Shown here: one piece after another, positions 1 through 64,000 of the stretch
Numbering within the stretch: position 1 is the stretch's first letter
How the letters are laid out: every line of letters starts with the position of its first letter
Position numbers and translations under genes: made by a program
The notes under the pieces: model-generated
The model's database searches: none
Seen by the model: only the letters and a program-made list of their open reading frames with translations
What the model was told of the DNA's origin: nothing
Source of the DNA: an uncultured virus (IMG/VR IMGVR_UViG_3300047312_000104)
Lineage: Duplodnaviria; Heunggongvirae; Uroviricota; Caudoviricetes
Virus record (IMG/VR): IMGVR_UViG_3300047312_000104
Strand: one strand, 5' to 3'
Length of the DNA: 64,000 bases

Positions 1-2208
1 AGTCGTGATGTCTGAAGGTGCCCCAGCCGCGGCTGCTGAAACGTCCAACCCGGTCTTCTCCACGATGTCCTGGATACGCCGGTCTTTCTCAGGTATCCCG
101 AGCTTGTTGATACTCGATTCGGCTTCTTCTAGTTTCTTCCTGGCCGACGCTTTCTGTTCATCGGTAGAGTTTCCACTCACGATACCCAGGATGGCGTCCG
201 ACCGAGACTGGGTGGCCTGGATGAATGATTCTTTGTCTTCATCACTGAAGCCGCTCACCATATCAGCGACTTCTTTAGACATCCCAAATCCCATCGACTC
301 GAAAGCATCTTCGATCGAGTGAATTTTACCGGCCGACATCCGGACTAGAGGACCCTGGTTGAGCCCTTCGGTGGACTGTAGGAATTCACGACGTTTCGTA
401 ACTGCGTCCATCCTCGCCACGTCTCGCTCGGTTCGTTCCTTACCACCGTGAGTACGGTCAGCGGTTCCCCGGAGAGCATCCAGTACACCGATCTCGGCCG
501 CGCCTCCACCGGTCTGGGCCGCGAAGTACTGATCAACCGCCGCAACACCAAACTTAGCCACCATCTCGTCTTTGGTGGCGGTACCAGAGTGGAACATCGC
601 ATCTAACTCTTGAAGGCCCTTCTCGCCAATTGTGTTGAACAATTGATTGATTGGGTTGGCGGGACCTAACTCGGCCCGGCGAGCATTAACGACCATACGA
701 GAAGCTGTTGCTGCCTGATCTATACCCGCGCCGGTATCGGCCCTTCTGGCCCGTTCGTTGAATACCTGCTGTTCCGCCTCCGAGGTAAACTGAAACCTGA
801 ACGCCGCTTTGTTTTCTTCGCCACCCTCACCGCGCATGATCTGATTCAGTCTCTCGGAGTACCTCTGGGCCCCTACTCCAGTAGGGTCATCTTGGGCGGC
901 CTTCTTGAGTGCGCGCAATTCCTGTTTCGATGATTCTGAAAATGTTGCCTCGGCCTTAGCTTCCGCTTCCGTGTACCCGGCGGCCCCGTAGGCACTGAGG
1001 ACCTGTTCGGTTCTTGATGTAGCGAGATCGATTGCTCGCTGGTCAACCGATCTGCCGGCCTTTACCCCAAGATCCTTAGCGAACCTGCCACTGGCTGCCG
1101 CCATGGCTGCCGCCTGGGTATTGTATAGAAGCGATCCACCATTCTGGGCCTGGAGGGCGCGACCGGCATTCAGCAGATTCTGGGTAGTGGTTCCGGCCGC
1201 CTGCCCGAGTGATTCCAACTCACGAAGTAGCTTCGTGATCGCACTCGACTCACCTTCGTTACCGGCCCTGAGCCCCATCTGCTGCATCATAGCTAGTGTC
1301 TCGCCTGTCCCGAGGCCAGTCATGCCCTGGAGCTGACGACCAATCTTGGCCTGGAGGGATCCGGCCCGGAGGAGGCCTTCGGCGTCTACGGATTGTTGCG
1401 ACTCGATGTCCAGCTGACGACGTTCCGCCGCGTCCAGGCCGGCCCGGTGACGCCCACCGAACTTTTCCTGAAGGATCCGGTGCTGGGCCTTCATATGAGC
1501 GTCCCGGCGGTCGAACCCCTCGTCCGACAAACCCTCATCGGCGGCGAATTCGGTAAATGACGCGAAGTCGTCGAACGAGAACCCGTGGGTGAACTGTTCG
1601 TTACGGAACTTCCCACCTGGACCACTTGATCCAAGCCGCGTCAGGGTGCCCCGCATGGCATCCATGGCCCCGCTGTTGATCTGTCCACCCTGGGCCCGCA
1701 TGGCAGCCGCGTTGACCATCCGGCGTCCGCCCATGGCCGTGATGGTTGTGGGCGACAAGGCACTCATGAGTTCACTGGCCATCTCTGGGGCCATGATGGA
1801 CATGACCGGGACCGCCATCTGGGTGAACTGGTCGGCCGCTGATCCTCTCTGGAATCCTAATCCGGTCGAGATCTGCTGTCCGGTCAACCCGAACCCAAAC
1901 CTCATCGTCTCCTGCATGATCTGGCGCTGACGAGCCATCAGGAACGGGTTGGCCCCTGCGTTGGACTGAAGACGCGCGGCCAACTGAGGCAGCCCCAGCT
2001 GCATCATCATGTCGCCGCTCATCCCCATGGCACCCATCATGGGGCCCAATTGAGATAAGGTCTGGCCGAGGCTGAACCCCTGGGCCGGATCGTTCATTCC
2101 CCAGACAGACGTCCGAGGTACGTAGTTTTGTGTCCCCGTCCCGATCCCTTGGGAACCGGCTAGCCGCAGGATCATTTGCAGCATCTGCGTCGGGTCAGCC
2201 TCAGCCAC
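1..2208 (-). CDS. Tape-measure-like protein (runs off window start, >736 aa)
   Basis: Not in the ORF track. Frame from GTG at 2208 (MAEADPTQMLQMILRLAGSQG...) shows no stop at either end where I translated it; Ala/Gly/Gln/Met-rich; follows tail chaperone-like genes. Confidence 0.6.
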   Translation of the reverse strand, partial: MAEADPTQMLQMILRLAGSQGIGTGTQNYVPRTSVWGMNDPAQGFSLGQTLSQLGPMMGAMGMSGDMMMQLGLPQLAARLQSNAGANPFLMARQRQIMQETMRFGFGLTGQQISTGLGFQRGSAADQFTQMAVPVMSIMAPEMASELMSALSPTTITAMGGRRMVNAAAMRAQGGQINSGAMDAMRGTLTRLGSSGPGGKFRNEQFTHGFSFDDFASFTEFAADEGLSDEGFDRRDAHMKAQHRILQEKFGGRHRAGLDAAERRQLDIESQQSVDAEGLLRAGSLQAKIGRQLQGMTGLGTGETLAMMQQMGLRAGNEGESSAITKLLRELESLGQAAGTTTQNLLNAGRALQAQNGGSLLYNTQAAAMAAASGRFAKDLGVKAGRSVDQRAIDLATSRTEQVLSAYGAAGYTEAEAKAEATFSESSKQELRALKKAAQDDPTGVGAQRYSERLNQIMRGEGGEENKAAFRFQFTSEAEQQVFNERARRADTGAGIDQAATASRMVVNARRAELGPANPINQLFNTIGEKGLQELDAMFHSGTATKDEMVAKFGVAAVDQYFAAQTGGGAAEIGVLDALRGTADRTHGGKERTERDVARMDAVTKRREFLQSTEGLNQGPLVRMSAGKIHSIEDAFESMGFGMSKEVADMVSGFSDEDKESFIQATQSRSDAILGIVSGNSTDEQKASARKKLEEAESSINKLGIPEKDRRIQDIVEKTGLDVSAAAAGAPSDITT

Positions 2209-2566
2209 TGATTAGATCCTTTCCAAAGACCGCATACCACAGCGCAATGGCATCAAGAGGGTCGCTCGTCATATTCTGCTTTCCGGGCAGTCCGAGCCAA
2301 GGCAAAGCCCTTGCCTGGAAGCGGTTTACGGCCTCGATCGCATAATTTTGACGGTACTCGGCCGATTGGCCCAAATCGCTCATCCCCTGAACCCCTGTGG
2401 CTCTCAGGGCTTGGAGCTCCAGCACCCTTAAGGACAATTGCTGTTCAATCCCCTGAAGCTTCAGGAAAGCTCCCTGCCACCACCTAGATGTCCCATCACA
2501 TGCCTTGAAATCAATGGCGCCGGACGCCGAGGCTTGCAGCATCAGCTGCCGGAGTCGGCTTTCCAA
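2201..2566 (-). CDS. Tail assembly chaperone, second ORF (lambda T-like; probably reached by -1 frameshift)
   Basis: Overlaps the end of 2542..3366 in the -1 frame at GGATTTTTGG; sits directly before the tape-measure-like gene. Confidence 0.5.
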   Translation of the reverse strand: MESRLRQLMLQASASGAIDFKACDGTSRWWQGAFLKLQGIEQQLSLRVLELQALRATGVQGMSDLGQSAEYRQNYAIEAVNRFQARALPWLGLPGKQNMTSDPLDAIALWYAVFGKDLISG

Positions 2567-3366
2567 AAATCCGGCGTATCGGCTGCTATGGTCAACCGAG
2601 CCACCAGCGATTCGAACTTAACCCCCTGCTTCATCACGGTGACCAGCAGGGACTGGGGGAGCTCCATAAGGTTCTGGTACGCTACCCCGATGGAGGTCAG
2701 GTGGGCCTCCGGGACGGCCTTTTCGTCGAACGGCTTAAACCGCTTCGGTACATCTTCTCCGAATCGAATTTCAGTCAAGGCACCAACGATCCTGTAGCTG
2801 CCGTATCGACCAAACCGCTGTTCAACCGCCTCCATGGTCATAGGAGCCCCGCTCCCGATCCGCTTTTCGTCCGCCCATGACTGATCCTGACAGATCGATT
2901 CCTCGGCACCGGTCCTAGTCTGATACGTCACCTTGACCGCACCGCCGAATAGCATGTAGGACTTGGTGAACCTGGCTCCCATGAGGTGGGCCAGGAACTG
3001 CATCTTGTCCGCGTGCTCGATCGGATCCTCTTTCGGCTTCCCCACCCAGTCCGGGTTAGCTTCCAGTTCGGCCTTCTCGGCAGCGGCTTCGGCCGCAGCC
3101 CCACCATCAGCCGAGGCCGTCTTGGTAGTCCCAGTGGTATCGGTGGTGACGAAACTGCTCTGTAGTTTTGCCGCAGCCTCCAACCGCTCCTTCACCCCGG
3201 CCGGCATTTCCGGCACGAGATTCTTCGGGATTGGGGCAGCGGTGGCCGTGTCTGCCTTGGGGGCATCCAGCACCTTGCCGTTTTCAATTCGTCCCAGGGC
3301 TTCCAGGGCGTCGAGTTCATCAGCGGTCAAATCGTCGACCGTTTCTGGTTTAGAGGCTTGGCTCAT
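2542..3366 (-). CDS. Putative tail assembly chaperone (lambda G-like)
   Basis: 274 aa, acidic N-terminus, ends PDFWK..., upstream of tape-measure-like gene. Confidence 0.5.
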   Translation of the reverse strand: MSQASKPETVDDLTADELDALEALGRIENGKVLDAPKADTATAAPIPKNLVPEMPAGVKERLEAAAKLQSSFVTTDTTGTTKTASADGGAAAEAAAEKAELEANPDWVGKPKEDPIEHADKMQFLAHLMGARFTKSYMLFGGAVKVTYQTRTGAEESICQDQSWADEKRIGSGAPMTMEAVEQRFGRYGSYRIVGALTEIRFGEDVPKRFKPFDEKAVPEAHLTSIGVAYQNLMELPQSLLVTVMKQGVKFESLVARLTIAADTPDFWKADSGS

Positions 3367-5699
3367 TCGTTCCCAATCAGGTAATTTTTGTCTAGCGGGG
3401 TTAAGGTTGGTGGCGGGAGGGCGTCGGAGCCATCCTCGTGCGGGATCGGGAGACCGGTCTCTAGATCGAGATAACGATCGTGCTCATTCAGCTGGTACGT
3501 GGCCTGGACCGACCACGCCTCATACCCCGGGGATGGGGCAGTGGAACGGTTATCCCCTGACAGGGATACGACCGGTTTTTCAGCCCAAGGTTTCGTGAGA
3601 CCCTTCCTGGCTCTGCGTGAGATGGCCTGCCAGAGTGTCTCGGGAAGTTTAAATGCCCCGGCGGCGTTGGTCCTGAGCTGCTCCGATGTGGCAAAACTAA
3701 ACCCAACCAGGGACCCTAGGGCACGATTCAACGGTAACTTAGCGGTCAAGGTCGCGCCGATTCCCTTGGCGACACTCTGTAGATTCTTGACCAATCCCTG
3801 GATGGCCCCCTGGATGGCTGCTCTCGTTGCCCTGGCGGCGTTGTCGACCGACTTATCCCCAGGGGATGCCGGTCCCACGGCAGAACCGGAGACTGACCCA
3901 CCAGCGGCGATCGATTCGCTGACAATAAGCGATCCATCAAAGAATCCGCCCCCGAGGGCCACCACTTGGTCCCCGACAACGAGTTGACCAGGGACGATAC
4001 ATTCGGTTTCGGTGAACGCGTATCCCCCGGCCCCTTGGTCGTCCTTGAAGACGAAAAGTCCATCGGTGAGTTCGAGTTCACATTGGGTCGCAAGACCGAT
4101 GATTGCCCCGTTGGAGCGCAACACGATGTCTTGATCGGTCGCATCCAAGGCAACTCTTGAGGCGGTGCAATACAGGCCAGTGGCTGATTTAACCAGCACT
4201 CCACCGACATTCTGATCTGTCCCGGTCCCGACCACTAGTCCTTCGTTGGTAGCCTTTGATTCGATCAGAACTCCGCCTTGGCCGCCATTACCGCCTAAGA
4301 GTCCCAACTGGGTCTCGGCCTTGATCGATACCCGACCTTCGTTGGCCGCAAGATCGACGTGTCGCCCGCTCTTGACCGAGCAGTCATTTCCAGCGATCCC
4401 GACCAGGTTACGTCCAGGAGCCATGATGATATCATGCGGGCAACTGAGCATGATGTTGCCGCCCCCCATGAGGATCTGGGAGTGGTGAGCATCTTGGATT
4501 AGAACTGACCCATCTGGATTTAGACAGACGAGAGATTCCCCAACGTAGAAAGTTTTCGATTTCTCGATTGGATCAATCTGGATCTCAAACGAGCGCGGGA
4601 GCGAGCGCCACATCTGCGGGTCATATGACGAATGGAGGGTATCTTGCGCATCGGCGCCTGGCAACCATTGGACAGGAAGCCGATCAAATCCACCGCGACC
4701 CCTGACTGACAGTTCAGATTCAACGGTATCGAGAACATGCTGGAGCCATGAAATTCCATCTTGAGCCGACGGAATTTCATGGATGGTTGGGGCTGGTTCG
4801 ACGAGAACTTTTTGCCGCGCGTCGTCTGGATCAAGAGGCTGGTCGCCCAACAAAACACCATCGTCCGGCGCGCTCGATTCCTCGGGAACCTGAACGGCAA
4901 CAGAACGACGCAGGATTACTGCACGGGCGCTCGTGAACGCTAGGGTTCCATCGAGGCCACGGAACTCGTGCGACAGGGCCCCCCTGGGGATACCCGGCTG
5001 GCCCGCCGGAGCGACGAAGCGGTGTTCGCCGCCGTGGACCGCTCCACTGACCTGTAACTCTCTGGCTAGAGAGTTCTGGATTGATTCATCCGGGTAGAGA
5101 GTTCTCGATTTAACGTTGACGATCGAATTACCGTGACGACGGTCGTAGTCGGACTGGGCCAGAGTCATGAACTCGTAATCGAGGCCAGTGATACGAGTCA
5201 GGTCGTCGAAGCATGTCACGCCCGTCATGGGGGACCCGCGGATCCAACTCCTGAACAGTTCGACCCCTACCCCTGGACCATGCGGAGAAGCGATCGACCA
5301 CTCCCCGTTGCAGAGGTCCTTCATGGTATCGGTCGGGTGGTTGGTAATTCCCTCCACCCCTAGCTCGTACAGGCGCCCACTCAACCCCACCCCAAGCCTG
5401 AACCCGGATACTTGTGGGTATACGGCGAACTGCTGGGGGTCGTTGGCGGCATCAGCTGGCCATCCCGGTATAACCGGTCCAAGGATCTGACAGTCTTGTT
5501 CCCCTACCCCGAAGAGGACCCAGACGAATGTACCGGGCTGGAGCCCGCCCGACCCCATGACCCCGCCGGGGCTCGAAGGGAAGCCCAAGAAGGTCCCCGA
5601 GTACCTGCCGTAATCCGTTAGAACATCATATGATCCGGTCGCCTGGAAGGCTCCACAGACCTTGCCAATCGTTACCTTAAACGGCTCGTAGGCTTTCAC
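3363..5699 (-). CDS. Baseplate spike, gp5/VgrG-like
   Basis: N-terminal OB-fold-like segment (PGTFVWVLFG...ILG) and beta-helix-like repeats (LVGIAGNDCSVKSGRHVDLAANEGRVSIKA); tail module context. Confidence 0.55.
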   Translation of the reverse strand: MKAYEPFKVTIGKVCGAFQATGSYDVLTDYGRYSGTFLGFPSSPGGVMGSGGLQPGTFVWVLFGVGEQDCQILGPVIPGWPADAANDPQQFAVYPQVSGFRLGVGLSGRLYELGVEGITNHPTDTMKDLCNGEWSIASPHGPGVGVELFRSWIRGSPMTGVTCFDDLTRITGLDYEFMTLAQSDYDRRHGNSIVNVKSRTLYPDESIQNSLARELQVSGAVHGGEHRFVAPAGQPGIPRGALSHEFRGLDGTLAFTSARAVILRRSVAVQVPEESSAPDDGVLLGDQPLDPDDARQKVLVEPAPTIHEIPSAQDGISWLQHVLDTVESELSVRGRGGFDRLPVQWLPGADAQDTLHSSYDPQMWRSLPRSFEIQIDPIEKSKTFYVGESLVCLNPDGSVLIQDAHHSQILMGGGNIMLSCPHDIIMAPGRNLVGIAGNDCSVKSGRHVDLAANEGRVSIKAETQLGLLGGNGGQGGVLIESKATNEGLVVGTGTDQNVGGVLVKSATGLYCTASRVALDATDQDIVLRSNGAIIGLATQCELELTDGLFVFKDDQGAGGYAFTETECIVPGQLVVGDQVVALGGGFFDGSLIVSESIAAGGSVSGSAVGPASPGDKSVDNAARATRAAIQGAIQGLVKNLQSVAKGIGATLTAKLPLNRALGSLVGFSFATSEQLRTNAAGAFKLPETLWQAISRRARKGLTKPWAEKPVVSLSGDNRSTAPSPGYEAWSVQATYQLNEHDRYLDLETGLPIPHEDGSDALPPPTLTPLDKNYLIGNE

Positions 5700-5739
5700 T
5701 CTCTAGACCGTATCAGGCTTGGGAGACTGAACAAGAGGC

Positions 5740-5768
5740 TGGCGTAGCTGAATAGTTTTGCTACGCCA
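5740..5768. terminator. Hairpin after tail tube gene (possible weak terminator or processing stem)
   Basis: TGGCGTAGC-N11-GCTACGCCA inverted repeat; poor U-tract. Confidence 0.35.
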
Positions 5769-5803
5769 ACCCACGGTTGGCCGGTTTACTGGCGGCTAAC
5801 CTA

Positions 5804-6256
5804 TTAGGCCAGTAGTCCAGTGAACGTAACGGCAATCGACGAATCGATCACGAAGTTAGCCACTTGCGAACCCAAGGTGAAGTTCGTCACCACAGGGCTC
5901 TCAAGAGTGATCGTTCCGCCGTCTTTGCTGGTACAGGTATTGTTGACTGCACTCAGGGAGATAACGCGAGAAGTCGCGGTACAGATGTCTGCGAGGTTAC
6001 GCGTGAGCTGGTCAACCAGCCCCTGGGGACCGACGATGCGCTGAAGCTGTGCCTGACCCTCGACGTGTCCTTCGATGAAATACTGGTTCAAGGAACCGAT
6101 TTCGTAGACGCGTGTGATTTGACGCATGTAGGACAGGTTTATGGCCTGCACAAGCGCGCCCCGGAAATCTCCGGTGCCGCCGCCAAGCGAAAGAGCAAAA
6201 GTTGTACCCTTGAAGGTACCAGCCAGTTTGCTGTCGATGCCGTAAATGTCCGCCAC
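5804..6256 (-). CDS. Tail tube protein
   Basis: 150 aa, beta-rich, 'ITRVYEIGS' motif, immediately downstream of sheath. Confidence 0.7.
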   Translation of the reverse strand: MADIYGIDSKLAGTFKGTTFALSLGGGTGDFRGALVQAINLSYMRQITRVYEIGSLNQYFIEGHVEGQAQLQRIVGPQGLVDQLTRNLADICTATSRVISLSAVNNTCTSKDGGTITLESPVVTNFTLGSQVANFVIDSSIAVTFTGLLA

Positions 6257-6275
6257 GGTTTAGTCCTTCTTTGAC

Positions 6276-8948
6276 TTAGACGACGAGATCAAGGATTCCG
6301 TTGTTCAACGGAATGGGGAGTTGCAGCTGCATTCTTGCCACAACGGTATCGAGCAGAGTCGCATGCGGACGCAGGAAGATCAGAGAGCTGTTCGTTCCGA
6401 TCTGACCCCCGAGGGCGGTCGTGGTCAGCGAGGTCTTAAGGAAATTAAGACCAGCGTTGGCGTCAGCGATCAGTCCGTCGATGTTCGAAGGAACCACGTT
6501 CGACTTACCAATCTTCGGGGCGAAGAGAGCCTTGAAGTAGTAAGAGATCGAGTCGAGGTTGGTCGTCGCGGAGTCTTCAGCGTGCTTGGTATCGGACAGG
6601 TCGGTGGTGAGCTGCTTACGAACATACACCTGACCGTCGGGCGACTGGGTCACGATATAGCCGCCGAAGTTGGCGACCGTGTCCAGTAGTTCCGCGTAGG
6701 TTTCCGTACAGTCGCTCATGTCGTCCCAATCCGCCACCGCGGCATTCGTGAGACCCTGGTGAGGAGACGAAGCTCCTCTGAGGGCCGCGAGCGAACACGC
6801 GAGGAAGTATCCGGGGACCTTCTGGCCAACTCGTCCAGGAGTAGCCGGGAACTCGCTGGTAACACGACGGTTACTGCGAGCCTGGGTTCTGGTACCCCAG
6901 TCGGTGATCTGCTCGGCGGGCGTCAGCGCGCGCCAAACTTCATACTTGGATGCCACATTGACGGCCGTACCGGGTCCGGCCAAGAGCAGAAGGCGCTGTT
7001 CGGAAATGATCGAATCAACCACGAACGAGCTATAGGTGTCGCCACCGAACCCGTCAGCCGTGAAGAGCGCACGGAGTTCGTCCCCAGCCCTCACGCCCTT
7101 GGTGATGAACTGACCAGCGGCATCGTACACGAGCGTGTACTGGGTCCCGGTGGTACCCGGGTCGTCCGTGATGGTAGCAGCCTGAGAGCCGCCCCCAACG
7201 ATCTCTGCCTCGGTCGGGATCGCGAGCGACATCATGCACGTGGCCCAACGTCCAACCGTCGTGCCCGAGCGGGATTCCGCGACACTGATGGTGGCGTCGA
7301 TGATGGCCTCGTCATGGGTCAGGGGGACGAAACGATAAACGTCTTCCCGTTCCTTGAGTTTGGCCAGGGCGGTGTTGTAGCCGGCCAGGTCATCCGTCGC
7401 AACCGTGATGACCTTGATGGTCGTCCCGGCGGCGTTCGAGAGAGCCCGGTAGGCGCCGTAGGAAGCCACGGTGTCGGGGTCATCGAGACCGGAGAGATTC
7501 GCGAGGAGATCCGCCGTGGTGGCGATATCCAGAACCTTGTTAGCACTGGCCGTCCGGAGGGCCCGGTAGGTCGTATAGGCAGAACCGGTCAGGATTTCGA
7601 GGTCAGTCGCAGGAACACGGTCGTCAGTGGTCAGGATACCAGCCTTGAGGGTCAGCTGAGTGGCCGACTGGCTCCAGTTGACCAGAGGAGCGTGACCGGT
7701 CCGGTGAGCCGGAACCAGAACGTCCTTCACGAGGGCGATTTCAACGTTCAGGGTCGCGGCGAGAAGGCCGGACTGTAGGTCATTAGCGAGCTGGAGCGTA
7801 TGGATAGCACCAGTGGAAGCTGCCGTTACAACCAGCGTGTACTGGTCGCCAATGACGAGCTTGGTGCCGGTAAAGGTAACCGTTACGCCGAAGTTGCCGA
7901 TCACCACCGGGGTGGCGGTCGTGACCGTGTGGGGTCCGGACGAGTCCGAACCATCAGCAGTCGAAACCATGATCTGGGCAACACCCGAAAGGCCACCCTT
8001 GGTGACACGGATCAGATAGGTGGTGTCGGTCGTACCCGTGTAGGTGCCGGCCTGGCCCAAGGTCGGGCGCGTGAACGTTTCATCAACATCCACCACGAAG
8101 AGGTCGCCAAGGACCCAGTCGTCACCAGAACCGCCATGGTTGAATCGAACCTGAGCGCCGCGCGAACCAATGTCCGCCAGGGTGTTGACCGCAGGGGTCA
8201 CATACATGACCGGGTCAGTCCCGGACAAGCTCGTTACCTTCAACTGGACGGTAGTCCAATCACCGGCGTTACCGGTTCCTTCGGCACCAACCGCCACCAC
8301 CTCAAGGGTGTAGGATTCGGTCAGTTGTCCGTGGGGTCCAACATTCTCACCCTGGTAATCGGCAGGGTTGGCAGCCGTGGTAACGTCTGCCACAGCAGTA
8401 CCGGTGTTACCGCCATCGGGAGTAGCGGAGGAGCTACCGGCATCAGTCGGCAGGTTACCGGCGTCGATCGCCAAGCTGCCGATTGAAGATGCAACGATGT
8501 CAGCGATGAGGGCCGTGACAGAACTCACCTGAGTGGTCGAACCAATCGAGCAACGAACCCAGTCACCAACCTTAACATCAGTCGCGACCGAACCCGATCG
8601 GGCAAAGGACCCGTTGGTGGCCCAGCTGAGGGTCGGGGAGGCGATCCGGTTGTCGTGATCCGTTACCGATTCGGTATCGGAGTTGTCAGTGTGGTAGAGG
8701 CACGCGGCCGAGTCGATCCGGACCTGGGTGAAGGCCTGATCGACAACTTCGCCGGCCAACCGGCCGGGCCACGAGACCGCTAGATCAGCGTCGTCGTATG
8801 TGCCCAACGAGACCAAGCTCTTGCCGTTCTCGTACTTACGGACTGCATAGTCGGGCCCGATCAGGAGTGCCCTGAGGGCATTCGTGGTCGCGTCAGGGGT
8901 CTGCTCGAAGATCTGATTGATCTGAAACTGCGGTACGACCTGGACCAT
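6276..8948 (-). CDS. Tail sheath protein with inserted beta-rich domains
   Basis: 890 aa; sheath-like C-terminus (GYFLACSLAALR...PHQGLTN; VRKQLTTD...EDSATTNLDSISY; LPIPLNNGILDLVV). Confidence 0.75.
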   Translation of the reverse strand: MVQVVPQFQINQIFEQTPDATTNALRALLIGPDYAVRKYENGKSLVSLGTYDDADLAVSWPGRLAGEVVDQAFTQVRIDSAACLYHTDNSDTESVTDHDNRIASPTLSWATNGSFARSGSVATDVKVGDWVRCSIGSTTQVSSVTALIADIVASSIGSLAIDAGNLPTDAGSSSATPDGGNTGTAVADVTTAANPADYQGENVGPHGQLTESYTLEVVAVGAEGTGNAGDWTTVQLKVTSLSGTDPVMYVTPAVNTLADIGSRGAQVRFNHGGSGDDWVLGDLFVVDVDETFTRPTLGQAGTYTGTTDTTYLIRVTKGGLSGVAQIMVSTADGSDSSGPHTVTTATPVVIGNFGVTVTFTGTKLVIGDQYTLVVTAASTGAIHTLQLANDLQSGLLAATLNVEIALVKDVLVPAHRTGHAPLVNWSQSATQLTLKAGILTTDDRVPATDLEILTGSAYTTYRALRTASANKVLDIATTADLLANLSGLDDPDTVASYGAYRALSNAAGTTIKVITVATDDLAGYNTALAKLKEREDVYRFVPLTHDEAIIDATISVAESRSGTTVGRWATCMMSLAIPTEAEIVGGGSQAATITDDPGTTGTQYTLVYDAAGQFITKGVRAGDELRALFTADGFGGDTYSSFVVDSIISEQRLLLLAGPGTAVNVASKYEVWRALTPAEQITDWGTRTQARSNRRVTSEFPATPGRVGQKVPGYFLACSLAALRGASSPHQGLTNAAVADWDDMSDCTETYAELLDTVANFGGYIVTQSPDGQVYVRKQLTTDLSDTKHAEDSATTNLDSISYYFKALFAPKIGKSNVVPSNIDGLIADANAGLNFLKTSLTTTALGGQIGTNSSLIFLRPHATLLDTVVARMQLQLPIPLNNGILDLVV

Positions 8949-9024
8949 GTGCGGGTTCTCTCTACTGTCAGGTTACGATTAAAAGATTAAGGCGCTAGGA
9001 GGAGGGTGCCAGCGACTTCGGGGG

Positions 9025-9741
9025 TTATTCGGTCTGAATGTCAAGCGAACGCAGCCGCGGGGCCAGGGGCTTAACCCCCCACCCGTACTCGTATTTGAAC
9101 TCTGCCACGACTGGGATGCCGATCCGGTTCCCCATCCCCTCTAGGACCCCCTGCTCGCCTAATCCGGTCACTTGGAAGTCGTGGAAGGGCAGCCGTTCAA
9201 CCAGCACCGGGGCCAGGAAGGTCAGGGCGTCGAATACCTCAAGGGCCAGCGCTTCCGCCTCCCCCGAGGTCTCTGAAATGCAAAAGACTTTAATGGACCC
9301 AGTGTGGAACCTTACGTACCCCTGGAGCCCGCTAGTCACATCGGTGAGGTCGGTGGATTCGTTCCTGTCCCCCATGGATCTACGTTCACTGGAGAACTGC
9401 CCACGCTTGACGATCAGGGCCGGGAGTTTTCCAGCCTGGGTGGGGTCGAATAAGGTATTGGGGACAATACGGATTTGGGTATCGGGCCCAGAGGCTGACC
9501 AGACGTATTGCCTAAGGGCCGGATCCATGATCTGACCAGGGTCCCCAAAATGACCCTTGAGGAGCTGCATCACCACCCCGGTCGAAATCGCAGGGCTCAT
9601 GCCGTATTGGCATAATGACCTGATATGTTCCAGGTTAGTCGACTGGGTCAGCGGGTCCGTAGACCCCGGGGTCACGGGGGTATTGAGATCTACCTGGGTT
9701 CCTCCGCCGACTGGATCGGGCGGGCAAGTCTCGTTCGCCAT
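9025..9741 (-). CDS. Putative tail terminator/completion protein
   Basis: 238 aa between neck and sheath genes; 'KLPALIVKRG' segment typical of this position. Confidence 0.45.
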   Translation of the reverse strand: MANETCPPDPVGGGTQVDLNTPVTPGSTDPLTQSTNLEHIRSLCQYGMSPAISTGVVMQLLKGHFGDPGQIMDPALRQYVWSASGPDTQIRIVPNTLFDPTQAGKLPALIVKRGQFSSERRSMGDRNESTDLTDVTSGLQGYVRFHTGSIKVFCISETSGEAEALALEVFDALTFLAPVLVERLPFHDFQVTGLGEQGVLEGMGNRIGIPVVAEFKYEYGWGVKPLAPRLRSLDIQTE

Positions 9742-9742
9742 A

Positions 9743-9946
9743 TCAGGTGAACTTAAACTTAGGGGTGATCTGGTGCGTTGGGAGTACCTTAGAGAGGTCT
9801 AGAGGTGGTTTAGCCTCGTGGGCGTATGTCTGGACCGGGCTTGGGACCACGGGGGCGGCCTCCGGCTTAACCTCGGGGACCGTGGCTGCCTTGGGGGCCT
9901 CTGTTTCCTGCCCCTTCTTCTTACGGAATACTCGTTTTTCCTTCAC
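9743..9946 (-). CDS. Small hypothetical protein
   Basis: 67 aa ORF filling the gap with coupled start/stop. Confidence 0.45.
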   Translation of the reverse strand: MKEKRVFRKKKGQETEAPKAATVPEVKPEAAPVVPSPVQTYAHEAKPPLDLSKVLPTHQITPKFKFT

Positions 9947-10755
9947 GCGGTGGGGACCTCGTACACGATGCTGGAGAGCGGTAACTGTTCGAGGTGCAGA
10001 TTGAGCACCACGTCGACCCCGCGGTGGCGGGCCTGGACCACCACGTCGCCGTCAATCCTGAACCGTTTGTTGGTTGCCGCCTGGACCCAAATGTCGTCCC
10101 CCTCGGGAGCGGGCCACGCGAGACCCCTGACGGTTTCCATCACGACGGTCCTCAACCCCTCGTCCCCCATGATCTTCTTGAGACGCTGGGTTGGGTTTTG
10201 TATAACCCAGTACTCATCGGCCGGATAGTAGCCTCCTACTATCCCGGTTCCGAAACAGACGAGGCAATGAGCATCCTTGATCTCGCCCGTGTTGGGATCA
10301 ACACAGTCTGGACACGGGTCACCCCAGGCCCTGCGCTTTAGCAAAAATCCCTTGGTCCCGCCCCTCTTACGCTGGACTAGCGTTTCCTTACGGATGATCT
10401 CGCGCATGAGACGCCAGTCGTAGTGGGACCACGACATATCCATCGAGACCGGCTGAGACGTGTACTTGACCCCGTTCCCATCCGTGAGGACTACCCGGTA
10501 GAAAGTCGAATGTTCGAATTGACCAAAGATCGGGTGGTGGTCGTACAGCCACGGCTGGTCTGTGGTGGTCGAGATATCGACCCACTGGTCGTCTGTAGAA
10601 GCGTGACCGCGCTGGAGCAAAAACTGATACGGGCCGGGCTGGGTAAACGACGGAGCCAGAGCCCAAGAGACCAGCACAGCCTGCTTAGTAATAACGTTAA
10701 AATGGTTCTCGACCGTCAATCGCTTGAACGGTCTTTCGTTGGAAGCTTCGACCAC
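9943..10755 (-). CDS. Putative head-closure/neck protein with Zn-finger insertion
   Basis: CPDC...CLVCFGTG cysteine pairs; between adaptor and tail terminator. Confidence 0.5.
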   Translation of the reverse strand: MVEASNERPFKRLTVENHFNVITKQAVLVSWALAPSFTQPGPYQFLLQRGHASTDDQWVDISTTTDQPWLYDHHPIFGQFEHSTFYRVVLTDGNGVKYTSQPVSMDMSWSHYDWRLMREIIRKETLVQRKRGGTKGFLLKRRAWGDPCPDCVDPNTGEIKDAHCLVCFGTGIVGGYYPADEYWVIQNPTQRLKKIMGDEGLRTVVMETVRGLAWPAPEGDDIWVQAATNKRFRIDGDVVVQARHRGVDVVLNLHLEQLPLSSIVYEVPTA

Positions 10756-11631
10756 TTATAGCCCCGTCCGCCACGCGAGCTGCATATTGAGTCGGACCTT
10801 CTCGTGCATCATCCATTCTTTGACCTCGGCCATCAGGTCTTTGGCGAAAGCCATGTACTGATCGTACTTCTTCTGGTCATCAATCGTGATACCGCCAGCT
10901 TGATAATTCAGCTGATTTCTCAAGTATTTCCTGGCCGCGATCGAATACAGGTGAGCAATAGTCCCCTTGGTCCAGTGATGCCGGTACGGAAACGTATTGG
11001 TATTAAAGGTAGCTGTGACGAGCCGTGGTGGAGTCTCGTTCCACATATCGACGATCTGGCGCATCGCGTAGAGGATCTCGACGTCTTCGAACTCTAGCGA
11101 GTCCAACAGCGACACTTCTCCGATCTCAATGTCACCCATGGCCAGCCGGATCTCGGGGATCGTCAGGGGGCCGCCCCCGTGGTGGTTCAATTGTGCGAAT
11201 AGGCTGGGTTCGATCGAGAGATAGACGGGCCAACTATTGATCAACACGTTGTCAGGAACGAACTGACCAACCTCGCACAGGTATACACCGGGCCGTTGGG
11301 TATTGACGCCGTCGAGCTCGAATTCCACCAACCCCCGGCAGTCATCACCCGATAGAAGTTTACCCGTTACATCGATTTGAGTCGAAGAAGTATCGAGGTA
11401 TTGATCACGGGCGCGTAGCCGCACCTGGACAGTCAAACTAGTAACTGATTTCTCCACTCCAAACACTGGAGCGTCGGCTGGGGGAGACAGGACTTCAGTG
11501 GTAAGATCCACCGGGACCCCGGTCGGGTCGACGAGACGAAACACTACCTGTTTCCGTGATCCTGCGGGGATCCGGATGACCTTGATGAGGGAAGCCTTGG
11601 AAGTCGGCTTAAGTTCGATCGGGTCGATCAC
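10756..11631 (-). CDS. Putative head-tail adaptor
   Basis: Ig-like N-terminus plus helical C-terminus (IVDMWNETPP...RNQLNYQAGGITIDD); neck position. Confidence 0.55.
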   Translation of the reverse strand: MIDPIELKPTSKASLIKVIRIPAGSRKQVVFRLVDPTGVPVDLTTEVLSPPADAPVFGVEKSVTSLTVQVRLRARDQYLDTSSTQIDVTGKLLSGDDCRGLVEFELDGVNTQRPGVYLCEVGQFVPDNVLINSWPVYLSIEPSLFAQLNHHGGGPLTIPEIRLAMGDIEIGEVSLLDSLEFEDVEILYAMRQIVDMWNETPPRLVTATFNTNTFPYRHHWTKGTIAHLYSIAARKYLRNQLNYQAGGITIDDQKKYDQYMAFAKDLMAEVKEWMMHEKVRLNMQLAWRTGL

Positions 11632-11670
11632 AGGTTATCCCCTGACGACCGATGGCCGTCTTGGCCAGGC

Positions 11671-12465
11671 TCAGTAGCCCTTCTTGTTCGCTTCGTTGTT
11701 CTCGACCTGAGGCTTCACGTCAGGCTGCTTGACCGGTGCCTCAACGGCATCCTTGGTCCCATCGGTCTTACCCTTGGCGTTCGGGGCCTTGGCGGGTGCC
11801 TGGCCTGCAACCAACTCCGACTTCGCAGCCGAAATCGCCGGAGCGTTGTTTGGTACCTGGGCTTCTGTCTCGGACTTGGGCTGTTCTGATGCCTGCTTTG
11901 AACCACCGGCAGCGCCAACCATCGGCTCACCGGTCAGTGAAGTCGAAGCCGCGCCGTGACCAGCCAATCCGCCCGCTACCCCACCAATTCCAGCGCCGGC
12001 CAAACCGCCCAAGGCGGCTCCACCGGCTACATCGCCTAGCATCCCATGACCCTTACGCTTCTTGGCCAAGATGTGGTGCAGTAGTCCGGCCGCGCCGCCG
12101 AGAGCCATCCCAGCTGGAGCGCCCATGGCCGCACCAGCACCAGCGCCCGCAATGGTCGAGGCGCTGGGGGTCAGTTGGGCGCCAATCGATTCGGCCGTCT
12201 TGAGCTTCGTCTCTTGGTTGTTCTCGACCTGAGCCGGAACTTCGGGCTGGGTCGTCTTCGTCTCAGGAGCAGACTTGGTGCGGTCACCAGACGCCTCGTG
12301 GGCATCGTTGGGGGCCTTGGTCGGTTCTGAGCCGGCGAGGATCTCGGACTTCGAGGCCGTGATCTTACTGGCATTGTTATCAACCTGCGCAGCGGTCTCG
12401 GACTTGGGCTGCTCGGAGGCGCGCTTGGCGAGAAGGTGCTTCAGGACTTCTGAGGGCTTTGACAT
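11671..12465 (-). CDS. K-x-A-motif protein with internal duplication and Gly/Ala hydrophobic core
   Basis: SEQPKSET...QVENN unit present twice around two Gly-zipper-like hydrophobic segments. Confidence 0.6.
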   Translation of the reverse strand: MSKPSEVLKHLLAKRASEQPKSETAAQVDNNASKITASKSEILAGSEPTKAPNDAHEASGDRTKSAPETKTTQPEVPAQVENNQETKLKTAESIGAQLTPSASTIAGAGAGAAMGAPAGMALGGAAGLLHHILAKKRKGHGMLGDVAGGAALGGLAGAGIGGVAGGLAGHGAASTSLTGEPMVGAAGGSKQASEQPKSETEAQVPNNAPAISAAKSELVAGQAPAKAPNAKGKTDGTKDAVEAPVKQPDVKPQVENNEANKKGY

Positions 12466-12468
12466 TTG

Positions 12469-13461
12469 TTATACCTGGACGATGGTTTGCTGAGAGAGAA
12501 CGACTGATTGGTCGGTTGTCCGGAGCGCCACGATCGCTGTGGCGATTCTAGACGTTACGGCTGTGAGCCAGAGAGTAGCGGCATCGGAAGCTTGGTCGAC
12601 GTGACCCTGGACAACGAAATTCTGAACCACCTGCATCCCGGTGGAGAGCGGGAGGAGCCGTTGGGCGACGAACACAGCACCGAAGGTTCCACCAAAATCC
12701 ACGACGGCTGGACCGTACTCGGAAAGGAGTTTCTGGTCAACGAGATTGAGGTCTAACCCGATCGTTGCCACCACGGTACTGTTGCGGATTACCGGGAGGT
12801 ACTTTACGACGCTTGAGAGCGGGTAAGTGGAACTAGGGTCACCGGCCTTGGAGGCGTTGATGACCGGGTGGTTCACAATGGGGACGATTGGGAAACCAGA
12901 AGTCCAGTCGCCAGGCGTGTACGAGAATGTGATGGCGGCGTCGAACTGGAAATCAGCGGCGAAGGTGACCCGGAGGATTCGAGGATCGTCGCCTGCCACG
13001 GCAGAGGTAAAGCCCAGCGGGTCGCCGTTGACCAAGAAGGCCAACCCGTTCAGGTATCCGGTGCTGGTGACAGGTTCGTTCCACACCAACGAGACAACGT
13101 TATTTTCGCCTGCCACCAAGTTAGTCGTGACACTCAGGAGGGCAGCGTGGAGCGACGAATTGGTAGCAGTGGTGGGCGCGAAGGTCAGGACAGGCGAGAG
13201 CCCAGTCGCGAGGTCAACCAGGTCACCGGGGGACTCCGTGTAGGAGGCTTGGACCAAATCACCAGTTTGGATCACACCATCAACGGTCAGGAGAACCGTA
13301 GCGGTCGCGATCGAAACTGCGAGGATGTCCCTCGCGACACCGTTGATCTGTACCCCCCACCCCAGGCCTGGCTGGCCAGTCGGGGAGACCGGGGCGGCGC
13401 TGAATAGAGCGCTGACGACCGTTTCGGTGCAGGTCAGACTCGACAGAACAGGAGCTGGCAT
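12469..13461 (-). CDS. Putative virion structural protein with tandem beta-sandwich domains
   Basis: Thr/Val/Ser-rich; two similar domains ending SYT.. and ..TNSS/INAS. Confidence 0.45.
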   Translation of the reverse strand: MPAPVLSSLTCTETVVSALFSAAPVSPTGQPGLGWGVQINGVARDILAVSIATATVLLTVDGVIQTGDLVQASYTESPGDLVDLATGLSPVLTFAPTTATNSSLHAALLSVTTNLVAGENNVVSLVWNEPVTSTGYLNGLAFLVNGDPLGFTSAVAGDDPRILRVTFAADFQFDAAITFSYTPGDWTSGFPIVPIVNHPVINASKAGDPSSTYPLSSVVKYLPVIRNSTVVATIGLDLNLVDQKLLSEYGPAVVDFGGTFGAVFVAQRLLPLSTGMQVVQNFVVQGHVDQASDAATLWLTAVTSRIATAIVALRTTDQSVVLSQQTIVQV

Positions 13462-13491
13462 GCTATGATCCTACGGGGCCCAGAAGGGTCC

Positions 13492-14376
13492 TCAATGGGC
13501 GGGAGGGGCTTTACGGTCGAGGGATTCGATCTCCCCCACGACTCTGTAGCACATTAGCATCGCCTGATCCCTCACCTGAGTGACGCGTTGTTCATGGTCG
13601 ACGTCTTTGGCCATCGAGATTTTGTTCGAAGCCTTGCAGAACCGCTCCGCAGCTTCTTTCGCTACCGCCCCGATGGTAGGGCCCCCCTCGATATCGGCCT
13701 TGGCCAGGGCTTGGGCGCAATCCACCTGGGCCCGTTCGATCGTAGCCTTCAACCTGGCCCACCCGAGGTCAGTGGTACCGCGGAACAGATCCGGGGTAAG
13801 GTCGCGGATAAACCCATACCAGACGGCGCAGTAGATCTTGAGCTGCTGGGCCAACTGTTGGGATTTGAGATTGGCAGCATTCTGGGAGACGATCTGGTAT
13901 ACATCCCTCGTGTAGGGGAGAGACACATCGGCGTCCCCCACATCGGTCTTGAACCCGAAATTGTTAGTCTTGGAGTTCACCAGCGAGAGGACCTTCGAGG
14001 CATACGGGACCGGGAGGCCGAGCCACACCAGGTTCTCAATGATCGAGACTAACTCGGTACAGACCAGCAGCCCTATGGCCCCCATGGTACCAATCTGGGT
14101 CCCGAGGACCGAGTGTTCGGCCATCGCGATAATGGTTATGAAACAGATGTAGATGAAGAGCTTGGTGAGACCTCTCCGCATCCCAGCACTACTGAGGCGG
14201 TGCATCTGGCGGGCCACTAGGACCCCGGTGGCGAAGTCGACACAAAATAGGAATAGGAGGACGTGGAGGGTTAGGGCCTGGGGGGCCAGGGCAGCCAACA
14301 GGAGGACCCCAAGGGCCTTAAGGCCCAGGAGCTGGCACGCCTGGTGCCAGTAGTACAGTATCTGTTCTTTTATCAC
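13492..14376 (-). CDS. Holin (holin family 4-like) with long soluble C-terminal extension
   Basis: Three to four hydrophobic helices; motifs DFATG...LSSAGMRRGLTK and ELVSIIENLVWLGLPVP. Confidence 0.7.
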   Translation of the reverse strand: MIKEQILYYWHQACQLLGLKALGVLLLAALAPQALTLHVLLFLFCVDFATGVLVARQMHRLSSAGMRRGLTKLFIYICFITIIAMAEHSVLGTQIGTMGAIGLLVCTELVSIIENLVWLGLPVPYASKVLSLVNSKTNNFGFKTDVGDADVSLPYTRDVYQIVSQNAANLKSQQLAQQLKIYCAVWYGFIRDLTPDLFRGTTDLGWARLKATIERAQVDCAQALAKADIEGGPTIGAVAKEAAERFCKASNKISMAKDVDHEQRVTQVRDQAMLMCYRVVGEIESLDRKAPPAH

Positions 14377-14397
14377 CAGGCCCCCGCGACCATCAAA

Positions 14398-14784
14398 TTA
14401 GCTGTCAAGATTAGGGGCGGGGATCTCTGGCGCCTCTGCGGACTCACTGGGGGCATCTGGGGCAACAACGGGGACGTCAGGGGTATCTGGGCCCAGTTGG
14501 GGCGTTGCGTCGACCTGAGGGGCTGAGAATGGCGCCTGGGCTGGTTCCTCGGTGGCCACGACGGGGTCGTCTTTATCGCCATCCCACCAGGCAAAGGTAA
14601 CCAGACCGGCCGCCACAGGCTGGCGCCAACGGCCGCGCAGAAGGGGCCGGATATCGACAGCGAGGTGGTACACCCCTGGGCCAAGGCGACGAATCAAAGG
14701 GGGCAACCGGAGCGACCTATGGACCGTCAGGACCAGATGAGGCTCGGAAGGGTCAGCCGGAGGTTGGAGGAGATCTATCGACAT
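14398..14784 (-). CDS. Hypothetical protein
   Basis: 128 aa, Pro/acidic C-terminus, same strand as operon. Confidence 0.45.
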   Translation of the reverse strand: MSIDLLQPPADPSEPHLVLTVHRSLRLPPLIRRLGPGVYHLAVDIRPLLRGRWRQPVAAGLVTFAWWDGDKDDPVVATEEPAQAPFSAPQVDATPQLGPDTPDVPVVAPDAPSESAEAPEIPAPNLDS

Positions 14785-14937
14785 CTTTAGTCTTCTGAGG
14801 GGTGTAGAGACGTGACAGCTTCTTCAGGGAGTCATCGTTAGCAAGCCCCGGGTTACGGCGACGTGCCGCAGCGAGCTTCAATAGGGACCCGAGGATCTGG
14901 GAAGGGGTGGCCATAATAGAAAGTTAACCGCAGTAAC

Positions 14938-14970
14938 GAAGAAACCCAGGGGGTTTCCCTGGGTTTCTTC
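14938..14970 (-). terminator. Intrinsic terminator after major capsid gene
   Basis: GAAGAAACCCAGGG-AAACC-CCCTGGGTTTCTTC inverted repeat ~30 nt past the capsid stop. Confidence 0.7.
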
Positions 14971-15002
14971 TGCCTTCTAAGCCTAGGTTTACCTAGAACT
15001 TA

Positions 15003-15941
15003 TCAGCTCACCGCGATGGTGATCTTGGCCACGGCGGCCGGATTACCGATCGTCGCGCCGCGTTCGCAGTACGCGAAGAACTCGATGTTGTAGGCTTTTT
15101 TGTCTACGTACATCGTGGTGTCTTCGAGGACGAACGACTTGCCGAGGAACTCGGGCGAAGCGAACACCCAGAAGACCGACTCCGCAACCAGCTCCGTCTT
15201 GTTCGTCACAACCCAGTTGCAACCCAGCAGCTTCTTCTGCTGGAAACCCTCGACGAGCATCGACTCGCTGAGGTCACCACCGGTTTCGTCGCGGCCAAAC
15301 TTGGCAACGTCGTGGATGGTGATGTTGTTACACAGGATCGTAACCGCGTCCAAGTGGGCGAAGGTACGGGGGAGGACCTTGCGGATCTCGAACAGCGAGT
15401 TACGGGTGATGCCCGAGCTGTCGATGATCTTCAGGTTCTGGATGATGCCGGTCTCGGTAACGGTCGAGCCCTGGGTACCGACGATCGAGTCGCAGGCCGC
15501 AATCATCTTGCGGTCGAGCTCGAAGTCCATGTCCAGGATCGCGTTGTCCGAGATCACCTGGCGGATGTCCATCCCGTAGCTACGCAGCTCCGAGATATCC
15601 TTGGTGAACTTGCTGGTCACGATACGGTCGAAGAACACCGGGTAGCGGTCGCCCCGGAAGTAGTACTGGACCGGCTGCATGCCGAGCGGGATCGTGATGG
15701 CGGCGGGCGAGTTAGGTTCACGCTCGACCAGCTTCACGTTCTTGTCCGTGTTGAGCTGGGGGGTGAGCTCGTCGTCACCAATCTTCACACCCGGGAGAAT
15801 CTTCTCGAAGAAAGAAGATTCGCGAATGCGAATGCGGGTGAAGTCCGTCACCATGTCGGCGGCTTCCTTGATCTGCCCGGCGTCGAGCATACCAAAGAAC
15901 GCGCGGTTTGACTGCGCGGCACTGAGTTTTTGAGTGGTCAT
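15003..15941 (-). CDS. Major capsid protein (HK97-like fold inferred)
   Basis: 312 aa, strong codon bias, last gene of protease-scaffold-decoration run, followed by terminator; C-terminal 'YCERGATIGNPAAVAKI'. Confidence 0.75.
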   Translation of the reverse strand: MTTQKLSAAQSNRAFFGMLDAGQIKEAADMVTDFTRIRIRESSFFEKILPGVKIGDDELTPQLNTDKNVKLVEREPNSPAAITIPLGMQPVQYYFRGDRYPVFFDRIVTSKFTKDISELRSYGMDIRQVISDNAILDMDFELDRKMIAACDSIVGTQGSTVTETGIIQNLKIIDSSGITRNSLFEIRKVLPRTFAHLDAVTILCNNITIHDVAKFGRDETGGDLSESMLVEGFQQKKLLGCNWVVTNKTELVAESVFWVFASPEFLGKSFVLEDTTMYVDKKAYNIEFFAYCERGATIGNPAAVAKITIAVS

Positions 15942-15968
15942 TTGAGTGATTTTCTTGTTTGTGGTTAA

Positions 15969-16514
15969 TTAGGGGGCGACCGGAACGGTCGAACCGGCCA
16001 CGTATGCCGGGTAGAAGGCCAAAGTCGCATATCCGTCGGGACCCGTGTACTTGCCGCGCGGGCTGACGTAACCCACGACCACGTCGGTCGAGGCATTTAC
16101 GTTGCAGAGCTTACCGGCATCGGCCAGGGCCGTAGCCGCGGTCGACAGGGCAGTCAGAGGCGCACCGATCACATAGGAGTCGGCTGAGTCGAACTCAGTC
16201 GTGCTGAGCTCCACTGCGGCCTTGCTGGCGATCACACCGAAGCGAGCGGCACCAGCGTACGGCATACCGCGCGTGCGGTCGACGTCCGGGCTGTTGTTGA
16301 GATCGAGACCCGACCACGCGTAGAACGGCAGCTTGGCGGTGGCCAGGCCGGGGGTCAAGAGACCACCAGCGGTGTGGGTCATCACGCGACCGGCAACAAC
16401 CGCGAGGTTGTCGTTGGCGTGCGAGTCGAGGATACCGGTCTCATCGACGATCGAATTGCGGTCACCCTTGAGGACTTCAAGTTTGTGAGCGCCCATTGAG
16501 GTAGGGATGGTCAT
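15969..16514 (-). CDS. Putative capsid decoration/cement protein
   Basis: 181 aa, beta-rich, directly upstream of capsid gene. Confidence 0.55.
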   Translation of the reverse strand: MTIPTSMGAHKLEVLKGDRNSIVDETGILDSHANDNLAVVAGRVMTHTAGGLLTPGLATAKLPFYAWSGLDLNNSPDVDRTRGMPYAGAARFGVIASKAAVELSTTEFDSADSYVIGAPLTALSTAATALADAGKLCNVNASTDVVVGYVSPRGKYTGPDGYATLAFYPAYVAGSTVPVAP

Positions 16515-16559
16515 TGGAATATGTCTTTCAGGAAGATTTTATGGTTAGGGTTAGGTGAA

Positions 16560-16967
16560 TTACTTCAGGTACTTATTGATGCGCTCGTCCCAAGTCTCAT
16601 TCGCAGTCTTGGGCTGCTCTGTCGAGACAACCAATTGACCAACCCTGGGAGCACTGGGGAGAAGTTCAGCGAGCTTCGAAAGAGCCTTGAGGGACTGTGC
16701 ATGGGAACCACTCACCAGAGCAGCCCACGTGTCAGCCTTCTCTTGAGTGGACAGTCCGCCATTGTGAAGCAGCTTATCGGCCGCAACCTTGGCTACCGCG
16801 ACGTGTTCCGCATGGACCTTGTCGGCGTCGGCCGCTTCCTTCTCGGAAGCAGTCTTTTCAGACTTGATTGACTCGGCCAGCTGGACACACTCGGTGGACT
16901 TACCCTCTAGAGCCTTTTCGAGCTCTTCGATTCGGTCAGCCGCTTGCTTGAGGAGTTCTTTGGACAT
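16560..16967 (-). CDS. Coiled-coil head assembly (scaffold-like) protein
   Basis: 135 aa helical, K-x-A motifs (LKQAA, EKTAS). Confidence 0.5.
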   Translation of the reverse strand: MSKELLKQAADRIEELEKALEGKSTECVQLAESIKSEKTASEKEAADADKVHAEHVAVAKVAADKLLHNGGLSTQEKADTWAALVSGSHAQSLKALSKLAELLPSAPRVGQLVVSTEQPKTANETWDERINKYLK

Positions 16968-16976
16968 TAGGTGCCT

Positions 16977-18311
16977 TTACTTAGCAGGAGCGGCGGAAGC
17001 TTCTGCTTCCATGGCCGCAGCCATCTTACCCATGATCAGATTACGTACCTTAACCCGATAGTCAGCAACTGCTGCCATCTTAGGATCGGCATGAGCCTGG
17101 GGGGCCGCGGGGGCCTCAGCCAGGAGCTGCTTGAGCTGCTCGGGCGTGATGCCCATCTCGGTCAGGACGTGCAGGAGGGCCGCCTTCTGCTCTTCCGAGA
17201 CCGGCTGGAGGCCGCCCATCGGGTCCTGACCACCATGGGCCGGGGGAGCCGGAGGGGCATCAGGAGAGACCGGGCCACCGCCGGTGATGGCAGCTGCGTC
17301 GGGCTTGGGGGCCTCGTGCTTGGGCTCTTCGGCGGGCTTATCGTCGTGGTCGTTATATTCGCCGGCCATCTCTTCGGCAACTTTGACCCCAACCGCGTAC
17401 CCAGCATTCACTTCGTTGCTGTAGAGGGTCGAGAGCTTCTTGATGTAGTCAGGATGGTCAGGGCCAACGTCAGCGGCAGCCATCTTGGCTTCCAGGGCAG
17501 GGTCCTGCATCTGGCCGGCATCAGCCGGAGGGGCACCAGCGTCAGGGCCAGCAGCCATCGGAGGAGCCGGAGGGGCGCCCGCACCAGCGTCAGGGCCAGC
17601 CGGAGGAGCACCAGCACCCTGGGCCTGATGCAGTTCCTGCATGGCCTGGATGAGGTCTTGTTCAGTGATGGCGCCCGACTGGGCCATCTGGAGGAGCATC
17701 TGTTCGGCCTGCTCTTCACCCTGGGGACCTTGGGCCTGCTGGCCCATCTGGTCGGCACCCGCCTGGGCAGCCGCAGGGTCATCAAGGGCACCGGCACTCT
17801 TGACGTTCTTCCGGGCCCAATCGGCCAGGAAACGATCAAGCGCGCTAGCCTTCTTCTCGAAGGCCTTCTTCAAAAACTTGATAGCCGGGTTCTCTTCTTC
17901 GCCAGGAGCCGCAACCGCAGTGGCACCTTCCGAGGCGGCCTTGCGGAGTTGCTCAACCAACGAGGCCGACTTGATTCCGCCCTCAGGACCATTCGGGGCA
18001 TCTTGCTTCTTTTCCAGCACGCCACCCTTGGCGCCTTCTTGACCAGAGGTCGAGACCGCCGCGGCGCCCTCGGTGGAGTTCTCAACCGAGCCCCCAACCG
18101 GATTCGTCTTGGCTCCGCCGTCGACCTTTGCGGCCGTACCCTTGGCTGCCATCTCTTTATTCTTGGCCATTTGCTCGCCCGTTACGGGCTTCGAAGTACC
18201 GTCATCAACCCCATCACCAGGCGAAGCCTTCTTGGTTAGACGCGCTGACTTCTCGTCAGCAGCCTTTTTCACCAACCCGTTCAGGGCTTCCATGATGTTC
18301 TTAGAGGCCAT
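16977..18311 (-). CDS. Scaffold-like low-complexity protein (start probably MASKN at 18311)
   Basis: Ala/Pro/Gly/Gln-rich with about nine K-x-A motifs; follows protease; the longer track start at 18494 overlaps the protease gene. Confidence 0.55.
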   Translation of the reverse strand: MASKNIMEALNGLVKKAADEKSARLTKKASPGDGVDDGTSKPVTGEQMAKNKEMAAKGTAAKVDGGAKTNPVGGSVENSTEGAAAVSTSGQEGAKGGVLEKKQDAPNGPEGGIKSASLVEQLRKAASEGATAVAAPGEEENPAIKFLKKAFEKKASALDRFLADWARKNVKSAGALDDPAAAQAGADQMGQQAQGPQGEEQAEQMLLQMAQSGAITEQDLIQAMQELHQAQGAGAPPAGPDAGAGAPPAPPMAAGPDAGAPPADAGQMQDPALEAKMAAADVGPDHPDYIKKLSTLYSNEVNAGYAVGVKVAEEMAGEYNDHDDKPAEEPKHEAPKPDAAAITGGGPVSPDAPPAPPAHGGQDPMGGLQPVSEEQKAALLHVLTEMGITPEQLKQLLAEAPAAPQAHADPKMAAVADYRVKVRNLIMGKMAAAMEAEASAAPAK

Positions 18312-18339
18312 TTGAGAGTTCCTTACAGCTGATTTGAAA

Positions 18340-19695
18340 TTAGACGGGCCTCGTAGGCCCGCAAGAAGGATGTTGGGTATTTGAACACACAACAGCCTGG
18401 AGGATGGAAGGGTTGTGGCGATTCGCTTCGTTGGAGGCAAAGGCCAACTTGTAGTGGAGATATAGGTCAGCAAGCCCGCGGGCTTCGACATCATCGATCG
18501 CTAGGGCGAACTTGGGGACCCCACGGGTCGGGTCTAGGGTCTCGATGGAACCCTTGAGCACACGAGCCCTTACGGGACCCTGGTGCATGGACGACTGATT
18601 GTGGAGTTCGTGGTGGGTCCCCTCATCCATCAGGATATGGTCGGGGTCGTCGCACCCGTCCAGGTCCTCGATCTCGGTAGGGTCATCCAGGAGACGGCCG
18701 AATCCACTGTGGAGATTATCCTCAGACACCAGGGCCAACTTCGACTTCCCTACTATCACCTCAGTAAAATCAGGAAAGCTGAGGAGCTGGCCAGAACGGT
18801 GGAGACGGCCCAAAACGTGGTCGACCCCGTGGTGATCGCAGGCGCGCTTGAGCTGCTGGACTGCGTGGTCGGATAGCTTATTGGGACCGACAGGAATCGG
18901 CTTCCCGGTCGCCTTGGTGTGCTTTTCCATCTCAGCCAGCCGCACCAATGTAGCGTGCTTGATAGACCCGCACATCCGCAGACCAAAATGTTCGGCCAGC
19001 TCGTGTCCGCCCACGACCCCGTTCTCACTAGCAACTTTCCGTAGAGCGTATCCGATTCTGTCGGCCGGCTTGAACACCGTCGAGAGATCAAAGTATCCGG
19101 GCTTCGGATTCTGCATGTAGATCTTGGTGCCGTCTTCGGTCACTTCGCCAAGCTTCGTCCGGATATGGTCGCAGTGCTGCTTCGGAGTCTTGGCCTTGTG
19201 CTTGCAGTACGAACATACGTCGTAGTCCTGCATGGAACCCATCGAGACCGGGATATCTTCGCCCTTCTCGAAACCAGCCAATTCTTCCGCGTATTTTGAA
19301 TTATCCAGACCGGCCAGGATCTCGATCCTGTCCATGTCGTCGTTGTGGGTTGTCGCGAGGATCTCACCGGTGGCGAGAGCTGGCGAATGATTCTTATGAT
19401 TCTTAAAGACGTGTCCGGCCGACTTGAACAGCCCGTGCCGCTCTTTGTTGTCCTCGCGATTGAACGCGTCCCCGTTCCTATTATCCCCGTAGCGCTCTTC
19501 GTCCCCGACTGCGATAACGTGCAGGACGGTCCTCTTGGGGTCTGGCTTCAGTTCTGAAATTTCTTTCTCGAACATTCCACCGGACGCACGCTTGTGCATC
19601 CATCCCTGGTCAACTCCGCGTGAATGCAGAGGGACCAGAGCTACTGAAGGCTCGTCGAAGTCGTATGAACCGCTGAGGATGATTTTATGGATCAT
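18340..19695 (-). CDS. Prohead maturation protease with Zn-binding insertion
   Basis: NRNGDAF, HVFKNHKN, VSMGS..YDVCSYC...HCDHI, FDLSTVFKPADRI motifs of phage prohead serine proteases; upstream of scaffold and capsid. Confidence 0.7.
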   Translation of the reverse strand: MIHKIILSGSYDFDEPSVALVPLHSRGVDQGWMHKRASGGMFEKEISELKPDPKRTVLHVIAVGDEERYGDNRNGDAFNREDNKERHGLFKSAGHVFKNHKNHSPALATGEILATTHNDDMDRIEILAGLDNSKYAEELAGFEKGEDIPVSMGSMQDYDVCSYCKHKAKTPKQHCDHIRTKLGEVTEDGTKIYMQNPKPGYFDLSTVFKPADRIGYALRKVASENGVVGGHELAEHFGLRMCGSIKHATLVRLAEMEKHTKATGKPIPVGPNKLSDHAVQQLKRACDHHGVDHVLGRLHRSGQLLSFPDFTEVIVGKSKLALVSEDNLHSGFGRLLDDPTEIEDLDGCDDPDHILMDEGTHHELHNQSSMHQGPVRARVLKGSIETLDPTRGVPKFALAIDDVEARGLADLYLHYKLAFASNEANRHNPSILQAVVCSNTQHPSCGPTRPV

Positions 19696-20762
19696 TAGAG
19701 ACCAAACCCGCGGTTAGCCAGATAACCGGCGGCGCCGCCTAAGAGCGCGTTACGTCCAACCCGCTTTCCGGCTGAGAGGGTTGACCCGGATAGTCCCTTC
19801 ATGGACTCCAACCGGTTAGCGAAATCCGACGGTCTCATCTTCATACGTTCTGGCATTCCTTGGCGAATCTTTTGAGCCAGTTCGACCTTAGGGTCGACAG
19901 AAGGTCCCTTGTATCCCTCAAGGATTTTCTGCGGTCCGCCGAGGCTAAGCTGGCCCTTGGTGCGCGAAGCTCTCGGTTCAGCCGGGGCAGACGGAAGAGT
20001 GGCGGGAGGCTGACCTTCCATCTGGTCTGCCTGTCTAAGGCCAGCCTGAATTTGGGCGAGGTCGTGCGGACCTCTGAAATGATTTGATAGTGTACGCCAC
20101 ATACCGTTACCAGCCGGCATTTCCTTGCCGGTGGCAAGATTGTAAGCTTGGCGAAGCGGATGGGCGAAATCCTCCGGAGTAGTGGGATCCATCACGTTTC
20201 CGGCATGCCTAGCCATGTTCGGCTCACCTCGGGCCGCCTTGGCTGGATCGCCCCCTACGGTATCCTTGGCTCCGACGGTTTTACCGCCAAGACTTTTGTC
20301 CAATGTTTGAGACGCAGCACTCGCCTCTGTCCCGGGAGCCGCGCCGCTCGATAGACGACCTAGGCCGCCGAGACTGCCCGTGAGTCCTTTATGATTCCAA
20401 GGTAAGCGATACTTACCCAAACCAAGTTCCCCACCGGCACCGCCGGCTAAGGCTCCCAGGACGGTCGATGATGCCCCAGTATTCTTTTCCAGCAATCCAG
20501 GGGCTTCTGGACGATTCAGAAACTTATTAGCCTTCTCGGCAATACTGTCATTTGGGCCAGCCACCTGAGGGGGCGATACGAAATCGTTAACCCCCTTGGA
20601 AATCTGGGGCCAATACTTGTGGCCATAGTAGGCACCAGCACCAAGTCCAGCCAATCCGAGACCGGTCGCCAGGTAATCCCGCCAGTGGGACTTCTGCTTA
20701 CCGCGATCCTCTTCGGCTTCGTTTGATGCCAAGAGATCTGCTGCCTGTTTGGCGAACGTCAC
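19695..20762 (-). CDS. Putative internal virion protein (K-x-A, Gly-rich hydrophobic helices)
   Basis: MTFAKQAA start; GLGLAGLGAGAYYG and ALLGGAAGYL segments. Confidence 0.5.
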   Translation of the reverse strand: MTFAKQAADLLASNEAEEDRGKQKSHWRDYLATGLGLAGLGAGAYYGHKYWPQISKGVNDFVSPPQVAGPNDSIAEKANKFLNRPEAPGLLEKNTGASSTVLGALAGGAGGELGLGKYRLPWNHKGLTGSLGGLGRLSSGAAPGTEASAASQTLDKSLGGKTVGAKDTVGGDPAKAARGEPNMARHAGNVMDPTTPEDFAHPLRQAYNLATGKEMPAGNGMWRTLSNHFRGPHDLAQIQAGLRQADQMEGQPPATLPSAPAEPRASRTKGQLSLGGPQKILEGYKGPSVDPKVELAQKIRQGMPERMKMRPSDFANRLESMKGLSGSTLSAGKRVGRNALLGGAAGYLANRGFGL

Positions 20763-22117
20763 TCTTCCGTACCCTTGGCCTGCCTGGCCCTCAAGAGGGT
20801 ATCGATCGGGACTCCGCCTTCTGACGCTAGATCTTGCCTAACCAGTGACTGGAGTTCGGCATCACCGAGGTTCGGGTTCGTTGAGCGAGCGCGGTTAAAC
20901 GCCTGGACCACATTCTGGATCGGGTGCTTGCCAATATACTCGTCACCGAGGAGCGATTCGATCTGGCCACGTCCAGCCGTGTTGGCTATCTCTTGCCGGG
21001 TGTGAAGCGAGATCGGGGTCTGGTTCGGCTGCTTGTACTCAGGAGCTTTCTCCCCGGGAGTATTGCCGGCTACTGAACCGTAAAAATCCACTGCCCCTTG
21101 GCCAGCTGCCCCACCGGAGCCGCTCGTTCCCGTCACCGCCCCGGGGATGGCCACGAGGTCGTCTGCCAACTGGGCTGCCATCGAAGGAGTGGCCAGTTTT
21201 GATAGCTGGGTTTCGATCTCGCCATAACGCTCATCGTAATAGCGGGCCTGGACCAGGTGGTCGGCCGCGCTCTTGAGCAAGCTCTCCACGTGGAGAGTCT
21301 CACGCACCAACTGGGCTTCACGCCGGTTGATCTCAAGGACTCCAGCGAGCTTCTCGCCTTCGGCCCGCTTGTGACCATATTTGGCCAGGTCAGCCTGGTC
21401 GAAGATCACTTCTAGGGTCGAATCAGCGCAGCCCTCATGGGCGCAGAGCTGTTCGATACGGGCGAACTTAGGAGCATCGGTACGGCGGAATTCGCCAGCC
21501 AGCTTCTCGATCGATTGGACTGCAAGATCACGAGCGCGGATGAACTCGGTTCTGGCATCATCCGCCATATGCCGGATCCGGCCGATCTTCTGATGGGCAT
21601 CGCGGCCAGGTGTGAACTCCACCGAACCGTCTGAGGCAACTTTTACCGACGCAGCCTTGATCGCGCAGAACGGCTCAGCGATCCCGCAGGCCTGACTGAA
21701 CACAGAAGCGTTGTCGACCACTGGAGCATCCAAGTAAACATTCAGGTCCTGGTTGGACCAGGCCGCCGCCTCTTTCTTCTTCTCCAGATCCGACTTCCGT
21801 TCCTTCTCCACGTCCTTTTCCTTACCCGGCACCACCTGGTCGGAATCATTCAGTTGCTGATTCACCACTTCGGCGTTGGTGAGCAGGAAAGGTCCGCCCT
21901 TCTCGTCAGCCTTTGAGTTGGTCAGGTGCGATAGGGTCTTGGAGTTATTAACAGCGTGGGAGACGAGGGTGACTTCCTTGGGGTTCAACCCGCCATCGTG
22001 AGCCACCTTCGACAAGGCGGCATCCGGCTTAGCCCCTGCGTTCATAAGACCGATGACTTGTTCGGCACACTTGTAAAGGTGGTCATGACGGTCGTCAGGC
22101 ATGAGCTTTAGAGTCAT
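20759..22117 (-). CDS. Putative internal head protein (K-x-A rich)
   Basis: 452 aa; YKCA, KEAA, IKAAS, VKVAS, EKLA, LKSAA, SKLA motifs. Confidence 0.5.
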   Translation of the reverse strand: MTLKLMPDDRHDHLYKCAEQVIGLMNAGAKPDAALSKVAHDGGLNPKEVTLVSHAVNNSKTLSHLTNSKADEKGGPFLLTNAEVVNQQLNDSDQVVPGKEKDVEKERKSDLEKKKEAAAWSNQDLNVYLDAPVVDNASVFSQACGIAEPFCAIKAASVKVASDGSVEFTPGRDAHQKIGRIRHMADDARTEFIRARDLAVQSIEKLAGEFRRTDAPKFARIEQLCAHEGCADSTLEVIFDQADLAKYGHKRAEGEKLAGVLEINRREAQLVRETLHVESLLKSAADHLVQARYYDERYGEIETQLSKLATPSMAAQLADDLVAIPGAVTGTSGSGGAAGQGAVDFYGSVAGNTPGEKAPEYKQPNQTPISLHTRQEIANTAGRGQIESLLGDEYIGKHPIQNVVQAFNRARSTNPNLGDAELQSLVRQDLASEGGVPIDTLLRARQAKGTEE

Positions 22118-22919
22118 CAGTAACCCCTGTCTGGACAGTATATTCGGCCACCCGAGGCTCTCGGGCAGGTAAGGTCAAATTAGCCGGATCCCGAGGGTCT
22201 ACAACCCGCATGGGGATGTTGGAGAGGAAGCTTATGACGGCTTGCCCGTATTCCTTCTCGGCTCCCGCGCCCCCCATCACCTCACTGATCTTCTTACTGG
22301 TATCGTCCATGAAGATCCGGATGAGCTCCATCTTGGTCTCATCCCCACCCTCGGTACAGCCGACCAGCAACAGGGACTTCTTGGCCATGATGTCCCGGAT
22401 ACTGTGGGCGACCTTCTTGACGATTTCGTCGTCGTACCGTCCAGTATAGTAGGCTTCGAACACCGGAGTGCCGCCCAGCCATGCCAATCGATGCATCTGG
22501 GCAATACGGTCCCGGGTGTTCATGGTCTGGTACAGGGCCCCCTGGAAGAGGTTTGCGACCACCCAGGCCGGGCTCCCCAGACGCGGCTTCACATCAAAAA
22601 ACAGGTCATGGTAAGACCTAACATCGTCTACCTCGCATCCCACCAGGGAGGCCGTGTAGGCGTAATCGGCGTCTGAGATCAACATTCCCTCGATGAAGAG
22701 ACGCTCGGCAGGCCTGTTGGTCTTTAGTTCGTATGCGGATTCAATGGAGGGCCATTGATCGGTAGGGCGACCTTGATCGGCAGCGCGCTTGAAATGGTAT
22801 CCGGCTAACGCGATGGGGTCGGCCGTAGCCAACCGGGCCAACGCTTGCGTCTGAGTATATTCAGTCGCATCGCTGGCCAGCGCCCACCGCCAGTCAACCC
22901 GGGCGGGGGCTAGGGCCAC
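22095..22919 (-). CDS. Hypothetical protein
   Basis: 274 aa helical ORF in head operon. Confidence 0.55.
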   Translation of the reverse strand: MALAPARVDWRWALASDATEYTQTQALARLATADPIALAGYHFKRAADQGRPTDQWPSIESAYELKTNRPAERLFIEGMLISDADYAYTASLVGCEVDDVRSYHDLFFDVKPRLGSPAWVVANLFQGALYQTMNTRDRIAQMHRLAWLGGTPVFEAYYTGRYDDEIVKKVAHSIRDIMAKKSLLLVGCTEGGDETKMELIRIFMDDTSKKISEVMGGAGAEKEYGQAVISFLSNIPMRVVDPRDPANLTLPAREPRVAEYTVQTGVTDDSKAHA

Positions 22920-22920
22920 G

Positions 22921-23109
22921 TTACGCCTTAGCCGAAGCCTTGACCCGGGCTTCCACTTCGGCGCGGAACAGCTGATACTCAGCTTCGGTCAGGCCGAGGT
23001 CCTGGGCGCACTTCATCAGACCGGCTTCGAACGCACACGCGGCATCGCGCTCGTCAACCGCTGCGATCTTCTGGAGGGCTTCGTCGTGGGCTTGCTTGGT
23101 AAAGGGCAT
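22921..23109 (-). CDS. Small K-x-A-motif protein
   Basis: 62 aa; FTKQA, QKIA, GLMKCA. Confidence 0.55.
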   Translation of the reverse strand: MPFTKQAHDEALQKIAAVDERDAACAFEAGLMKCAQDLGLTEAEYQLFRAEVEARVKASAKA

Positions 23110-23185
23110 CTGGGGATCCTAAAGGGGACAGTGGGGTCTAAGGGTTAAATTAGGGGTCAAGTGGGTGGCCGGCAAGGCGATAGGT

Positions 23186-23220
23186 AAGAAAAAGACCATC
23201 CCGGGCCGAAGCCCGGGTTG
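23186..23220 (-). terminator. Intrinsic terminator
   Basis: CCCGGGC-TTCG-GCCCGGG hairpin followed by ATGGTCTTTTTCTT, immediately after the stop at 23221. Confidence 0.7.
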
Positions 23221-25440
23221 TTAGCCATCCATGTTCGCGTTAAGGCCGAGACCGTAGTGGGATGGGTCGCCCGCGAGGGTCCGACGCTTCATGAACACAA
23301 CCAGCTGGCCGAGCGATTCGAAGGTCGACTTCAGGTTGTCCTGGAACTCCATCAAGTCATCCTTGCCGTACCGTTCCTCAAAGTCCTCGTAGTGCCAGTT
23401 GAGCACGAACAAGAGACGACCCAACCGGTCCATCCCTGAGACGATCGTGGGGAGGAAACGTTCCACCAGGTCGGTGGGGTTGTGGGACTTAACCAGCGAA
23501 CCAAGAACGGATGCGTCGAACACATCCTTCTGGCCCGTCTGGGCAGCGGTCTGGACTGCCTTGGCGGTATCTTGCCCCTTGGACTTCTCTGGCCCACCCT
23601 GACCGCCCTGGTCCTCATCCGACCCGCCCCCGAAAGGAGACTGGTAGGTGTAGTACTGGCGATTGCCTTCCGGGGTAGCCTTTTCGGTCAGCGAGAGTGG
23701 GATCTGACCCTGGTGGAACTGACCCATCTCTGACCCGTTGGTGGTATCCGGCATGTCCGGGAAACCCAACAGGTGGGCAGCCTGCTTAGCCAGTGACGGG
23801 TATTGGACGTAATAAACCGTCGCATCCCTGACCGCGTCGTCTACCACCATCCGGGCATCTTCGACCGAACAAGCGTGCTTACGGATCAAGTGCGCGATGG
23901 CATTCGGGGCCGTGATCTGGTGGGTCCCATCCTGGTCCCGGATGGTGATCTCGTGGCCGTCTGACCATACCTTGATCTGGCTAGCAGTCTTATCGAGCGC
24001 CACCCGAACAGTCTGGTGGTCACCGAAGTCTGACAGGTTGAACTTCTTGTCGGGGTCATACGACCCTTCGCTGTACCCATCAGAATTCTGCTTGGTACGA
24101 TTCAGGATCAGGGCCCGGAACCTGCGGTTATTCACCACAAGTTTATTAGCCAGATACCGGATAGCCCCGGAACCAGCGTCGGTCACGACCACTTCCTTGA
24201 CGCGCTCGCTTGGCTTCTTGTAACGCCACGGAGCTGGGCCGGTCAGATAATCCATCTTGGAGTATCCGCAGTGCTGGAGCGCTGACGACCCCAAGGCATC
24301 CAACCAGTACGAACAGTGGACCCCGAGGGTCTTCAGCTCGCCTTCGCTAGTCTCGGCCGAATCAATCTCGAACCCGAGGGTGCAATCGCCCGACTGGTTA
24401 CAGAACACCACACAGTCGTTAGGGCGCACCGCGCTAGGTTCGACCGACTCGCTCTTGAGTTTGTCATGGAACTCGGCCTTCTCGTGCTGCTGGATCGTCC
24501 AAATGTGATGGCTCGGCACAATCCCGTGTTTGCCCGATTCAGGGTCATAACACAGGAAAGAATCACCAGATAGGACATTGAAGCAGAAGAGAGTCTTGAT
24601 GTCGCCGTTCGACATCAGCACTTCGTACATTCCGCCGTGACCAGGATTCTGCATCGTCTCCTTGGTGCGGGTGGTGTAGACGATTGCCTTGTCGACATCG
24701 GGCCGGTTGTCAATCACGCCAACGCCGCCACGGACCAACTGTTCCTTCTCGGAATCAGACAAGGTCTCGGCGCCCGTCTGGGCGATATTGGAAATGATCG
24801 TCACCTTGTCGGCCTTAGCGGCCAACTTCGGAAGGGTGGTCTCGAACTCGGTCACGTCGTAGAAGCGCTGGACCGCCTCAGCTAGTTTGGGATGACGCTT
24901 GAGGTCGTCGAGGAAACCGCGGGCTACCTTGGGACCAAAGAGCGGCAGGAGATCGCTGAGGGACTCAGTTGGGTCCGAATCACGAGGGGCCGCCATGGTG
25001 CCGCAAAGATCGCTAGCATCCTTGGTAAACCCGAAGTTGCTTGAACCACCGGACGGGATGGTCCGAAGTCTGGTGTAGTTGGGTACTTGAGTACCCCTGT
25101 CCTGCTTCGACCGTGTATCCGTCTCACCAATTTGGTTTGGCCGGCGGTTGATCAACAGGTCGATCCACTCATCATCCAAAGGTGTAAAGAGGTCGGACTC
25201 TTCCGAGTAGATCGAATCGAGGCCTTTGATCTGACCATTGAGGAAGAAGCAGGGGACGTAGTAGAAGGACTCACCAATCTCACAACCGAAAATACCTACG
25301 CAGCGGGACCCGTCCTCGTCATTATCGATGATCTGGAAGCCTACCAAGTACTCCAGCAAAGCCGGGGCAGCGTCTCTCAGCCTGGAGTTGGCCAAATCCG
25401 AAAACGTCTTTTCCAGCGAAGTCTCGTCAGCGTCGGCCAC
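23221..25440 (-). CDS. Large multidomain head-associated protein (K-x-A motifs between domains)
   Basis: 739 aa; TKDAS, PKLAA, DKTAS, AKQAA motifs. Confidence 0.55.
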   Translation of the reverse strand: MADADETSLEKTFSDLANSRLRDAAPALLEYLVGFQIIDNDEDGSRCVGIFGCEIGESFYYVPCFFLNGQIKGLDSIYSEESDLFTPLDDEWIDLLINRRPNQIGETDTRSKQDRGTQVPNYTRLRTIPSGGSSNFGFTKDASDLCGTMAAPRDSDPTESLSDLLPLFGPKVARGFLDDLKRHPKLAEAVQRFYDVTEFETTLPKLAAKADKVTIISNIAQTGAETLSDSEKEQLVRGGVGVIDNRPDVDKAIVYTTRTKETMQNPGHGGMYEVLMSNGDIKTLFCFNVLSGDSFLCYDPESGKHGIVPSHHIWTIQQHEKAEFHDKLKSESVEPSAVRPNDCVVFCNQSGDCTLGFEIDSAETSEGELKTLGVHCSYWLDALGSSALQHCGYSKMDYLTGPAPWRYKKPSERVKEVVVTDAGSGAIRYLANKLVVNNRRFRALILNRTKQNSDGYSEGSYDPDKKFNLSDFGDHQTVRVALDKTASQIKVWSDGHEITIRDQDGTHQITAPNAIAHLIRKHACSVEDARMVVDDAVRDATVYYVQYPSLAKQAAHLLGFPDMPDTTNGSEMGQFHQGQIPLSLTEKATPEGNRQYYTYQSPFGGGSDEDQGGQGGPEKSKGQDTAKAVQTAAQTGQKDVFDASVLGSLVKSHNPTDLVERFLPTIVSGMDRLGRLLFVLNWHYEDFEERYGKDDLMEFQDNLKSTFESLGQLVVFMKRRTLAGDPSHYGLGLNANMDG

Positions 25441-25510
25441 TGGGCTACATCCTTAAGGGGGTCACGGTCAAATTTAGAGCCTCGGGGCCCCTTGTACAGC
25501 CAGGTAGGGC

Positions 25511-27397
25511 TTAGTCGGGATCCTGTGAACCATATGTTCCAGTGGTCCCCAGGCCCTTCCCGAACCCCTTCCCGCGGGCGAGCGCTGGGACGAAGCTGGT
25601 ACTGTTGGGATCACTGGTGGCACCCCTGGAGAGCGAATGCTGGAATGCCGAGCTCGAATAGAAGCCGGCCAAGGGTACTTGCCAGTCAGGATCCTGGTGG
25701 GTGGCCAGCAGCCCACGCTGGTGTACTGGCTCGAACCCGGGAGGTTCGGCGTGCGAGTACACATCAGCGATTCCGTGCTTATCGAGATGCTTTGCCACTT
25801 TCTTGGTTATCTTCGTCCCGACCCCGTAGTGGAGCCCTGGCTCTTCCATATACCGCCCAATCGAGTGTCTGACCGGCTGGAGGGTAGCGTCCTCGCGAGG
25901 CTTATACCCGTGGGTCAGCTGTCCATACCCAACGATATCGTCAGGAACGTGCTCCCCGATCCCGTTCGGGTCCTTCACCTGGGTCCAATTGAGGAGTCCT
26001 GCCACCACCGCTTCGAGGTTACGCCGGTGATGCGCTATTCCTGAGTTGTTTAGAGCTTCCCCGAGGAGTCCAAGGTAGACACGTCGCGCTTCCCCGATCC
26101 CGCGATGTTGAACGAGATCAGACGGGTGCGGGATCCCGTTGGTGAGGTCATCCCCTTGGTCAACTTGGTCACCAGGCTTCACGATGGGATCTAACCCGGC
26201 GTGAACGTAGTGCTTCTTTGACCCGATCGTGATATGGTGACCACCCTGGGGGGCTCTCTCGACACTCTTCACAACCCCCTGTTCGTCTGCGAGCGGTCCA
26301 GCCTCGGGGAAACTCTCTGGGGCTTCGATCAGCCGATTGATGTAATCGAATCCACTCCGGTCCGGCCCTTTGGCCTTAGCCATCAGGCTGTTGTGTTTCG
26401 ACGACAGCGATCCCTGGGAGAGCTTTTCACTAAGGGCCTGAGCGGCCGGGATCCCGATATTGTCGCCAATTCTCGAAAGATCGAAGCGATCTCTTCGGCC
26501 AGCCGCGAGTCTTGAAATCCCGCCGTCAGGAGTGGGCTCTGTGAGGGGCGAATGGATGACGATCTCATCGGTACCTTTCTCCCTAATTTGGCGCAGCATA
26601 TCCGGAGTGATGGTCTGGCCCGCTTTGAACGGGCCGGCGTCGGCTGCCAGCACCGCCCCGACATTGTCCTGATCCTTAGGGTCCACAGGGAGCCCCACGG
26701 GGAGCCGCGTAGGGTCCGGGGTATCCTTCGTGACAACAATCCGATGAGTGGCGTTGGCGAGCTTTTTCCCCATGAAACCAGCTTCACCGGTACTCAACTT
26801 CGTGTTGATGTCACCCTTGCGCTGTCCATATAACCCGGCCCAATACTCAACAGGATCCATCCCTTCGGCATAGCTATGGAAGAGTGGTACCGGCAGGACC
26901 TTACCGGTGTGGTCGGCTGTCAGGAGATCAGCACCCCGGAGAGAATTGTAATCGGACTTCTTACCGCGCGACCCGCTGATCAGCTGAAGGTAATAGGGGT
27001 TATTTTCCTTCTTGGCTTCCTCATACATCGCGTCTTGTAGTTTCGGACCAAGCGGCAATAGAGTATCGATGATCTGCTGATCCTTCTGATCCTGCGGGAT
27101 CTTGTCGTCCTCTATGATTTGTTGAACTCTCTTCCGCGCCTCACCAATCACTTGTTCCTTGGCTGGTGATTTAGCGAGCGCCGAAAGAGATACGGATGAA
27201 CCGGACGAATAGGCGGTTGAGCGCCCGATGTCGTTTAGCTTCTGGAGCGTTTCTTTGTATTGGTCCGGATGCTTCTCAGCCAACTGCTGGAGCAGACTGT
27301 GCATCCCCTGCTTATCGAAACGAAACCCCTCGTCGCGCCGGAGATCTTCCGGGAGAGCTTGGTTGATCAGCATGGTCCCGACGGTCGTGGTCCCCAC
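25511..27397 (-). CDS. rpoC: DNA-directed RNA polymerase beta' C-terminal part
   Basis: TTVG, SGSRG, SYAEG...YWAGLYGQRKGDINTKLSTGEAGFMGKKL (bridge helix), IGIPAAQALSEKLSQGSLSSKH (trigger loop), IAHHRRNLE, matching RpoC regions. Confidence 0.9.
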   Translation of the reverse strand: MGTTTVGTMLINQALPEDLRRDEGFRFDKQGMHSLLQQLAEKHPDQYKETLQKLNDIGRSTAYSSGSSVSLSALAKSPAKEQVIGEARKRVQQIIEDDKIPQDQKDQQIIDTLLPLGPKLQDAMYEEAKKENNPYYLQLISGSRGKKSDYNSLRGADLLTADHTGKVLPVPLFHSYAEGMDPVEYWAGLYGQRKGDINTKLSTGEAGFMGKKLANATHRIVVTKDTPDPTRLPVGLPVDPKDQDNVGAVLAADAGPFKAGQTITPDMLRQIREKGTDEIVIHSPLTEPTPDGGISRLAAGRRDRFDLSRIGDNIGIPAAQALSEKLSQGSLSSKHNSLMAKAKGPDRSGFDYINRLIEAPESFPEAGPLADEQGVVKSVERAPQGGHHITIGSKKHYVHAGLDPIVKPGDQVDQGDDLTNGIPHPSDLVQHRGIGEARRVYLGLLGEALNNSGIAHHRRNLEAVVAGLLNWTQVKDPNGIGEHVPDDIVGYGQLTHGYKPREDATLQPVRHSIGRYMEEPGLHYGVGTKITKKVAKHLDKHGIADVYSHAEPPGFEPVHQRGLLATHQDPDWQVPLAGFYSSSAFQHSLSRGATSDPNSTSFVPALARGKGFGKGLGTTGTYGSQDPD

Positions 27398-27400
27398 AGA

Positions 27401-27622
27401 TCACCTATGGTCCGCTATTTCGACCTTTTGAGCCGTAAGCCCGAGATGCAAATCTTGAACGACTTGTCCAAAATCATCGTGGGTAGCATCACTGTGGACC
27501 ACTATCCCGCCGTCCTGGTAAGTAACGGCCAACGGTACCCCGAGGTCATCACAGACCACCACCTGGGTACAGGGGAGAGTAAGGACCTTGCCAGTCGTCT
27601 TGTGGACGAACCGGATAAGCAT
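27401..27622 (-). CDS. Small hypothetical protein between RNAP genes
   Basis: 73 aa, coupled start/stop with neighbours. Confidence 0.5.
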   Translation of the reverse strand: MLIRFVHKTTGKVLTLPCTQVVVCDDLGVPLAVTYQDGGIVVHSDATHDDFGQVVQDLHLGLTAQKVEIADHR

Positions 27623-28230
27623 CAGGTTCCCAACAGGTCAGCCGCGTCCGACCCCATCTTGATCGGGCCGCCGGCCTGGACGGCAGACATGTCGCCAGGC
27701 AAACCAGTAACGGGGCCTGGAGCCTGGGAAGGGTCAGGGGCGCCAGCCCCTGCTCCCCCGGGTGCGCCTGCGCCACCCTTGGGCTTCTTTGACTTACCGT
27801 AGCTGTCCAGGGCCTTGTCGACGATCGCCATCACGGTACTGGCCTGGCCAGGGTTGACGGCTTCGGGCGGGGTACCGTCGAGCGCGTTAGGGGCAGGGGG
27901 AGGCTGGGTCGGATCCATTGGTGCCCCAGGAGGAGCTCCAGGAGGGGCCCCCATGGCACTTGGGTCGGGTGGCATTCCGCCCTGGGACGGGTCGGCCCCA
28001 GGGGGCATCTGGGAAGGATCCCCAGGAGGGGCTCCGGCAGCCGAAGGATCAACCGGCGGGGCGCCTGCGGTAGGATCGCTAGGCGGTCCACCAGGGACCC
28101 CAGCGGCTCCAGGCGGCATACCTGGCGGGAGTCCTTGACCACCAGTCGGGTCAGCGGGCGGTTGAGCGTCCTGCCCCTGGGGCTCCGGTGGGACGAAGGC
28201 GCGCTTGAGCAAACGTTCGAAATAGGTCAT
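27622..28230 (-). CDS. Pro/Gly-rich low-complexity protein
   Basis: LLKRAF N-terminus then PPxDP/GAPPG repeats. Confidence 0.55.
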   Translation of the reverse strand: MTYFERLLKRAFVPPEPQGQDAQPPADPTGGQGLPPGMPPGAAGVPGGPPSDPTAGAPPVDPSAAGAPPGDPSQMPPGADPSQGGMPPDPSAMGAPPGAPPGAPMDPTQPPPAPNALDGTPPEAVNPGQASTVMAIVDKALDSYGKSKKPKGGAGAPGGAGAGAPDPSQAPGPVTGLPGDMSAVQAGGPIKMGSDAADLLGT

Positions 28231-28265
28231 AAGGGTACCCTAACTTGGCCGGTAAAGCCAACAAC

Positions 28266-31200
28266 TCACTTGTCGGAGATGATTTGGACGGGATCGGACA
28301 CGCCAATTTCACCGCGGGTGTAGGCTGCCATGGCATCGCTAGCCGTAGCAAACACTCGGGTTGGCTTCTTGTGGTCCTTCTGGGATGCCGTGTACAAGCC
28401 GCCCAGGAACTCATTCGAAGGGGCGAGATGCACATCGAACGAATTAGCCGCCAGCAGATTCTTAGACGGGAACAGCTTGGCTTTTACCTCGTTCACGGCT
28501 TCCTTTGAAACCGGAACGTGTACCCCGATGGCGTCTCCATCGAAGTCAGCCCCGAGCCCCTTGGTAACGGCCTGTGATATCGAGATATCGGATTGCCCAC
28601 GGTTGATGTGGGCAATTCCACCCACGTAGTTGTATCGGTGGAGTTCCGGGGCTCGGTTGTACACAACCGGACGCTCGGACATCTCCGTCTCAAGAGCATG
28701 TTCGGCTTGCTTCGACTTATTCTTAACAGCCTTAACGGCATCAGCCGCGTGCATCCCACTACGGACAAGGCGAGCTATCACGAAAGGTCTGAACTGTTTC
28801 CACGCCATCTCTTCCGGGATCCCGATCGAATCCATATCCATGGCCGGGTCAACGGTGATCACAGAGCGGCCGATGGTGTCGACGGTGTTGCCGAGAACCT
28901 TGCGCTGGAAACGGCTGAACTTAGGCGAGTCCTTCACCCCAATGGCAAACCTAAGCATGCCACGAATTCCCTGTTCAGCGTGCTTGGGATCTACTGGGTC
29001 AGCCACGCCAGCCACTGCCTTGGCTGAGTTGTAGAGATTCAGGTACGCGTCCCCCGCGTTACCGAATTCCTTCTGATGTTCAGACCAGTTTTTAGAAGCT
29101 TCAAGGACATCGTGGTACAGGTAATTCGCATCATGGACCATGTCGACCCCACGGGCGCGCAGGACTGGTCTATACTTGGGAGGCAACAGAGGAAGTTTAG
29201 AAATCATCAACTCGTCTGGTTTAAGACCCTGGGTCTGGAGTCCGGTCAAATACCCAAGCTTCTTTATCGCAATATCGCGCCCAGCCCCGCTTAACCCCTT
29301 CACTTCCTGCTTGGTCTGCTCAATTGCCTTCCCGACGTCTATCCCTTTGAGGGCATGCTCGATCGCTTCAGGGCCAGTCTTGTCGCCAATCTTCTCTTGG
29401 CCAGCCAAGATAGATTCAAACTTCTTATTCGTAAGACCAAGTATCCGCACGATAGGGTCTTGCGCCAACGGGTTAGGGATCTTCACCGGAAGCTTTATTT
29501 TGCTCCAACGGGTTCCGTCTGCCCCGCCCGTCTTTCCAAGATCGAACAATCCATCCGGGACAGGCTTCATCGAATTGAAGTCAAACGTACCAGAATTGCC
29601 AATCTCGTGCTGGGCCATGGCGTCCACGTCACGATCGGTCATGAACGACAACTGGGTCTTGCCCTGCCCCTTATTTCGTATGTTTACTCCGGCTGCTCTG
29701 AGGAGATTCAAGAAATGCTTATTGGCGAAAGACTCATTTGGCGCCACCGGAGTCCCGCCGGTCTTGAGCGACCGCCAGTAATCGTCATTCCGCTGACCCC
29801 GGACCATCTTTGCGTCCTTGAGGAACTCGGTGGCTCCGCTGGAAAGCAACGATGTCAAACCAAGCATCCCAATCCGCTTCGATCCCTCTTTGCCACCCCT
29901 GGCCGGAGACTCGTCGACCGAATAGCCTCCGGTATCGCGGGCGCTCAACTTACCTTCTGCGGTATGGTGCAGCTTGGCCAGGTACTGGTGACCCGTAAAG
30001 ACTCCCGGGATCTTGCGCCCGTCCCTAGGATCCGTGAGGGTCTCGGTTTCCTTAACCCCGTGCTTACGAGCTTCAGCTAAAGCAAAGTCGGCTAACCCGC
30101 CCTTGTCTTCGAATGATTTCATCAAATACGGCTTGCCTGTTTTGGCCGCCACTTTGCCGAGCAGAGTCGAGGCCAATAGTCCCGGGTTAGACCGGGTGAT
30201 GACACCTGTGGGCCCTAACAGGACCTCAAGTGGCTTCCCTTCCTCGTCATGCGGCATCTGATCGTCCGGGACAATCGAGCTCACTACGCCCTTGTTCCCG
30301 TACGCTGAGGACATCTTGCTTCCGACCGTCATGGGCTCATAAGATTTAACCGCTACCTTGATGCCGGACCTGGTCCTGGCCACATCAGTCACGACCCCTG
30401 GCTGGGGGTGCTCCCAGACTTGGGTGGCGTCTGTGTGGGCTGACTTGTCCGACTTCATTAGAGCGCCAACGGCACGACCCTGCCGCTTCCCTATCGCGAC
30501 AATCAGTGGGTCCCCTGGGTTGATGGTCTGTCCAACCCTTACTACCCCATCGTCATCGAGCTTCTTAAATTGCTCAGGGGTATACTTATCCCCATAGATG
30601 GCCCTGTAGTCGGCCGTCTTTGTCGAGTGAATTTCCGGCCCTAATTCGAGCTTCTGTTTGTACTGATGCTCTGACGTCAACCGGTTAGCCGCGGATGAGC
30701 TGATGACAATCGCGTCCTCATAGGTGGCCCCGTGTCCACTCAAGTACCCAACCCGCATGTTGAGACCCGGGGCTGCCCGGCCGTGCTCGTCAGTAAAGTT
30801 AGACCTGGCCAACAATTGCCCAGGCTGGACCGGATCACCGATCTTAACCGCCGGAGTATTGTGGAGTGTGGTCTTACGAGCCAACGGGAAATTGTTGTAG
30901 AGCTGGTACTCTTTTTTCTCTCCGCCAGGATGCAAGACCGTGATGGAGTCAGGCGATACCCCGATCACTTGACCGGGCTTATCGGCATGGACTGCCCCGG
31001 CATGCTTCCCCATCTCATTGTAGAACGACTTACCTTCGCGGTCGACCGACTGGACCAGCGGGGCCTCGGGATTCTTGAGCGGCATCGACTGGGTGATCAT
31101 CCGACTACCCATGGCCAGCCGCTTGCTCTTCATCCCCTCTGGCATCGGAATCATGTTCGAGACGCGGGAGAACATGTGGGTCGAATCGGGGAGTTCGTAG

Positions 31201-32681
31201 TCAACTAGTCCGCGGTTCACATACCTGATCTGGTCCCCCACCATCGCCCGAATCTTCTTCTTCGTCTTGTCGGCCATCTCACCGGGGAACGCCACCACCT
31301 TGCCAGCAATCTGATGACCACTCATCGGCGCGTGTTGGCCGGTCCGGGTATTCCGGAGAGTGGTGTACAGCTGGTTGTCTGACCCTTTAAGGGCCGCGTC
31401 CGTGACCCTCATGTCTAACCCGATGGCCGCGCTTTCAGGCGATCTTGACGGGTCAATCAAACCGAAGTGACTCGGCTGCACCCCACGGGCCTCCTTGGAG
31501 ACCGATTGGGCCGAGCTTATTCCGCCTTCACCCATTCTCGTGATACCCTGACGAAGATCGTGGGTTTCATAAGGGTTTACTTCTTCAGATGCATGAGCTA
31601 GTCCAGAACCGCGGAATATCGCGTGAATATTGGGGGTTAGGAGGCCCGACTGGAGTGACCCTAGGTTGCCCTCTCGTGTGGCTTTCCAGAGAAGCTTCTG
31701 AGCAGCTCCTGTTTGGTCACGCTTGAGGCGTTCACGAAAATGGTCTTCAGCCGAATGGAGTGACTGGAACGCTTGGGCGTCACGGTTATCCCCTGGCTCT
31801 TCGTCTTTCGCCACCCTGAGGAGCTTCTGGGTCACTCTGGTCAGCACATCCGGGGATAGGGTCTCGTGACGCTTGCCGAGTGTCAGCTCAGTGGTGTCTG
31901 GATCAACCTTGGTCCGAGCCAGGATTCCCTGGAGGGTTTGCGGTAGATGCTCATCAGGGGCTTCGCGTTCGTGTTTACGCCCCAACTTCTCCACCACCTT
32001 TTTTAGGTCCTGGTTGTCATGACCGGTTACACCGCGCCAATTCGCCTTGAAGAGTTCATCCCCCCAGGCCTGCTTCAGCGCGTCATCCCCAACCCCGAGG
32101 GCTTTGAGGAGCGGGTATAGGCGGGTGGTCGATTGACCGATCTGAACCTTAAACAAACCACTCTCTGGTTCGAGGTTTACCCTGAATCCGCGGCCTGATC
32201 CCGGCTGGGCATTGACGTGGGCCTCGACCCCGCCATTTTGTTGTTTTCTGACGTACACGCCCGGACGCAGCCGAGCCTGGTTACGGACTACCCAAGAAGT
32301 CCCATTATGGATGAATACCCCGCGGGACGTCAGGTGAGGAACGTGGGCTAGGGTTGTGTGGCGTTCATCCAACACTTGATTGGTCGCATTATCGACCAGT
32401 CGGACCTTGCCCTGGATCGGACGCTGGAGCCGTCCTCCATTGAGGATCGCCTCTTTCTCATCCTTCTTGGTCGGCTCTTTATGATTCGGCGCGTATTGGA
32501 CGTCCGAGACTTCTAGCCGGTGGGTAGCGTTCTTGAGTGGAAAACGCTCCTGGACGCCCTTGAGGGCGTGGTCATAGATATCTTTACGGTGTTGATCGAT
32601 GTCGTCGAAACGACGAAACGTTACCGCTGGTTTTGGTGCAGGGACATCCGGTCCCTGCATGTCATCGAGCAGATCCGCCAT
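28266..32681 (-). CDS. rpoB: RNA polymerase beta subunit fused to beta' N-terminal/catalytic half
   Basis: RpoB motifs (ARGVQPSHFGLIDPSRSPE, GATYEDAIVIS, GSKMSSAYGNKGVVS, KLHHTAEGKLSAR) followed in-frame by RpoC motifs (LPLLPPKYRP, RFQRKVLG..VD..GRSVI, NRAPELHR, GADFDGD). Confidence 0.93.
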   Translation of the reverse strand: MADLLDDMQGPDVPAPKPAVTFRRFDDIDQHRKDIYDHALKGVQERFPLKNATHRLEVSDVQYAPNHKEPTKKDEKEAILNGGRLQRPIQGKVRLVDNATNQVLDERHTTLAHVPHLTSRGVFIHNGTSWVVRNQARLRPGVYVRKQQNGGVEAHVNAQPGSGRGFRVNLEPESGLFKVQIGQSTTRLYPLLKALGVGDDALKQAWGDELFKANWRGVTGHDNQDLKKVVEKLGRKHEREAPDEHLPQTLQGILARTKVDPDTTELTLGKRHETLSPDVLTRVTQKLLRVAKDEEPGDNRDAQAFQSLHSAEDHFRERLKRDQTGAAQKLLWKATREGNLGSLQSGLLTPNIHAIFRGSGLAHASEEVNPYETHDLRQGITRMGEGGISSAQSVSKEARGVQPSHFGLIDPSRSPESAAIGLDMRVTDAALKGSDNQLYTTLRNTRTGQHAPMSGHQIAGKVVAFPGEMADKTKKKIRAMVGDQIRYVNRGLVDYELPDSTHMFSRVSNMIPMPEGMKSKRLAMGSRMITQSMPLKNPEAPLVQSVDREGKSFYNEMGKHAGAVHADKPGQVIGVSPDSITVLHPGGEKKEYQLYNNFPLARKTTLHNTPAVKIGDPVQPGQLLARSNFTDEHGRAAPGLNMRVGYLSGHGATYEDAIVISSSAANRLTSEHQYKQKLELGPEIHSTKTADYRAIYGDKYTPEQFKKLDDDGVVRVGQTINPGDPLIVAIGKRQGRAVGALMKSDKSAHTDATQVWEHPQPGVVTDVARTRSGIKVAVKSYEPMTVGSKMSSAYGNKGVVSSIVPDDQMPHDEEGKPLEVLLGPTGVITRSNPGLLASTLLGKVAAKTGKPYLMKSFEDKGGLADFALAEARKHGVKETETLTDPRDGRKIPGVFTGHQYLAKLHHTAEGKLSARDTGGYSVDESPARGGKEGSKRIGMLGLTSLLSSGATEFLKDAKMVRGQRNDDYWRSLKTGGTPVAPNESFANKHFLNLLRAAGVNIRNKGQGKTQLSFMTDRDVDAMAQHEIGNSGTFDFNSMKPVPDGLFDLGKTGGADGTRWSKIKLPVKIPNPLAQDPIVRILGLTNKKFESILAGQEKIGDKTGPEAIEHALKGIDVGKAIEQTKQEVKGLSGAGRDIAIKKLGYLTGLQTQGLKPDELMISKLPLLPPKYRPVLRARGVDMVHDANYLYHDVLEASKNWSEHQKEFGNAGDAYLNLYNSAKAVAGVADPVDPKHAEQGIRGMLRFAIGVKDSPKFSRFQRKVLGNTVDTIGRSVITVDPAMDMDSIGIPEEMAWKQFRPFVIARLVRSGMHAADAVKAVKNKSKQAEHALETEMSERPVVYNRAPELHRYNYVGGIAHINRGQSDISISQAVTKGLGADFDGDAIGVHVPVSKEAVNEVKAKLFPSKNLLAANSFDVHLAPSNEFLGGLYTASQKDHKKPTRVFATASDAMAAYTRGEIGVSDPVQIISDK

Positions 32682-33513
32682 TGAGCCGTCCCTTGAGACG
32701 CGCCCCTAGGGCGGCGAGTTTCGGTTCACCCGGGTGAGGCTGCGGGTGTTTGTGCTCGGTCACGACCGGTTCCAACTCGGCTTGGGGGAACTGTTCTTTC
32801 TGGTGCTCATAGAATCCGTGGATTGCATTCGAAGCCTGATCGTACTTATTCTTGCGAGATTCGTTGTAGGCAGACATGGCCGCCAATGATCCAAAGATCC
32901 CCAAAGGAATACCGAGGCCAGTTGCGCCCAGGACCGAGTCAGCGCCGCGGAGGGCAGCCCCGCCTGCGGCTGAGGCGAAATTAGGAACAGTCCAATCGAA
33001 CGCGGCGGACTTATCGAACCACAAATCCTCTGCGGCCTTCATGGTAGCGTGCAAGGGGGCGTCCGGACCCATCGGGTTATCTTCGAGGAGCCGCTGGACC
33101 CGATTACGGGTCTGTTCCAGCTCGCCCTTGACCCGATCACGACGACGATTCTCAAGGTATGAGTCGAGTAGCTTCCAGCCACCGTATGCCCCTGCGGTGC
33201 CGACGGCCCCTGTGGCGACGTCTCCTACGAATCCGGCCAGCTTCTTACGGATCTGTATCCCGTTGGCCTTCATCTGTTCGGCCTCTTCTGGAGACACTTC
33301 GACCGGAACCTTGATGGCCGCCGTAGGGGTCGTACCGAAATCGGTGTCGTCCTCTTTACCACGGTACAGATCGATCAAATGCCGGATCCCGCGGGCCCCT
33401 ACCCCTGCCCCTAACCCTAGGGCCCCGGCCCCCACAACATCCGACGGGGTTATCCAGTTGTAAGCTTGTTTGGCCTGCATGGGGTCCACTTTAGAGCCCC
33501 GGGGGCTCCACAC
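32662..33513 (-). CDS. Putative internal/ejection protein with Gly-rich hydrophobic segments
   Basis: Several K-x-A motifs, each followed by a GxxxG-type hydrophobic helix. Confidence 0.5.
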   Translation of the reverse strand: MWSPRGSKVDPMQAKQAYNWITPSDVVGAGALGLGAGVGARGIRHLIDLYRGKEDDTDFGTTPTAAIKVPVEVSPEEAEQMKANGIQIRKKLAGFVGDVATGAVGTAGAYGGWKLLDSYLENRRRDRVKGELEQTRNRVQRLLEDNPMGPDAPLHATMKAAEDLWFDKSAAFDWTVPNFASAAGGAALRGADSVLGATGLGIPLGIFGSLAAMSAYNESRKNKYDQASNAIHGFYEHQKEQFPQAELEPVVTEHKHPQPHPGEPKLAALGARLKGRLNGGSAR

Positions 33514-33520
33514 AACGGCG

Positions 33521-33838
33521 TCAGGTCGTTGGGGCTATGAATTCCCAGGCGCCCCAGCGTAGAAATGCCAACATCTTGCCATCTTGAATGGTTGGCTCGG
33601 ACTTCTCGCAGAACACCGCCGACTTGTCAGCTATGGCCTGCCATACGTCCTGATAGGCCTTTAGGTCTACCCCGTCCAACAGGTTGAATACCTGACACTT
33701 AGCCACCAATCGCTTCCGTACCTGCTTGTTTGCCGGCAGGCTTGGGTCAATCAGCGGGATCTCCCCTGTGATGTCAATAAACCGGTCAGCTTGGAACCGA
33801 GGGGTATTCATCGCCTCGGGGATTTTAACAGCAGCCAT
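33521..33838 (-). CDS. Hypothetical protein
   Basis: 105 aa ORF in operon. Confidence 0.5.
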   Translation of the reverse strand: MAAVKIPEAMNTPRFQADRFIDITGEIPLIDPSLPANKQVRKRLVAKCQVFNLLDGVDLKAYQDVWQAIADKSAVFCEKSEPTIQDGKMLAFLRWGAWEFIAPTT

Positions 33839-33843
33839 GCCTG

Positions 33844-34527
33844 TTATCGTGCCACACGATTCCGGTTGTTCAATACCTTACGGATCATGGCTTGGCGCCG
33901 CTGGCGGATCAGCTGCTGCTCCGAGTCTTCGAGCTGGCGACGCTCCAGCCGCATCCTGGCTACATCCACGTCGGCCGGACCCTCGTTGAGCATCTGCCCA
34001 CCAATCGCCCCCGCGTTGGTGGCGGCCTGGTGACCAAGCTCGCTCAACCCCTTGATGGGGGCCGTGAGGTACTCGGGGGTCACCGGGATAACCACGTCAC
34101 CGAACCCGCCATGCTTGGCAAAGCGATCCAGGAGTCCGAGATCAACCGCGGCCTTTATGAAGCCTAGCCGCCAAGCTTCGCGACGTTCTTGTTCGGTCTG
34201 TTGTGCAGAATTCATCTTCAGTATCCCTGTATTGAAAAGTGTCCCTAGCCCCATCCCCATGTTCTGAAACGTCCCAAGGGTCCCCTGGGATACCCCGAGG
34301 AGTTTTCCCATGATAGTCGCGGCCCCGTACCCAAGCCCAGCCCCCACGGCCCCCCTGGTGATATCCCCCGGGGTGATCCACGGGGCGGTCTCGGGAGCCG
34401 CCGCGGCAGCGTTCTGGATACTCGTCAGGGCCCTGGCCTTATCCCACATGTTCAACGTGGGGTCCTTCAGGACGTCTTGTTCGGCCCTGGAGATGTTGAT
34501 CAGGTTGGAGGCATCCTGAAGGGTCAT
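33844..34527 (-). CDS. Putative virion protein with hydrophobic Gly-rich segment
   Basis: GAVGAGLGYGAATIMG; GFIKAA motif. Confidence 0.5.
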   Translation of the reverse strand: MTLQDASNLINISRAEQDVLKDPTLNMWDKARALTSIQNAAAAAPETAPWITPGDITRGAVGAGLGYGAATIMGKLLGVSQGTLGTFQNMGMGLGTLFNTGILKMNSAQQTEQERREAWRLGFIKAAVDLGLLDRFAKHGGFGDVVIPVTPEYLTAPIKGLSELGHQAATNAGAIGGQMLNEGPADVDVARMRLERRQLEDSEQQLIRQRRQAMIRKVLNNRNRVAR

Positions 34528-35417
34528 GGGGCACCCACGGGTGGCGTCGCCGGCTGGGCCGGCATCTGCTGGGCACCCTGGAGGGCTGCCTGGTCCGGCA
34601 CAATGTTCCTGACCGCGTCAACCCCGGCCCTACGACCCATCTGGGGAAGATTCACGAGTCCGCTCGCCTGAACTGCCTGAAGATCTTTCCACTGTGATCC
34701 GTACTGCTGGAGGAACTGCTGATCGGGCAATTTGCCGCCAAGGTGGTCCCTGACTGCCGAAAGAAACTTAGGGTCCTTGATGGCGTTGTAGCGACCCCAC
34801 AGGTTTGCGGCACCACCGGCGGCGGCCAGGACACCGGCGATCCGCCCCATGTTGCCACGACTCATCAGCGCCACCATGATCCCCATTGGGAGCATCATCA
34901 GGGACGGGTTGGACTTCATGTAGTTCCACCACCCGCCCTCTTTACCGCCCCAATCTTTCTTGGCAGCTGCCGCGGCATCGGTGCCGAACTGCTGGCCCGC
35001 ATTTCCAGCCCGCCCAGCTATCTCTTTGGACAATTCCTCGGGAGACTTGCTGTTATTGAACCAGCCCTTAACCGACTGAGGGATCCAACCAGGACCACTT
35101 GCGTTGGCGAGATTACGAGACGCTTCGAAACGCTGCGCCGGTGTGACGTCTTTGCCTCCGAGGGTCTCGTTGATCTGCCCAACGGCCCCCACGTCACCAC
35201 TGGCAGCCTGGTTGTACACCTGCGGGGAGATAGCATGAGCCGCGTTAGGATCCGGGACTGCTGGCTTAGGAGGCACTGGTGCCGCTTGGGCAACCGGAAC
35301 CGGAGCTGGGGTGACGGGTTTGACCGGCGGAGTCGCCACCGGGACCGGTGCTACCTTGTCCCCGAACTCAACCCCGGCTGATTTGCTCAGCCGCTTAATC
35401 TTTGGATTAAATTTCAT
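34524..35417 (-). CDS. Putative virion protein with membrane hairpin
   Basis: SKSAG N-terminal motif; LMMLPMGIMVALM...IAGVLAAAGG. Confidence 0.5.
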   Translation of the reverse strand: MKFNPKIKRLSKSAGVEFGDKVAPVPVATPPVKPVTPAPVPVAQAAPVPPKPAVPDPNAAHAISPQVYNQAASGDVGAVGQINETLGGKDVTPAQRFEASRNLANASGPGWIPQSVKGWFNNSKSPEELSKEIAGRAGNAGQQFGTDAAAAAKKDWGGKEGGWWNYMKSNPSLMMLPMGIMVALMSRGNMGRIAGVLAAAGGAANLWGRYNAIKDPKFLSAVRDHLGGKLPDQQFLQQYGSQWKDLQAVQASGLVNLPQMGRRAGVDAVRNIVPDQAALQGAQQMPAQPATPPVGAP

Positions 35418-37753
35418 GGGTGGGGGACTATCGGCTTAGGGACCTGGGCGATCGGCTGGGATGACGGCGGGGTTGGTTTAACCGCCTGTTGGGCTGGCGG
35501 GGTTGCGGTGGCACCGGGACCTGGCGGGATGACCCCTTGGGCGTACTGGATTGTGTTGACCGCCGGGGCATTCCGTTGAGCCGTCCCACCGGATCCAGTC
35601 ATCTCACCGGGCTGATTACCCCTGAGGATCTGCTGGGCGTTGTTACGTCCTACCCGATGATACAGGGCCGCATTACGGGCTGCCAGCTGGTACTGTTCTG
35701 GGGTGAGGGATAGTTGGCCTGATTCTGGGTTCCTCTTGGCTCCAGATACCTCTTCCATAAGGGCTACTTGAGGGGGCGACAAAGCCCTACGTTCCATGAG
35801 GGCCTGGCGGGCCTGAGAGTAGCGTCCCAGCCAATCGGTTCCAACCTGCTCGTTGGTGCCACGGTTAAAGTCCAACTTCCCGGCCGATTCCGCATGCTCT
35901 GCACCGAGGCGAGCCAAGGTACCAGCCGTCGAAGGATCCAAATGGTCAAGCCGAGGATCTGCCCCGATGGTATTCAGGGTTTGATCATACCCCTGTTGGC
36001 CCTGGTTGGTCGCATACATCTCGCGCTTGGCCGATTGGACAGCACGTCCGGCAGGGGTATTGGGCAGGACACGCCCGTACGAAGCACCAAACTGGCGGCG
36101 TGCGTCGTCGATATTGCCATTCAGGAGCGCACCAGTCCCGGCCTTGGTGGCATCCCATAGTTTGCCTCCGGCCCCGCTTGTCTCGTTAGCCAGGCTTTGA
36201 TTCCCAACCTCTTGTTCGTTGGCAACCGCGTTAGGATCCTCTGAGTCACCCCAGTTGTAAGCCTGACGTCCGAGGTCAGCCATCCCTTTGGCTCCGCTGA
36301 TCAGCGTTGCCCCCATGGCCGCATTACCGCCGAAGTTACGGGCCTTGCTGAGCGCGCTAGTGGCACCTGTGACTCCAGGGGTCAGACCACGACGGGTAGC
36401 GTCCCACAAAGCAGCGGCTGGGCGCGATGCCCCAACGGCTTGACCGGTTAATGACGGAACCGCCAACCTGACCGCCCCTGTGCCACCCAACCCTTGTGCG
36501 GTTGCCGATAGAGCCGGGACAACTGCTTCCTTGGCGGCTTCCAACGACTGACCCCTGGGGGCAATCGCTGCGGCTAGCGCAGGACCCATGAGCGGTGCCA
36601 CTGGAGCGTACTTGATCGGGAGTGGGAGTTTTACCCCGCTCTTGCCCAACTGGGACATCTGATCCCAAAGCCTGGATCCGGCCAGCTGACTCCACGTATT
36701 GCCAGCGCCCCCAAGGGTATTGGTGCGCGAAGTCCCGCCAACATTCTCACGAGCCAACTGATTCTGGTCTTGCCACTTGCCAGTCATCCCGGCCAGCTGA
36801 CCTTTTATCGCCTCAGCATCTGCTGGACGATTTTCGGCCACCGCTTGATTGTATTGAGCCTGGAGGCGTCCGCGCTCGTCTAACCCGGTGGCCATCGACT
36901 CTAGGCCGGGGCTCGACGCTGCCGACGGCAGCCGCACTAGCCTTCCATTCTTATCAACTGGCTGTCTACGCATGGCCGCTTGGACAAGCTGCCCCACTGG
37001 AGACAACACATCGGCAAGACCACCCGAGTGTACCTGGGCCACCGGCTCCAGCATTCCAGTGGCACCTTGGATCGAGTTACGCTCGTTCTCACCCTTGTTG
37101 GCTAGAAATCGACGCTGGGCCGCATCAGCTGCGTAGGTTCCGGCATTAACCAGATCCGGATTAGTAACGTCCTGCGGGACCCCTTGGTCATCCGTTACGG
37201 TCTGGAGTCCAGACTGACGTAACCGCGGAGCCTCGATCCCTTGGGCAGCCAGCTGAGCCTTCTGGTCGTCGGGCAACTGCGCGAATGCCTGAGCTTTGCG
37301 GTCATAGTCGGCCGCCTGGGCATCTTGAATCTTAGTAGGGTCAACCAGTTGGGAATTAGTGGCGGCAGACCGACGAAAGCTCGACTTATCAGTACTCAGA
37401 TTCCTGTACCCGAACTTGTGGGCTTCAAATTCAGCCGCTACTTCTTGTTCGGTCGGGGCTCTCCCGAGGGTGCCAGCTAGATGCTGACGAGCAGCTTCTT
37501 TTGCTTCCTCGTCTCTAGCCTGCATCAACCAATAATCGTTCTCTGCCCCAGTAGGATCAGCAGCCAACTTTTCCGAAGCCCCGCAATAGCTGGACATCCA
37601 CGCCAACTTCTTCTTACGTTCGTCCCCGAACGGAATCTTGGCCCCGGCCTTAGTCTCAGTTTCACCGGCCAGGTTAATGGTTGGATGATGAGACTTTGAG
37701 CCCCGCAGATGGAACTGCCGCGGGCCGGTCATCTTGATCGGCTTGTGGGGCAC
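35414..37753 (-). CDS. Large Ala/Gly/Gln-rich putative ejection protein
   Basis: 779 aa; KKLAW and EKLAA near N-terminus; hydrophobic central segments. Confidence 0.45.
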   Translation of the reverse strand: MPHKPIKMTGPRQFHLRGSKSHHPTINLAGETETKAGAKIPFGDERKKKLAWMSSYCGASEKLAADPTGAENDYWLMQARDEEAKEAARQHLAGTLGRAPTEQEVAAEFEAHKFGYRNLSTDKSSFRRSAATNSQLVDPTKIQDAQAADYDRKAQAFAQLPDDQKAQLAAQGIEAPRLRQSGLQTVTDDQGVPQDVTNPDLVNAGTYAADAAQRRFLANKGENERNSIQGATGMLEPVAQVHSGGLADVLSPVGQLVQAAMRRQPVDKNGRLVRLPSAASSPGLESMATGLDERGRLQAQYNQAVAENRPADAEAIKGQLAGMTGKWQDQNQLARENVGGTSRTNTLGGAGNTWSQLAGSRLWDQMSQLGKSGVKLPLPIKYAPVAPLMGPALAAAIAPRGQSLEAAKEAVVPALSATAQGLGGTGAVRLAVPSLTGQAVGASRPAAALWDATRRGLTPGVTGATSALSKARNFGGNAAMGATLISGAKGMADLGRQAYNWGDSEDPNAVANEQEVGNQSLANETSGAGGKLWDATKAGTGALLNGNIDDARRQFGASYGRVLPNTPAGRAVQSAKREMYATNQGQQGYDQTLNTIGADPRLDHLDPSTAGTLARLGAEHAESAGKLDFNRGTNEQVGTDWLGRYSQARQALMERRALSPPQVALMEEVSGAKRNPESGQLSLTPEQYQLAARNAALYHRVGRNNAQQILRGNQPGEMTGSGGTAQRNAPAVNTIQYAQGVIPPGPGATATPPAQQAVKPTPPSSQPIAQVPKPIVPHP

Positions 37754-37754
37754 G

Positions 37755-38213
37755 TTATTCCTGGTCGTCTTTTTCTTTATCGTTTTTACGCGATAACAGA
37801 TATGCCAAGACCGCCCCAGCTCCTAGACCACCCCACTGACCCGCACCCCACTTCATAGGTGACTGAGCAAAACCACTGAGATAATTCTTGAGACCTCCGA
37901 CTGCTTGGGTGGCCTGCGGAGAACCCGCTAACTCTTTCGCCTTGGCGATCCCCTGGTCAACCAAACCGGGTGGCTGCGCCGGGGCAGCAGACGGCGTCGG
38001 CGCGGGGTGGCCCGGATTAGTGAGCATTGTGGCCCCTAGCCCGGCCACGCCTGTTCCGATCGCGGTATTGGCCAACGCTTTACCTGGAACCGGAGTAGCG
38101 CCCAGCGCTTTCGTTTGATTCCAAGTCCGGTGTGCGAACGTCTTAAGGCCAGGAACAGCTTCTCTAGCAGTATTGGCGGCCTGACCGACTATATTTCCCC
38201 AGATACCGGGCAT
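37755..38213 (-). CDS. Small membrane-associated virion protein candidate
   Basis: Two Gly-rich hydrophobic helices, charged tail. Confidence 0.45.
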   Translation of the reverse strand: MPGIWGNIVGQAANTAREAVPGLKTFAHRTWNQTKALGATPVPGKALANTAIGTGVAGLGATMLTNPGHPAPTPSAAPAQPPGLVDQGIAKAKELAGSPQATQAVGGLKNYLSGFAQSPMKWGAGQWGGLGAGAVLAYLLSRKNDKEKDDQE

Positions 38214-38234
38214 AGGGTCCCCTAGGGGGCCAGA

Positions 38235-40097
38235 TTACCTCGCGCCGGGGGTTCCGCCACCCGGCTGTGGGGCCAGCATCTGCTGTTGGCCCTGTGAGGC
38301 CGCCTGGGTCCTGACCTTCTTGAGGGCAGAAGTGACGAGCGAATGGAGGTCCTGGTTGTTCTCTCGGAGCGACTTGAGCTGCTGCTTCCGGTCGTAGTCA
38401 GGCATGGTGGCGAGCTGGCCGGCGATCTGTTCCGCCTGATCCGACATCCCCTTGATGGTCGTAGGCTGCTGACCACCCCCGCCCCCTCCGCCCCCCTGAC
38501 CTCCAGCGGGTGCCCCGCCCATCCCACTGGCCTGCTGGGCAGCGGTTGCGGCTCCCTGTTGGGCCAACGAAGTAGCTGTCGGGGCTCCGGCCAACTGGGT
38601 GACCGAGGCCATCTCCTGTTCCTGCTGGGCCTTCTCGTCGGCCTCCTGCTGCTTCTTCGCCACAAATTCCTGGTGCTTGAACGTCTTCTCGACTTCCCGT
38701 TTGACGTCGATCCCGAACGGTTCTAGGGCCGTCTGGGGCGAGATCTGGTTGGCGCTCATCAGCTGGGTCAGGATCTGCTTACGTTCCGCATCATCCGCAA
38801 CCGTCGTACGCTGCATCACCACCGCGGTCTCGTCGAGACCGAAGTTGCGAGCCGTAACCTTGACGATCCATTTGAGGATCGAGTTGTAGAGAGCTGGGAT
38901 CGACTGCCACGACTGTTCAAATAACCGAAGGGCCATCGGGGCCGCTTGGACCGACAGGTTCATCTGGTGGTATTCGAGAGGGATTCCGAGCTGGTTCAGG
39001 AATTCCTGATGACGGAACTTGAGCTTGTCGGCAGGGAGAAGGTTCTCGCCCTCGCCGCCAGCGAACTGGTATTGCATCGGGTACGGGGCGGTATGGTAGG
39101 TGGCCGGGTTCTTCCGGTGTGTCTGGACCATCTTGGTGGTCCTGGTCACGAATTCGTCCATCCCCTCCATCACCATTGGATCCTGGCCCCCTGGGGTTAT
39201 CCCTGGGGAAAAGATTCGCATCCCAAGTGTGTAGTCGTTGGCAATCGCCTGATCGAGTCGGTTCGTGGTCTGCATCAACCACGCGGTACGGAAATTCGAG
39301 ATCGCCCTCGGGATACCCCACCCGTTGGTATCCATACCTGAAATTGCAGCCTCGTCAAAGTGCATCACGATCTCATCATCGAGATGCACGTCTGCGTTTA
39401 GCGCCACCGCTTCCAAGAACACCAGAGGGGTATCCTCGATGTGGATCGGGGCCTTGGACTGGATCTTGTGCCGCTCAGTGGCCGGCATCCGCCAGTAAAT
39501 TTCTTTACGCTTGCTGTACCGGTTCTGGGCGAGATGAATATCGAACGGACTATAGATATCGAGTTTGATCTTCGAGATATCCGGGTCCTTGCGGTCGTTA
39601 CACCGGTAAGGAGACGAGTCCCCGCAGGCCGGACAATTTCGCTTCCTCAACCATTTGACTCCACGGGGAGACAGTTCGAGATTGTAATGGTTGCGCAGTT
39701 TTTTGATCGGTTGTTCGAACTGACAGTTCTGGCACACTAGAGTGCGGATGAACGGTAAGTACATGGAAAGAATGAGGTTACCGTACGCAAGGTATTCGTC
39801 AGCGCACAGTTTAAGTTCGCGGCGATAGTTGAGAGACTCTTCGAACAGATCCTTGTACTCGGTCTCTTCGTCCATTTCCAGGTCAGGGAACTGGAGGACG
39901 GTTATGAAGTGATCCGCCACACGCTGGAAAGCTTGACGGTAGTTACCGTCAGAGAGCCACAAGTACTGGGCCCACCAGAGGATCAGCTCATGGTTGTCCG
40001 GGACCATGACAGTGGCGTAGTCGAGCCACGGCAGGGGCGAACGGTTAAGCGCCTGGGTCCCAGTGGGGGTCTGGCCGGACGAGGGGGGCATTTCCAC
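38235..40097 (-). CDS. Portal protein (with CxxC insertions and Gln/Gly-rich C-terminal extension)
   Basis: 620 aa; 'EYLAYGN', 'GWGIP', 'FLNQLGIP', 'ISPQTALEPFGID' portal-like elements; heads the head-gene run. Confidence 0.65.
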   Translation of the reverse strand: MEMPPSSGQTPTGTQALNRSPLPWLDYATVMVPDNHELILWWAQYLWLSDGNYRQAFQRVADHFITVLQFPDLEMDEETEYKDLFEESLNYRRELKLCADEYLAYGNLILSMYLPFIRTLVCQNCQFEQPIKKLRNHYNLELSPRGVKWLRKRNCPACGDSSPYRCNDRKDPDISKIKLDIYSPFDIHLAQNRYSKRKEIYWRMPATERHKIQSKAPIHIEDTPLVFLEAVALNADVHLDDEIVMHFDEAAISGMDTNGWGIPRAISNFRTAWLMQTTNRLDQAIANDYTLGMRIFSPGITPGGQDPMVMEGMDEFVTRTTKMVQTHRKNPATYHTAPYPMQYQFAGGEGENLLPADKLKFRHQEFLNQLGIPLEYHQMNLSVQAAPMALRLFEQSWQSIPALYNSILKWIVKVTARNFGLDETAVVMQRTTVADDAERKQILTQLMSANQISPQTALEPFGIDVKREVEKTFKHQEFVAKKQQEADEKAQQEQEMASVTQLAGAPTATSLAQQGAATAAQQASGMGGAPAGGQGGGGGGGGQQPTTIKGMSDQAEQIAGQLATMPDYDRKQQLKSLRENNQDLHSLVTSALKKVRTQAASQGQQQMLAPQPGGGTPGAR

Positions 40098-40140
40098 GAA
40101 AATCAGCTTACCTTGGGTTTAGGGGCCAGGTAGCCCACAA

Positions 40141-40797
40141 TCACTCGCTGGGCGAGTCCAGGACCAATACCACGTAGAGCTTCCCGGCGTTCTCGAACGT
40201 CCATTCCCCCGATAGACACTTGTACTGGTCCTTACCGATGATGACTGTCAGGGGTCCTCCTGGTGGGATGGCGATCGAGGTAGACCCGTCCTGGGAGAAC
40301 GGGAGGACGACAAGGCTGTCTGAGATGACCGGAGCATCGCAGAACACGATGAGACGCCCCAGCCCAGGGCTCTTAAGTTGAACCTGTGTCTTCTTGTTGG
40401 ACTGAGCTTGAATCTGTGAAGCCGGAGCCCCCATGGGGGTGAAGGCTACCGACTGGATAGAAGGCTGGGCCGGCAACGGGGTGGCCTGAGGCCCGGACGA
40501 AATTGAAGGCTCGGCCATGGTTGACACTGCCGAAGGGTTACCAACGGTTGCCGGTAGGTCGTCCCCCATGTGGACCTGGTTCCCTTGAGAATCAATCTGG
40601 TAGGTTTCGGCAGCCGAGAATCCTGTGGCGGAACTATCGTCCAGCTGAACGTCCTTCTGGATCACCACCGGGGTATTGTTGACGTTGCGCCCCACCAAAA
40701 CCCTACGGTCTTTCACGTGGCCCCTGTCTTCATCAGGGGTGAACTTAAACTTACCACGCGGATCCGGCCTGTTAGCTACTTGGTAGGGCTGCGACAC
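40141..40797 (-). CDS. Hypothetical protein
   Basis: 218 aa ORF. Confidence 0.5.
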   Translation of the reverse strand: MSQPYQVANRPDPRGKFKFTPDEDRGHVKDRRVLVGRNVNNTPVVIQKDVQLDDSSATGFSAAETYQIDSQGNQVHMGDDLPATVGNPSAVSTMAEPSISSGPQATPLPAQPSIQSVAFTPMGAPASQIQAQSNKKTQVQLKSPGLGRLIVFCDAPVISDSLVVLPFSQDGSTSIAIPPGGPLTVIIGKDQYKCLSGEWTFENAGKLYVVLVLDSPSE

Positions 40798-40837
40798 ACC
40801 GGTCTCCGATATCCACCGTATCTTGATTCACAGGCAG

Positions 40838-41623
40838 TCAAGACGCCTGGTCGGCAATAAATCGATAATGAGCTCTGGCTGCCCCCACCCCCGGACCACC
40901 GAGTCCCTTGTACGGGGTGAACCCATCTAACTCTTTAGGGCTAGGTAGTTTGGTACCGAGCAGCCGGTTGGTGATGCCGAGAAACGCCGGCTGGTTAGCC
41001 GCCCCAGAGAACTTCACCGGTTTCTCCATGGTTTCGAGAGTTTCACGGATATGCCGCACCACCGGGCCGTTGGCGTGATCGATGGCGTTTATCCAAAGTT
41101 CCCCGCATACTTCGCTCGACATTGTGAGGAGTTCGGTTGGGGCGTGGGGCTCGTTATCGCCCGTATAGGCATCCAAGAGACCGAAGTCCCAATGGTCTTC
41201 CTCGGTGATGGCCTGGATCAAATACCTGGTGATGTCTTGGGTCACGATAGTGAGTCGACCCTGGTCCTGGTAATGACTGAGGAGCGGAAACCATCGGTTG
41301 GCCAACTCGACCACCATCGGGTCAATCTCGACACAGGTCAGGTCCATCGATGGAAAGTTGTGTAGGAGCGTAACTATCCCGACTCCTGCGCCCAACCCAA
41401 CCATCAATCCAGATCCATCTGGGTTGGTCACGCCACTCATGAGCCATCCCGCCACGTACGGGGAATAGAACACCGGGCCAGGTCCGTCCTCGACAGGAGC
41501 TACCTTGGGATCGAGCCAGACTTCTCCTTGGATCTGCGAACCGATCAGGAGGCTACGGGTTGTGGCCTTGTCCACGACCGTGATGGGGCCAAACATCCCA
41601 CGGGCGGTCTCAAGGGTCCCCAC
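40838..41623 (-). CDS. Class I SAM-dependent methyltransferase (spermidine-synthase-like fold)
   Basis: VGLGAG, VEIDPMVVELA..WF, LLDAY motifs. Confidence 0.8.
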   Translation of the reverse strand: MGTLETARGMFGPITVVDKATTRSLLIGSQIQGEVWLDPKVAPVEDGPGPVFYSPYVAGWLMSGVTNPDGSGLMVGLGAGVGIVTLLHNFPSMDLTCVEIDPMVVELANRWFPLLSHYQDQGRLTIVTQDITRYLIQAITEEDHWDFGLLDAYTGDNEPHAPTELLTMSSEVCGELWINAIDHANGPVVRHIRETLETMEKPVKFSGAANQPAFLGITNRLLGTKLPSPKELDGFTPYKGLGGPGVGAARAHYRFIADQAS

Positions 41624-41624
41624 G

Positions 41625-44594
41625 TTAGGCCATCGGGGTAGGGGGAGCTGCGAATGACGGCGATGCAGTCATGCCTGGCTGAGGGGCAGGATCCTGGTGG
41701 ACCGGTGGCTGGACCGCCGGGGCTTTCTTGTGGGCCTTCAATGCCCTGAGGAGAACCGATGCTCTAGCACGGTCGAGATCGCGATACTGGGCGTTCTCTT
41801 TGCGTCCCATAGAGGCATAGAGGTTCTTGAGGAGCGCGTGCGGGTCCTGCCATTCGCCACCAGGGAGACCGCTGAACGCTTGTTCGGCCTGGGCGTTGGC
41901 GTCGTCTAGGGCGCCGGTATGAAACGTATACTGGTACCCGTGGGCTCCAGGTTCGGTCACACCCGACTGGGGAACGTACTGGAGTGAACCCTGGTATGGA
42001 GCCCGCTTGGTCTTGAATGGAAGTTTCTCTTCGTCGCCATGAACAGGGAATCGGTAACGCCGACCCGGGTCAGGGGCCGCCAAGACCTTGCCTTCATGGT
42101 TCAACAAAATGTATTCAGACCTGGGTAGAAGATTGATCGCATCAGCGGTCTTCTCTACCGGGGGCGCTTCGGCATGGCCCATCAGGCGTTTAATCTGTTC
42201 CACCGTGATCTCGGGGTCGCGGAAAAAGTCGTCGGCGTGCATGAACGGAATCCCGGCCGCTTTGGCTGCACCGCCATCGTGGTCATGATTATCCCCGACC
42301 ATCATGACCTTGGTTGGGTCCACCCCGTGACGCTTGATCGCGAAATGGATCATCGTCGGGGCCGGCTTCAAGGTGTCAGGATCCGGCTTTTCGGTATAGA
42401 CGATGTCATCCAACATCCCGTCCATGTGCCCGATGGTCTCATGCTGGATCTGTTCCAAGATCTCAGGAGTCATTCCCGCGTGCCGTGAGTCAGGGTGCAT
42501 CGAATGGTTCGTTACTCCGATGATCTTGAACCCCATCCCCTTGAGAGGACCGAGGGTTTCCTTACGACCAGGCATGATCTGGTGGTTATTTAACTTGGAG
42601 TAGGAAGTACAGTTGTTACCACCTGGCCACTCTCTGATGGTCCCGTCAAGATCTACCAAGACCGCTGGGGAGTTATCGGCCCGATCAGGCTCCTCATGGG
42701 GCATGATGGCACAACGCGGGCCTGCGACCTCTTGCGAAGGACTACCGGCCAGTTCAGTGGCCAACTTCTTAGCGGTCATATCTTCGCAAGCTTTTTCGCC
42801 CTCCCTGATAGCGGCGAGCTCGGCGTCGATCATGGACCGACGCCACTGAAGATCCTTGCGATCCTTCAGTGATTCCAAGAACTCGATAGCTTCCTTGAAC
42901 GGAATTAACCCGAAGTCTTCGTTGTCTTCATGGGTGGTCCCGCACTTCCCGCCGTCCATCGCCAGATACAGGTGGTTCCGGAACCCGTCGTATCCCTTAA
43001 CGATATCGGATCCTTCGGGCCACACAGTCTCTTGGATCCCGATAGGTCTCAGGTGCAGGAGCTTCCGATCCGCCTCTTCGATGGATTCCCGGTAAGCCGC
43101 AAAGGCTGGCTCTTCCCCTGGGTCGATTCCACCGCCAGGAAATTGCAGGAAGTCTTCCTTCTTGATCGCCACTACCCCGCCCTGGCTGTACACAACCGTC
43201 TCGGAGCGAGACCGAAGTTTGGGGCTCTTACTCGCCTGTTTTTCGTTCTGGTTTGGTTCGGTGCTGGTGACGATGGCGCGAGTCAGGTTGACGAATGCTT
43301 TTTTTGCAATCTGAGCGCCGTTCCTTCCGGTCGAGAATCTTTCGAGGGTCGAAGTTAGCCCGGCCATCAGATATCGGTTTGACGACTTTGCCGGGCGTCC
43401 GCCCGTTGGGGTTCTCTGGGGGGCGTTTGTGGCGAGCCACCGATCCTCCGGGATGTTGGGATCCTGATTCCTATTAGCCGCTACCTTGGGGTCACGCTTC
43501 ATACTTCTAAACTTTGTTTCGATCTCATTAGCCTGATCGTGAGCAGTGCTATACTCAACCCCGCGTCTGATGAGCTCTCGCTCGTAGACCTCGTGGGCGA
43601 GAATAAATGAACGGTCTTCTTCAGCGACTTCATTATCGAGCCATATCTCATCACTAGGGATGAAATCGTAGACAAGAGAATGACCGCCGCCAATGAATTC
43701 TGCCAGGAGCAAATTTCTAACCGCAACTCCGTCCACCAACTTGACTTTCATCCCACTAGGGAGTACCGAGTAGTCCTCCGGGGGATGCTTGCGGAAGAAC
43801 ATCTGCTTTAACTTTTCACCGTAAGTGGCCTGTTGGGCCGCAGTTTTATGGTGAGCGAGAGCATTGACAAGATTCTTCCGTTGATGATGTTTCCACCACA
43901 GACCGCCCAGGCCAGCCAACCCGGCAGCGGCTAAGGTTCCACCCAGCCCATATTTGGAAGCGTTGGAAAGTTGCCCCTTCGTCGGTCCCTCAACCCCGAA
44001 GAGACTCACCCGTGGATCACCTTCAACCACAGGGGCACTGTGGGCCCCATAGGCAGAACCGGCTAACCCTCCCACAAGGGCGCCGAGCTCCGTCATGCGC
44101 GCAGGGTATTCACGGGCGGCCTGATACTGCTGGGCATGGGCTGCCACCTCAGGATCGGCCAGCCGATGTTTGACTGCCTCTGAGACACCCGCGAGCGTCT
44201 TGTTTGCCTTCCTAAGACGTGACCCTTCAGTGGCCCGATCGAACAGTTCGGTGGCGATTCCGGCCCCTCCCCCGAGAGCCGCCCCGGCACCGGCCCCAGC
44301 AGTCATGGCTGGCCCGACCGATCTATCACCGGCCATCAGTACTCCGGCCTTGGCTCCCAACCCCAACCCGCCCGCTATCGCGCCAGGGACAGCCGAAGAA
44401 AGAAGTCGATACCAAAGCGGATGTCTGCGCGCCTGAGAGATCGCATGTTGGGTATCTTGGGCGTCGACAATGTCGGCAGCTCTGTCAGGAGTTAGCCCGA
44501 CCTCAGGAGCTTTGGATGGAAGAAGCCCTACGGCCTTATCGATTGTCGACGTGACCGGAGTAGCGGCTGAGAGGACGGAATCGAGACCCGCCAC
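41625..44594 (-). CDS. Multidomain protein: hydrophobic N-terminus, HExxE zincin-like domain, Nudix hydrolase, HAD phosphatase
   Basis: AHEVYER; Nudix box GGIDPGEEPAFAAYRESIEEAD; HAD motifs DLDGT, VTN, KP, MVGD...D. Confidence 0.75.
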   Translation of the reverse strand: MAGLDSVLSAATPVTSTIDKAVGLLPSKAPEVGLTPDRAADIVDAQDTQHAISQARRHPLWYRLLSSAVPGAIAGGLGLGAKAGVLMAGDRSVGPAMTAGAGAGAALGGGAGIATELFDRATEGSRLRKANKTLAGVSEAVKHRLADPEVAAHAQQYQAAREYPARMTELGALVGGLAGSAYGAHSAPVVEGDPRVSLFGVEGPTKGQLSNASKYGLGGTLAAAGLAGLGGLWWKHHQRKNLVNALAHHKTAAQQATYGEKLKQMFFRKHPPEDYSVLPSGMKVKLVDGVAVRNLLLAEFIGGGHSLVYDFIPSDEIWLDNEVAEEDRSFILAHEVYERELIRRGVEYSTAHDQANEIETKFRSMKRDPKVAANRNQDPNIPEDRWLATNAPQRTPTGGRPAKSSNRYLMAGLTSTLERFSTGRNGAQIAKKAFVNLTRAIVTSTEPNQNEKQASKSPKLRSRSETVVYSQGGVVAIKKEDFLQFPGGGIDPGEEPAFAAYRESIEEADRKLLHLRPIGIQETVWPEGSDIVKGYDGFRNHLYLAMDGGKCGTTHEDNEDFGLIPFKEAIEFLESLKDRKDLQWRRSMIDAELAAIREGEKACEDMTAKKLATELAGSPSQEVAGPRCAIMPHEEPDRADNSPAVLVDLDGTIREWPGGNNCTSYSKLNNHQIMPGRKETLGPLKGMGFKIIGVTNHSMHPDSRHAGMTPEILEQIQHETIGHMDGMLDDIVYTEKPDPDTLKPAPTMIHFAIKRHGVDPTKVMMVGDNHDHDGGAAKAAGIPFMHADDFFRDPEITVEQIKRLMGHAEAPPVEKTADAINLLPRSEYILLNHEGKVLAAPDPGRRYRFPVHGDEEKLPFKTKRAPYQGSLQYVPQSGVTEPGAHGYQYTFHTGALDDANAQAEQAFSGLPGGEWQDPHALLKNLYASMGRKENAQYRDLDRARASVLLRALKAHKKAPAVQPPVHQDPAPQPGMTASPSFAAPPTPMA

Positions 44595-44596
44595 GG

Positions 44597-45088
44597 TTAC
44601 TTGCCTAACCGATTCCTAAGATCGCGACCCAACAGCTTCGCGTATGTCATCGCCGCCATCTTGTTGATCTTCTCAGCCACGATGGCTTCTGAATTTGTGA
44701 CTGCCCCGGGGTGCTGCTGCATCGGCCGTTGAGCCTTCTGCTGGGTCAGCACGTCAGACGCCTGCGGGGCCTGGGGGATCGGAGCAACGGCCTGTTGGGG
44801 GATGCCGGTTGGGCCGGGGGCCCCTTGAGGATTCGGCTGCTGGGCGCCCTGGAGAGGCTGACCTGGACCGCCCACAAGCTTCTTAACCGGAGGAGCCCCA
44901 GGGATGAGCTGTTGAGACTGGAGGGCCACGGCGAGCTTTTGTGCCAGGGCCTTCTTCTCGCTCTTCTTGTCTTCAGAGACGTGCTCGGGCAGTTTGGCCC
45001 CTTTGGGGGTATGGGCAGCCCAACGTTTAGCCATAGCAGGGTGCTGGCTGAACATCCACTTGCGCTGGGCCTGTGATTTGAAGGGAAT
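44597..45088 (-). CDS. Phage protein starting PFKSQAQR (probable ATT start)
   Basis: Frame extends 11 codons upstream of the track ATG to ATT-CCC-TTC-AAA-TCA, with GGAGGT 5 nt upstream. Confidence 0.55.
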   Translation of the reverse strand: MPFKSQAQRKWMFSQHPAMAKRWAAHTPKGAKLPEHVSEDKKSEKKALAQKLAVALQSQQLIPGAPPVKKLVGGPGQPLQGAQQPNPQGAPGPTGIPQQAVAPIPQAPQASDVLTQQKAQRPMQQHPGAVTNSEAIVAEKINKMAAMTYAKLLGRDLRNRLGK

Positions 45089-45151
45089 GGGACACCTCCG
45101 TTGACCCCTATACCCTACTGGGGCTTGGCCAAGGGTCCACCGAGGGCCCCC

Positions 45152-45664
45152 TTAGAGCTTTCTCCCTAACCCCAGAGCCCCGATGATCTGATTGGTGGCC
45201 AGATTGGTATCGGTCCCGTCCACAATCAGGCATGGTAGCTGGGTCGTTTCGAACGGTCCGTCCACCCCCGTTAGGTTCAGGACAGTCCCCTGCCGGGCAC
45301 CCTCGTAGAGCCCCTTAGGGTCGCGCGTCTCACAGGTAGCCAGCGGGGTTGCGACGTGGACCAGTAGGAACCGGTCTGGGCCGATGATCTGCTGGGCCAT
45401 TACCCGAGCGGCCTCGTAGGGGGTCACGAAGGCCGCAACGACCGGTAACCCGTTGTCGTTCATGAGGCGGGCCACCGAGGCGGCCCTCTTAATGTTCTCA
45501 AGTCTCCCGGCCTCGTCGTACCCCAGCCCCTGCCCGAGTGCCGAAGCCCTGAAGAGATCTCCATCCAGAACGGCTATCTTCTCGTAGCACCAGTTTGAGA
45601 TCTTCTGAGCGATTGTGGTCTTACCTGAAGCAGGGAGACCCATGAGCCAGATCGTGGACGACAT
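45152..45664 (-). CDS. cysC: Adenylyl-sulfate (APS) kinase
   Basis: IWLMGLPASGKTT P-loop, LDGD, CETRDPKGLY, NLTGVDGPFE. Confidence 0.92.
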   Translation of the reverse strand: MSSTIWLMGLPASGKTTIAQKISNWCYEKIAVLDGDLFRASALGQGLGYDEAGRLENIKRAASVARLMNDNGLPVVAAFVTPYEAARVMAQQIIGPDRFLLVHVATPLATCETRDPKGLYEGARQGTVLNLTGVDGPFETTQLPCLIVDGTDTNLATNQIIGALGLGRKL

Positions 45665-46479
45665 TATTTACTCCAAAGTTGGTTATACGAAGCAATCTGA
45701 TCCCCTAGGGCCTTGCCCAGCACTTCTGGCCAATGTGGTTTCATAGGAGCGATAGTGGGGCGGATCTTGTGCAGGGAATCGGCCGGAAACCCGTAATCGA
45801 CATCGTCCTCAACCGTCACCTGTTGGACGTTGTTGAAGTCATGAACGTAGTGCGGTATTTCTAGGAAGTCGTAGATACCAGCCATGGTCGTAGCAGGATC
45901 ACGGGTGAGTTCTTCGAATCTCACAAAGTGCAGCCGGTCCCGATACCCTCGTTGGATAGCGTCTTTCAGGCGATTAAAGGCACTTCCGACTGGACTACCG
46001 GCATCGGCCCACATCTGAACCCGTCCCTCAAGGGTACCCCACCCGGCTGGGTTGGCTTTCTCCTGCGGCAATGCCTCGGTGGAGGCGTATTTCCTCGCTA
46101 TCAACTCAAACGAGCTGATCACATCCCGGATATCCCTGACTGGTACTAACACTTTAGCTTTTCGTCCAATAATCATCTCGGCCAATGGAAGGTATGCCAG
46201 CCATCCTCTGGATTTATCAAACACGTGCTGCTGGGTTGCCCCGCTGTAGTAACTATTCAGGATCCCCTTGAGGACCAGCTCTTTACCAGCTGGGTTAGGG
46301 CTGGCAGCGAAACTGGCGATCTTTCCCCAGTCATTCCGTACAGCTACCAATACTTCGAGGATGCCGGAAGTGGCGGTTGCCAAGAAACTTGGGTTCTGGG
46401 CAAGGACGTTACACAGAAGAGTAGAACCAGCTCTCGGCAATCCCGCGATGAAATGGATGTTGGGCATTGGCCCAAGCAT
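45664..46479 (-). CDS. Sulfotransferase
   Basis: GLPRAGSTLL 5'-PSB motif, VRDIRDVISS 3'-PB motif, VRFEEL. Confidence 0.88.
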   Translation of the reverse strand: MLGPMPNIHFIAGLPRAGSTLLCNVLAQNPSFLATATSGILEVLVAVRNDWGKIASFAASPNPAGKELVLKGILNSYYSGATQQHVFDKSRGWLAYLPLAEMIIGRKAKVLVPVRDIRDVISSFELIARKYASTEALPQEKANPAGWGTLEGRVQMWADAGSPVGSAFNRLKDAIQRGYRDRLHFVRFEELTRDPATTMAGIYDFLEIPHYVHDFNNVQQVTVEDDVDYGFPADSLHKIRPTIAPMKPHWPEVLGKALGDQIASYNQLWSK

Positions 46480-46509
46480 CTCCAGGCGACAAAAGAGTCA
46501 AGGGCTAGT

Positions 46510-46920
46510 TCAGTCTGGGATGAGATCCTGCATATGACGAAGATGCTCGTCCCAATCTGGGTACTCGTCTGGTTGTTTAACCTTCTGGACCTCAAGGGGG
46601 ACACACCGATAAGGGGCCTGGGGCGAACCCGTTAAATCAATCCACATAGCGGCTTTTCGCGCTTCGGCTGCGGAGGGCTGAAGAGCGTCATCAAACTTAT
46701 CCCAGACTGTGTCGGCTACCCTCTTGACCCCAAGATCAAAGTACTGATCCGCCGGGGGCGGCGCCCATATCAGTTGAGGAAATCTGTGGGGATTTCCGTC
46801 ACCGTCCGGGGTCCACGGGTGGTTGTCGATGACGACTGGCGTCGGTGGATCGTACACATACAGAGGAACCGGATGCGGGTCCCAGTCGATCGAAACCAAC
46901 AGAACTAGGATTGGTAGCAT
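46510..46920 (-). CDS. Hypothetical protein with hydrophobic N-terminus
   Basis: 136 aa, MLPILVLLVS. Confidence 0.4.
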   Translation of the reverse strand: MLPILVLLVSIDWDPHPVPLYVYDPPTPVVIDNHPWTPDGDGNPHRFPQLIWAPPPADQYFDLGVKRVADTVWDKFDDALQPSAAEARKAAMWIDLTGSPQAPYRCVPLEVQKVKQPDEYPDWDEHLRHMQDLIPD

Positions 46921-46963
46921 GCACCAGGGAGCGTACCCGGATGACTACCGAGTCAACTATCTA

Positions 46964-49345
46964 TTAGGTGTAGTCGAACCGGCCGGTTGGGTTGATGTCC
47001 ATCAACGACCCACTTAGGATAACACGCCCTACAAGGGTCGTGGCAGTAGCGGCGGTTGATAGGTCCATCACAAACACCTCATACCCGTTGCCGTCCGGCG
47101 ATGCTAAGTTCGAACGCTTGCCTGCCGCGGTCAGGCCAGAGGTAGCGGTAGCGGCCAAGACGTTATCGGTGGTGGCCGTGAGCTTGGTCACGTAAACACC
47201 ACTAGCTACATTGACGGTTAGCTTGTCTATTTCGATGTGTGTCCCGTCTGGAACGTTGGACAACTTTCCAGCCGCTACCGCGATGGCCGTTCTGGTCCGC
47301 TGCCCGTCTTTGTCAAAAACCACCCAATCGCCAGTCGAAAATCCTGTGCTGTCTATAACTGGTACACTCACAGTGGTACCGGCCGAGACTGATCCGGTCA
47401 GAATCGAGAAGGGAGTGCCTCTGACCCCACCAGTAATTCTGACCTGCGGCTGAACCGTGACGGTGTTGGCTTCTGTTGCGATAACCGATACACGGTCTAA
47501 GAACATGGCGCAGTACTGCGGAAACCCAATTGTCCGGCGAGTATTGACAGTAGTAAGTGTCATAGGGCCGGTGCTTACGGACGACTGAGCCGCACTATAG
47601 TTCCACCCATAGGCAATTGTGTCGCCATTATTATGGAATGGCGCAGCCAGGAGATGAAAAGCCCCAACATTGATCGTGTTCGGTCGATAGTTAGACGCGT
47701 AAAAGCCATTCATCACAATAGATCCAACCCCACCAGCGTACAACGCGTTGCCGATAGCCACCCCGTGGGTCGCATACCTCCCGGTGGTCACCCCGCGGCC
47801 AAGCAAAATCGAAAATTTAGCGTTAGAGCTCGAATATGACCCAACATTTACGGTGTACTGGGAAGCTCCATAGGTCCCTAGCGATTTAACCTGGACTCCG
47901 ACACATACTGACTGGTGCTGTGTCACTTGGCAGTTATCGCCAATGGCAACCGACTTATGACCGGTCGAGGTCACGGTATCGCCAATCGCGATACCTTTGT
48001 TGGTTGCAGATGAAGTGCGGCCGATAACGACACATGGCCCATACCCGGTGCCGTTGGCTGTGGAACCGCCACCAATCGCGATGTCGTTCGCGACGGTTGA
48101 AGTAGCCATGTAACCGATTGAAATCGAGTCACCCCCGGCGGCAGAGCTAGACATTCCGATCGCTATCGCGCGATAATTGGCCGCCGTGGCGGAGTCACCA
48201 ATAGCGATACTAGAAGGTGCCGGGTAAGACGTGGCGGTCGCGTTGTCGCCAATCGCGATAGCCTTGGGCTGACCAGCCGCCGCATATCGTCCCAACGCAA
48301 TACAATATAGAGCAGAAGCTGCCGAATGAGCTCCAATGGCTGTCCCATATGCGGCCGATGCGGATGCAGAAACCCCAACGGCCATCCCATCGTTACCGGC
48401 CGCAGACGAAGTTTTGCCGATCGCGATTCCCTGACCACCGGCTGCTGTGTTAGTATCGCCTATCGCAATCGCAGACGGGCCTGAAGCGGTATTGTCTGAT
48501 CCGATTGCGATAGCACGAGCACCACTTGCTATCTCAGAAGTAGTTGTGTGAACTTTCTGGATGTCAAACGCGTCAGTGCCGCGGGTTAGACCGCTATGGT
48601 CTCCACCCACAAGAGCTGAACCACTCGGGGTAGCGGTTTCGAACGTAATACTATACGGGTTGGACCCGCCAAGAGCCTGCCAAGTTCCATCACCCCTGAG
48701 GAATTTAACGTTGTCGGTCGAGGCTTGGTCTGGAACCAAACCCTTGGCGCCAGCCACGGTACCGGTAGCCCCTTGCATGGTCGCGACTTCAAGATCGATC
48801 GAATTATTGCTGATGTTGTTGGTTACGGACAGGGCCGACGACATCGACGCATTTATGTTCTTGAACTGTAGGTCTACCCCTACCTTCGTTTTGAACACAC
48901 CAACACCGGAACCACCCTGATTAGACGCCGTGTTGGTTTCACCAGCGGGCGGTACGACCCAAGTAGCGTCTTCACGCAGGAACTTGGTCGTACCGGCGGA
49001 CGAACCGGGGTCTGGGACTGCCCCGGCGGCGTGTGAGCCTCCGGAGGCTATAAACGCCGGTATATCTGTCCCAATCAATGTAACGGCGCCGGTCCTGGTA
49101 TTGACCGACGTCACACCGCCAGGAGCAAGGGTCTGCCAAGTACCATCGCCACGAAGGAACTTAACGTTGTCAGCCGCCAGAGGGATCGGAACCAGACCTG
49201 TATCGCCTGCGATTGATCCGTTGGAGCCGACCATCGCTTGAACCCAACCGGTCGAGATCTTACCGGTCGACAACGCAAGCGGGACACGCTTTGGCGTGGG
49301 GACGGGGGTCGATGTCTCTGGGCCGAAGTTAGACGATATGGACAT
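46964..49345 (-). CDS. Tail fibre/adhesin with YadA-like head repeats
   Basis: Many ~14-aa A(I/V)AIG repeats; KFLRGDGTW fibre repeats at the N-terminus. Confidence 0.75.
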   Translation of the reverse strand: MSISSNFGPETSTPVPTPKRVPLALSTGKISTGWVQAMVGSNGSIAGDTGLVPIPLAADNVKFLRGDGTWQTLAPGGVTSVNTRTGAVTLIGTDIPAFIASGGSHAAGAVPDPGSSAGTTKFLREDATWVVPPAGETNTASNQGGSGVGVFKTKVGVDLQFKNINASMSSALSVTNNISNNSIDLEVATMQGATGTVAGAKGLVPDQASTDNVKFLRGDGTWQALGGSNPYSITFETATPSGSALVGGDHSGLTRGTDAFDIQKVHTTTSEIASGARAIAIGSDNTASGPSAIAIGDTNTAAGGQGIAIGKTSSAAGNDGMAVGVSASASAAYGTAIGAHSAASALYCIALGRYAAAGQPKAIAIGDNATATSYPAPSSIAIGDSATAANYRAIAIGMSSSAAGGDSISIGYMATSTVANDIAIGGGSTANGTGYGPCVVIGRTSSATNKGIAIGDTVTSTGHKSVAIGDNCQVTQHQSVCVGVQVKSLGTYGASQYTVNVGSYSSSNAKFSILLGRGVTTGRYATHGVAIGNALYAGGVGSIVMNGFYASNYRPNTINVGAFHLLAAPFHNNGDTIAYGWNYSAAQSSVSTGPMTLTTVNTRRTIGFPQYCAMFLDRVSVIATEANTVTVQPQVRITGGVRGTPFSILTGSVSAGTTVSVPVIDSTGFSTGDWVVFDKDGQRTRTAIAVAAGKLSNVPDGTHIEIDKLTVNVASGVYVTKLTATTDNVLAATATSGLTAAGKRSNLASPDGNGYEVFVMDLSTAATATTLVGRVILSGSLMDINPTGRFDYT

Positions 49346-49369
49346 ATTAAGCCAATCCAGTTACGTTGA

Positions 49370-50773
49370 TCATGGCGTTAATTCCGTCGCAATCATCGTC
49401 ATGGTCGGTGTAAAAGACGAACCAGATCCGTTGAGGCTGGCCGTCGCCGGAGGACCCGGGATAGTTATCTTCCACCAAAGATTATATGACTGGGGCGTGG
49501 TGGTCGCTGGTAAGTCATCTATCGTGATCGAAACAGATTGCGAATAGTTTGCATTCGCGGTCGTGATCGTAGCCAACGACGTGCCGCCAGACGGGGTAAG
49601 GTCGGTTGTATTCGCTCTCTTAATGATGAACGAAATGTTAGAGCCAACAGCACCAGGTCCAGTCGAGGTGGTACAGAATGTAAAGCTAACTCTTACTACA
49701 TTAGACGAACTACCAAGCGTATTAGCCAGCGTGATAGAAAACCCGGTGTCGGCGTATGAGCTTGAAGTCGTTGTCGCACCACTTGTGACTGAAGACGATT
49801 TGGTCTGAACAACAACGCTGCTTCCACCGCCGCCCGATGGAACAACCCAAGTGGCATCTTCGCGTAAGAACTTAGTGGTGCCAGCGCTGGATCCTGGATC
49901 CGGCACAGCGCCTACCGCGTGTGATCCGCCTGAAGCTACAAATACAGGAATGTCGGTCCCGACCAGCACAACCGCGCCAGTCCTGGTATTGACCGAACTT
50001 ACCGCCCCGCCCGTTGGGGCTGTCCAGGTAGCATCTTCACATAGGAACCTAGTCGATCCGGCAGATGAGCCAGGGTCTGGGACTGCCCCGGCGGCGTGAG
50101 AACCGCCTGAAGCGACGAATGTGGGGATATCAGTTCCAATGAGTACGACAGCACCAGTCCTGGTATTGACCGACGTGACCGGAACGACCCAAGTAGCGTC
50201 TTCACGCAGGAACTTGGTCGTACCGGCGGACGAACCTGGATCAGGAACCGCTCCAGGGGCATGTGAACCGCCCGATGCCACGAACGCCGGGATGTCGGTA
50301 CCGAGAAGGGTGACGGACCCAGTCCTAGTATTGACAGCTGTGACCGGAACGACCCAAGTAGCGTCTTCACGCAGGAACTTGGTCGTGCCTGACGATGAAC
50401 CTGGATCAGGAACCGCTCCAGGGGCATGTGAACCGCCAGAGGCTATAAATGCCGGTATATCCGTACCCAGTAGGGTGACGGCGCCTGTACGGGTATTGAC
50501 GGAACTAACACCACTAGTGACTGTCGCCCAAGTACCGTCGCCACGAAGGAACTTAACGTTATCGACAGCTAGTGGCTGCGGGACCAGGCCATCAGTACCA
50601 TCAACGAACCCGTCGGCCCCGATCATATCCGGGACCCATCCAACCGCGATCTTGCCTGATCCGTCAGCCTGTGGAATCCTATTCGCCGTCGGGGTAGCCG
50701 TAGAGGCGTCGAATCCGAACCCTAGATTAGAAGACAGAGTCATTAGGTGAGCTCGGCCGTGCTGCCACGACAT
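49370..50773 (-). CDS. Tail fibre protein with tandem ~53-aa repeats
   Basis: Four copies of SVNTRTGAV.L.GTDIP.F.ASGGSHA.GAVPDPGSS.G.T.FL.EDATW. Confidence 0.7.
   Translation of the reverse strand: MSWQHGRAHLMTLSSNLGFGFDASTATPTANRIPQADGSGKIAVGWVPDMIGADGFVDGTDGLVPQPLAVDNVKFLRGDGTWATVTSGVSSVNTRTGAVTLLGTDIPAFIASGGSHAPGAVPDPGSSSGTTKFLREDATWVVPVTAVNTRTGSVTLLGTDIPAFVASGGSHAPGAVPDPGSSAGTTKFLREDATWVVPVTSVNTRTGAVVLIGTDIPTFVASGGSHAAGAVPDPGSSAGSTRFLCEDATWTAPTGGAVSSVNTRTGAVVLVGTDIPVFVASGGSHAVGAVPDPGSSAGTTKFLREDATWVVPSGGGGSSVVVQTKSSSVTSGATTTSSSYADTGFSITLANTLGSSSNVVRVSFTFCTTSTGPGAVGSNISFIIKRANTTDLTPSGGTSLATITTANANYSQSVSITIDDLPATTTPQSYNLWWKITIPGPPATASLNGSGSSFTPTMTMIATELTP
49845..50505. repeat. Coding tandem repeat, ~159-bp unit x4 (fifth copy near 48955-49110)
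   Basis: ACCCAAGTAGCGTCTTCACGCAGGAACTTGGTCGT recurs at ~48957, ~50187 and ~50352. Confidence 0.85.
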
Positions 50774-51075
50774 ACTACGCCGGCCAAGTCAGCGACCAGC
50801 TGAAGCGTATCGCCGGTGTTCATGAATACTTTGTCGTCAACCGACTGACGTTCCTTCGGGAGAAGGGTCTGGTCGATAACGAACTTATTATTGGTCGAAG
50901 GGGAACCGGCCGATGGGACCACGTGGAGCGAATAGGTGGCGGTTGTGGATACACTCGGGTTGAAGACAACAATGCTGACCACAGCCGTGTTGTTGGACGG
51001 GGCCGTGTAGACCACCACTGCTACCGCCGGGGTAACGGTCGGGACGCCTGGGATTGGTTTCAAAGCAGTAGTCAT
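50743..51075 (-). CDS. Small beta-sandwich fibre-associated protein
   Basis: 110 aa; VYTAPS...MNTGDTL pattern. Confidence 0.55.
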   Translation of the reverse strand: MTTALKPIPGVPTVTPAVAVVVYTAPSNNTAVVSIVVFNPSVSTTATYSLHVVPSAGSPSTNNKFVIDQTLLPKERQSVDDKVFMNTGDTLQLVADLAGVVCRGSTAELT

Positions 51076-51078
51076 ACA

Positions 51079-52302
51079 TCAGCCTCCGAAGATCAGTGCA
51101 GCGGCGATCGGGTCGATTCCTGTCGATCCAGGAATGGTAATGTCGACACGGTTCAACCCTGGGTTGTCCACTGCTGTCACACCAGCCCCGATTAGATTCA
51201 AGATCTGCCTATCTCCGACGTGGGTACCGGCGAGATCGATAGTGACCACCGGGGTGAACGTCTGCCATACGTTTGCGGTGTCGCCCGAGTTGCGCTGAAG
51301 TACCTGGTTAGGTCCAGTGCTACCAGAGATATCGTCGGGGACCAGTAGCCTGTAGTCGACTGCCCCGGTTGACCCCGTGGGGGCAGCCAGAACCTTGTGG
51401 GCCACCACGGACGAGCCATCGTGTCCGGTTCCACCATTGGCACTAGCAAGGATCCCAGTGGTGATCTGCGCGGCATCGAGCGCTACCTCGTCGGACCCGC
51501 CTGACCCGTGGGTTGAGGCGTGGAGGGCGGGGGTGAAGGACGAGGGGGTTGAAGAGATGTCAGACCATGGGATGGTGGAACTGAACGCGGGGGTCCCGAC
51601 GGTCCACTTGGCGTACCCGGAGGCGGCCGAGGCGTCTACCCCGAGTCCCCCGTGGACCCCGGGAAGTATCCCAACGGTAATGTCGGCGGCTTCCAGGGCA
51701 CGAGAAGTGGGGGTCCCCGGAGCCCCAGTTGGGCTGGCCAAAACTTGTCGGGCCGAGTGTGATCCGGTCAGGATCGTGTGCTCAGCCGCGGTGACGTGGT
51801 AATGGTCTGAAGACGCTCCGCCCAGGAGCCCTACAAGGTTCTCGTGGGTGATCGACCCGGAGGCATCGCCCCACAGGGTTCCCTGGTAACGCCAGAACCT
51901 GTCTGTGTCGACCACATAGGCAATCCAGCCAGCCGCTGGGGTCTGGAAGGTCCAGCTGGACCCGCCCCAGGTCGCGACTGCCTTGTCGTTGCCAGACCAG
52001 GCCGCCCCAGTAGCCCCTACAGGCAAGATATACCGGTCGCCCGTCGTGGGAGATCCGGGTTGGGCCGAGGTGGTGGCCGACTTAACGGTACCCTGCCAAG
52101 ACAACGCGGCCAGCTGGGTCTTGACGGAACCCTGGGTGGCCAGCTGAGCATCGGTAGACGGCGCAACGCCTGTCTGGGCGGCCACAAACGGCGTCGAGCC
52201 GTCTGTCCGGACTATCGTCGAAGGCAGGACCGAAGTATCTAGGTCCCCAGCGGCAATGTTCTTAAGTTCGTCTGATTGAAACGAAACGGGCTTAACGGGC
52301 AT
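51079..52302 (-). CDS. Tail fibre/structural protein with DUF2793-like domain
   Basis: PGSPTTGDRYILPVGATGAAWSG...W.F.TPAAGW.AYV motif; HASTHGSGGSD fibre repeat. Confidence 0.65.
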   Translation of the reverse strand: MPVKPVSFQSDELKNIAAGDLDTSVLPSTIVRTDGSTPFVAAQTGVAPSTDAQLATQGSVKTQLAALSWQGTVKSATTSAQPGSPTTGDRYILPVGATGAAWSGNDKAVATWGGSSWTFQTPAAGWIAYVVDTDRFWRYQGTLWGDASGSITHENLVGLLGGASSDHYHVTAAEHTILTGSHSARQVLASPTGAPGTPTSRALEAADITVGILPGVHGGLGVDASAASGYAKWTVGTPAFSSTIPWSDISSTPSSFTPALHASTHGSGGSDEVALDAAQITTGILASANGGTGHDGSSVVAHKVLAAPTGSTGAVDYRLLVPDDISGSTGPNQVLQRNSGDTANVWQTFTPVVTIDLAGTHVGDRQILNLIGAGVTAVDNPGLNRVDITIPGSTGIDPIAAALIFGG

Positions 52303-52343
52303 ACCAATCGAGATTAGGCCCGGACCCCACTGTTACCAGCGGC

Positions 52344-52853
52344 CTAGGGGGTCGTAAACATCCTACGGTCCCATGTCTGAAACGCCAAATGACCGGAAAC
52401 CCGCTCCTCGGTGAGCTCAAAGTCGAACTCATCTAGGAGCGGGAAACAGACGTCTCCTTCGGTCTGTCGGTCAATAACTGTCCTATAGATACGTGTCGTC
52501 CACGGTAATGCCGCCCAGTACACCCGGGCTCCGCCGATCACGAATGGTTCCTTATCTGTCCTCCGGGCTAGCTCAATGGCATCGCCCACCGACCCCGATG
52601 TTTCGATCCCTACCCCTACAATGCGGTGCGGCTGTTTAGTCACCACAATGTTCCGACGATTCGGCAAAGGGCGCCCGATCGACTCATAGGTGAGTCGGCC
52701 CATTACGACCGAGTGACCGGTGGTCAGCCGGCGGAAATGCTGGAGATCCTCTGGTTCATGCCAAGGGATCTTACCGGCGCATCCGATTATACCATTTCTG
52801 GCCATACAGGTGATGATCTGAAGTGGAAGCATTTTGGCGATCATCAGCTGCAC
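52344..52853 (-). CDS. folA: Dihydrofolate reductase
   Basis: IPWHEPEDLQHFRRLTTGHSVVMGRLTYESIGRPLPNRRNIVVT, IGGA, EGDVCFP. Confidence 0.95.
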   Translation of the reverse strand: MQLMIAKMLPLQIITCMARNGIIGCAGKIPWHEPEDLQHFRRLTTGHSVVMGRLTYESIGRPLPNRRNIVVTKQPHRIVGVGIETSGSVGDAIELARRTDKEPFVIGGARVYWAALPWTTRIYRTVIDRQTEGDVCFPLLDEFDFELTEERVSGHLAFQTWDRRMFTTP

Positions 52854-52871
52854 AGCATAGATTCAATGGAC

Positions 52872-54134
52872 TCATTTCAGAGCCCTCTTCAAGAATTCCT
52901 CGGCTGCTTTCGTAGCCGCGGGACTTGCCCCAATATTATGAACCTTTTCCAACAATGCAGCCTTGTCTATTACTGGCTCGTCTGCGTACTTGTGGTCCTC
53001 TATGATATCGTTAGGGCCAGGTGCGTATGGGTACACACTAGGCGCACCATTGACACCTAACCAAGTCTGGGCAGTAGAACCCATACGGTCAACTAACCCG
53101 ACTTGAACTTGCGCACGGGCTACGGCGAGCCAGCTTATATTTTTCGGCAACCCGCGATAGTTCTGCACCCCAACACCCTCGAAGCGTTTAACCCAATTCT
53201 TTAGAACGACTAAATCTTTGGCAGTATCACCAGTAAACTGCGGCCCATACCGTCGTAAATAACTGACAAATAAATCACCAGTTAAGCGCGGAACAACATT
53301 GTTTGGCGTTCCGGTGTGGTATGGGGTTTCCCCGTAGAGGCCACAATACTGATCGTCAAGATGTGCAGATTTGGCTAACCGATCGAAGTCAGCTCCGGTC
53401 CATCCTTGCCTTACCTTCTCCGCCGACTCTACGATCATGGCCGCCAACTCTGCACATTCGAGGTCGCTATCAGGGCCGCCAAATGACGATGAATATTTCA
53501 TCTGCCCTTCGGGAGGGTAGACGCCTTGGCAATAGTGAGTCATCTCATGCAGCAGCACTGATCTATCACAGTAGCCGCTTATCGATAGCGGACTCATGGG
53601 GAGTACTATCTTGTACACCATGTGACCAAGTTCAAAACTGTCTGGAAGGATGGGAGCCACGTAAGCAAACCCAGGGTTGGGGTCTTGCCATTTTGTTAAA
53701 ATTAGTTTGTCTCCTTTACGAATAAAATTTCTAAGATCCTGTACGTCCTTTTCAGTGAATCCCTGTTCGGGCCATTTTTCCTGATAGTCACGTTTGATGT
53801 CAGCCATCGCCTTACGGATGGTCTCATTGACCTGAATGGTAACTAGATCGCCAGCCAAGAACGCGTCCAAGGTAGCGGTATCGGTCGATCGAGCGAACAA
53901 GCGCTGGAATGGTAAAACCGACTCTATTTCCAGATCGGCTGGTCTCTGGAACAGCCGAGTAAATGTCTTGTCCAGCGCATGCATCCTCTGGATGCAATAC
54001 CAGGTCGATTCAGGATCAACTACTACAATGGCAGAAGGCGGTGTGGCACCAGGAGTTATATATTCGTCTGACGCCAGCCCGAAGGTAGCTGACAGGATCA
54101 GCCCGGCGGCTGCTATCCATGGTCTCACCCCCAT
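52872..54134 (-). CDS. Putative exported zincin-like metalloprotease
   Basis: Signal-peptide-like N-terminus; HEMTH with downstream Glu. Confidence 0.5.
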   Translation of the reverse strand: MGVRPWIAAAGLILSATFGLASDEYITPGATPPSAIVVVDPESTWYCIQRMHALDKTFTRLFQRPADLEIESVLPFQRLFARSTDTATLDAFLAGDLVTIQVNETIRKAMADIKRDYQEKWPEQGFTEKDVQDLRNFIRKGDKLILTKWQDPNPGFAYVAPILPDSFELGHMVYKIVLPMSPLSISGYCDRSVLLHEMTHYCQGVYPPEGQMKYSSSFGGPDSDLECAELAAMIVESAEKVRQGWTGADFDRLAKSAHLDDQYCGLYGETPYHTGTPNNVVPRLTGDLFVSYLRRYGPQFTGDTAKDLVVLKNWVKRFEGVGVQNYRGLPKNISWLAVARAQVQVGLVDRMGSTAQTWLGVNGAPSVYPYAPGPNDIIEDHKYADEPVIDKAALLEKVHNIGASPAATKAAEEFLKRALK

Positions 54135-54220
54135 ACCTTACCCATCCGCTTCCCGCTCCATAGCGGCTTCGTGGCCGTCCTTGGCCCATGCGGTCCAGCT
54201 CTCTGGCTGGAGAGTTCTGA

Positions 54221-56020
54221 TCAATCAACCAAGTGCCAAGACCCTTCGATGGAGTTAACCAGCTGGGATGTCCCGTTCGGATACTGGAGGGATGAACAGT
54301 GGAGCCAATTGGACGGCCCTTCGTTGTAGGATTCCTGAAGTTGCCCGCATGTACCAACCTGCTTAACCCGCCGTCTAATGGCTGGCGTGTGGGCGTGCCC
54401 GCTGGTGGATTGCCCGTAACTGTTCTCCATCGCGACCAACCCGCCCTTAGAACCGTTGGCCCCTACGTGCCCGTGGGCCCCGCATTCGACCCCGCCAATC
54501 TTATAATCCTCGTCGATCTTCAACCACCTGACTTGCTCAGGATGGGTGAGATGACGTTCGACGGCATGCCGAAGTGGGTCGAGGCCGCGAATCACAGCTC
54601 CGGCCAACTCAAGCCCGATAAGGGTGTTCTGCGGATCACGGTGGAAGCCAAGTTCAGCCAGGTATCGGTCTAGGAACTTATCGTGATTCGATTTAACGAT
54701 AATCACCTGTTCGTAATACTCGCACAGCAAGTTAACAACATCCGCCAAGCCCTTAACCTCTTGGCCGAGGTCAAGCTTGTTCATGGCGGACAGTTGGGCC
54801 CGCATGGTGAGGTTCTTAGCTTCATGGTGGTTGATCGACTTACCGTCGAAGGCGTCGTGGAGGATGATGGTCCTGGGACGAGCAACCTCGGTAAGGCTCC
54901 CCGGTCCATCCACGAAGGCCGCGAACGCCCCCTGGTCGGTTGCCCCGGCGTGGAGGTCACCCAACACGAGTGCCTCTGGGGCGTACGGACGAACCTTGCC
55001 GTCAGGCATATACAGCTGACCAAGATCCGCAAATGCCCCGCGAGCATCCGCTTCCAGCTGACGATAGTGGAACCTGTGCTCGTCAGCGAGTTCCACCACG
55101 ATTGCCGCCAAGGCGTGATCATGGTTGGCGATGTAAGCGGTCCGCATGCTCGCGAACGCGTGCGCCATCTCCGGGTCTGGATCGTAGCTGGGGACCGTCA
55201 CCGCCCCGGTGGTCATCAGGGCCACGGGAAGTTGGGTGTTGGAGTTAGGGACCAGCTTCAGGAATTGCTTGGGGGACCCGTAGATGAAGCTTCCGTCCCG
55301 TTGGCCAATTCGGGCCAGTCCGGTCAGAGGATCGATCTGCTTGGCAGAGCACCGGATTGCCGACACGAACAAGTTCCGGTTTAGCCGAATGTCCTCGGTC
55401 AGGATCAGCTTATCGGCAAAGGCTGCGTGCAACCCAGCCTTGGGGTGGGAGGCGGTATCGGTCGACGGTATGATCAGGAGGGCGGCATCGTGGATCTTGC
55501 AGTACGACTCCAATGAGGCCAAGAACCCAAAGTGCGGCTCACACCCCGTTACCGCGGTGGTGATGACGAACCTACGGTGCTTCGCCACCTGGTCCTTGAG
55601 GGCCTTGAATCGCTTGGGGGTAAAGAGATCGTCGATGATCTCGACGAAATACTCAGGGTGGGCCCCCTTGGAAGCCTCCATAAGGGATCCGAAACTATGG
55701 AAGTGCTCTTTAACCTGGTTGCGGGTGTACCCCGTTGTGGTGGTCAGCTCGGACCACGTGAGGTGGCGTCCAACCTTCTTGCACGCCTTCGCGTAACTCT
55801 CCAACACGTCTGACTTTTGTTTATCGTGCGCTTCGTAGATACGCGCCTTACCGGTGGTGATCTTCGGGATCTTAACCCCGGATCTGGCCGCTAATTTCAA
55901 TCGATCCCTAAAGGTGGTGCGGGCTAAGCCTAGCTCGGCGGCGGCGTCGGTAGCGTTCCCTTTGTGGCGCTTGAGGGCCTTGACGGCGGTGTCGAGGTCC
56001 TTCTGGCTGACTAGAGACAT
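54221..56020 (-). CDS. HTH + calcineurin-like metallophosphoesterase
   Basis: N-terminal HTH (AAAELGLARTTFRDR); GDLH, HDAFD, SNHD, HGH, GHAH motifs. Confidence 0.75.
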   Translation of the reverse strand: MSLVSQKDLDTAVKALKRHKGNATDAAAELGLARTTFRDRLKLAARSGVKIPKITTGKARIYEAHDKQKSDVLESYAKACKKVGRHLTWSELTTTTGYTRNQVKEHFHSFGSLMEASKGAHPEYFVEIIDDLFTPKRFKALKDQVAKHRRFVITTAVTGCEPHFGFLASLESYCKIHDAALLIIPSTDTASHPKAGLHAAFADKLILTEDIRLNRNLFVSAIRCSAKQIDPLTGLARIGQRDGSFIYGSPKQFLKLVPNSNTQLPVALMTTGAVTVPSYDPDPEMAHAFASMRTAYIANHDHALAAIVVELADEHRFHYRQLEADARGAFADLGQLYMPDGKVRPYAPEALVLGDLHAGATDQGAFAAFVDGPGSLTEVARPRTIILHDAFDGKSINHHEAKNLTMRAQLSAMNKLDLGQEVKGLADVVNLLCEYYEQVIIVKSNHDKFLDRYLAELGFHRDPQNTLIGLELAGAVIRGLDPLRHAVERHLTHPEQVRWLKIDEDYKIGGVECGAHGHVGANGSKGGLVAMENSYGQSTSGHAHTPAIRRRVKQVGTCGQLQESYNEGPSNWLHCSSLQYPNGTSQLVNSIEGSWHLVD

Positions 56021-56164
56021 CCGGCAGCTCCTGTGTGGAGATTAGGCAGTTACTGGCCTGAATCCTGTCAAAAGAAGCCTCGGTGTCTAGTGGAAACTTA
56101 ATAGTCAATCTTTACAAGTAGTTAATCCCCACCGCCGCCAGTAGTCATAACCCAATACTATAAA

Positions 56165-56240
56165 TGGTCCTACCCCTGGGAATTGAACCCAGATTGCTCG
56201 CTCTTCAGACGAGTGCCTTGACCACGTCGGCCAGAGTAGG
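56165..56240 (-). tRNA. tRNA-Phe(GAA)
   Basis: Cloverleaf; anticodon arm CTCGT-CTGAAGA-GCGAG; TTCAATT T-loop; encoded CCA. Confidence 0.92.
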
Positions 56241-56438
56241 TTACGGAAACATGCGCCTTACGGCTTCCATCTCGGCTTCTTCGATCGCCTTAACGGTTGT
56301 GCCTATAATGTCGGCGGCGGACTGTCTTGACGCATCCATGAGGTCCCCCATGTGGACCCCCTTGAGCCAAAGCATCCCCATCGACGGTGAGTCGAAGAGA
56401 TCGCTGATGTCATGGTCGTGGGGCCAAATGTGTCTCAC
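56241..56438 (-). CDS. Small hypothetical protein inside tRNA cluster
   Basis: GTG start with AGGA upstream; stop codon abuts tRNA-Phe position 1. Confidence 0.45.
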   Translation of the reverse strand: MRHIWPHDHDISDLFDSPSMGMLWLKGVHMGDLMDASRQSAADIIGTTVKAIEEAEMEAVRRMFP

Positions 56439-56453
56439 GTGAAGTCCTTTGAA

Positions 56454-56546
56454 TGGTGGGAACCGGTGGAGTCGGACCACATGCCTCGTAGAGGATCGGA
56501 GCTACAATCCGATGGCAGGCCAACCCCGCCCTTATTTGCGTTTCCC
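56454..56546 (-). tRNA. tRNA-Tyr(GTA), atypical 8/4 fold
   Basis: TCGGA-TTGTAGC-TCCGA anticodon arm, variable arm, A73, CCA. Confidence 0.75.
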
Positions 56547-56550
56547 ATGA

Positions 56551-56636
56551 TGGCGGAAGCCGGTGATCCTGCCTCACAGACCCGAAGGTCCCAACCGCTT
56601 AGCAAGCGGCGTCGAGCCTTGCTCGATTCGACTTCC
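56551..56636 (-). tRNA. tRNA-Ser(GCT), 8/4 fold
   Basis: GCCGC-TTGCTAA-GCGGT anticodon arm, long variable arm, G73, CCA. Confidence 0.82.
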
Positions 56637-56640
56637 AAAA

Positions 56641-56730
56641 TGGCGGCGCGCTGAGCGGTCGAAGCCCCAACCCTCTCGGGTCTCATCCGGGTTCAAACCG
56701 GAGCCCACCCCATTGGTGAGTTAACGCGCC
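56641..56730 (-). tRNA. tRNA-Ser(TGA), 8/4 fold
   Basis: TCCGG-TTTGAAC-CCGGA anticodon arm, long variable arm, G73, CCA. Confidence 0.85.
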
Positions 56731-56739
56731 ATAGGTTAT

Positions 56740-56772
56740 AAAAGAACAAACCCCCGGGTTTTCCCGGGGGTT
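56740..56772 (-). terminator. Intrinsic terminator (attenuator) in front of Ser/Ser/Tyr/Phe tRNAs
   Basis: AACCCCCGGG-AAAA-CCCGGGGGTT then TGTTCTTTT, ~10 nt before tRNA-Ser. Confidence 0.85.
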
Positions 56773-56800
56773 CTTGAGTCGCAGTCTCGTGGAGACGTTG

Positions 56801-56869
56801 TTACTCTCGACCTCCGGCATATGCCGAGGAACTTGAATAACTAAACGAAAAGGACGACTGGGCGATCAT
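56801..56869 (-). CDS. Ser/Phe/Tyr-rich leader peptide MIAQSSFSFSYSSSSAYAGGRE
   Basis: 22-codon ORF with 8 Ser, 2 Phe, 2 Tyr codons just upstream of the terminator. Confidence 0.8.
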   Translation of the reverse strand: MIAQSSFSFSYSSSSAYAGGRE

Positions 56870-56899
56870 GTGATTAATTATTGGGATCGGGATAGAAAC

Positions 56900-57205
56900 T
56901 CAAGTGTCTTCTTCCGGCATGTCCCGTTCTAGGTCGAACGACGGATCGTACACGATGTCCTCTACGATGTCGCACAGGTCCTTAGGGTCCCACCCGGCAT
57001 CCTCGCAATGGGTCCACACGCACTCAACCATGTTGGCCGCTGCCCACAAAGCCGACTCGATCTGACCGCTGTGGTGGAGAGCCATCCGAAGTTTGTTCAG
57101 ACCAGTATCTTCATCTTGGGTCACAATCCCAATCACGACCGCGATCCCGCGCTTCTTCAGCGCTTGGATCAACTCACCATCGGTCGCCATATCGATTGGG
57201 GTCAC
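56900..57205 (-). CDS. Hypothetical acidic protein
   Basis: 101 aa ORF. Confidence 0.5.
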   Translation of the reverse strand: MTPIDMATDGELIQALKKRGIAVVIGIVTQDEDTGLNKLRMALHHSGQIESALWAAANMVECVWTHCEDAGWDPKDLCDIVEDIVYDPSFDLERDMPEEDT

Positions 57206-57882
57206 GAGACAACTACCAGGTCAGGTTTGACCAACAAGGTAGTGGTCGTGACCGCGCGTCCAACTCTCGCCGCCACAGTAGTGTCGGGAGTAACGTCGTA
57301 ACGGCCGGGCGTGGAGGTCAGCCAGTAGTCCGATCCAACCGTAAGGGTCGCGGCCCCGACGATAAGAGACCAGTCAGGAAGATCCAAATGATCGCCCGCT
57401 ACCAAGACAGTCCCGGGAGTACTGATGAGAGCGTCGGCGGCCATGATGCCGATTAGTTTGTAAACCTTGGACCCGTCCACGAATGCTTGCGCGTAAGCGA
57501 GCCCAGCCCCTGAGGCCCTCACGGCCATCCCCTGGAGGAGCGCCGCCGAGGTGGTGATCTGAAGAGCCTGGGAGGTTGAGGTGACGGTTACGGTCGAGGA
57601 CCCATCGTAGAATCGAAGGTATGTCGTCCCTGAATCGAGCTCCAACCAGGTGTCGCCCGCGACGGGGCTACTGGGGGCCCCGGTGAGGACCCTAAACCAG
57701 ACCCGACCGTCGCCACGAATTCTGTGCTGGGCTACCCCGTGGTTTTGCCATTCCTTAACCACATCGGCGTCATTAACCGTGATGAGGGTCGATTCGGTTG
57801 CGGCGGTAGAGGCCGGGTTGGCCTGATCCAAGGTGGTCCTGGAAGTATTCCCAGGGGTCCCAACATTACGGATCACGGGCAT
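57202..57882 (-). CDS. Putative virion structural (fibre/decoration-like) protein
   Basis: APSSPVAGDTW and LTVGSDYWLTSTPG...VGRAVTTTTLLV patterns. Confidence 0.5.
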   Translation of the reverse strand: MPVIRNVGTPGNTSRTTLDQANPASTAATESTLITVNDADVVKEWQNHGVAQHRIRGDGRVWFRVLTGAPSSPVAGDTWLELDSGTTYLRFYDGSSTVTVTSTSQALQITTSAALLQGMAVRASGAGLAYAQAFVDGSKVYKLIGIMAADALISTPGTVLVAGDHLDLPDWSLIVGAATLTVGSDYWLTSTPGRYDVTPDTTVAARVGRAVTTTTLLVKPDLVVVS

Positions 57883-57956
57883 TCCGTCACGTTAGACCAA
57901 GGGTCACGATTGACAATCCGGACCCATCATCATGATGGGGCCCCAAGGAGACTCCT

Positions 57957-58673
57957 ATGTCGGTAAAGATGTCCATCGGGGTGTGCGGGCGGGCCAGACA
58001 TGGGAAAGATACCTCGGCGCTACTCATGAAGCGCATCTTCGAGGACCGTAAGATCCCCTGCCAGGTCATCAGCTTTGCCGACCCCCTGAAGGACTTCCTG
58101 ACCGCCATGGTGGGTAGGGCAGAGCCGTTCCGGGGTACCAACGAACAGAGGTCAGCCCCCATCCCCGAGCTCCTATGGGCTGACCTTGCCCCCAGATTCC
58201 TCCGTGGAGCCCTAAAGTCCTGGGGACCTGGGTGGTGTCGCCCTATCGTTTATCTTCTGCCTGAGAGGTTCCTGGTGGGCCTGGTGGGGGAGCATCTAGG
58301 GTACCACCCCAACGGACGGCAGATGATGCAGCTCTTCGGGACCGAGACCATCCGGGAGAACCTTTGTGAGTCGACCTGGCTCAAGATAGCAGACAACCGG
58401 GCCCGTGGGTTCAACGGGGTGACGATCGTGGCCGACGTCCGATTCCCCAATGAGGCCCGCCCCAAGTGGGCCGGGGGAATGTTCGATCTAGTCATAAAGG
58501 TAGTCAGGGCAGGCCAGCCGGTCATCAACCACCCCTCGGAGTGGAGCGTCGACCTGGTCCCCCCTGGGTACTTCCGTGCCGTGATAGAGAACAACGGGAC
58601 CGAGGACGACTTATTTTTGAAATTGTTAGAGATCATTGACGATGAGTTTAAGATTTATAACCACAATCATTGA
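57957..58673 (+). CDS. Deoxynucleoside monophosphate kinase
   Basis: GRARHGKDT P-loop, SFADPLK, RQMMQLFGTE..R, DVRFPNE, HPSE. Confidence 0.85.
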   Translation: MSVKMSIGVCGRARHGKDTSALLMKRIFEDRKIPCQVISFADPLKDFLTAMVGRAEPFRGTNEQRSAPIPELLWADLAPRFLRGALKSWGPGWCRPIVYLLPERFLVGLVGEHLGYHPNGRQMMQLFGTETIRENLCESTWLKIADNRARGFNGVTIVADVRFPNEARPKWAGGMFDLVIKVVRAGQPVINHPSEWSVDLVPPGYFRAVIENNGTEDDLFLKLLEIIDDEFKIYNHNH

Positions 58674-58903
58674 AAGCACTTATGAAACAATTTATGGCCT
58701 TCACAGACCCAGAGACCAGTAAGGGGATCCTAATAGACATCCAGCACATCATAGCGATCAAACCAGCGAAGGTTGTGTCGGGGCCCCTCCAGACTACGAT
58801 CGAGATGGAGTATGGGGACATGGTCGTCTTGGAGCACCCAGATGTAGTGTTTGGGCGCTTTAAGGACATGGCCGCCCATGGGGTCACGATCTTTCTAAAG
58901 TAG
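58670..58903 (+). CDS. Small hypothetical protein
   Basis: ~74-77 aa ORF following dNMP kinase. Confidence 0.45.
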   Translation: MKALMKQFMAFTDPETSKGILIDIQHIIAIKPAKVVSGPLQTTIEMEYGDMVVLEHPDVVFGRFKDMAAHGVTIFLK

Positions 58904-58926
58904 CAGTCAAGGACAGGAGGCAGCGC

Positions 58927-59334
58927 TTGAAGCCGATTTTTCAACCGAACGATGTAGATTGCTTCCGCGCCTGTTTCGCAACACTGTTGGAAATACCCAT
59001 TGGGCTCGTCCCGAGGACCCCTAAGCGGGCCGGGCTCCGTGGGCAGCTTAAGTTTTACCAAAAATGGCTAAAACGTATGGACCTGACATACGTCGAAATC
59101 CCGCTGCTACCGGGTGGCAGAACTCCGTGGACTACTCTGGATACCCCAACGCATGGGATCCTGACCATCCAGGAGCGATTAAGTAAAAATAACCACGCGG
59201 TTGTTGCTTACGTGATAGATGATTCGATCCATATCGCGTTTGATCCCAGCACCACTGGGGTCGTGTACGAATCAGATAGGTTCGTCTCAATCGGGTTTGT
59301 GGTCAAGGCAGCTAAGGCGCCGCCCCCAGCTTAG
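58927..59334 (+). CDS. Putative papain-like (C39-type) cysteine peptidase-fold protein
   Basis: Q....DCFRAC, HAVV, FDPS (Cys-His-Asp order). Confidence 0.5.
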   Translation: MKPIFQPNDVDCFRACFATLLEIPIGLVPRTPKRAGLRGQLKFYQKWLKRMDLTYVEIPLLPGGRTPWTTLDTPTHGILTIQERLSKNNHAVVAYVIDDSIHIAFDPSTTGVVYESDRFVSIGFVVKAAKAPPPA

Positions 59335-59585
59335 TAGCCGGCTATCATGACGAGGTCCAGTCTCGTCCCCGGTAAGGCTCCGGCTTCCCACAGGGTCTTT
59401 CGTCGATCCAAGGTAAGCCCCACATCGGCAGTGACCAGACAGGGGACCCCATGGTTGTGCCCGAAGGTAAACGCCGCCTCTTTGGCGGCGTCACCCACGA
59501 GCGTCATTGAGTTCCACACGAACCGCCGCGGGTGCGGGGTAACCCACGACCACACGTAGCATGATAGGTCGAATCCCTGCCCCAC
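59331..59585 (-). CDS. Ubiquitin-like-fold small protein (tentative)
   Basis: 84 aa; 'LDRRKTLWEAGALPGTRLDLV' resembles a beta-grasp C-terminus. Confidence 0.35.
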   Translation of the reverse strand: MGQGFDLSCYVWSWVTPHPRRFVWNSMTLVGDAAKEAAFTFGHNHGVPCLVTADVGLTLDRRKTLWEAGALPGTRLDLVMIAGY

Positions 59586-59588
59586 TTG

Positions 59589-60104
59589 TTACTTCCGCGG
59601 GCGCAACTTATTGATGGCCCGCTGGGCCTTCTGTCGTTCGTAAGGCTCAAGCTTATCGATGAACAGTATCGAGTTGAGGTGATCCAACTCGTGCTGCGCG
59701 ACCGTAGCGAACAACCCCACCGAATCCCATATCTGGTGGTTACCCATTTCGTCTTGGTACTTCAGGGTAAACCGTGCGTGTCTCTTGACCTGACCGTGGA
59801 CACCGGGGAGTGACAGGCACGACTCCCGATACACTGAAACACCCGAGGGGTCCGCGATCTCGGGATTGCACACCACAGTAGGGGTCCCTTCGGCGTAGTC
59901 CCGGTGGGGAACCAGAACGAAGAACCGCTCGGGGATCCCACACTGGGGGGCCGCGATAGCGAGCCCATTAGCCTGGCGGCATGTCCGGCGCATCAGGTCG
60001 ATGATACCGAGGAACCCAACGGTCCCGAAGTCTTGCTCGGGGACCGGAACAGTGGGGGCCCGGAGTTCCTGGGACGGGTATCGGTAGATCGGGAGAGGCT
60101 TCAT
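59589..60104 (-). CDS. def: Peptide deformylase
   Basis: GLAIAAPQCG, ESCLSLPG, QHELDHL motifs. Confidence 0.93.
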   Translation of the reverse strand: MKPLPIYRYPSQELRAPTVPVPEQDFGTVGFLGIIDLMRRTCRQANGLAIAAPQCGIPERFFVLVPHRDYAEGTPTVVCNPEIADPSGVSVYRESCLSLPGVHGQVKRHARFTLKYQDEMGNHQIWDSVGLFATVAQHELDHLNSILFIDKLEPYERQKAQRAINKLRPRK

Positions 60105-60289
60105 TCGTCGGTCTCCGGCAGTGTGGTTCCGGTGGCCCCGTAGAGCCCCATGAATACCAACCCCAATTCCTTGCAGCGTTCCTTGGCTTCCGCTTCGTCC
60201 ACCCCTTCAACTATTTCGATGAAGTGGGAAGTCTTACGGGTCATGGGGTCGTGGATCGGCATGGCCGCCGACCAGAGCAGCTTCTCCAT
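60101..60289 (-). CDS. Small hypothetical protein
   Basis: 62 aa, coupled to neighbours. Confidence 0.45.
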   Translation of the reverse strand: MEKLLWSAAMPIHDPMTRKTSHFIEIVEGVDEAEAKERCKELGLVFMGLYGATGTTLPETDE

Positions 60290-60504
60290 TAGATCTCTCC
60301 AGAGAGTTGCGACACGGTCAGGCCGGTGAGCTTGGCCATGCGGCGCATCAGCCGCAGAGACGGGGTGGGGCGTTGTCCGGATTCGATGAGGGAAAGGTAC
60401 GCGGGGGATATCTCAAGCTTGGTGGCCATCTCGAACTGGCGCAACTTCAGCTGCTTCTCTCGGGCGTCCTTCCAGATGTCGCCCAGCTTACGGCGCTTTG
60501 CCAT
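60289..60504 (-). CDS. XRE-family HTH regulator
   Basis: MATKLEISPAYLSLIESGQR.TPS. Confidence 0.88.
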   Translation of the reverse strand: MAKRRKLGDIWKDAREKQLKLRQFEMATKLEISPAYLSLIESGQRPTPSLRLMRRMAKLTGLTVSQLSGEI

Positions 60505-61102
60505 TTTGAACCTTCCGCAATACCTCGATCGAGTTCTTGATACAAGCTAGCTTGTCCGACAGCGAAACGATCTGGCGCATAAGACTAGACGGTTTGCCCA
60601 GATCAGCAGCCACCGCCACCGAGATGGCCAAGAGGGATCCTAGGATCGGTTCCAGCAGATCAGCCATGTCCTTCAAGACGCTCAACTGATCAATCCCGAT
60701 CCCACCGGCCGGCTGGGCGACCGTCCAGGTTCCGTCATTAACGTTCGTGGTAGTGAGGACAGATTCGATCTTGTCGCGCGTCTCCCCCACGACTTGCATG
60801 AAGTTCACGTCAGTCTTAGCTGGCGTCACCGGTGTCGGGGCCAACGGGGCAACCTCAATGGGGCGTTCAGTCGCGATGTCGTACCCGGGACGAATCTGGA
60901 GGGTCGAGTAAGCCTTCTCGCGCGGCGGTTCCTGGATGAGCGAACCGTCCTGTCGTTTACCGACTGAACTAGGGAGTCCCCACCGGAAAGCCTTCTCCAT
61001 GTAGATAGGCTTATGGGTGTACACGGCAGTCATGCCGTGGAAGTCACAGGCGAGCCAGATGTACTCAGGGGGAATGTTCTTCCAGAAGGGATCTTCGGTC
61101 AT
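60488..61102 (-). CDS. Hypothetical protein
   Basis: 204 aa ORF. Confidence 0.5.
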   Translation of the reverse strand: MTEDPFWKNIPPEYIWLACDFHGMTAVYTHKPIYMEKAFRWGLPSSVGKRQDGSLIQEPPREKAYSTLQIRPGYDIATERPIEVAPLAPTPVTPAKTDVNFMQVVGETRDKIESVLTTTNVNDGTWTVAQPAGGIGIDQLSVLKDMADLLEPILGSLLAISVAVAADLGKPSSLMRQIVSLSDKLACIKNSIEVLRKVQNGKAP

Positions 61103-61108
61103 CGGGGC

Positions 61109-61303
61109 CTATTCGGAGTTGCGGGTGTAGTGGAAGATGATGGTGGCGACTGAGGCCGCGAGGAGGCAGCCATACACGGGATAGCCGTATCTGGCCATGA
61201 CGATCGACAAGATGACCACGATGGCCCAGAAGAACACGATGGCGCACAGACTATGCCCGACCCTGGCACAGAGGGCCTTGATGCACAATAGGAGGAAGTT
61301 CAC
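61109..61303 (-). CDS. Small membrane protein
   Basis: Two hydrophobic helices. Confidence 0.5.
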   Translation of the reverse strand: MNFLLLCIKALCARVGHSLCAIVFFWAIVVILSIVMARYGYPVYGCLLAASVATIIFHYTRNSE

Positions 61304-61662
61304 GCGGGGGTCTCCTCGGAAGATCCGCTCGTTACCGATTCCATGACGACTATCCGGATCAGGTCGTTGGAGTCTAGCTGTAAAGTAAACTTGCCGTCAA
61401 AGATATCGGTCAACTGCTGGTCCGAGATGTCGAGAGTTTCACTAGAAGGGAACTGGTAGGAGGTTTCGAACCTGAAGAACACTTGGGGGTCGTGAGGGTA
61501 AGCCCCGGCCTGGATGTCCTTGGACGTCATCCCGAAAGGACAACAGGTCAGGGTCCCACGGTACTTCCGATCTCCTACGACCAGGTCAGCCTCGGGGACA
61601 CTATGGAGAGGCTTCTGGACCGCAAAATCCCCATACCCGTTACACGATAGGAGGTGTGGCAT
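61300..61662 (-). CDS. Hypothetical protein
   Basis: 120 aa ORF. Confidence 0.45.
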   Translation of the reverse strand: MPHLLSCNGYGDFAVQKPLHSVPEADLVVGDRKYRGTLTCCPFGMTSKDIQAGAYPHDPQVFFRFETSYQFPSSETLDISDQQLTDIFDGKFTLQLDSNDLIRIVVMESVTSGSSEETPA

Positions 61663-62104
61663 CGGGGGTCTCCTTTACGGCCAGATCGGCAATGAGGAGT
61701 TCCTTGGGGAACACGACCGTCATCTCGGGCTGGGCCTCCAGGACCTTCTCGGACGATTCCCCGACCGCCTCGACCTCGCGGTCCTGGAGATCCTGGTCGT
61801 ATGAGTTGACCCGTTCCTTCTTCCCAAACGATTCAGGGTCGTACGGGGCTCTCTGGCTGGAGAGCTTGGCTCGCGACTCGTCCGTCAAAGGGTTACCTTG
61901 ATCGTCCAAGGGGACCCCCGGGGAGACCAGGCGGTCTCGGTCCGCCACGTACATACCACGGAGCAATATATTGTGCCGGTAGGCGTCTATGCCCCTTAGG
62001 AGCTTCGACTGTTGGATCATCCGGATGTGCTGGATTGGGTCAAACCCGAGAGGATCCTTAGACATCCCGGGGGTCTTTGTGGTTGGCGGCGTAGCGGATG
62101 ACAT
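61640..62104 (-). CDS. Hypothetical protein
   Basis: 154 aa ORF (start may be MSKD at 62065). Confidence 0.45.
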   Translation of the reverse strand: MSSATPPTTKTPGMSKDPLGFDPIQHIRMIQQSKLLRGIDAYRHNILLRGMYVADRDRLVSPGVPLDDQGNPLTDESRAKLSSQRAPYDPESFGKKERVNSYDQDLQDREVEAVGESSEKVLEAQPEMTVVFPKELLIADLAVKETPDATPPIV

Positions 62105-62666
62105 CTTTCTCTGATGTCAGGATATGTGATACATCGACTTGACCGTTTGGAGCCTGGGCCGGAGTCGTGATGGACTCGTCGTTACGTACCATGGTTATAT
62201 CACCATTCGCCCCAACCCGAAGCTTCTGGACCGGTATCGTGACGCCTACGCTCGCGTTAATCGAGTCGGCCAACGGGACAGGATACATGATGCAAGGCGA
62301 CACGTTACGGTCGTGCAGGTTAACGGTGTCGCCCGGGTAACCGATGATCTCGGTAGGGATTCGACGGGCTTTGGACTTGGATCCAGAATCGTTGAAGTGA
62401 CTCGGGGTTCCGCCGGTTTCTAGGGCCTTGGCCCGCATAACCTTGTGGTAGTCATAGCCTGGACGCCAGGCCGAGAAGGCCTCTTGGAACTCTCTCTTGG
62501 CATCGAAAGCTTTCTGAGCGTCGTCGACCGCCGTTTTAGCTTTAGCCGCGGCCTTCTCGTCTGCCGCCTGTTTTAAGTAAATGACGATAATCGGCCAGCC
62601 GAGGATCGCGGCCGAGAAGACTATGGTGGGGACGACGACCCACATGAACCAAGAGAGGGTAAACAT
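62058..62666 (-). CDS. Membrane-anchored hypothetical protein
   Basis: N-terminal transmembrane helix. Confidence 0.5.
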   Translation of the reverse strand: MFTLSWFMWVVVPTIVFSAAILGWPIIVIYLKQAADEKAAAKAKTAVDDAQKAFDAKREFQEAFSAWRPGYDYHKVMRAKALETGGTPSHFNDSGSKSKARRIPTEIIGYPGDTVNLHDRNVSPCIMYPVPLADSINASVGVTIPVQKLRVGANGDITMVRNDESITTPAQAPNGQVDVSHILTSEKDVIRYAANHKDPRDV

Positions 62667-62667
62667 A

Positions 62668-62919
62668 TTAGGCCTTCACTGTGAGGAGTTCTTTGAAGAT
62701 ACGCTTGAGCCGGCCAGGCCCATCATACGGGCCATGGTACGAAACTGTCCAGGAGGCAACGTCGTCACGACCAGCAACGGTTGACCGGTACTGGGACCCA
62801 AGGGGAGTCGGGTGAGCGCGAAACAGGGCGCCGCAGATGTGGCGTGTAAGCCACCAGAGGACCTGACCGAGCAGGAGCCCTAGACCCAAGTTAAGGATAA
62901 AGGTTAGGTGGAAGTCCAA
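62668..62919 (-). CDS. Small membrane-anchored protein
   Basis: N-terminal hydrophobic helix; TTG start. Confidence 0.4.
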   Translation of the reverse strand: MDFHLTFILNLGLGLLLGQVLWWLTRHICGALFRAHPTPLGSQYRSTVAGRDDVASWTVSYHGPYDGPGRLKRIFKELLTVKA

Positions 62920-62970
62920 GGGGTCCCCTTATGGGCTACAGGATAAGGGGATTAACTGTGAGTCAAGAGA

Positions 62971-63045
62971 TGGTTCACGAGCAGGGATTCAAACCCCGGT
63001 TCATCGCTTCAAAGGCGACAGTCTTATCAATTAGACGACTCGTGA
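62971..63045 (-). tRNA. tRNA-Gln(TTG)
   Basis: GTCGC-CTTTGAA-GCGAT; U1-A72; CCA. Confidence 0.9.
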
Positions 63046-63049
63046 GTGA

Positions 63050-63126
63050 TGGTTGCCCCAGGAGGTCTCGAACCTCCATCACCGGCTTCAGAGACCGGGG
63101 TTATTACCTGGTTAAACTACAGGGCA
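63050..63126 (-). tRNA. tRNA-Gln(CTG)
   Basis: CCGGT-CTCTGAA-GCCGG; U1-A72; CCA. Confidence 0.9.
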
Positions 63127-63131
63127 TCGAA

Positions 63132-63208
63132 TGGTGGGGGCGGTGGGATTTGCACCCACAGGGAAGATGCGTTTAAGGCATCCACGTCTGCTGTTCCGTC
63201 ACACCCCT
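63132..63208 (-). tRNA. tRNA-Leu(TAA), short variable loop
   Basis: GATGC-CTTAAAC-GCATC; A73; CCA. Confidence 0.85.
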
Positions 63209-63211
63209 AGA

Positions 63212-63287
63212 TGGTCCCCCTCCCCGGATTTGAACCGGGATCAGACTGTTTTTGAAACAGCCGCCTCTGCCGTTGGGCTAGAAGGGG
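63212..63287 (-). tRNA. tRNA-Leu(CAA), short variable loop
   Basis: GCTGT-TTCAAAA-ACAGT; A73; CCA. Confidence 0.88.
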
Positions 63288-63288
63288 A

Positions 63289-63364
63289 TGGTACCGATCC
63301 TGGGGGTTGCACCCAGACTTTGTAGTCTCTCAAACTACTGCCTCTGCTATTGGGCTAGACCGGT
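63289..63364 (-). tRNA. tRNA-Leu(GAG), short variable loop
   Basis: GTAGT-TTGAGAG-ACTAC; A73; CCA. Confidence 0.88.
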
Positions 63365-63367
63365 AAG

Positions 63368-63443
63368 TGGTACCGAGAGAGGGATTTGCACCCACACTGA
63401 ACTGGTTCTAAGCCAGCTGCCTCTGCTGTTGGGCTATCTCGGC
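63368..63443 (-). tRNA. tRNA-Leu(TAG), short variable loop
   Basis: GCTGG-CTTAGAA-CCAGT; A73; CCA. Confidence 0.88.
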
Positions 63444-63473
63444 GTGATTACTGTATTGATGTCAAAGATCTAT

Positions 63474-63508
63474 AAAACACAAAAACCCGACCTTTCGGCC
63501 GGGTTTTT
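63474..63508 (-). terminator. Intrinsic terminator (attenuator) in front of Leu x4/Gln x2 tRNAs
   Basis: AAAAACCCGGCC-GAAA-GGTCGGGTTTTT then GTGTTTT. Confidence 0.85.
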
Positions 63509-63549
63509 GGGTTCACCTTTACGGTGTTTTCGGTCTAGGCGACCATCCC

Positions 63550-63615
63550 TTAACCACGGCCATGAGGCTGAGGTAACTGTTGGAGCAACAGGAGGAGGGA
63601 CAGGGTGGTACGCAT
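63550..63615 (-). CDS. Leu/Gln-rich leader peptide MRTTLSLLLLLQQLPQPHGRG
   Basis: 21-codon ORF with 7 Leu (CTG, CTC, TTG, TTA) and 3 Gln (CAA, CAG) codons upstream of the terminator. Confidence 0.8.
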   Translation of the reverse strand: MRTTLSLLLLLQQLPQPHGRG

Positions 63616-63625
63616 GACGACTCTA

Positions 63626-63653
63626 AGGATAAACCATAGGGGATCTGATGCAA
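63626..63653 (-). promoter_or_regulatory. Candidate sigma70-like promoter for the Leu/Gln leader
   Basis: TTGCAT-N16-TATCCT ending 10 nt before the leader ATG. Confidence 0.4.
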
Positions 63654-63679
63654 GCCCCTATGTGGTAGATATCTCAAGA

Positions 63680-63758
63680 TGGTCCAAGTGGGAGGGCTGT
63701 TCACCTCCTAGCTCCGCGTTAAAAGCACGGCCCCTCGCCTCATTCGGGTTTCACTTGG
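63680..63758 (-). tRNA. tRNA-Lys(TTT), atypical T-loop
   Basis: Acceptor CCAAGTG/CACTTGG, CCGTG-CTTTTAA-CGCGG, T-stem GGAGG/CCTCC with 8-nt loop, CCA. Confidence 0.75.
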
Positions 63759-64000
63759 TTAAGTTTTTTCTTACGTCTTAGATCTCGTTGATATGCATTA
63801 TTAGCCTCGCGGCATACGTCGCAGCGGCAATAGTGTCGGTAACTGGATTTGGTGCCGTGTAGTCCTTTCGTAGGCGACTGCCCGAGATCAACGATGGTTT
63901 TAGCAGTATGACAAGTTTGACAGAGAATTTGACACTTAATGAGCTCAGCCTCAAACCTGGCCTTGGAAACGCTCCACTTATTGCCCAATCCAAAAAGTTT
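63740..64000 (-). CDS. HNH endonuclease, C-terminal part (start outside window)
   Basis: KCQILCQTCHTAKT followed by HG...Y..YCRCDVC Zn motif. Confidence 0.7.
   Translation of the reverse strand, partial: KLFGLGNKWSVSKARFEAELIKCQILCQTCHTAKTIVDLGQSPTKGLHGTKSSYRHYCRCDVCREANNAYQRDLRRKKKLNQVKPE

Follow-up and report, generated by a model that had tools for sequence, protein, structure and literature searches.

A leader ORF matched in its codons to a downstream Leu/Gln tRNA array probably acts as a transcription attenuator in a large soil phage

Leader-peptide attenuators are represented by the enterobacterial trpL, hisL, leuL and pheL and by the multivalent leaders of thr and ilvGMEDA, and in E. 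coli the pheM-pheST locus carries an attenuator before aminoacyl-tRNA synthetase genes. Attenuation as described in textbooks acts on genes for enzymes or synthetases, not on those for tRNAs. The T-box binds uncharged tRNA directly via a specifier codon, and no translation is needed for this recognition. To our knowledge, the way in which individual tRNA levels are set in bacteria and phages is poorly understood. According to the accessible part of one study, attenuators of leuS and trpS are predicted in Streptomyces, that of leuS with a Leu-codon leader, an antiterminator and a terminator, and the phrases ‘tRNA gene(s)’ and ‘upstream of tRNA’ are absent from this part (PMC1262725). Similarly, the accessible part of a survey of premature terminators lacks the phrases ‘tRNA gene’, ‘tRNA operon’ and ‘upstream of tRNA’ (PMC2965389). 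No description of leader-peptide attenuation of tRNA genes was found in the full-text literature, older subscription papers aside: the mechanism considered here is classical, and tRNA genes as its target and a leader sampling multiple codons were not found in print. A Phe leader at the E. coli tRNA-Phe genes was considered and rejected for pheV, the upstream region of which in strain K-12 contains none.

We analyzed a stretch of 64,000 nucleotides from an uncultured virus (IMG/VR record IMGVR_UViG_3300047312_000104), hereafter the window, which is part of a large soil phage with little similarity to known phages and carries nearly all of its long ORFs on the minus strand. Region 63615..63470 of the window is probably a ribosome-mediated leader-peptide transcription attenuator gating the Leu/Gln tRNA array of this phage (module A1). 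This interpretation, put forward in the initial annotation, fits every in silico test run, namely the folds, a second module in the same window (A2), analogous loci elsewhere and the tracking of array content by leader composition.

A1 resembles the enterobacterial leaders in having a short ORF in which regulatory codons are clustered and, according to prediction, antiterminator and terminator helices that exclude each other and the position of the ribosome as sensor, and like the thr and ilv leaders it would sense several amino acids together. Unlike the enterobacterial leaders, A1 would control tRNA genes and not biosynthetic enzymes, such that the sensed molecule is the product itself; it uses synonymous codons, each matched to a different downstream isoacceptor; and it sits in a phage. 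There is also no sequence similarity between them, none of the Rfam leader families (e.g. Leu, His, Thr, Trp) being matched in the A1 region at E<=1. The synthetase attenuators (pheST, leuS, trpS) would share with A1 the use of classical attenuation on the translation apparatus, but they serve one gene and one amino acid, whereas the leaders of tRNA arrays track the whole array content. The T-box is similarly an antitermination switch that reports the state of a specific tRNA; there, however, the RNA itself senses, whereas the predicted sensor of A1 is a translated ORF. No T-box was present among the Rfam matches at E<=1 in 62000-64000, where the non-tRNA matches were far below gathering scores.

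On the minus strand, the stop of an HNH gene (63740) is followed by a 124-nt spacer, the leader ORF, 40 nt, the terminator hairpin, 36 nt and six tRNA genes. The elements of A1 are:

63550..63615, minus strand: leader ORF, 21 codons plus TAA, MRTTLSLLLLLQQLPQPHGRG; the only small ORF in the window with such a run of cognate codons
63574..63597, minus strand: regulatory run, codons 7-14, CTC CTC CTG TTG CTC CAA CAG TTA, from codon reading
63566..63574, minus strand: presumed region 1, ACCUCAGCC, pairing locally with region 2 in the full-length minimum free energy (MFE) fold
63552..63561, minus strand: region 2, GGCCGUGGUU, 5' strand of the predicted antiterminator, overlapping the final three codons and the first nucleotide of the stop codon
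63480..63509, minus strand: intrinsic terminator hairpin with a 13-bp stem and a GAAA loop, -20.9 kcal/mol for the hairpin alone; its 5' arm (63497-63509) is region 3 and its 3' arm (63480-63492) is region 4
63470..63479, minus strand: U-rich tract TGTTTTATAG next to the hairpin, containing the motif TTTTATAG
62971..63443, minus strand: tRNA array Leu-TAG, Leu-GAG, Leu-CAA, Leu-TAA, Gln-CTG, Gln-TTG, from ARAGORN and the Rfam tRNA model

The leader reads ATG CGT ACC ACC CTG TCC CTC CTC CTG TTG CTC CAA CAG TTA CCT CAG CCT CAT GGC CGT GGT TAA, and this codon string, claimed in the initial annotation, was found exactly (minus strand, 63615..63550). Leu and Gln account for 10 of the 20 codons after ATG, eight of them consecutive, and once CTG (codon 5) and CAG (codon 16) are added to the run, the reading range of all six downstream anticodons is spanned. 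The proposed match between six kinds of leader codon and six downstream tRNAs thus holds, as ARAGORN and the Rfam tRNA model confirm all six genes (41-56 bits in the latter), with CTG being decoded by the UAG anticodon solely via U:G wobble. The four tRNA-Leu genes are short (76-77 nt) and without a long variable arm (class-I-like). The 39 long ORFs of the window contain 1394 Leu codons, of which 54 (3.9%) are TTA, a codon that had been expected to be rare. The leader was compared with every small ORF of 12-45 codons in any of the six reading frames of the window (345 started by ATG, 764 with any start). A run of at least six codons cognate to the six tRNAs was present in the A1 ORF only (1/345 and 1/764, respectively), where it reaches eight, and all six codon classes were covered in 1/345 ATG-started and 3/764 any-start ORFs.

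An alternative that we regard as unlikely is that A1 is an ordinary unit boundary, i.e. the end of the HNH gene, combined with a chance ORF, and that the tRNA genes have a promoter of their own in the 36 nt past the hairpin, e.g. TTTTATAG/TTGACA. The richness in Leu and Gln would then be a by-product of a pyrimidine tract and of the CTGTTG/CAACAG hairpin. Since the Leu codons CTG/TTG and the Gln codons CAG/CAA are reverse complements, the stem CTGTTG-CTC-CAACAG within the ORF yields four of the six classes at once, a point in favor of chance, as is the occurrence of TTTTATAR just twice in the window, right after both strong terminators, where it could be a phage promoter. The lack of recognizable initiation signals for the leader points in the same direction: no sigma-70-type promoter was found between 63740 and 63616, and the leader starts with ATG but has no Shine-Dalgarno sequence, which most of the 39 long ORFs of the phage lack as well. 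Transcription may possibly reach A1 by read-through from the upstream same-strand genes. In such a longer transcript, GGAGCUAGGAGG (63723-63710) is predicted to pair with the pyrimidine tract of the leader, and this pairing could hide the A1 ORF.

The 54 terminator-like sites listed between 4001 and 64000 are, as a total, not above shuffles, which again suits the chance alternative. Stems of at least 11 pairs are present at only two of these sites, 63509 (13) and 56773 (11), both on the coding strand, and the former (hairpin 63509..63480) is followed by UGUUUUAUAG. The initial annotation had proposed that 63552-63561 pairs with 63497-63505 with one bulge. This helix exists, GGCCGTGGTT (63561..63552) and AACCCGGCC (63505..63497) forming 9 bp with one bulged U, and it is part of the predicted nascent fold: the MFE structure of the nascent RNA, taken from the start codon up to the loop of the terminator, pairs positions -9 to +3 around the stop codon with 10 of the 13 nucleotides in the terminator's 5' arm. 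Under an assumed ribosome footprint of -15 to +14 nt, counted from the first nucleotide of the A-site codon, the antiterminator was kept in constrained folds with the ribosome on codons 7-14 and was lost with the ribosome on the stop, in agreement with the suggestion that a stalled ribosome frees the strand and a ribosome at the stop codon masks it.

The helix is present in the nascent MFE fold, and arm pairing of this extent was obtained in 3.7% (300) to 6% (500) of dinucleotide shuffles of the leader. On the other hand, the energy that the nascent fold gains from the terminator arm is just -1.4 kcal/mol and falls short of the mean of the shuffles (-3.4), which speaks for a chance ORF, and the antiterminator is predicted to be energetically marginal. 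In the full-length RNA, the terminator fold is favored (-56.1 versus -43.7 for the forced antiterminator), and therefore a switch could only work kinetically, as is the case for classical attenuators.

Sequence searches for the A1 leader retrieved tRNAs or chance-level matches. The exact 30-nt terminator had no match in IMG/VR, blastn of 62900-64000 against 50,697 phage records matched one tRNA and nothing else, and three related phage contigs gave only weak and short chance-level matches (best E 0.007, 23 nt). A blast search against 184 fetched tRNA array loci (80+79+25) likewise matched tRNAs only and did not find the leader. Because no homologue of the A1 leader was found, the comparison was restricted to analogues.

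The second module, A2 (56869..56736), lies in the same window and comprises the following elements:

56801..56869, minus strand: leader ORF, 22 codons plus TAA, MIAQSSFSFSYSSSSAYAGGRE, ATG start, from the codon-run scan
56809..56829, minus strand: region 1 CCUCGGC (56823-56829) and region 2 CCGGAGGUC (56809-56817), alternative pairings from constrained folds
56748..56773, minus strand: intrinsic terminator hairpin, 11 bp, then GTTCTTTTATAA; second strongest in the window
56641..56730, minus strand: c1, putative class II tRNA-Ser(TGA), 90 nt, GCCA end; ARAGORN at the 95% threshold only, MFE cloverleaf
56551..56636, minus strand: c2, uncertain tRNA-like cloverleaf with a GCT (Ser) anticodon loop and GCCA end; MFE cloverleaf
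56454..56546, minus strand: c3, very uncertain CCA-ended segment with the hairpin loop TTGTAGC (GTA, Tyr), identified by eye
56165..56240, minus strand: tRNA-Phe(GAA), from the tRNA search, about 210 nt past c3

Codons 5-15 of the A2 leader (56825-56857) are all Ser, Phe or Tyr codons (TCG TCC TTT TCG TTT AGT TAT TCA AGT TCC TCG). No other small ORF in the window has a run longer than 4 (n=345) or 5 (n=764), against 11 in A2. As for A1, no Shine-Dalgarno sequence precedes the ATG. The terminator begins 27 nt past the leader stop, so that the gap between the extreme small ORF and the strong terminator amounts to 27-40 nt in the two modules (40 in A1, 27 in A2). As indicated by the A1 and A2 scans, both of the strongest terminators follow a small ORF that is the most extreme one in the window with regard to the amino acids of their downstream tRNAs. 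Under the chance alternative, the coincidence would need to have arisen two times within the window, for different amino acids and each time in agreement with the downstream tRNAs. A promoter-like motif shared by the regions before A1 and A2 was considered and is not supported.

In the predicted folds of A2, region 2 (-14 to -6 from the stop) pairs with region 1, inside the Ser run, when no ribosome is present, and the terminator forms. A ribosome placed on codons 5-13 leaves region 2 paired with 8-9 nucleotides of the terminator's 5' arm, and a ribosome on the stop masks region 2. The A2 antiterminator is hence absent without a ribosome and formed only with the ribosome on codons 5-13, and the module appears in these models to follow the full classical 1:2 / 2:3 / 3:4 logic.

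The tRNA genes behind A2 are less clear-cut than those of A1. We treat c1-c3 as putative because the Rfam tRNA model finds tRNA-Phe alone in this region, even at E<=10, and two of these three Ser/Tyr tRNA-like genes were recognized by none of the tRNA programs. Of these, c2 (86 nt) has atypical D and T loops and is called by neither ARAGORN nor Rfam, and c3 does not fold as a cloverleaf.

Based on the arrangement of the A1 elements and their predicted alternative folds, we infer a circuit in which the leader would be translated, the transcript would derive from upstream, polymerase and ribosome would be coupled and tRNA supply would be the physiological signal. The upstream-derived transcript would carry the 21-codon ORF as a test ORF. 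If tRNAs for CUC, CUG, UUG, UUA, CAA or CAG were scarce, the ribosome would stall within codons 5-16 and leave the last codons, GGCCGUGGUU, free to pair with the terminator 5' arm. With the antiterminator formed, no terminator would arise and the polymerase would enter the six tRNA genes. Under fast decoding, a ribosome at the stop would cover the strand, the 13-bp terminator would form and transcription would end before the tRNAs. As tRNA scarcity would open the array and fast decoding would close it, the circuit would exert negative feedback on the supply of its own target tRNAs, which are probably made only when ribosomes read the sampled codons slowly. A2 (56869..56736) would act likewise with Ser, Phe and Tyr codons.

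To compare A1 with other tRNA arrays, arrays were fetched via the D-arm motif of the short tRNA-Leu genes, yielding 80 IMG/VR loci with their flanks, out of at least 121 matches, as well as 79 metagenome loci, 17 genome loci and 8 further IMG/VR loci. A windowed enrichment of array-cognate codons of at least 4 was reached in three upstream regions of 288 arrays (the window, L224 and L199), compared with none in the reverse complements and a mean of 0.25 upon permuted array assignments. The codon-coverage statistic alone was only mildly enriched, with 6 real cases versus a permuted mean of 2.07 (max 5) in a set that includes related loci. An upstream terminator of at least 13 bp was present in 4/303 unique arrays, and in three of the four (the window, L197 and L231) a cognate-rich ORF ends 25-40 nt before it; the fourth, L176, has a 13-bp terminator and no matched ORF.

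L197 displays a TTGACT-17-TATAAT promoter, GAGGAG, the ORF MRLCVPSLWSLPYLPEGGTT, a 13-bp terminator and a Leu(x5)/Trp/Tyr/Pro(x4) array. In L231, a stretch of 15 consecutive Leu/Ser residues, encoded by five Leu codons and all six Ser codons, precedes a 14-bp terminator and then a Leu/Ser cluster, and in L185, MKTLLYYSSLSLSHQT is followed by a terminator and a Leu/Leu/Ser/Tyr array. In the nascent folds, the terminator arm pairs around the stop at -8 to +5 in L197 and at -17 to 0 in L231, and no antiterminator is predicted in L185. The Rfam leader families had no match in nine analogous loci, and the leaders of L197, L231 and L185 gave tRNA matches only when compared with cultured phages. Non-homologous phage and metagenome contigs share the leader-terminator-array layout, which most of the surveyed arrays lack.

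Of the 747 small ORFs located upstream of arrays, 26 have a downstream terminator and 721 do not; 3/26 and 3/721, respectively, were cognate-rich (p<1e-3), an association (Fisher p=7e-4; p=0.010 leaving out the window) that, like the other array association tests, was designed after data inspection. Recurrence of the layout in unrelated contigs and, as shown below, in a family whose leader composition follows array content argues against a chance ORF at a unit boundary, and so does the finding that in A1, A2, L197 and L231 alike the stop codon lies on the antiterminator strand.

We consider it quite unlikely that the leader senses decoding but acts through something other than intrinsic termination, for example via Rho access, RNase processing or the stability of the tRNA precursor, or that the hairpin is a pause or processing signal for the polymerase of the phage. 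Such an output would accommodate L224 and L199, whose leaders are cognate-rich and not followed by a clear terminator (in L224, the ORF stops 5 nt before the first tRNA), as well as L185 with its missing antiterminator, and it would be compatible with the phage having its own RNA polymerase. However, both leaders in the window precede canonical hairpin and U-tract terminators, the alternative helices hit exactly the terminator 5' arm, and the association between cognate-rich ORFs and terminators is significant. Finally, it is extremely unlikely that the small ORFs encode micro-proteins (e.g. hydrophobic or secreted) that have terminators of their own and no relation to the tRNAs, or that the 61-codon frame 63704..63519 is a real gene: MRTTLSLLLLL does look like the start of a signal or membrane peptide and the frame stops 10 nt before the A1 terminator, but the A2 peptide (SSFSFSYSSSS) is not membrane-like, the composition match with downstream tRNAs in independent modules would be left unexplained, and the overlapping frame, with 1 weak repetitive match among 1.84 billion representatives, was rejected as a gene.

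The attenuator interpretation of A1 can also be compared with chromosomal arrays. The D-arm motif matched chromosomes of Actinoplanes, Cryptosporangium and others, and the short tRNA-Leu pair was present in 176/301 genomes of the Micromonosporaceae searched, a tally that counts three unpublished genomes (G145, G113 and G072) on which no claim rests. Many of the fetched arrays have a conserved terminator, GCCGCCC...GGGCGG plus a U-tract, upstream, and the distance from the ORF stop to this terminator is 15-23 nt (18-21 nt in 20/23). For example, the array [Leu, Leu, Ala, Tyr, Cys] is preceded by the leader MSGQKLLAAAAAARLDLDCLYQALLADRGGYLS, the array [Trp, Arg, Gln, Leu, Leu, Ala, Ser, Met, Lys] by MMRNSAIAMWQRLALRKGSRQLRRWRDSAG and the array [Leu-GAG, Leu-CAG] by MTRFATNTTQLRLLGLLVLLEGRLDRGRRLR.

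Leader composition tracks array content in the 23 Micromonosporaceae arrays. Across their 23 distinct leaders (L303 excluded), the mean cognate fraction was 0.456 versus 0.349 (sd 0.017) for permuted arrays and was reached in 0/5000 permutations, a figure that is not a probability of independent events because the Micromonosporaceae loci are related. For 16 of the 17 comparable amino acids, the residue was commoner in the leader if a tRNA for it was present in the array. In 23/23 leaders, the terminator arm is paired with the final codons in the nascent fold; shuffled versions of these GC-rich leaders frequently show pairing as well (median 0.36), and hence only the constant position of the pairing is informative. 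No match to an Rfam family was found for any of these leaders. As the registers differ among subfamilies and the terminator core is invariant, per-sequence folds were used and not one covariation structure.

Overall, we lean slightly towards a model in which codon-matched attenuators are a widespread, unpublished control of auxiliary tRNA arrays, both in phages of diverse composition and on Micromonosporaceae chromosomes. In this model, a test ORF samples the codons of its own tRNAs, gauges the usable pool and opens the array when the pool falls, e.g. upon host shut-off, codon-usage mismatch or the action of anticodon nucleases. A leader sampling the codons of the tRNAs that follow it would report decoding capacity directly, as a feedback sensor, and would explain how large phage tRNA arrays could be expressed only when needed. 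If true, the attenuator would also be a built-in sensor within phage counter-defence, providing a bench-testable link between phage tRNA arrays and host defences that deplete tRNAs. The correspondence of leader composition and array content would offer a readable rule for predicting co-regulated tRNAs, and such leaders could serve as compact parts for synthetic circuits reporting the shortage of a chosen tRNA. The window itself brings together two modules in one soil phage and a link to the chromosomal tRNA arrays of Micromonosporaceae.

With respect to the phage, the window encodes its own multisubunit RNA polymerase, with a 1471-aa ORF representing a fusion of RNA polymerase beta and beta' N-terminal domains and beta' domain 5 located on the next ORF. 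The best relatives of the polymerase are about 31% identical in the phage collection, and the best IMG/VR contig reaches 66%. This closest relative (G001, 66% RNA polymerase identity) carries 20 tRNAs with no clear leader module before them. Searches for the locus by protein (the HNH gene, a 202-aa neighbour and the deformylase) gave no useful match, and no relatives were found for the 202-aa neighbour protein. Identical low-depth pieces of the stretch are present in two DNA runs, one from soil and one from rhizosphere, and in none of the RNA runs listed. Peptide deformylase, tail-fibre-like proteins, a dNMP kinase and the HNH endonuclease are also encoded in the window.

The motif TTTTATAR occurs just twice in the 64 kb, at 63470-63477 and 56736-56743 (minus strand), each copy lying immediately 3′ of one of the window's two strong terminators, those of the proposed Leu/Gln attenuator A1 and the proposed Ser/Phe/Tyr attenuator A2. 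These two terminators have a common outline (CAARAACCC..GAAA..GGGTTTGT), and TTTTATAR could either belong to the U-tract or act as a promoter element driving the tRNA genes. Behind the terminators lie, among others:

62971-63443, minus strand: tRNA array with four tRNA-Leu genes of 76-77 nt, class-I-like, without a long variable arm
56454-56730, minus strand: three CCA-ended tRNA-like segments in series, 3′ of the A2 terminator

Such a short form is out of the ordinary for a bacterial-type tRNA-Leu. Leu-anticodon tRNAs of this short type with a common D-arm motif (AGCCCAAYRGCAGAGGC) are widespread (loci L047-L126 and L168-L271), being found on more than 121 IMG/VR contigs, as tandem copies on 79 metagenome contigs, on 17 bacterial genome contigs and also in cultured phages, among them Bacillus phage Deep Blue. 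The A2 segments were missed by default ARAGORN and by Rfam's tRNA model; two of the three fold as class II cloverleaves, with TGA and GCT anticodon loops, one of them having non-canonical D and T loops.

Upstream of the A2 leader (56870-56909, minus strand), TTGAGT is followed after 17 nt by TAATTA and, 5 nt further on, by the ATG. This TTGAGT-17-TAATTA arrangement is absent from the promoter-scan listing; if it is a promoter, the A2 leader would be transcribed with hardly any 5′ UTR. At A1, an upstream purine tract (GGAGCUAGGAGG, 63710-63723) pairs in a 297-nt fold with the leader's Leu-codon segment, which is rich in pyrimidines (63580-63600, minus strand), the z-score of -2.35 referring to the entire 297-nt stretch. 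This predicted pairing may represent an extra layer of control or may be incidental.

Among tRNA-array loci from other contigs, cognate-rich leaders (MTSQQLLSLQQSLSSYSS and MKKYSTLLLSSSLLGLRLSSLSL) precede the Leu/Ser/Gln arrays of L199 and L224, the leader MKKYSTLLLSSSLLGLRLSSLSL ending 5 nt short of the first tRNA. Neither leader has a recognisable terminator behind it. These loci hint at a variant form whose output differs. In Micromonosporaceae genomes (L272-L309), a conserved terminator core (GCCGCCC...GGGCGG) lies 5′ of the chromosomal tRNA arrays, as does a small hairpin (GCTGAC/GTCAGC or GCTAGC/GCTAGC) enclosing the leader stop codon, and the leaders frequently end in ...GRWRS or ...RGGY.S.

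Three further loci of the window are:

63740-64000, minus strand: HNH endonuclease gene directly 5′ of the A1 leader (phrog_4234, E 1.6e-19)
59589-60104, minus strand: phage-encoded peptide deformylase (Pfam E 4.7e-37)
25511-32681, minus strand: multisubunit RNA polymerase, a beta plus beta′-N-terminal fusion (1471 aa), then a separate beta′-C-terminal ORF (628 aa)

A similar HNH gene, its C-terminus related to that of the window's HNH, precedes the Leu/Ser leader of L224, and such leader modules may be moved by homing endonucleases. The peptide deformylase, one more translation-apparatus gene, shares a gene block with the tRNA arrays. The nearest phage relatives of the RNA polymerase are those of Vibrio phage D69 and Salmonella phage Arash, at ∼31% identity.
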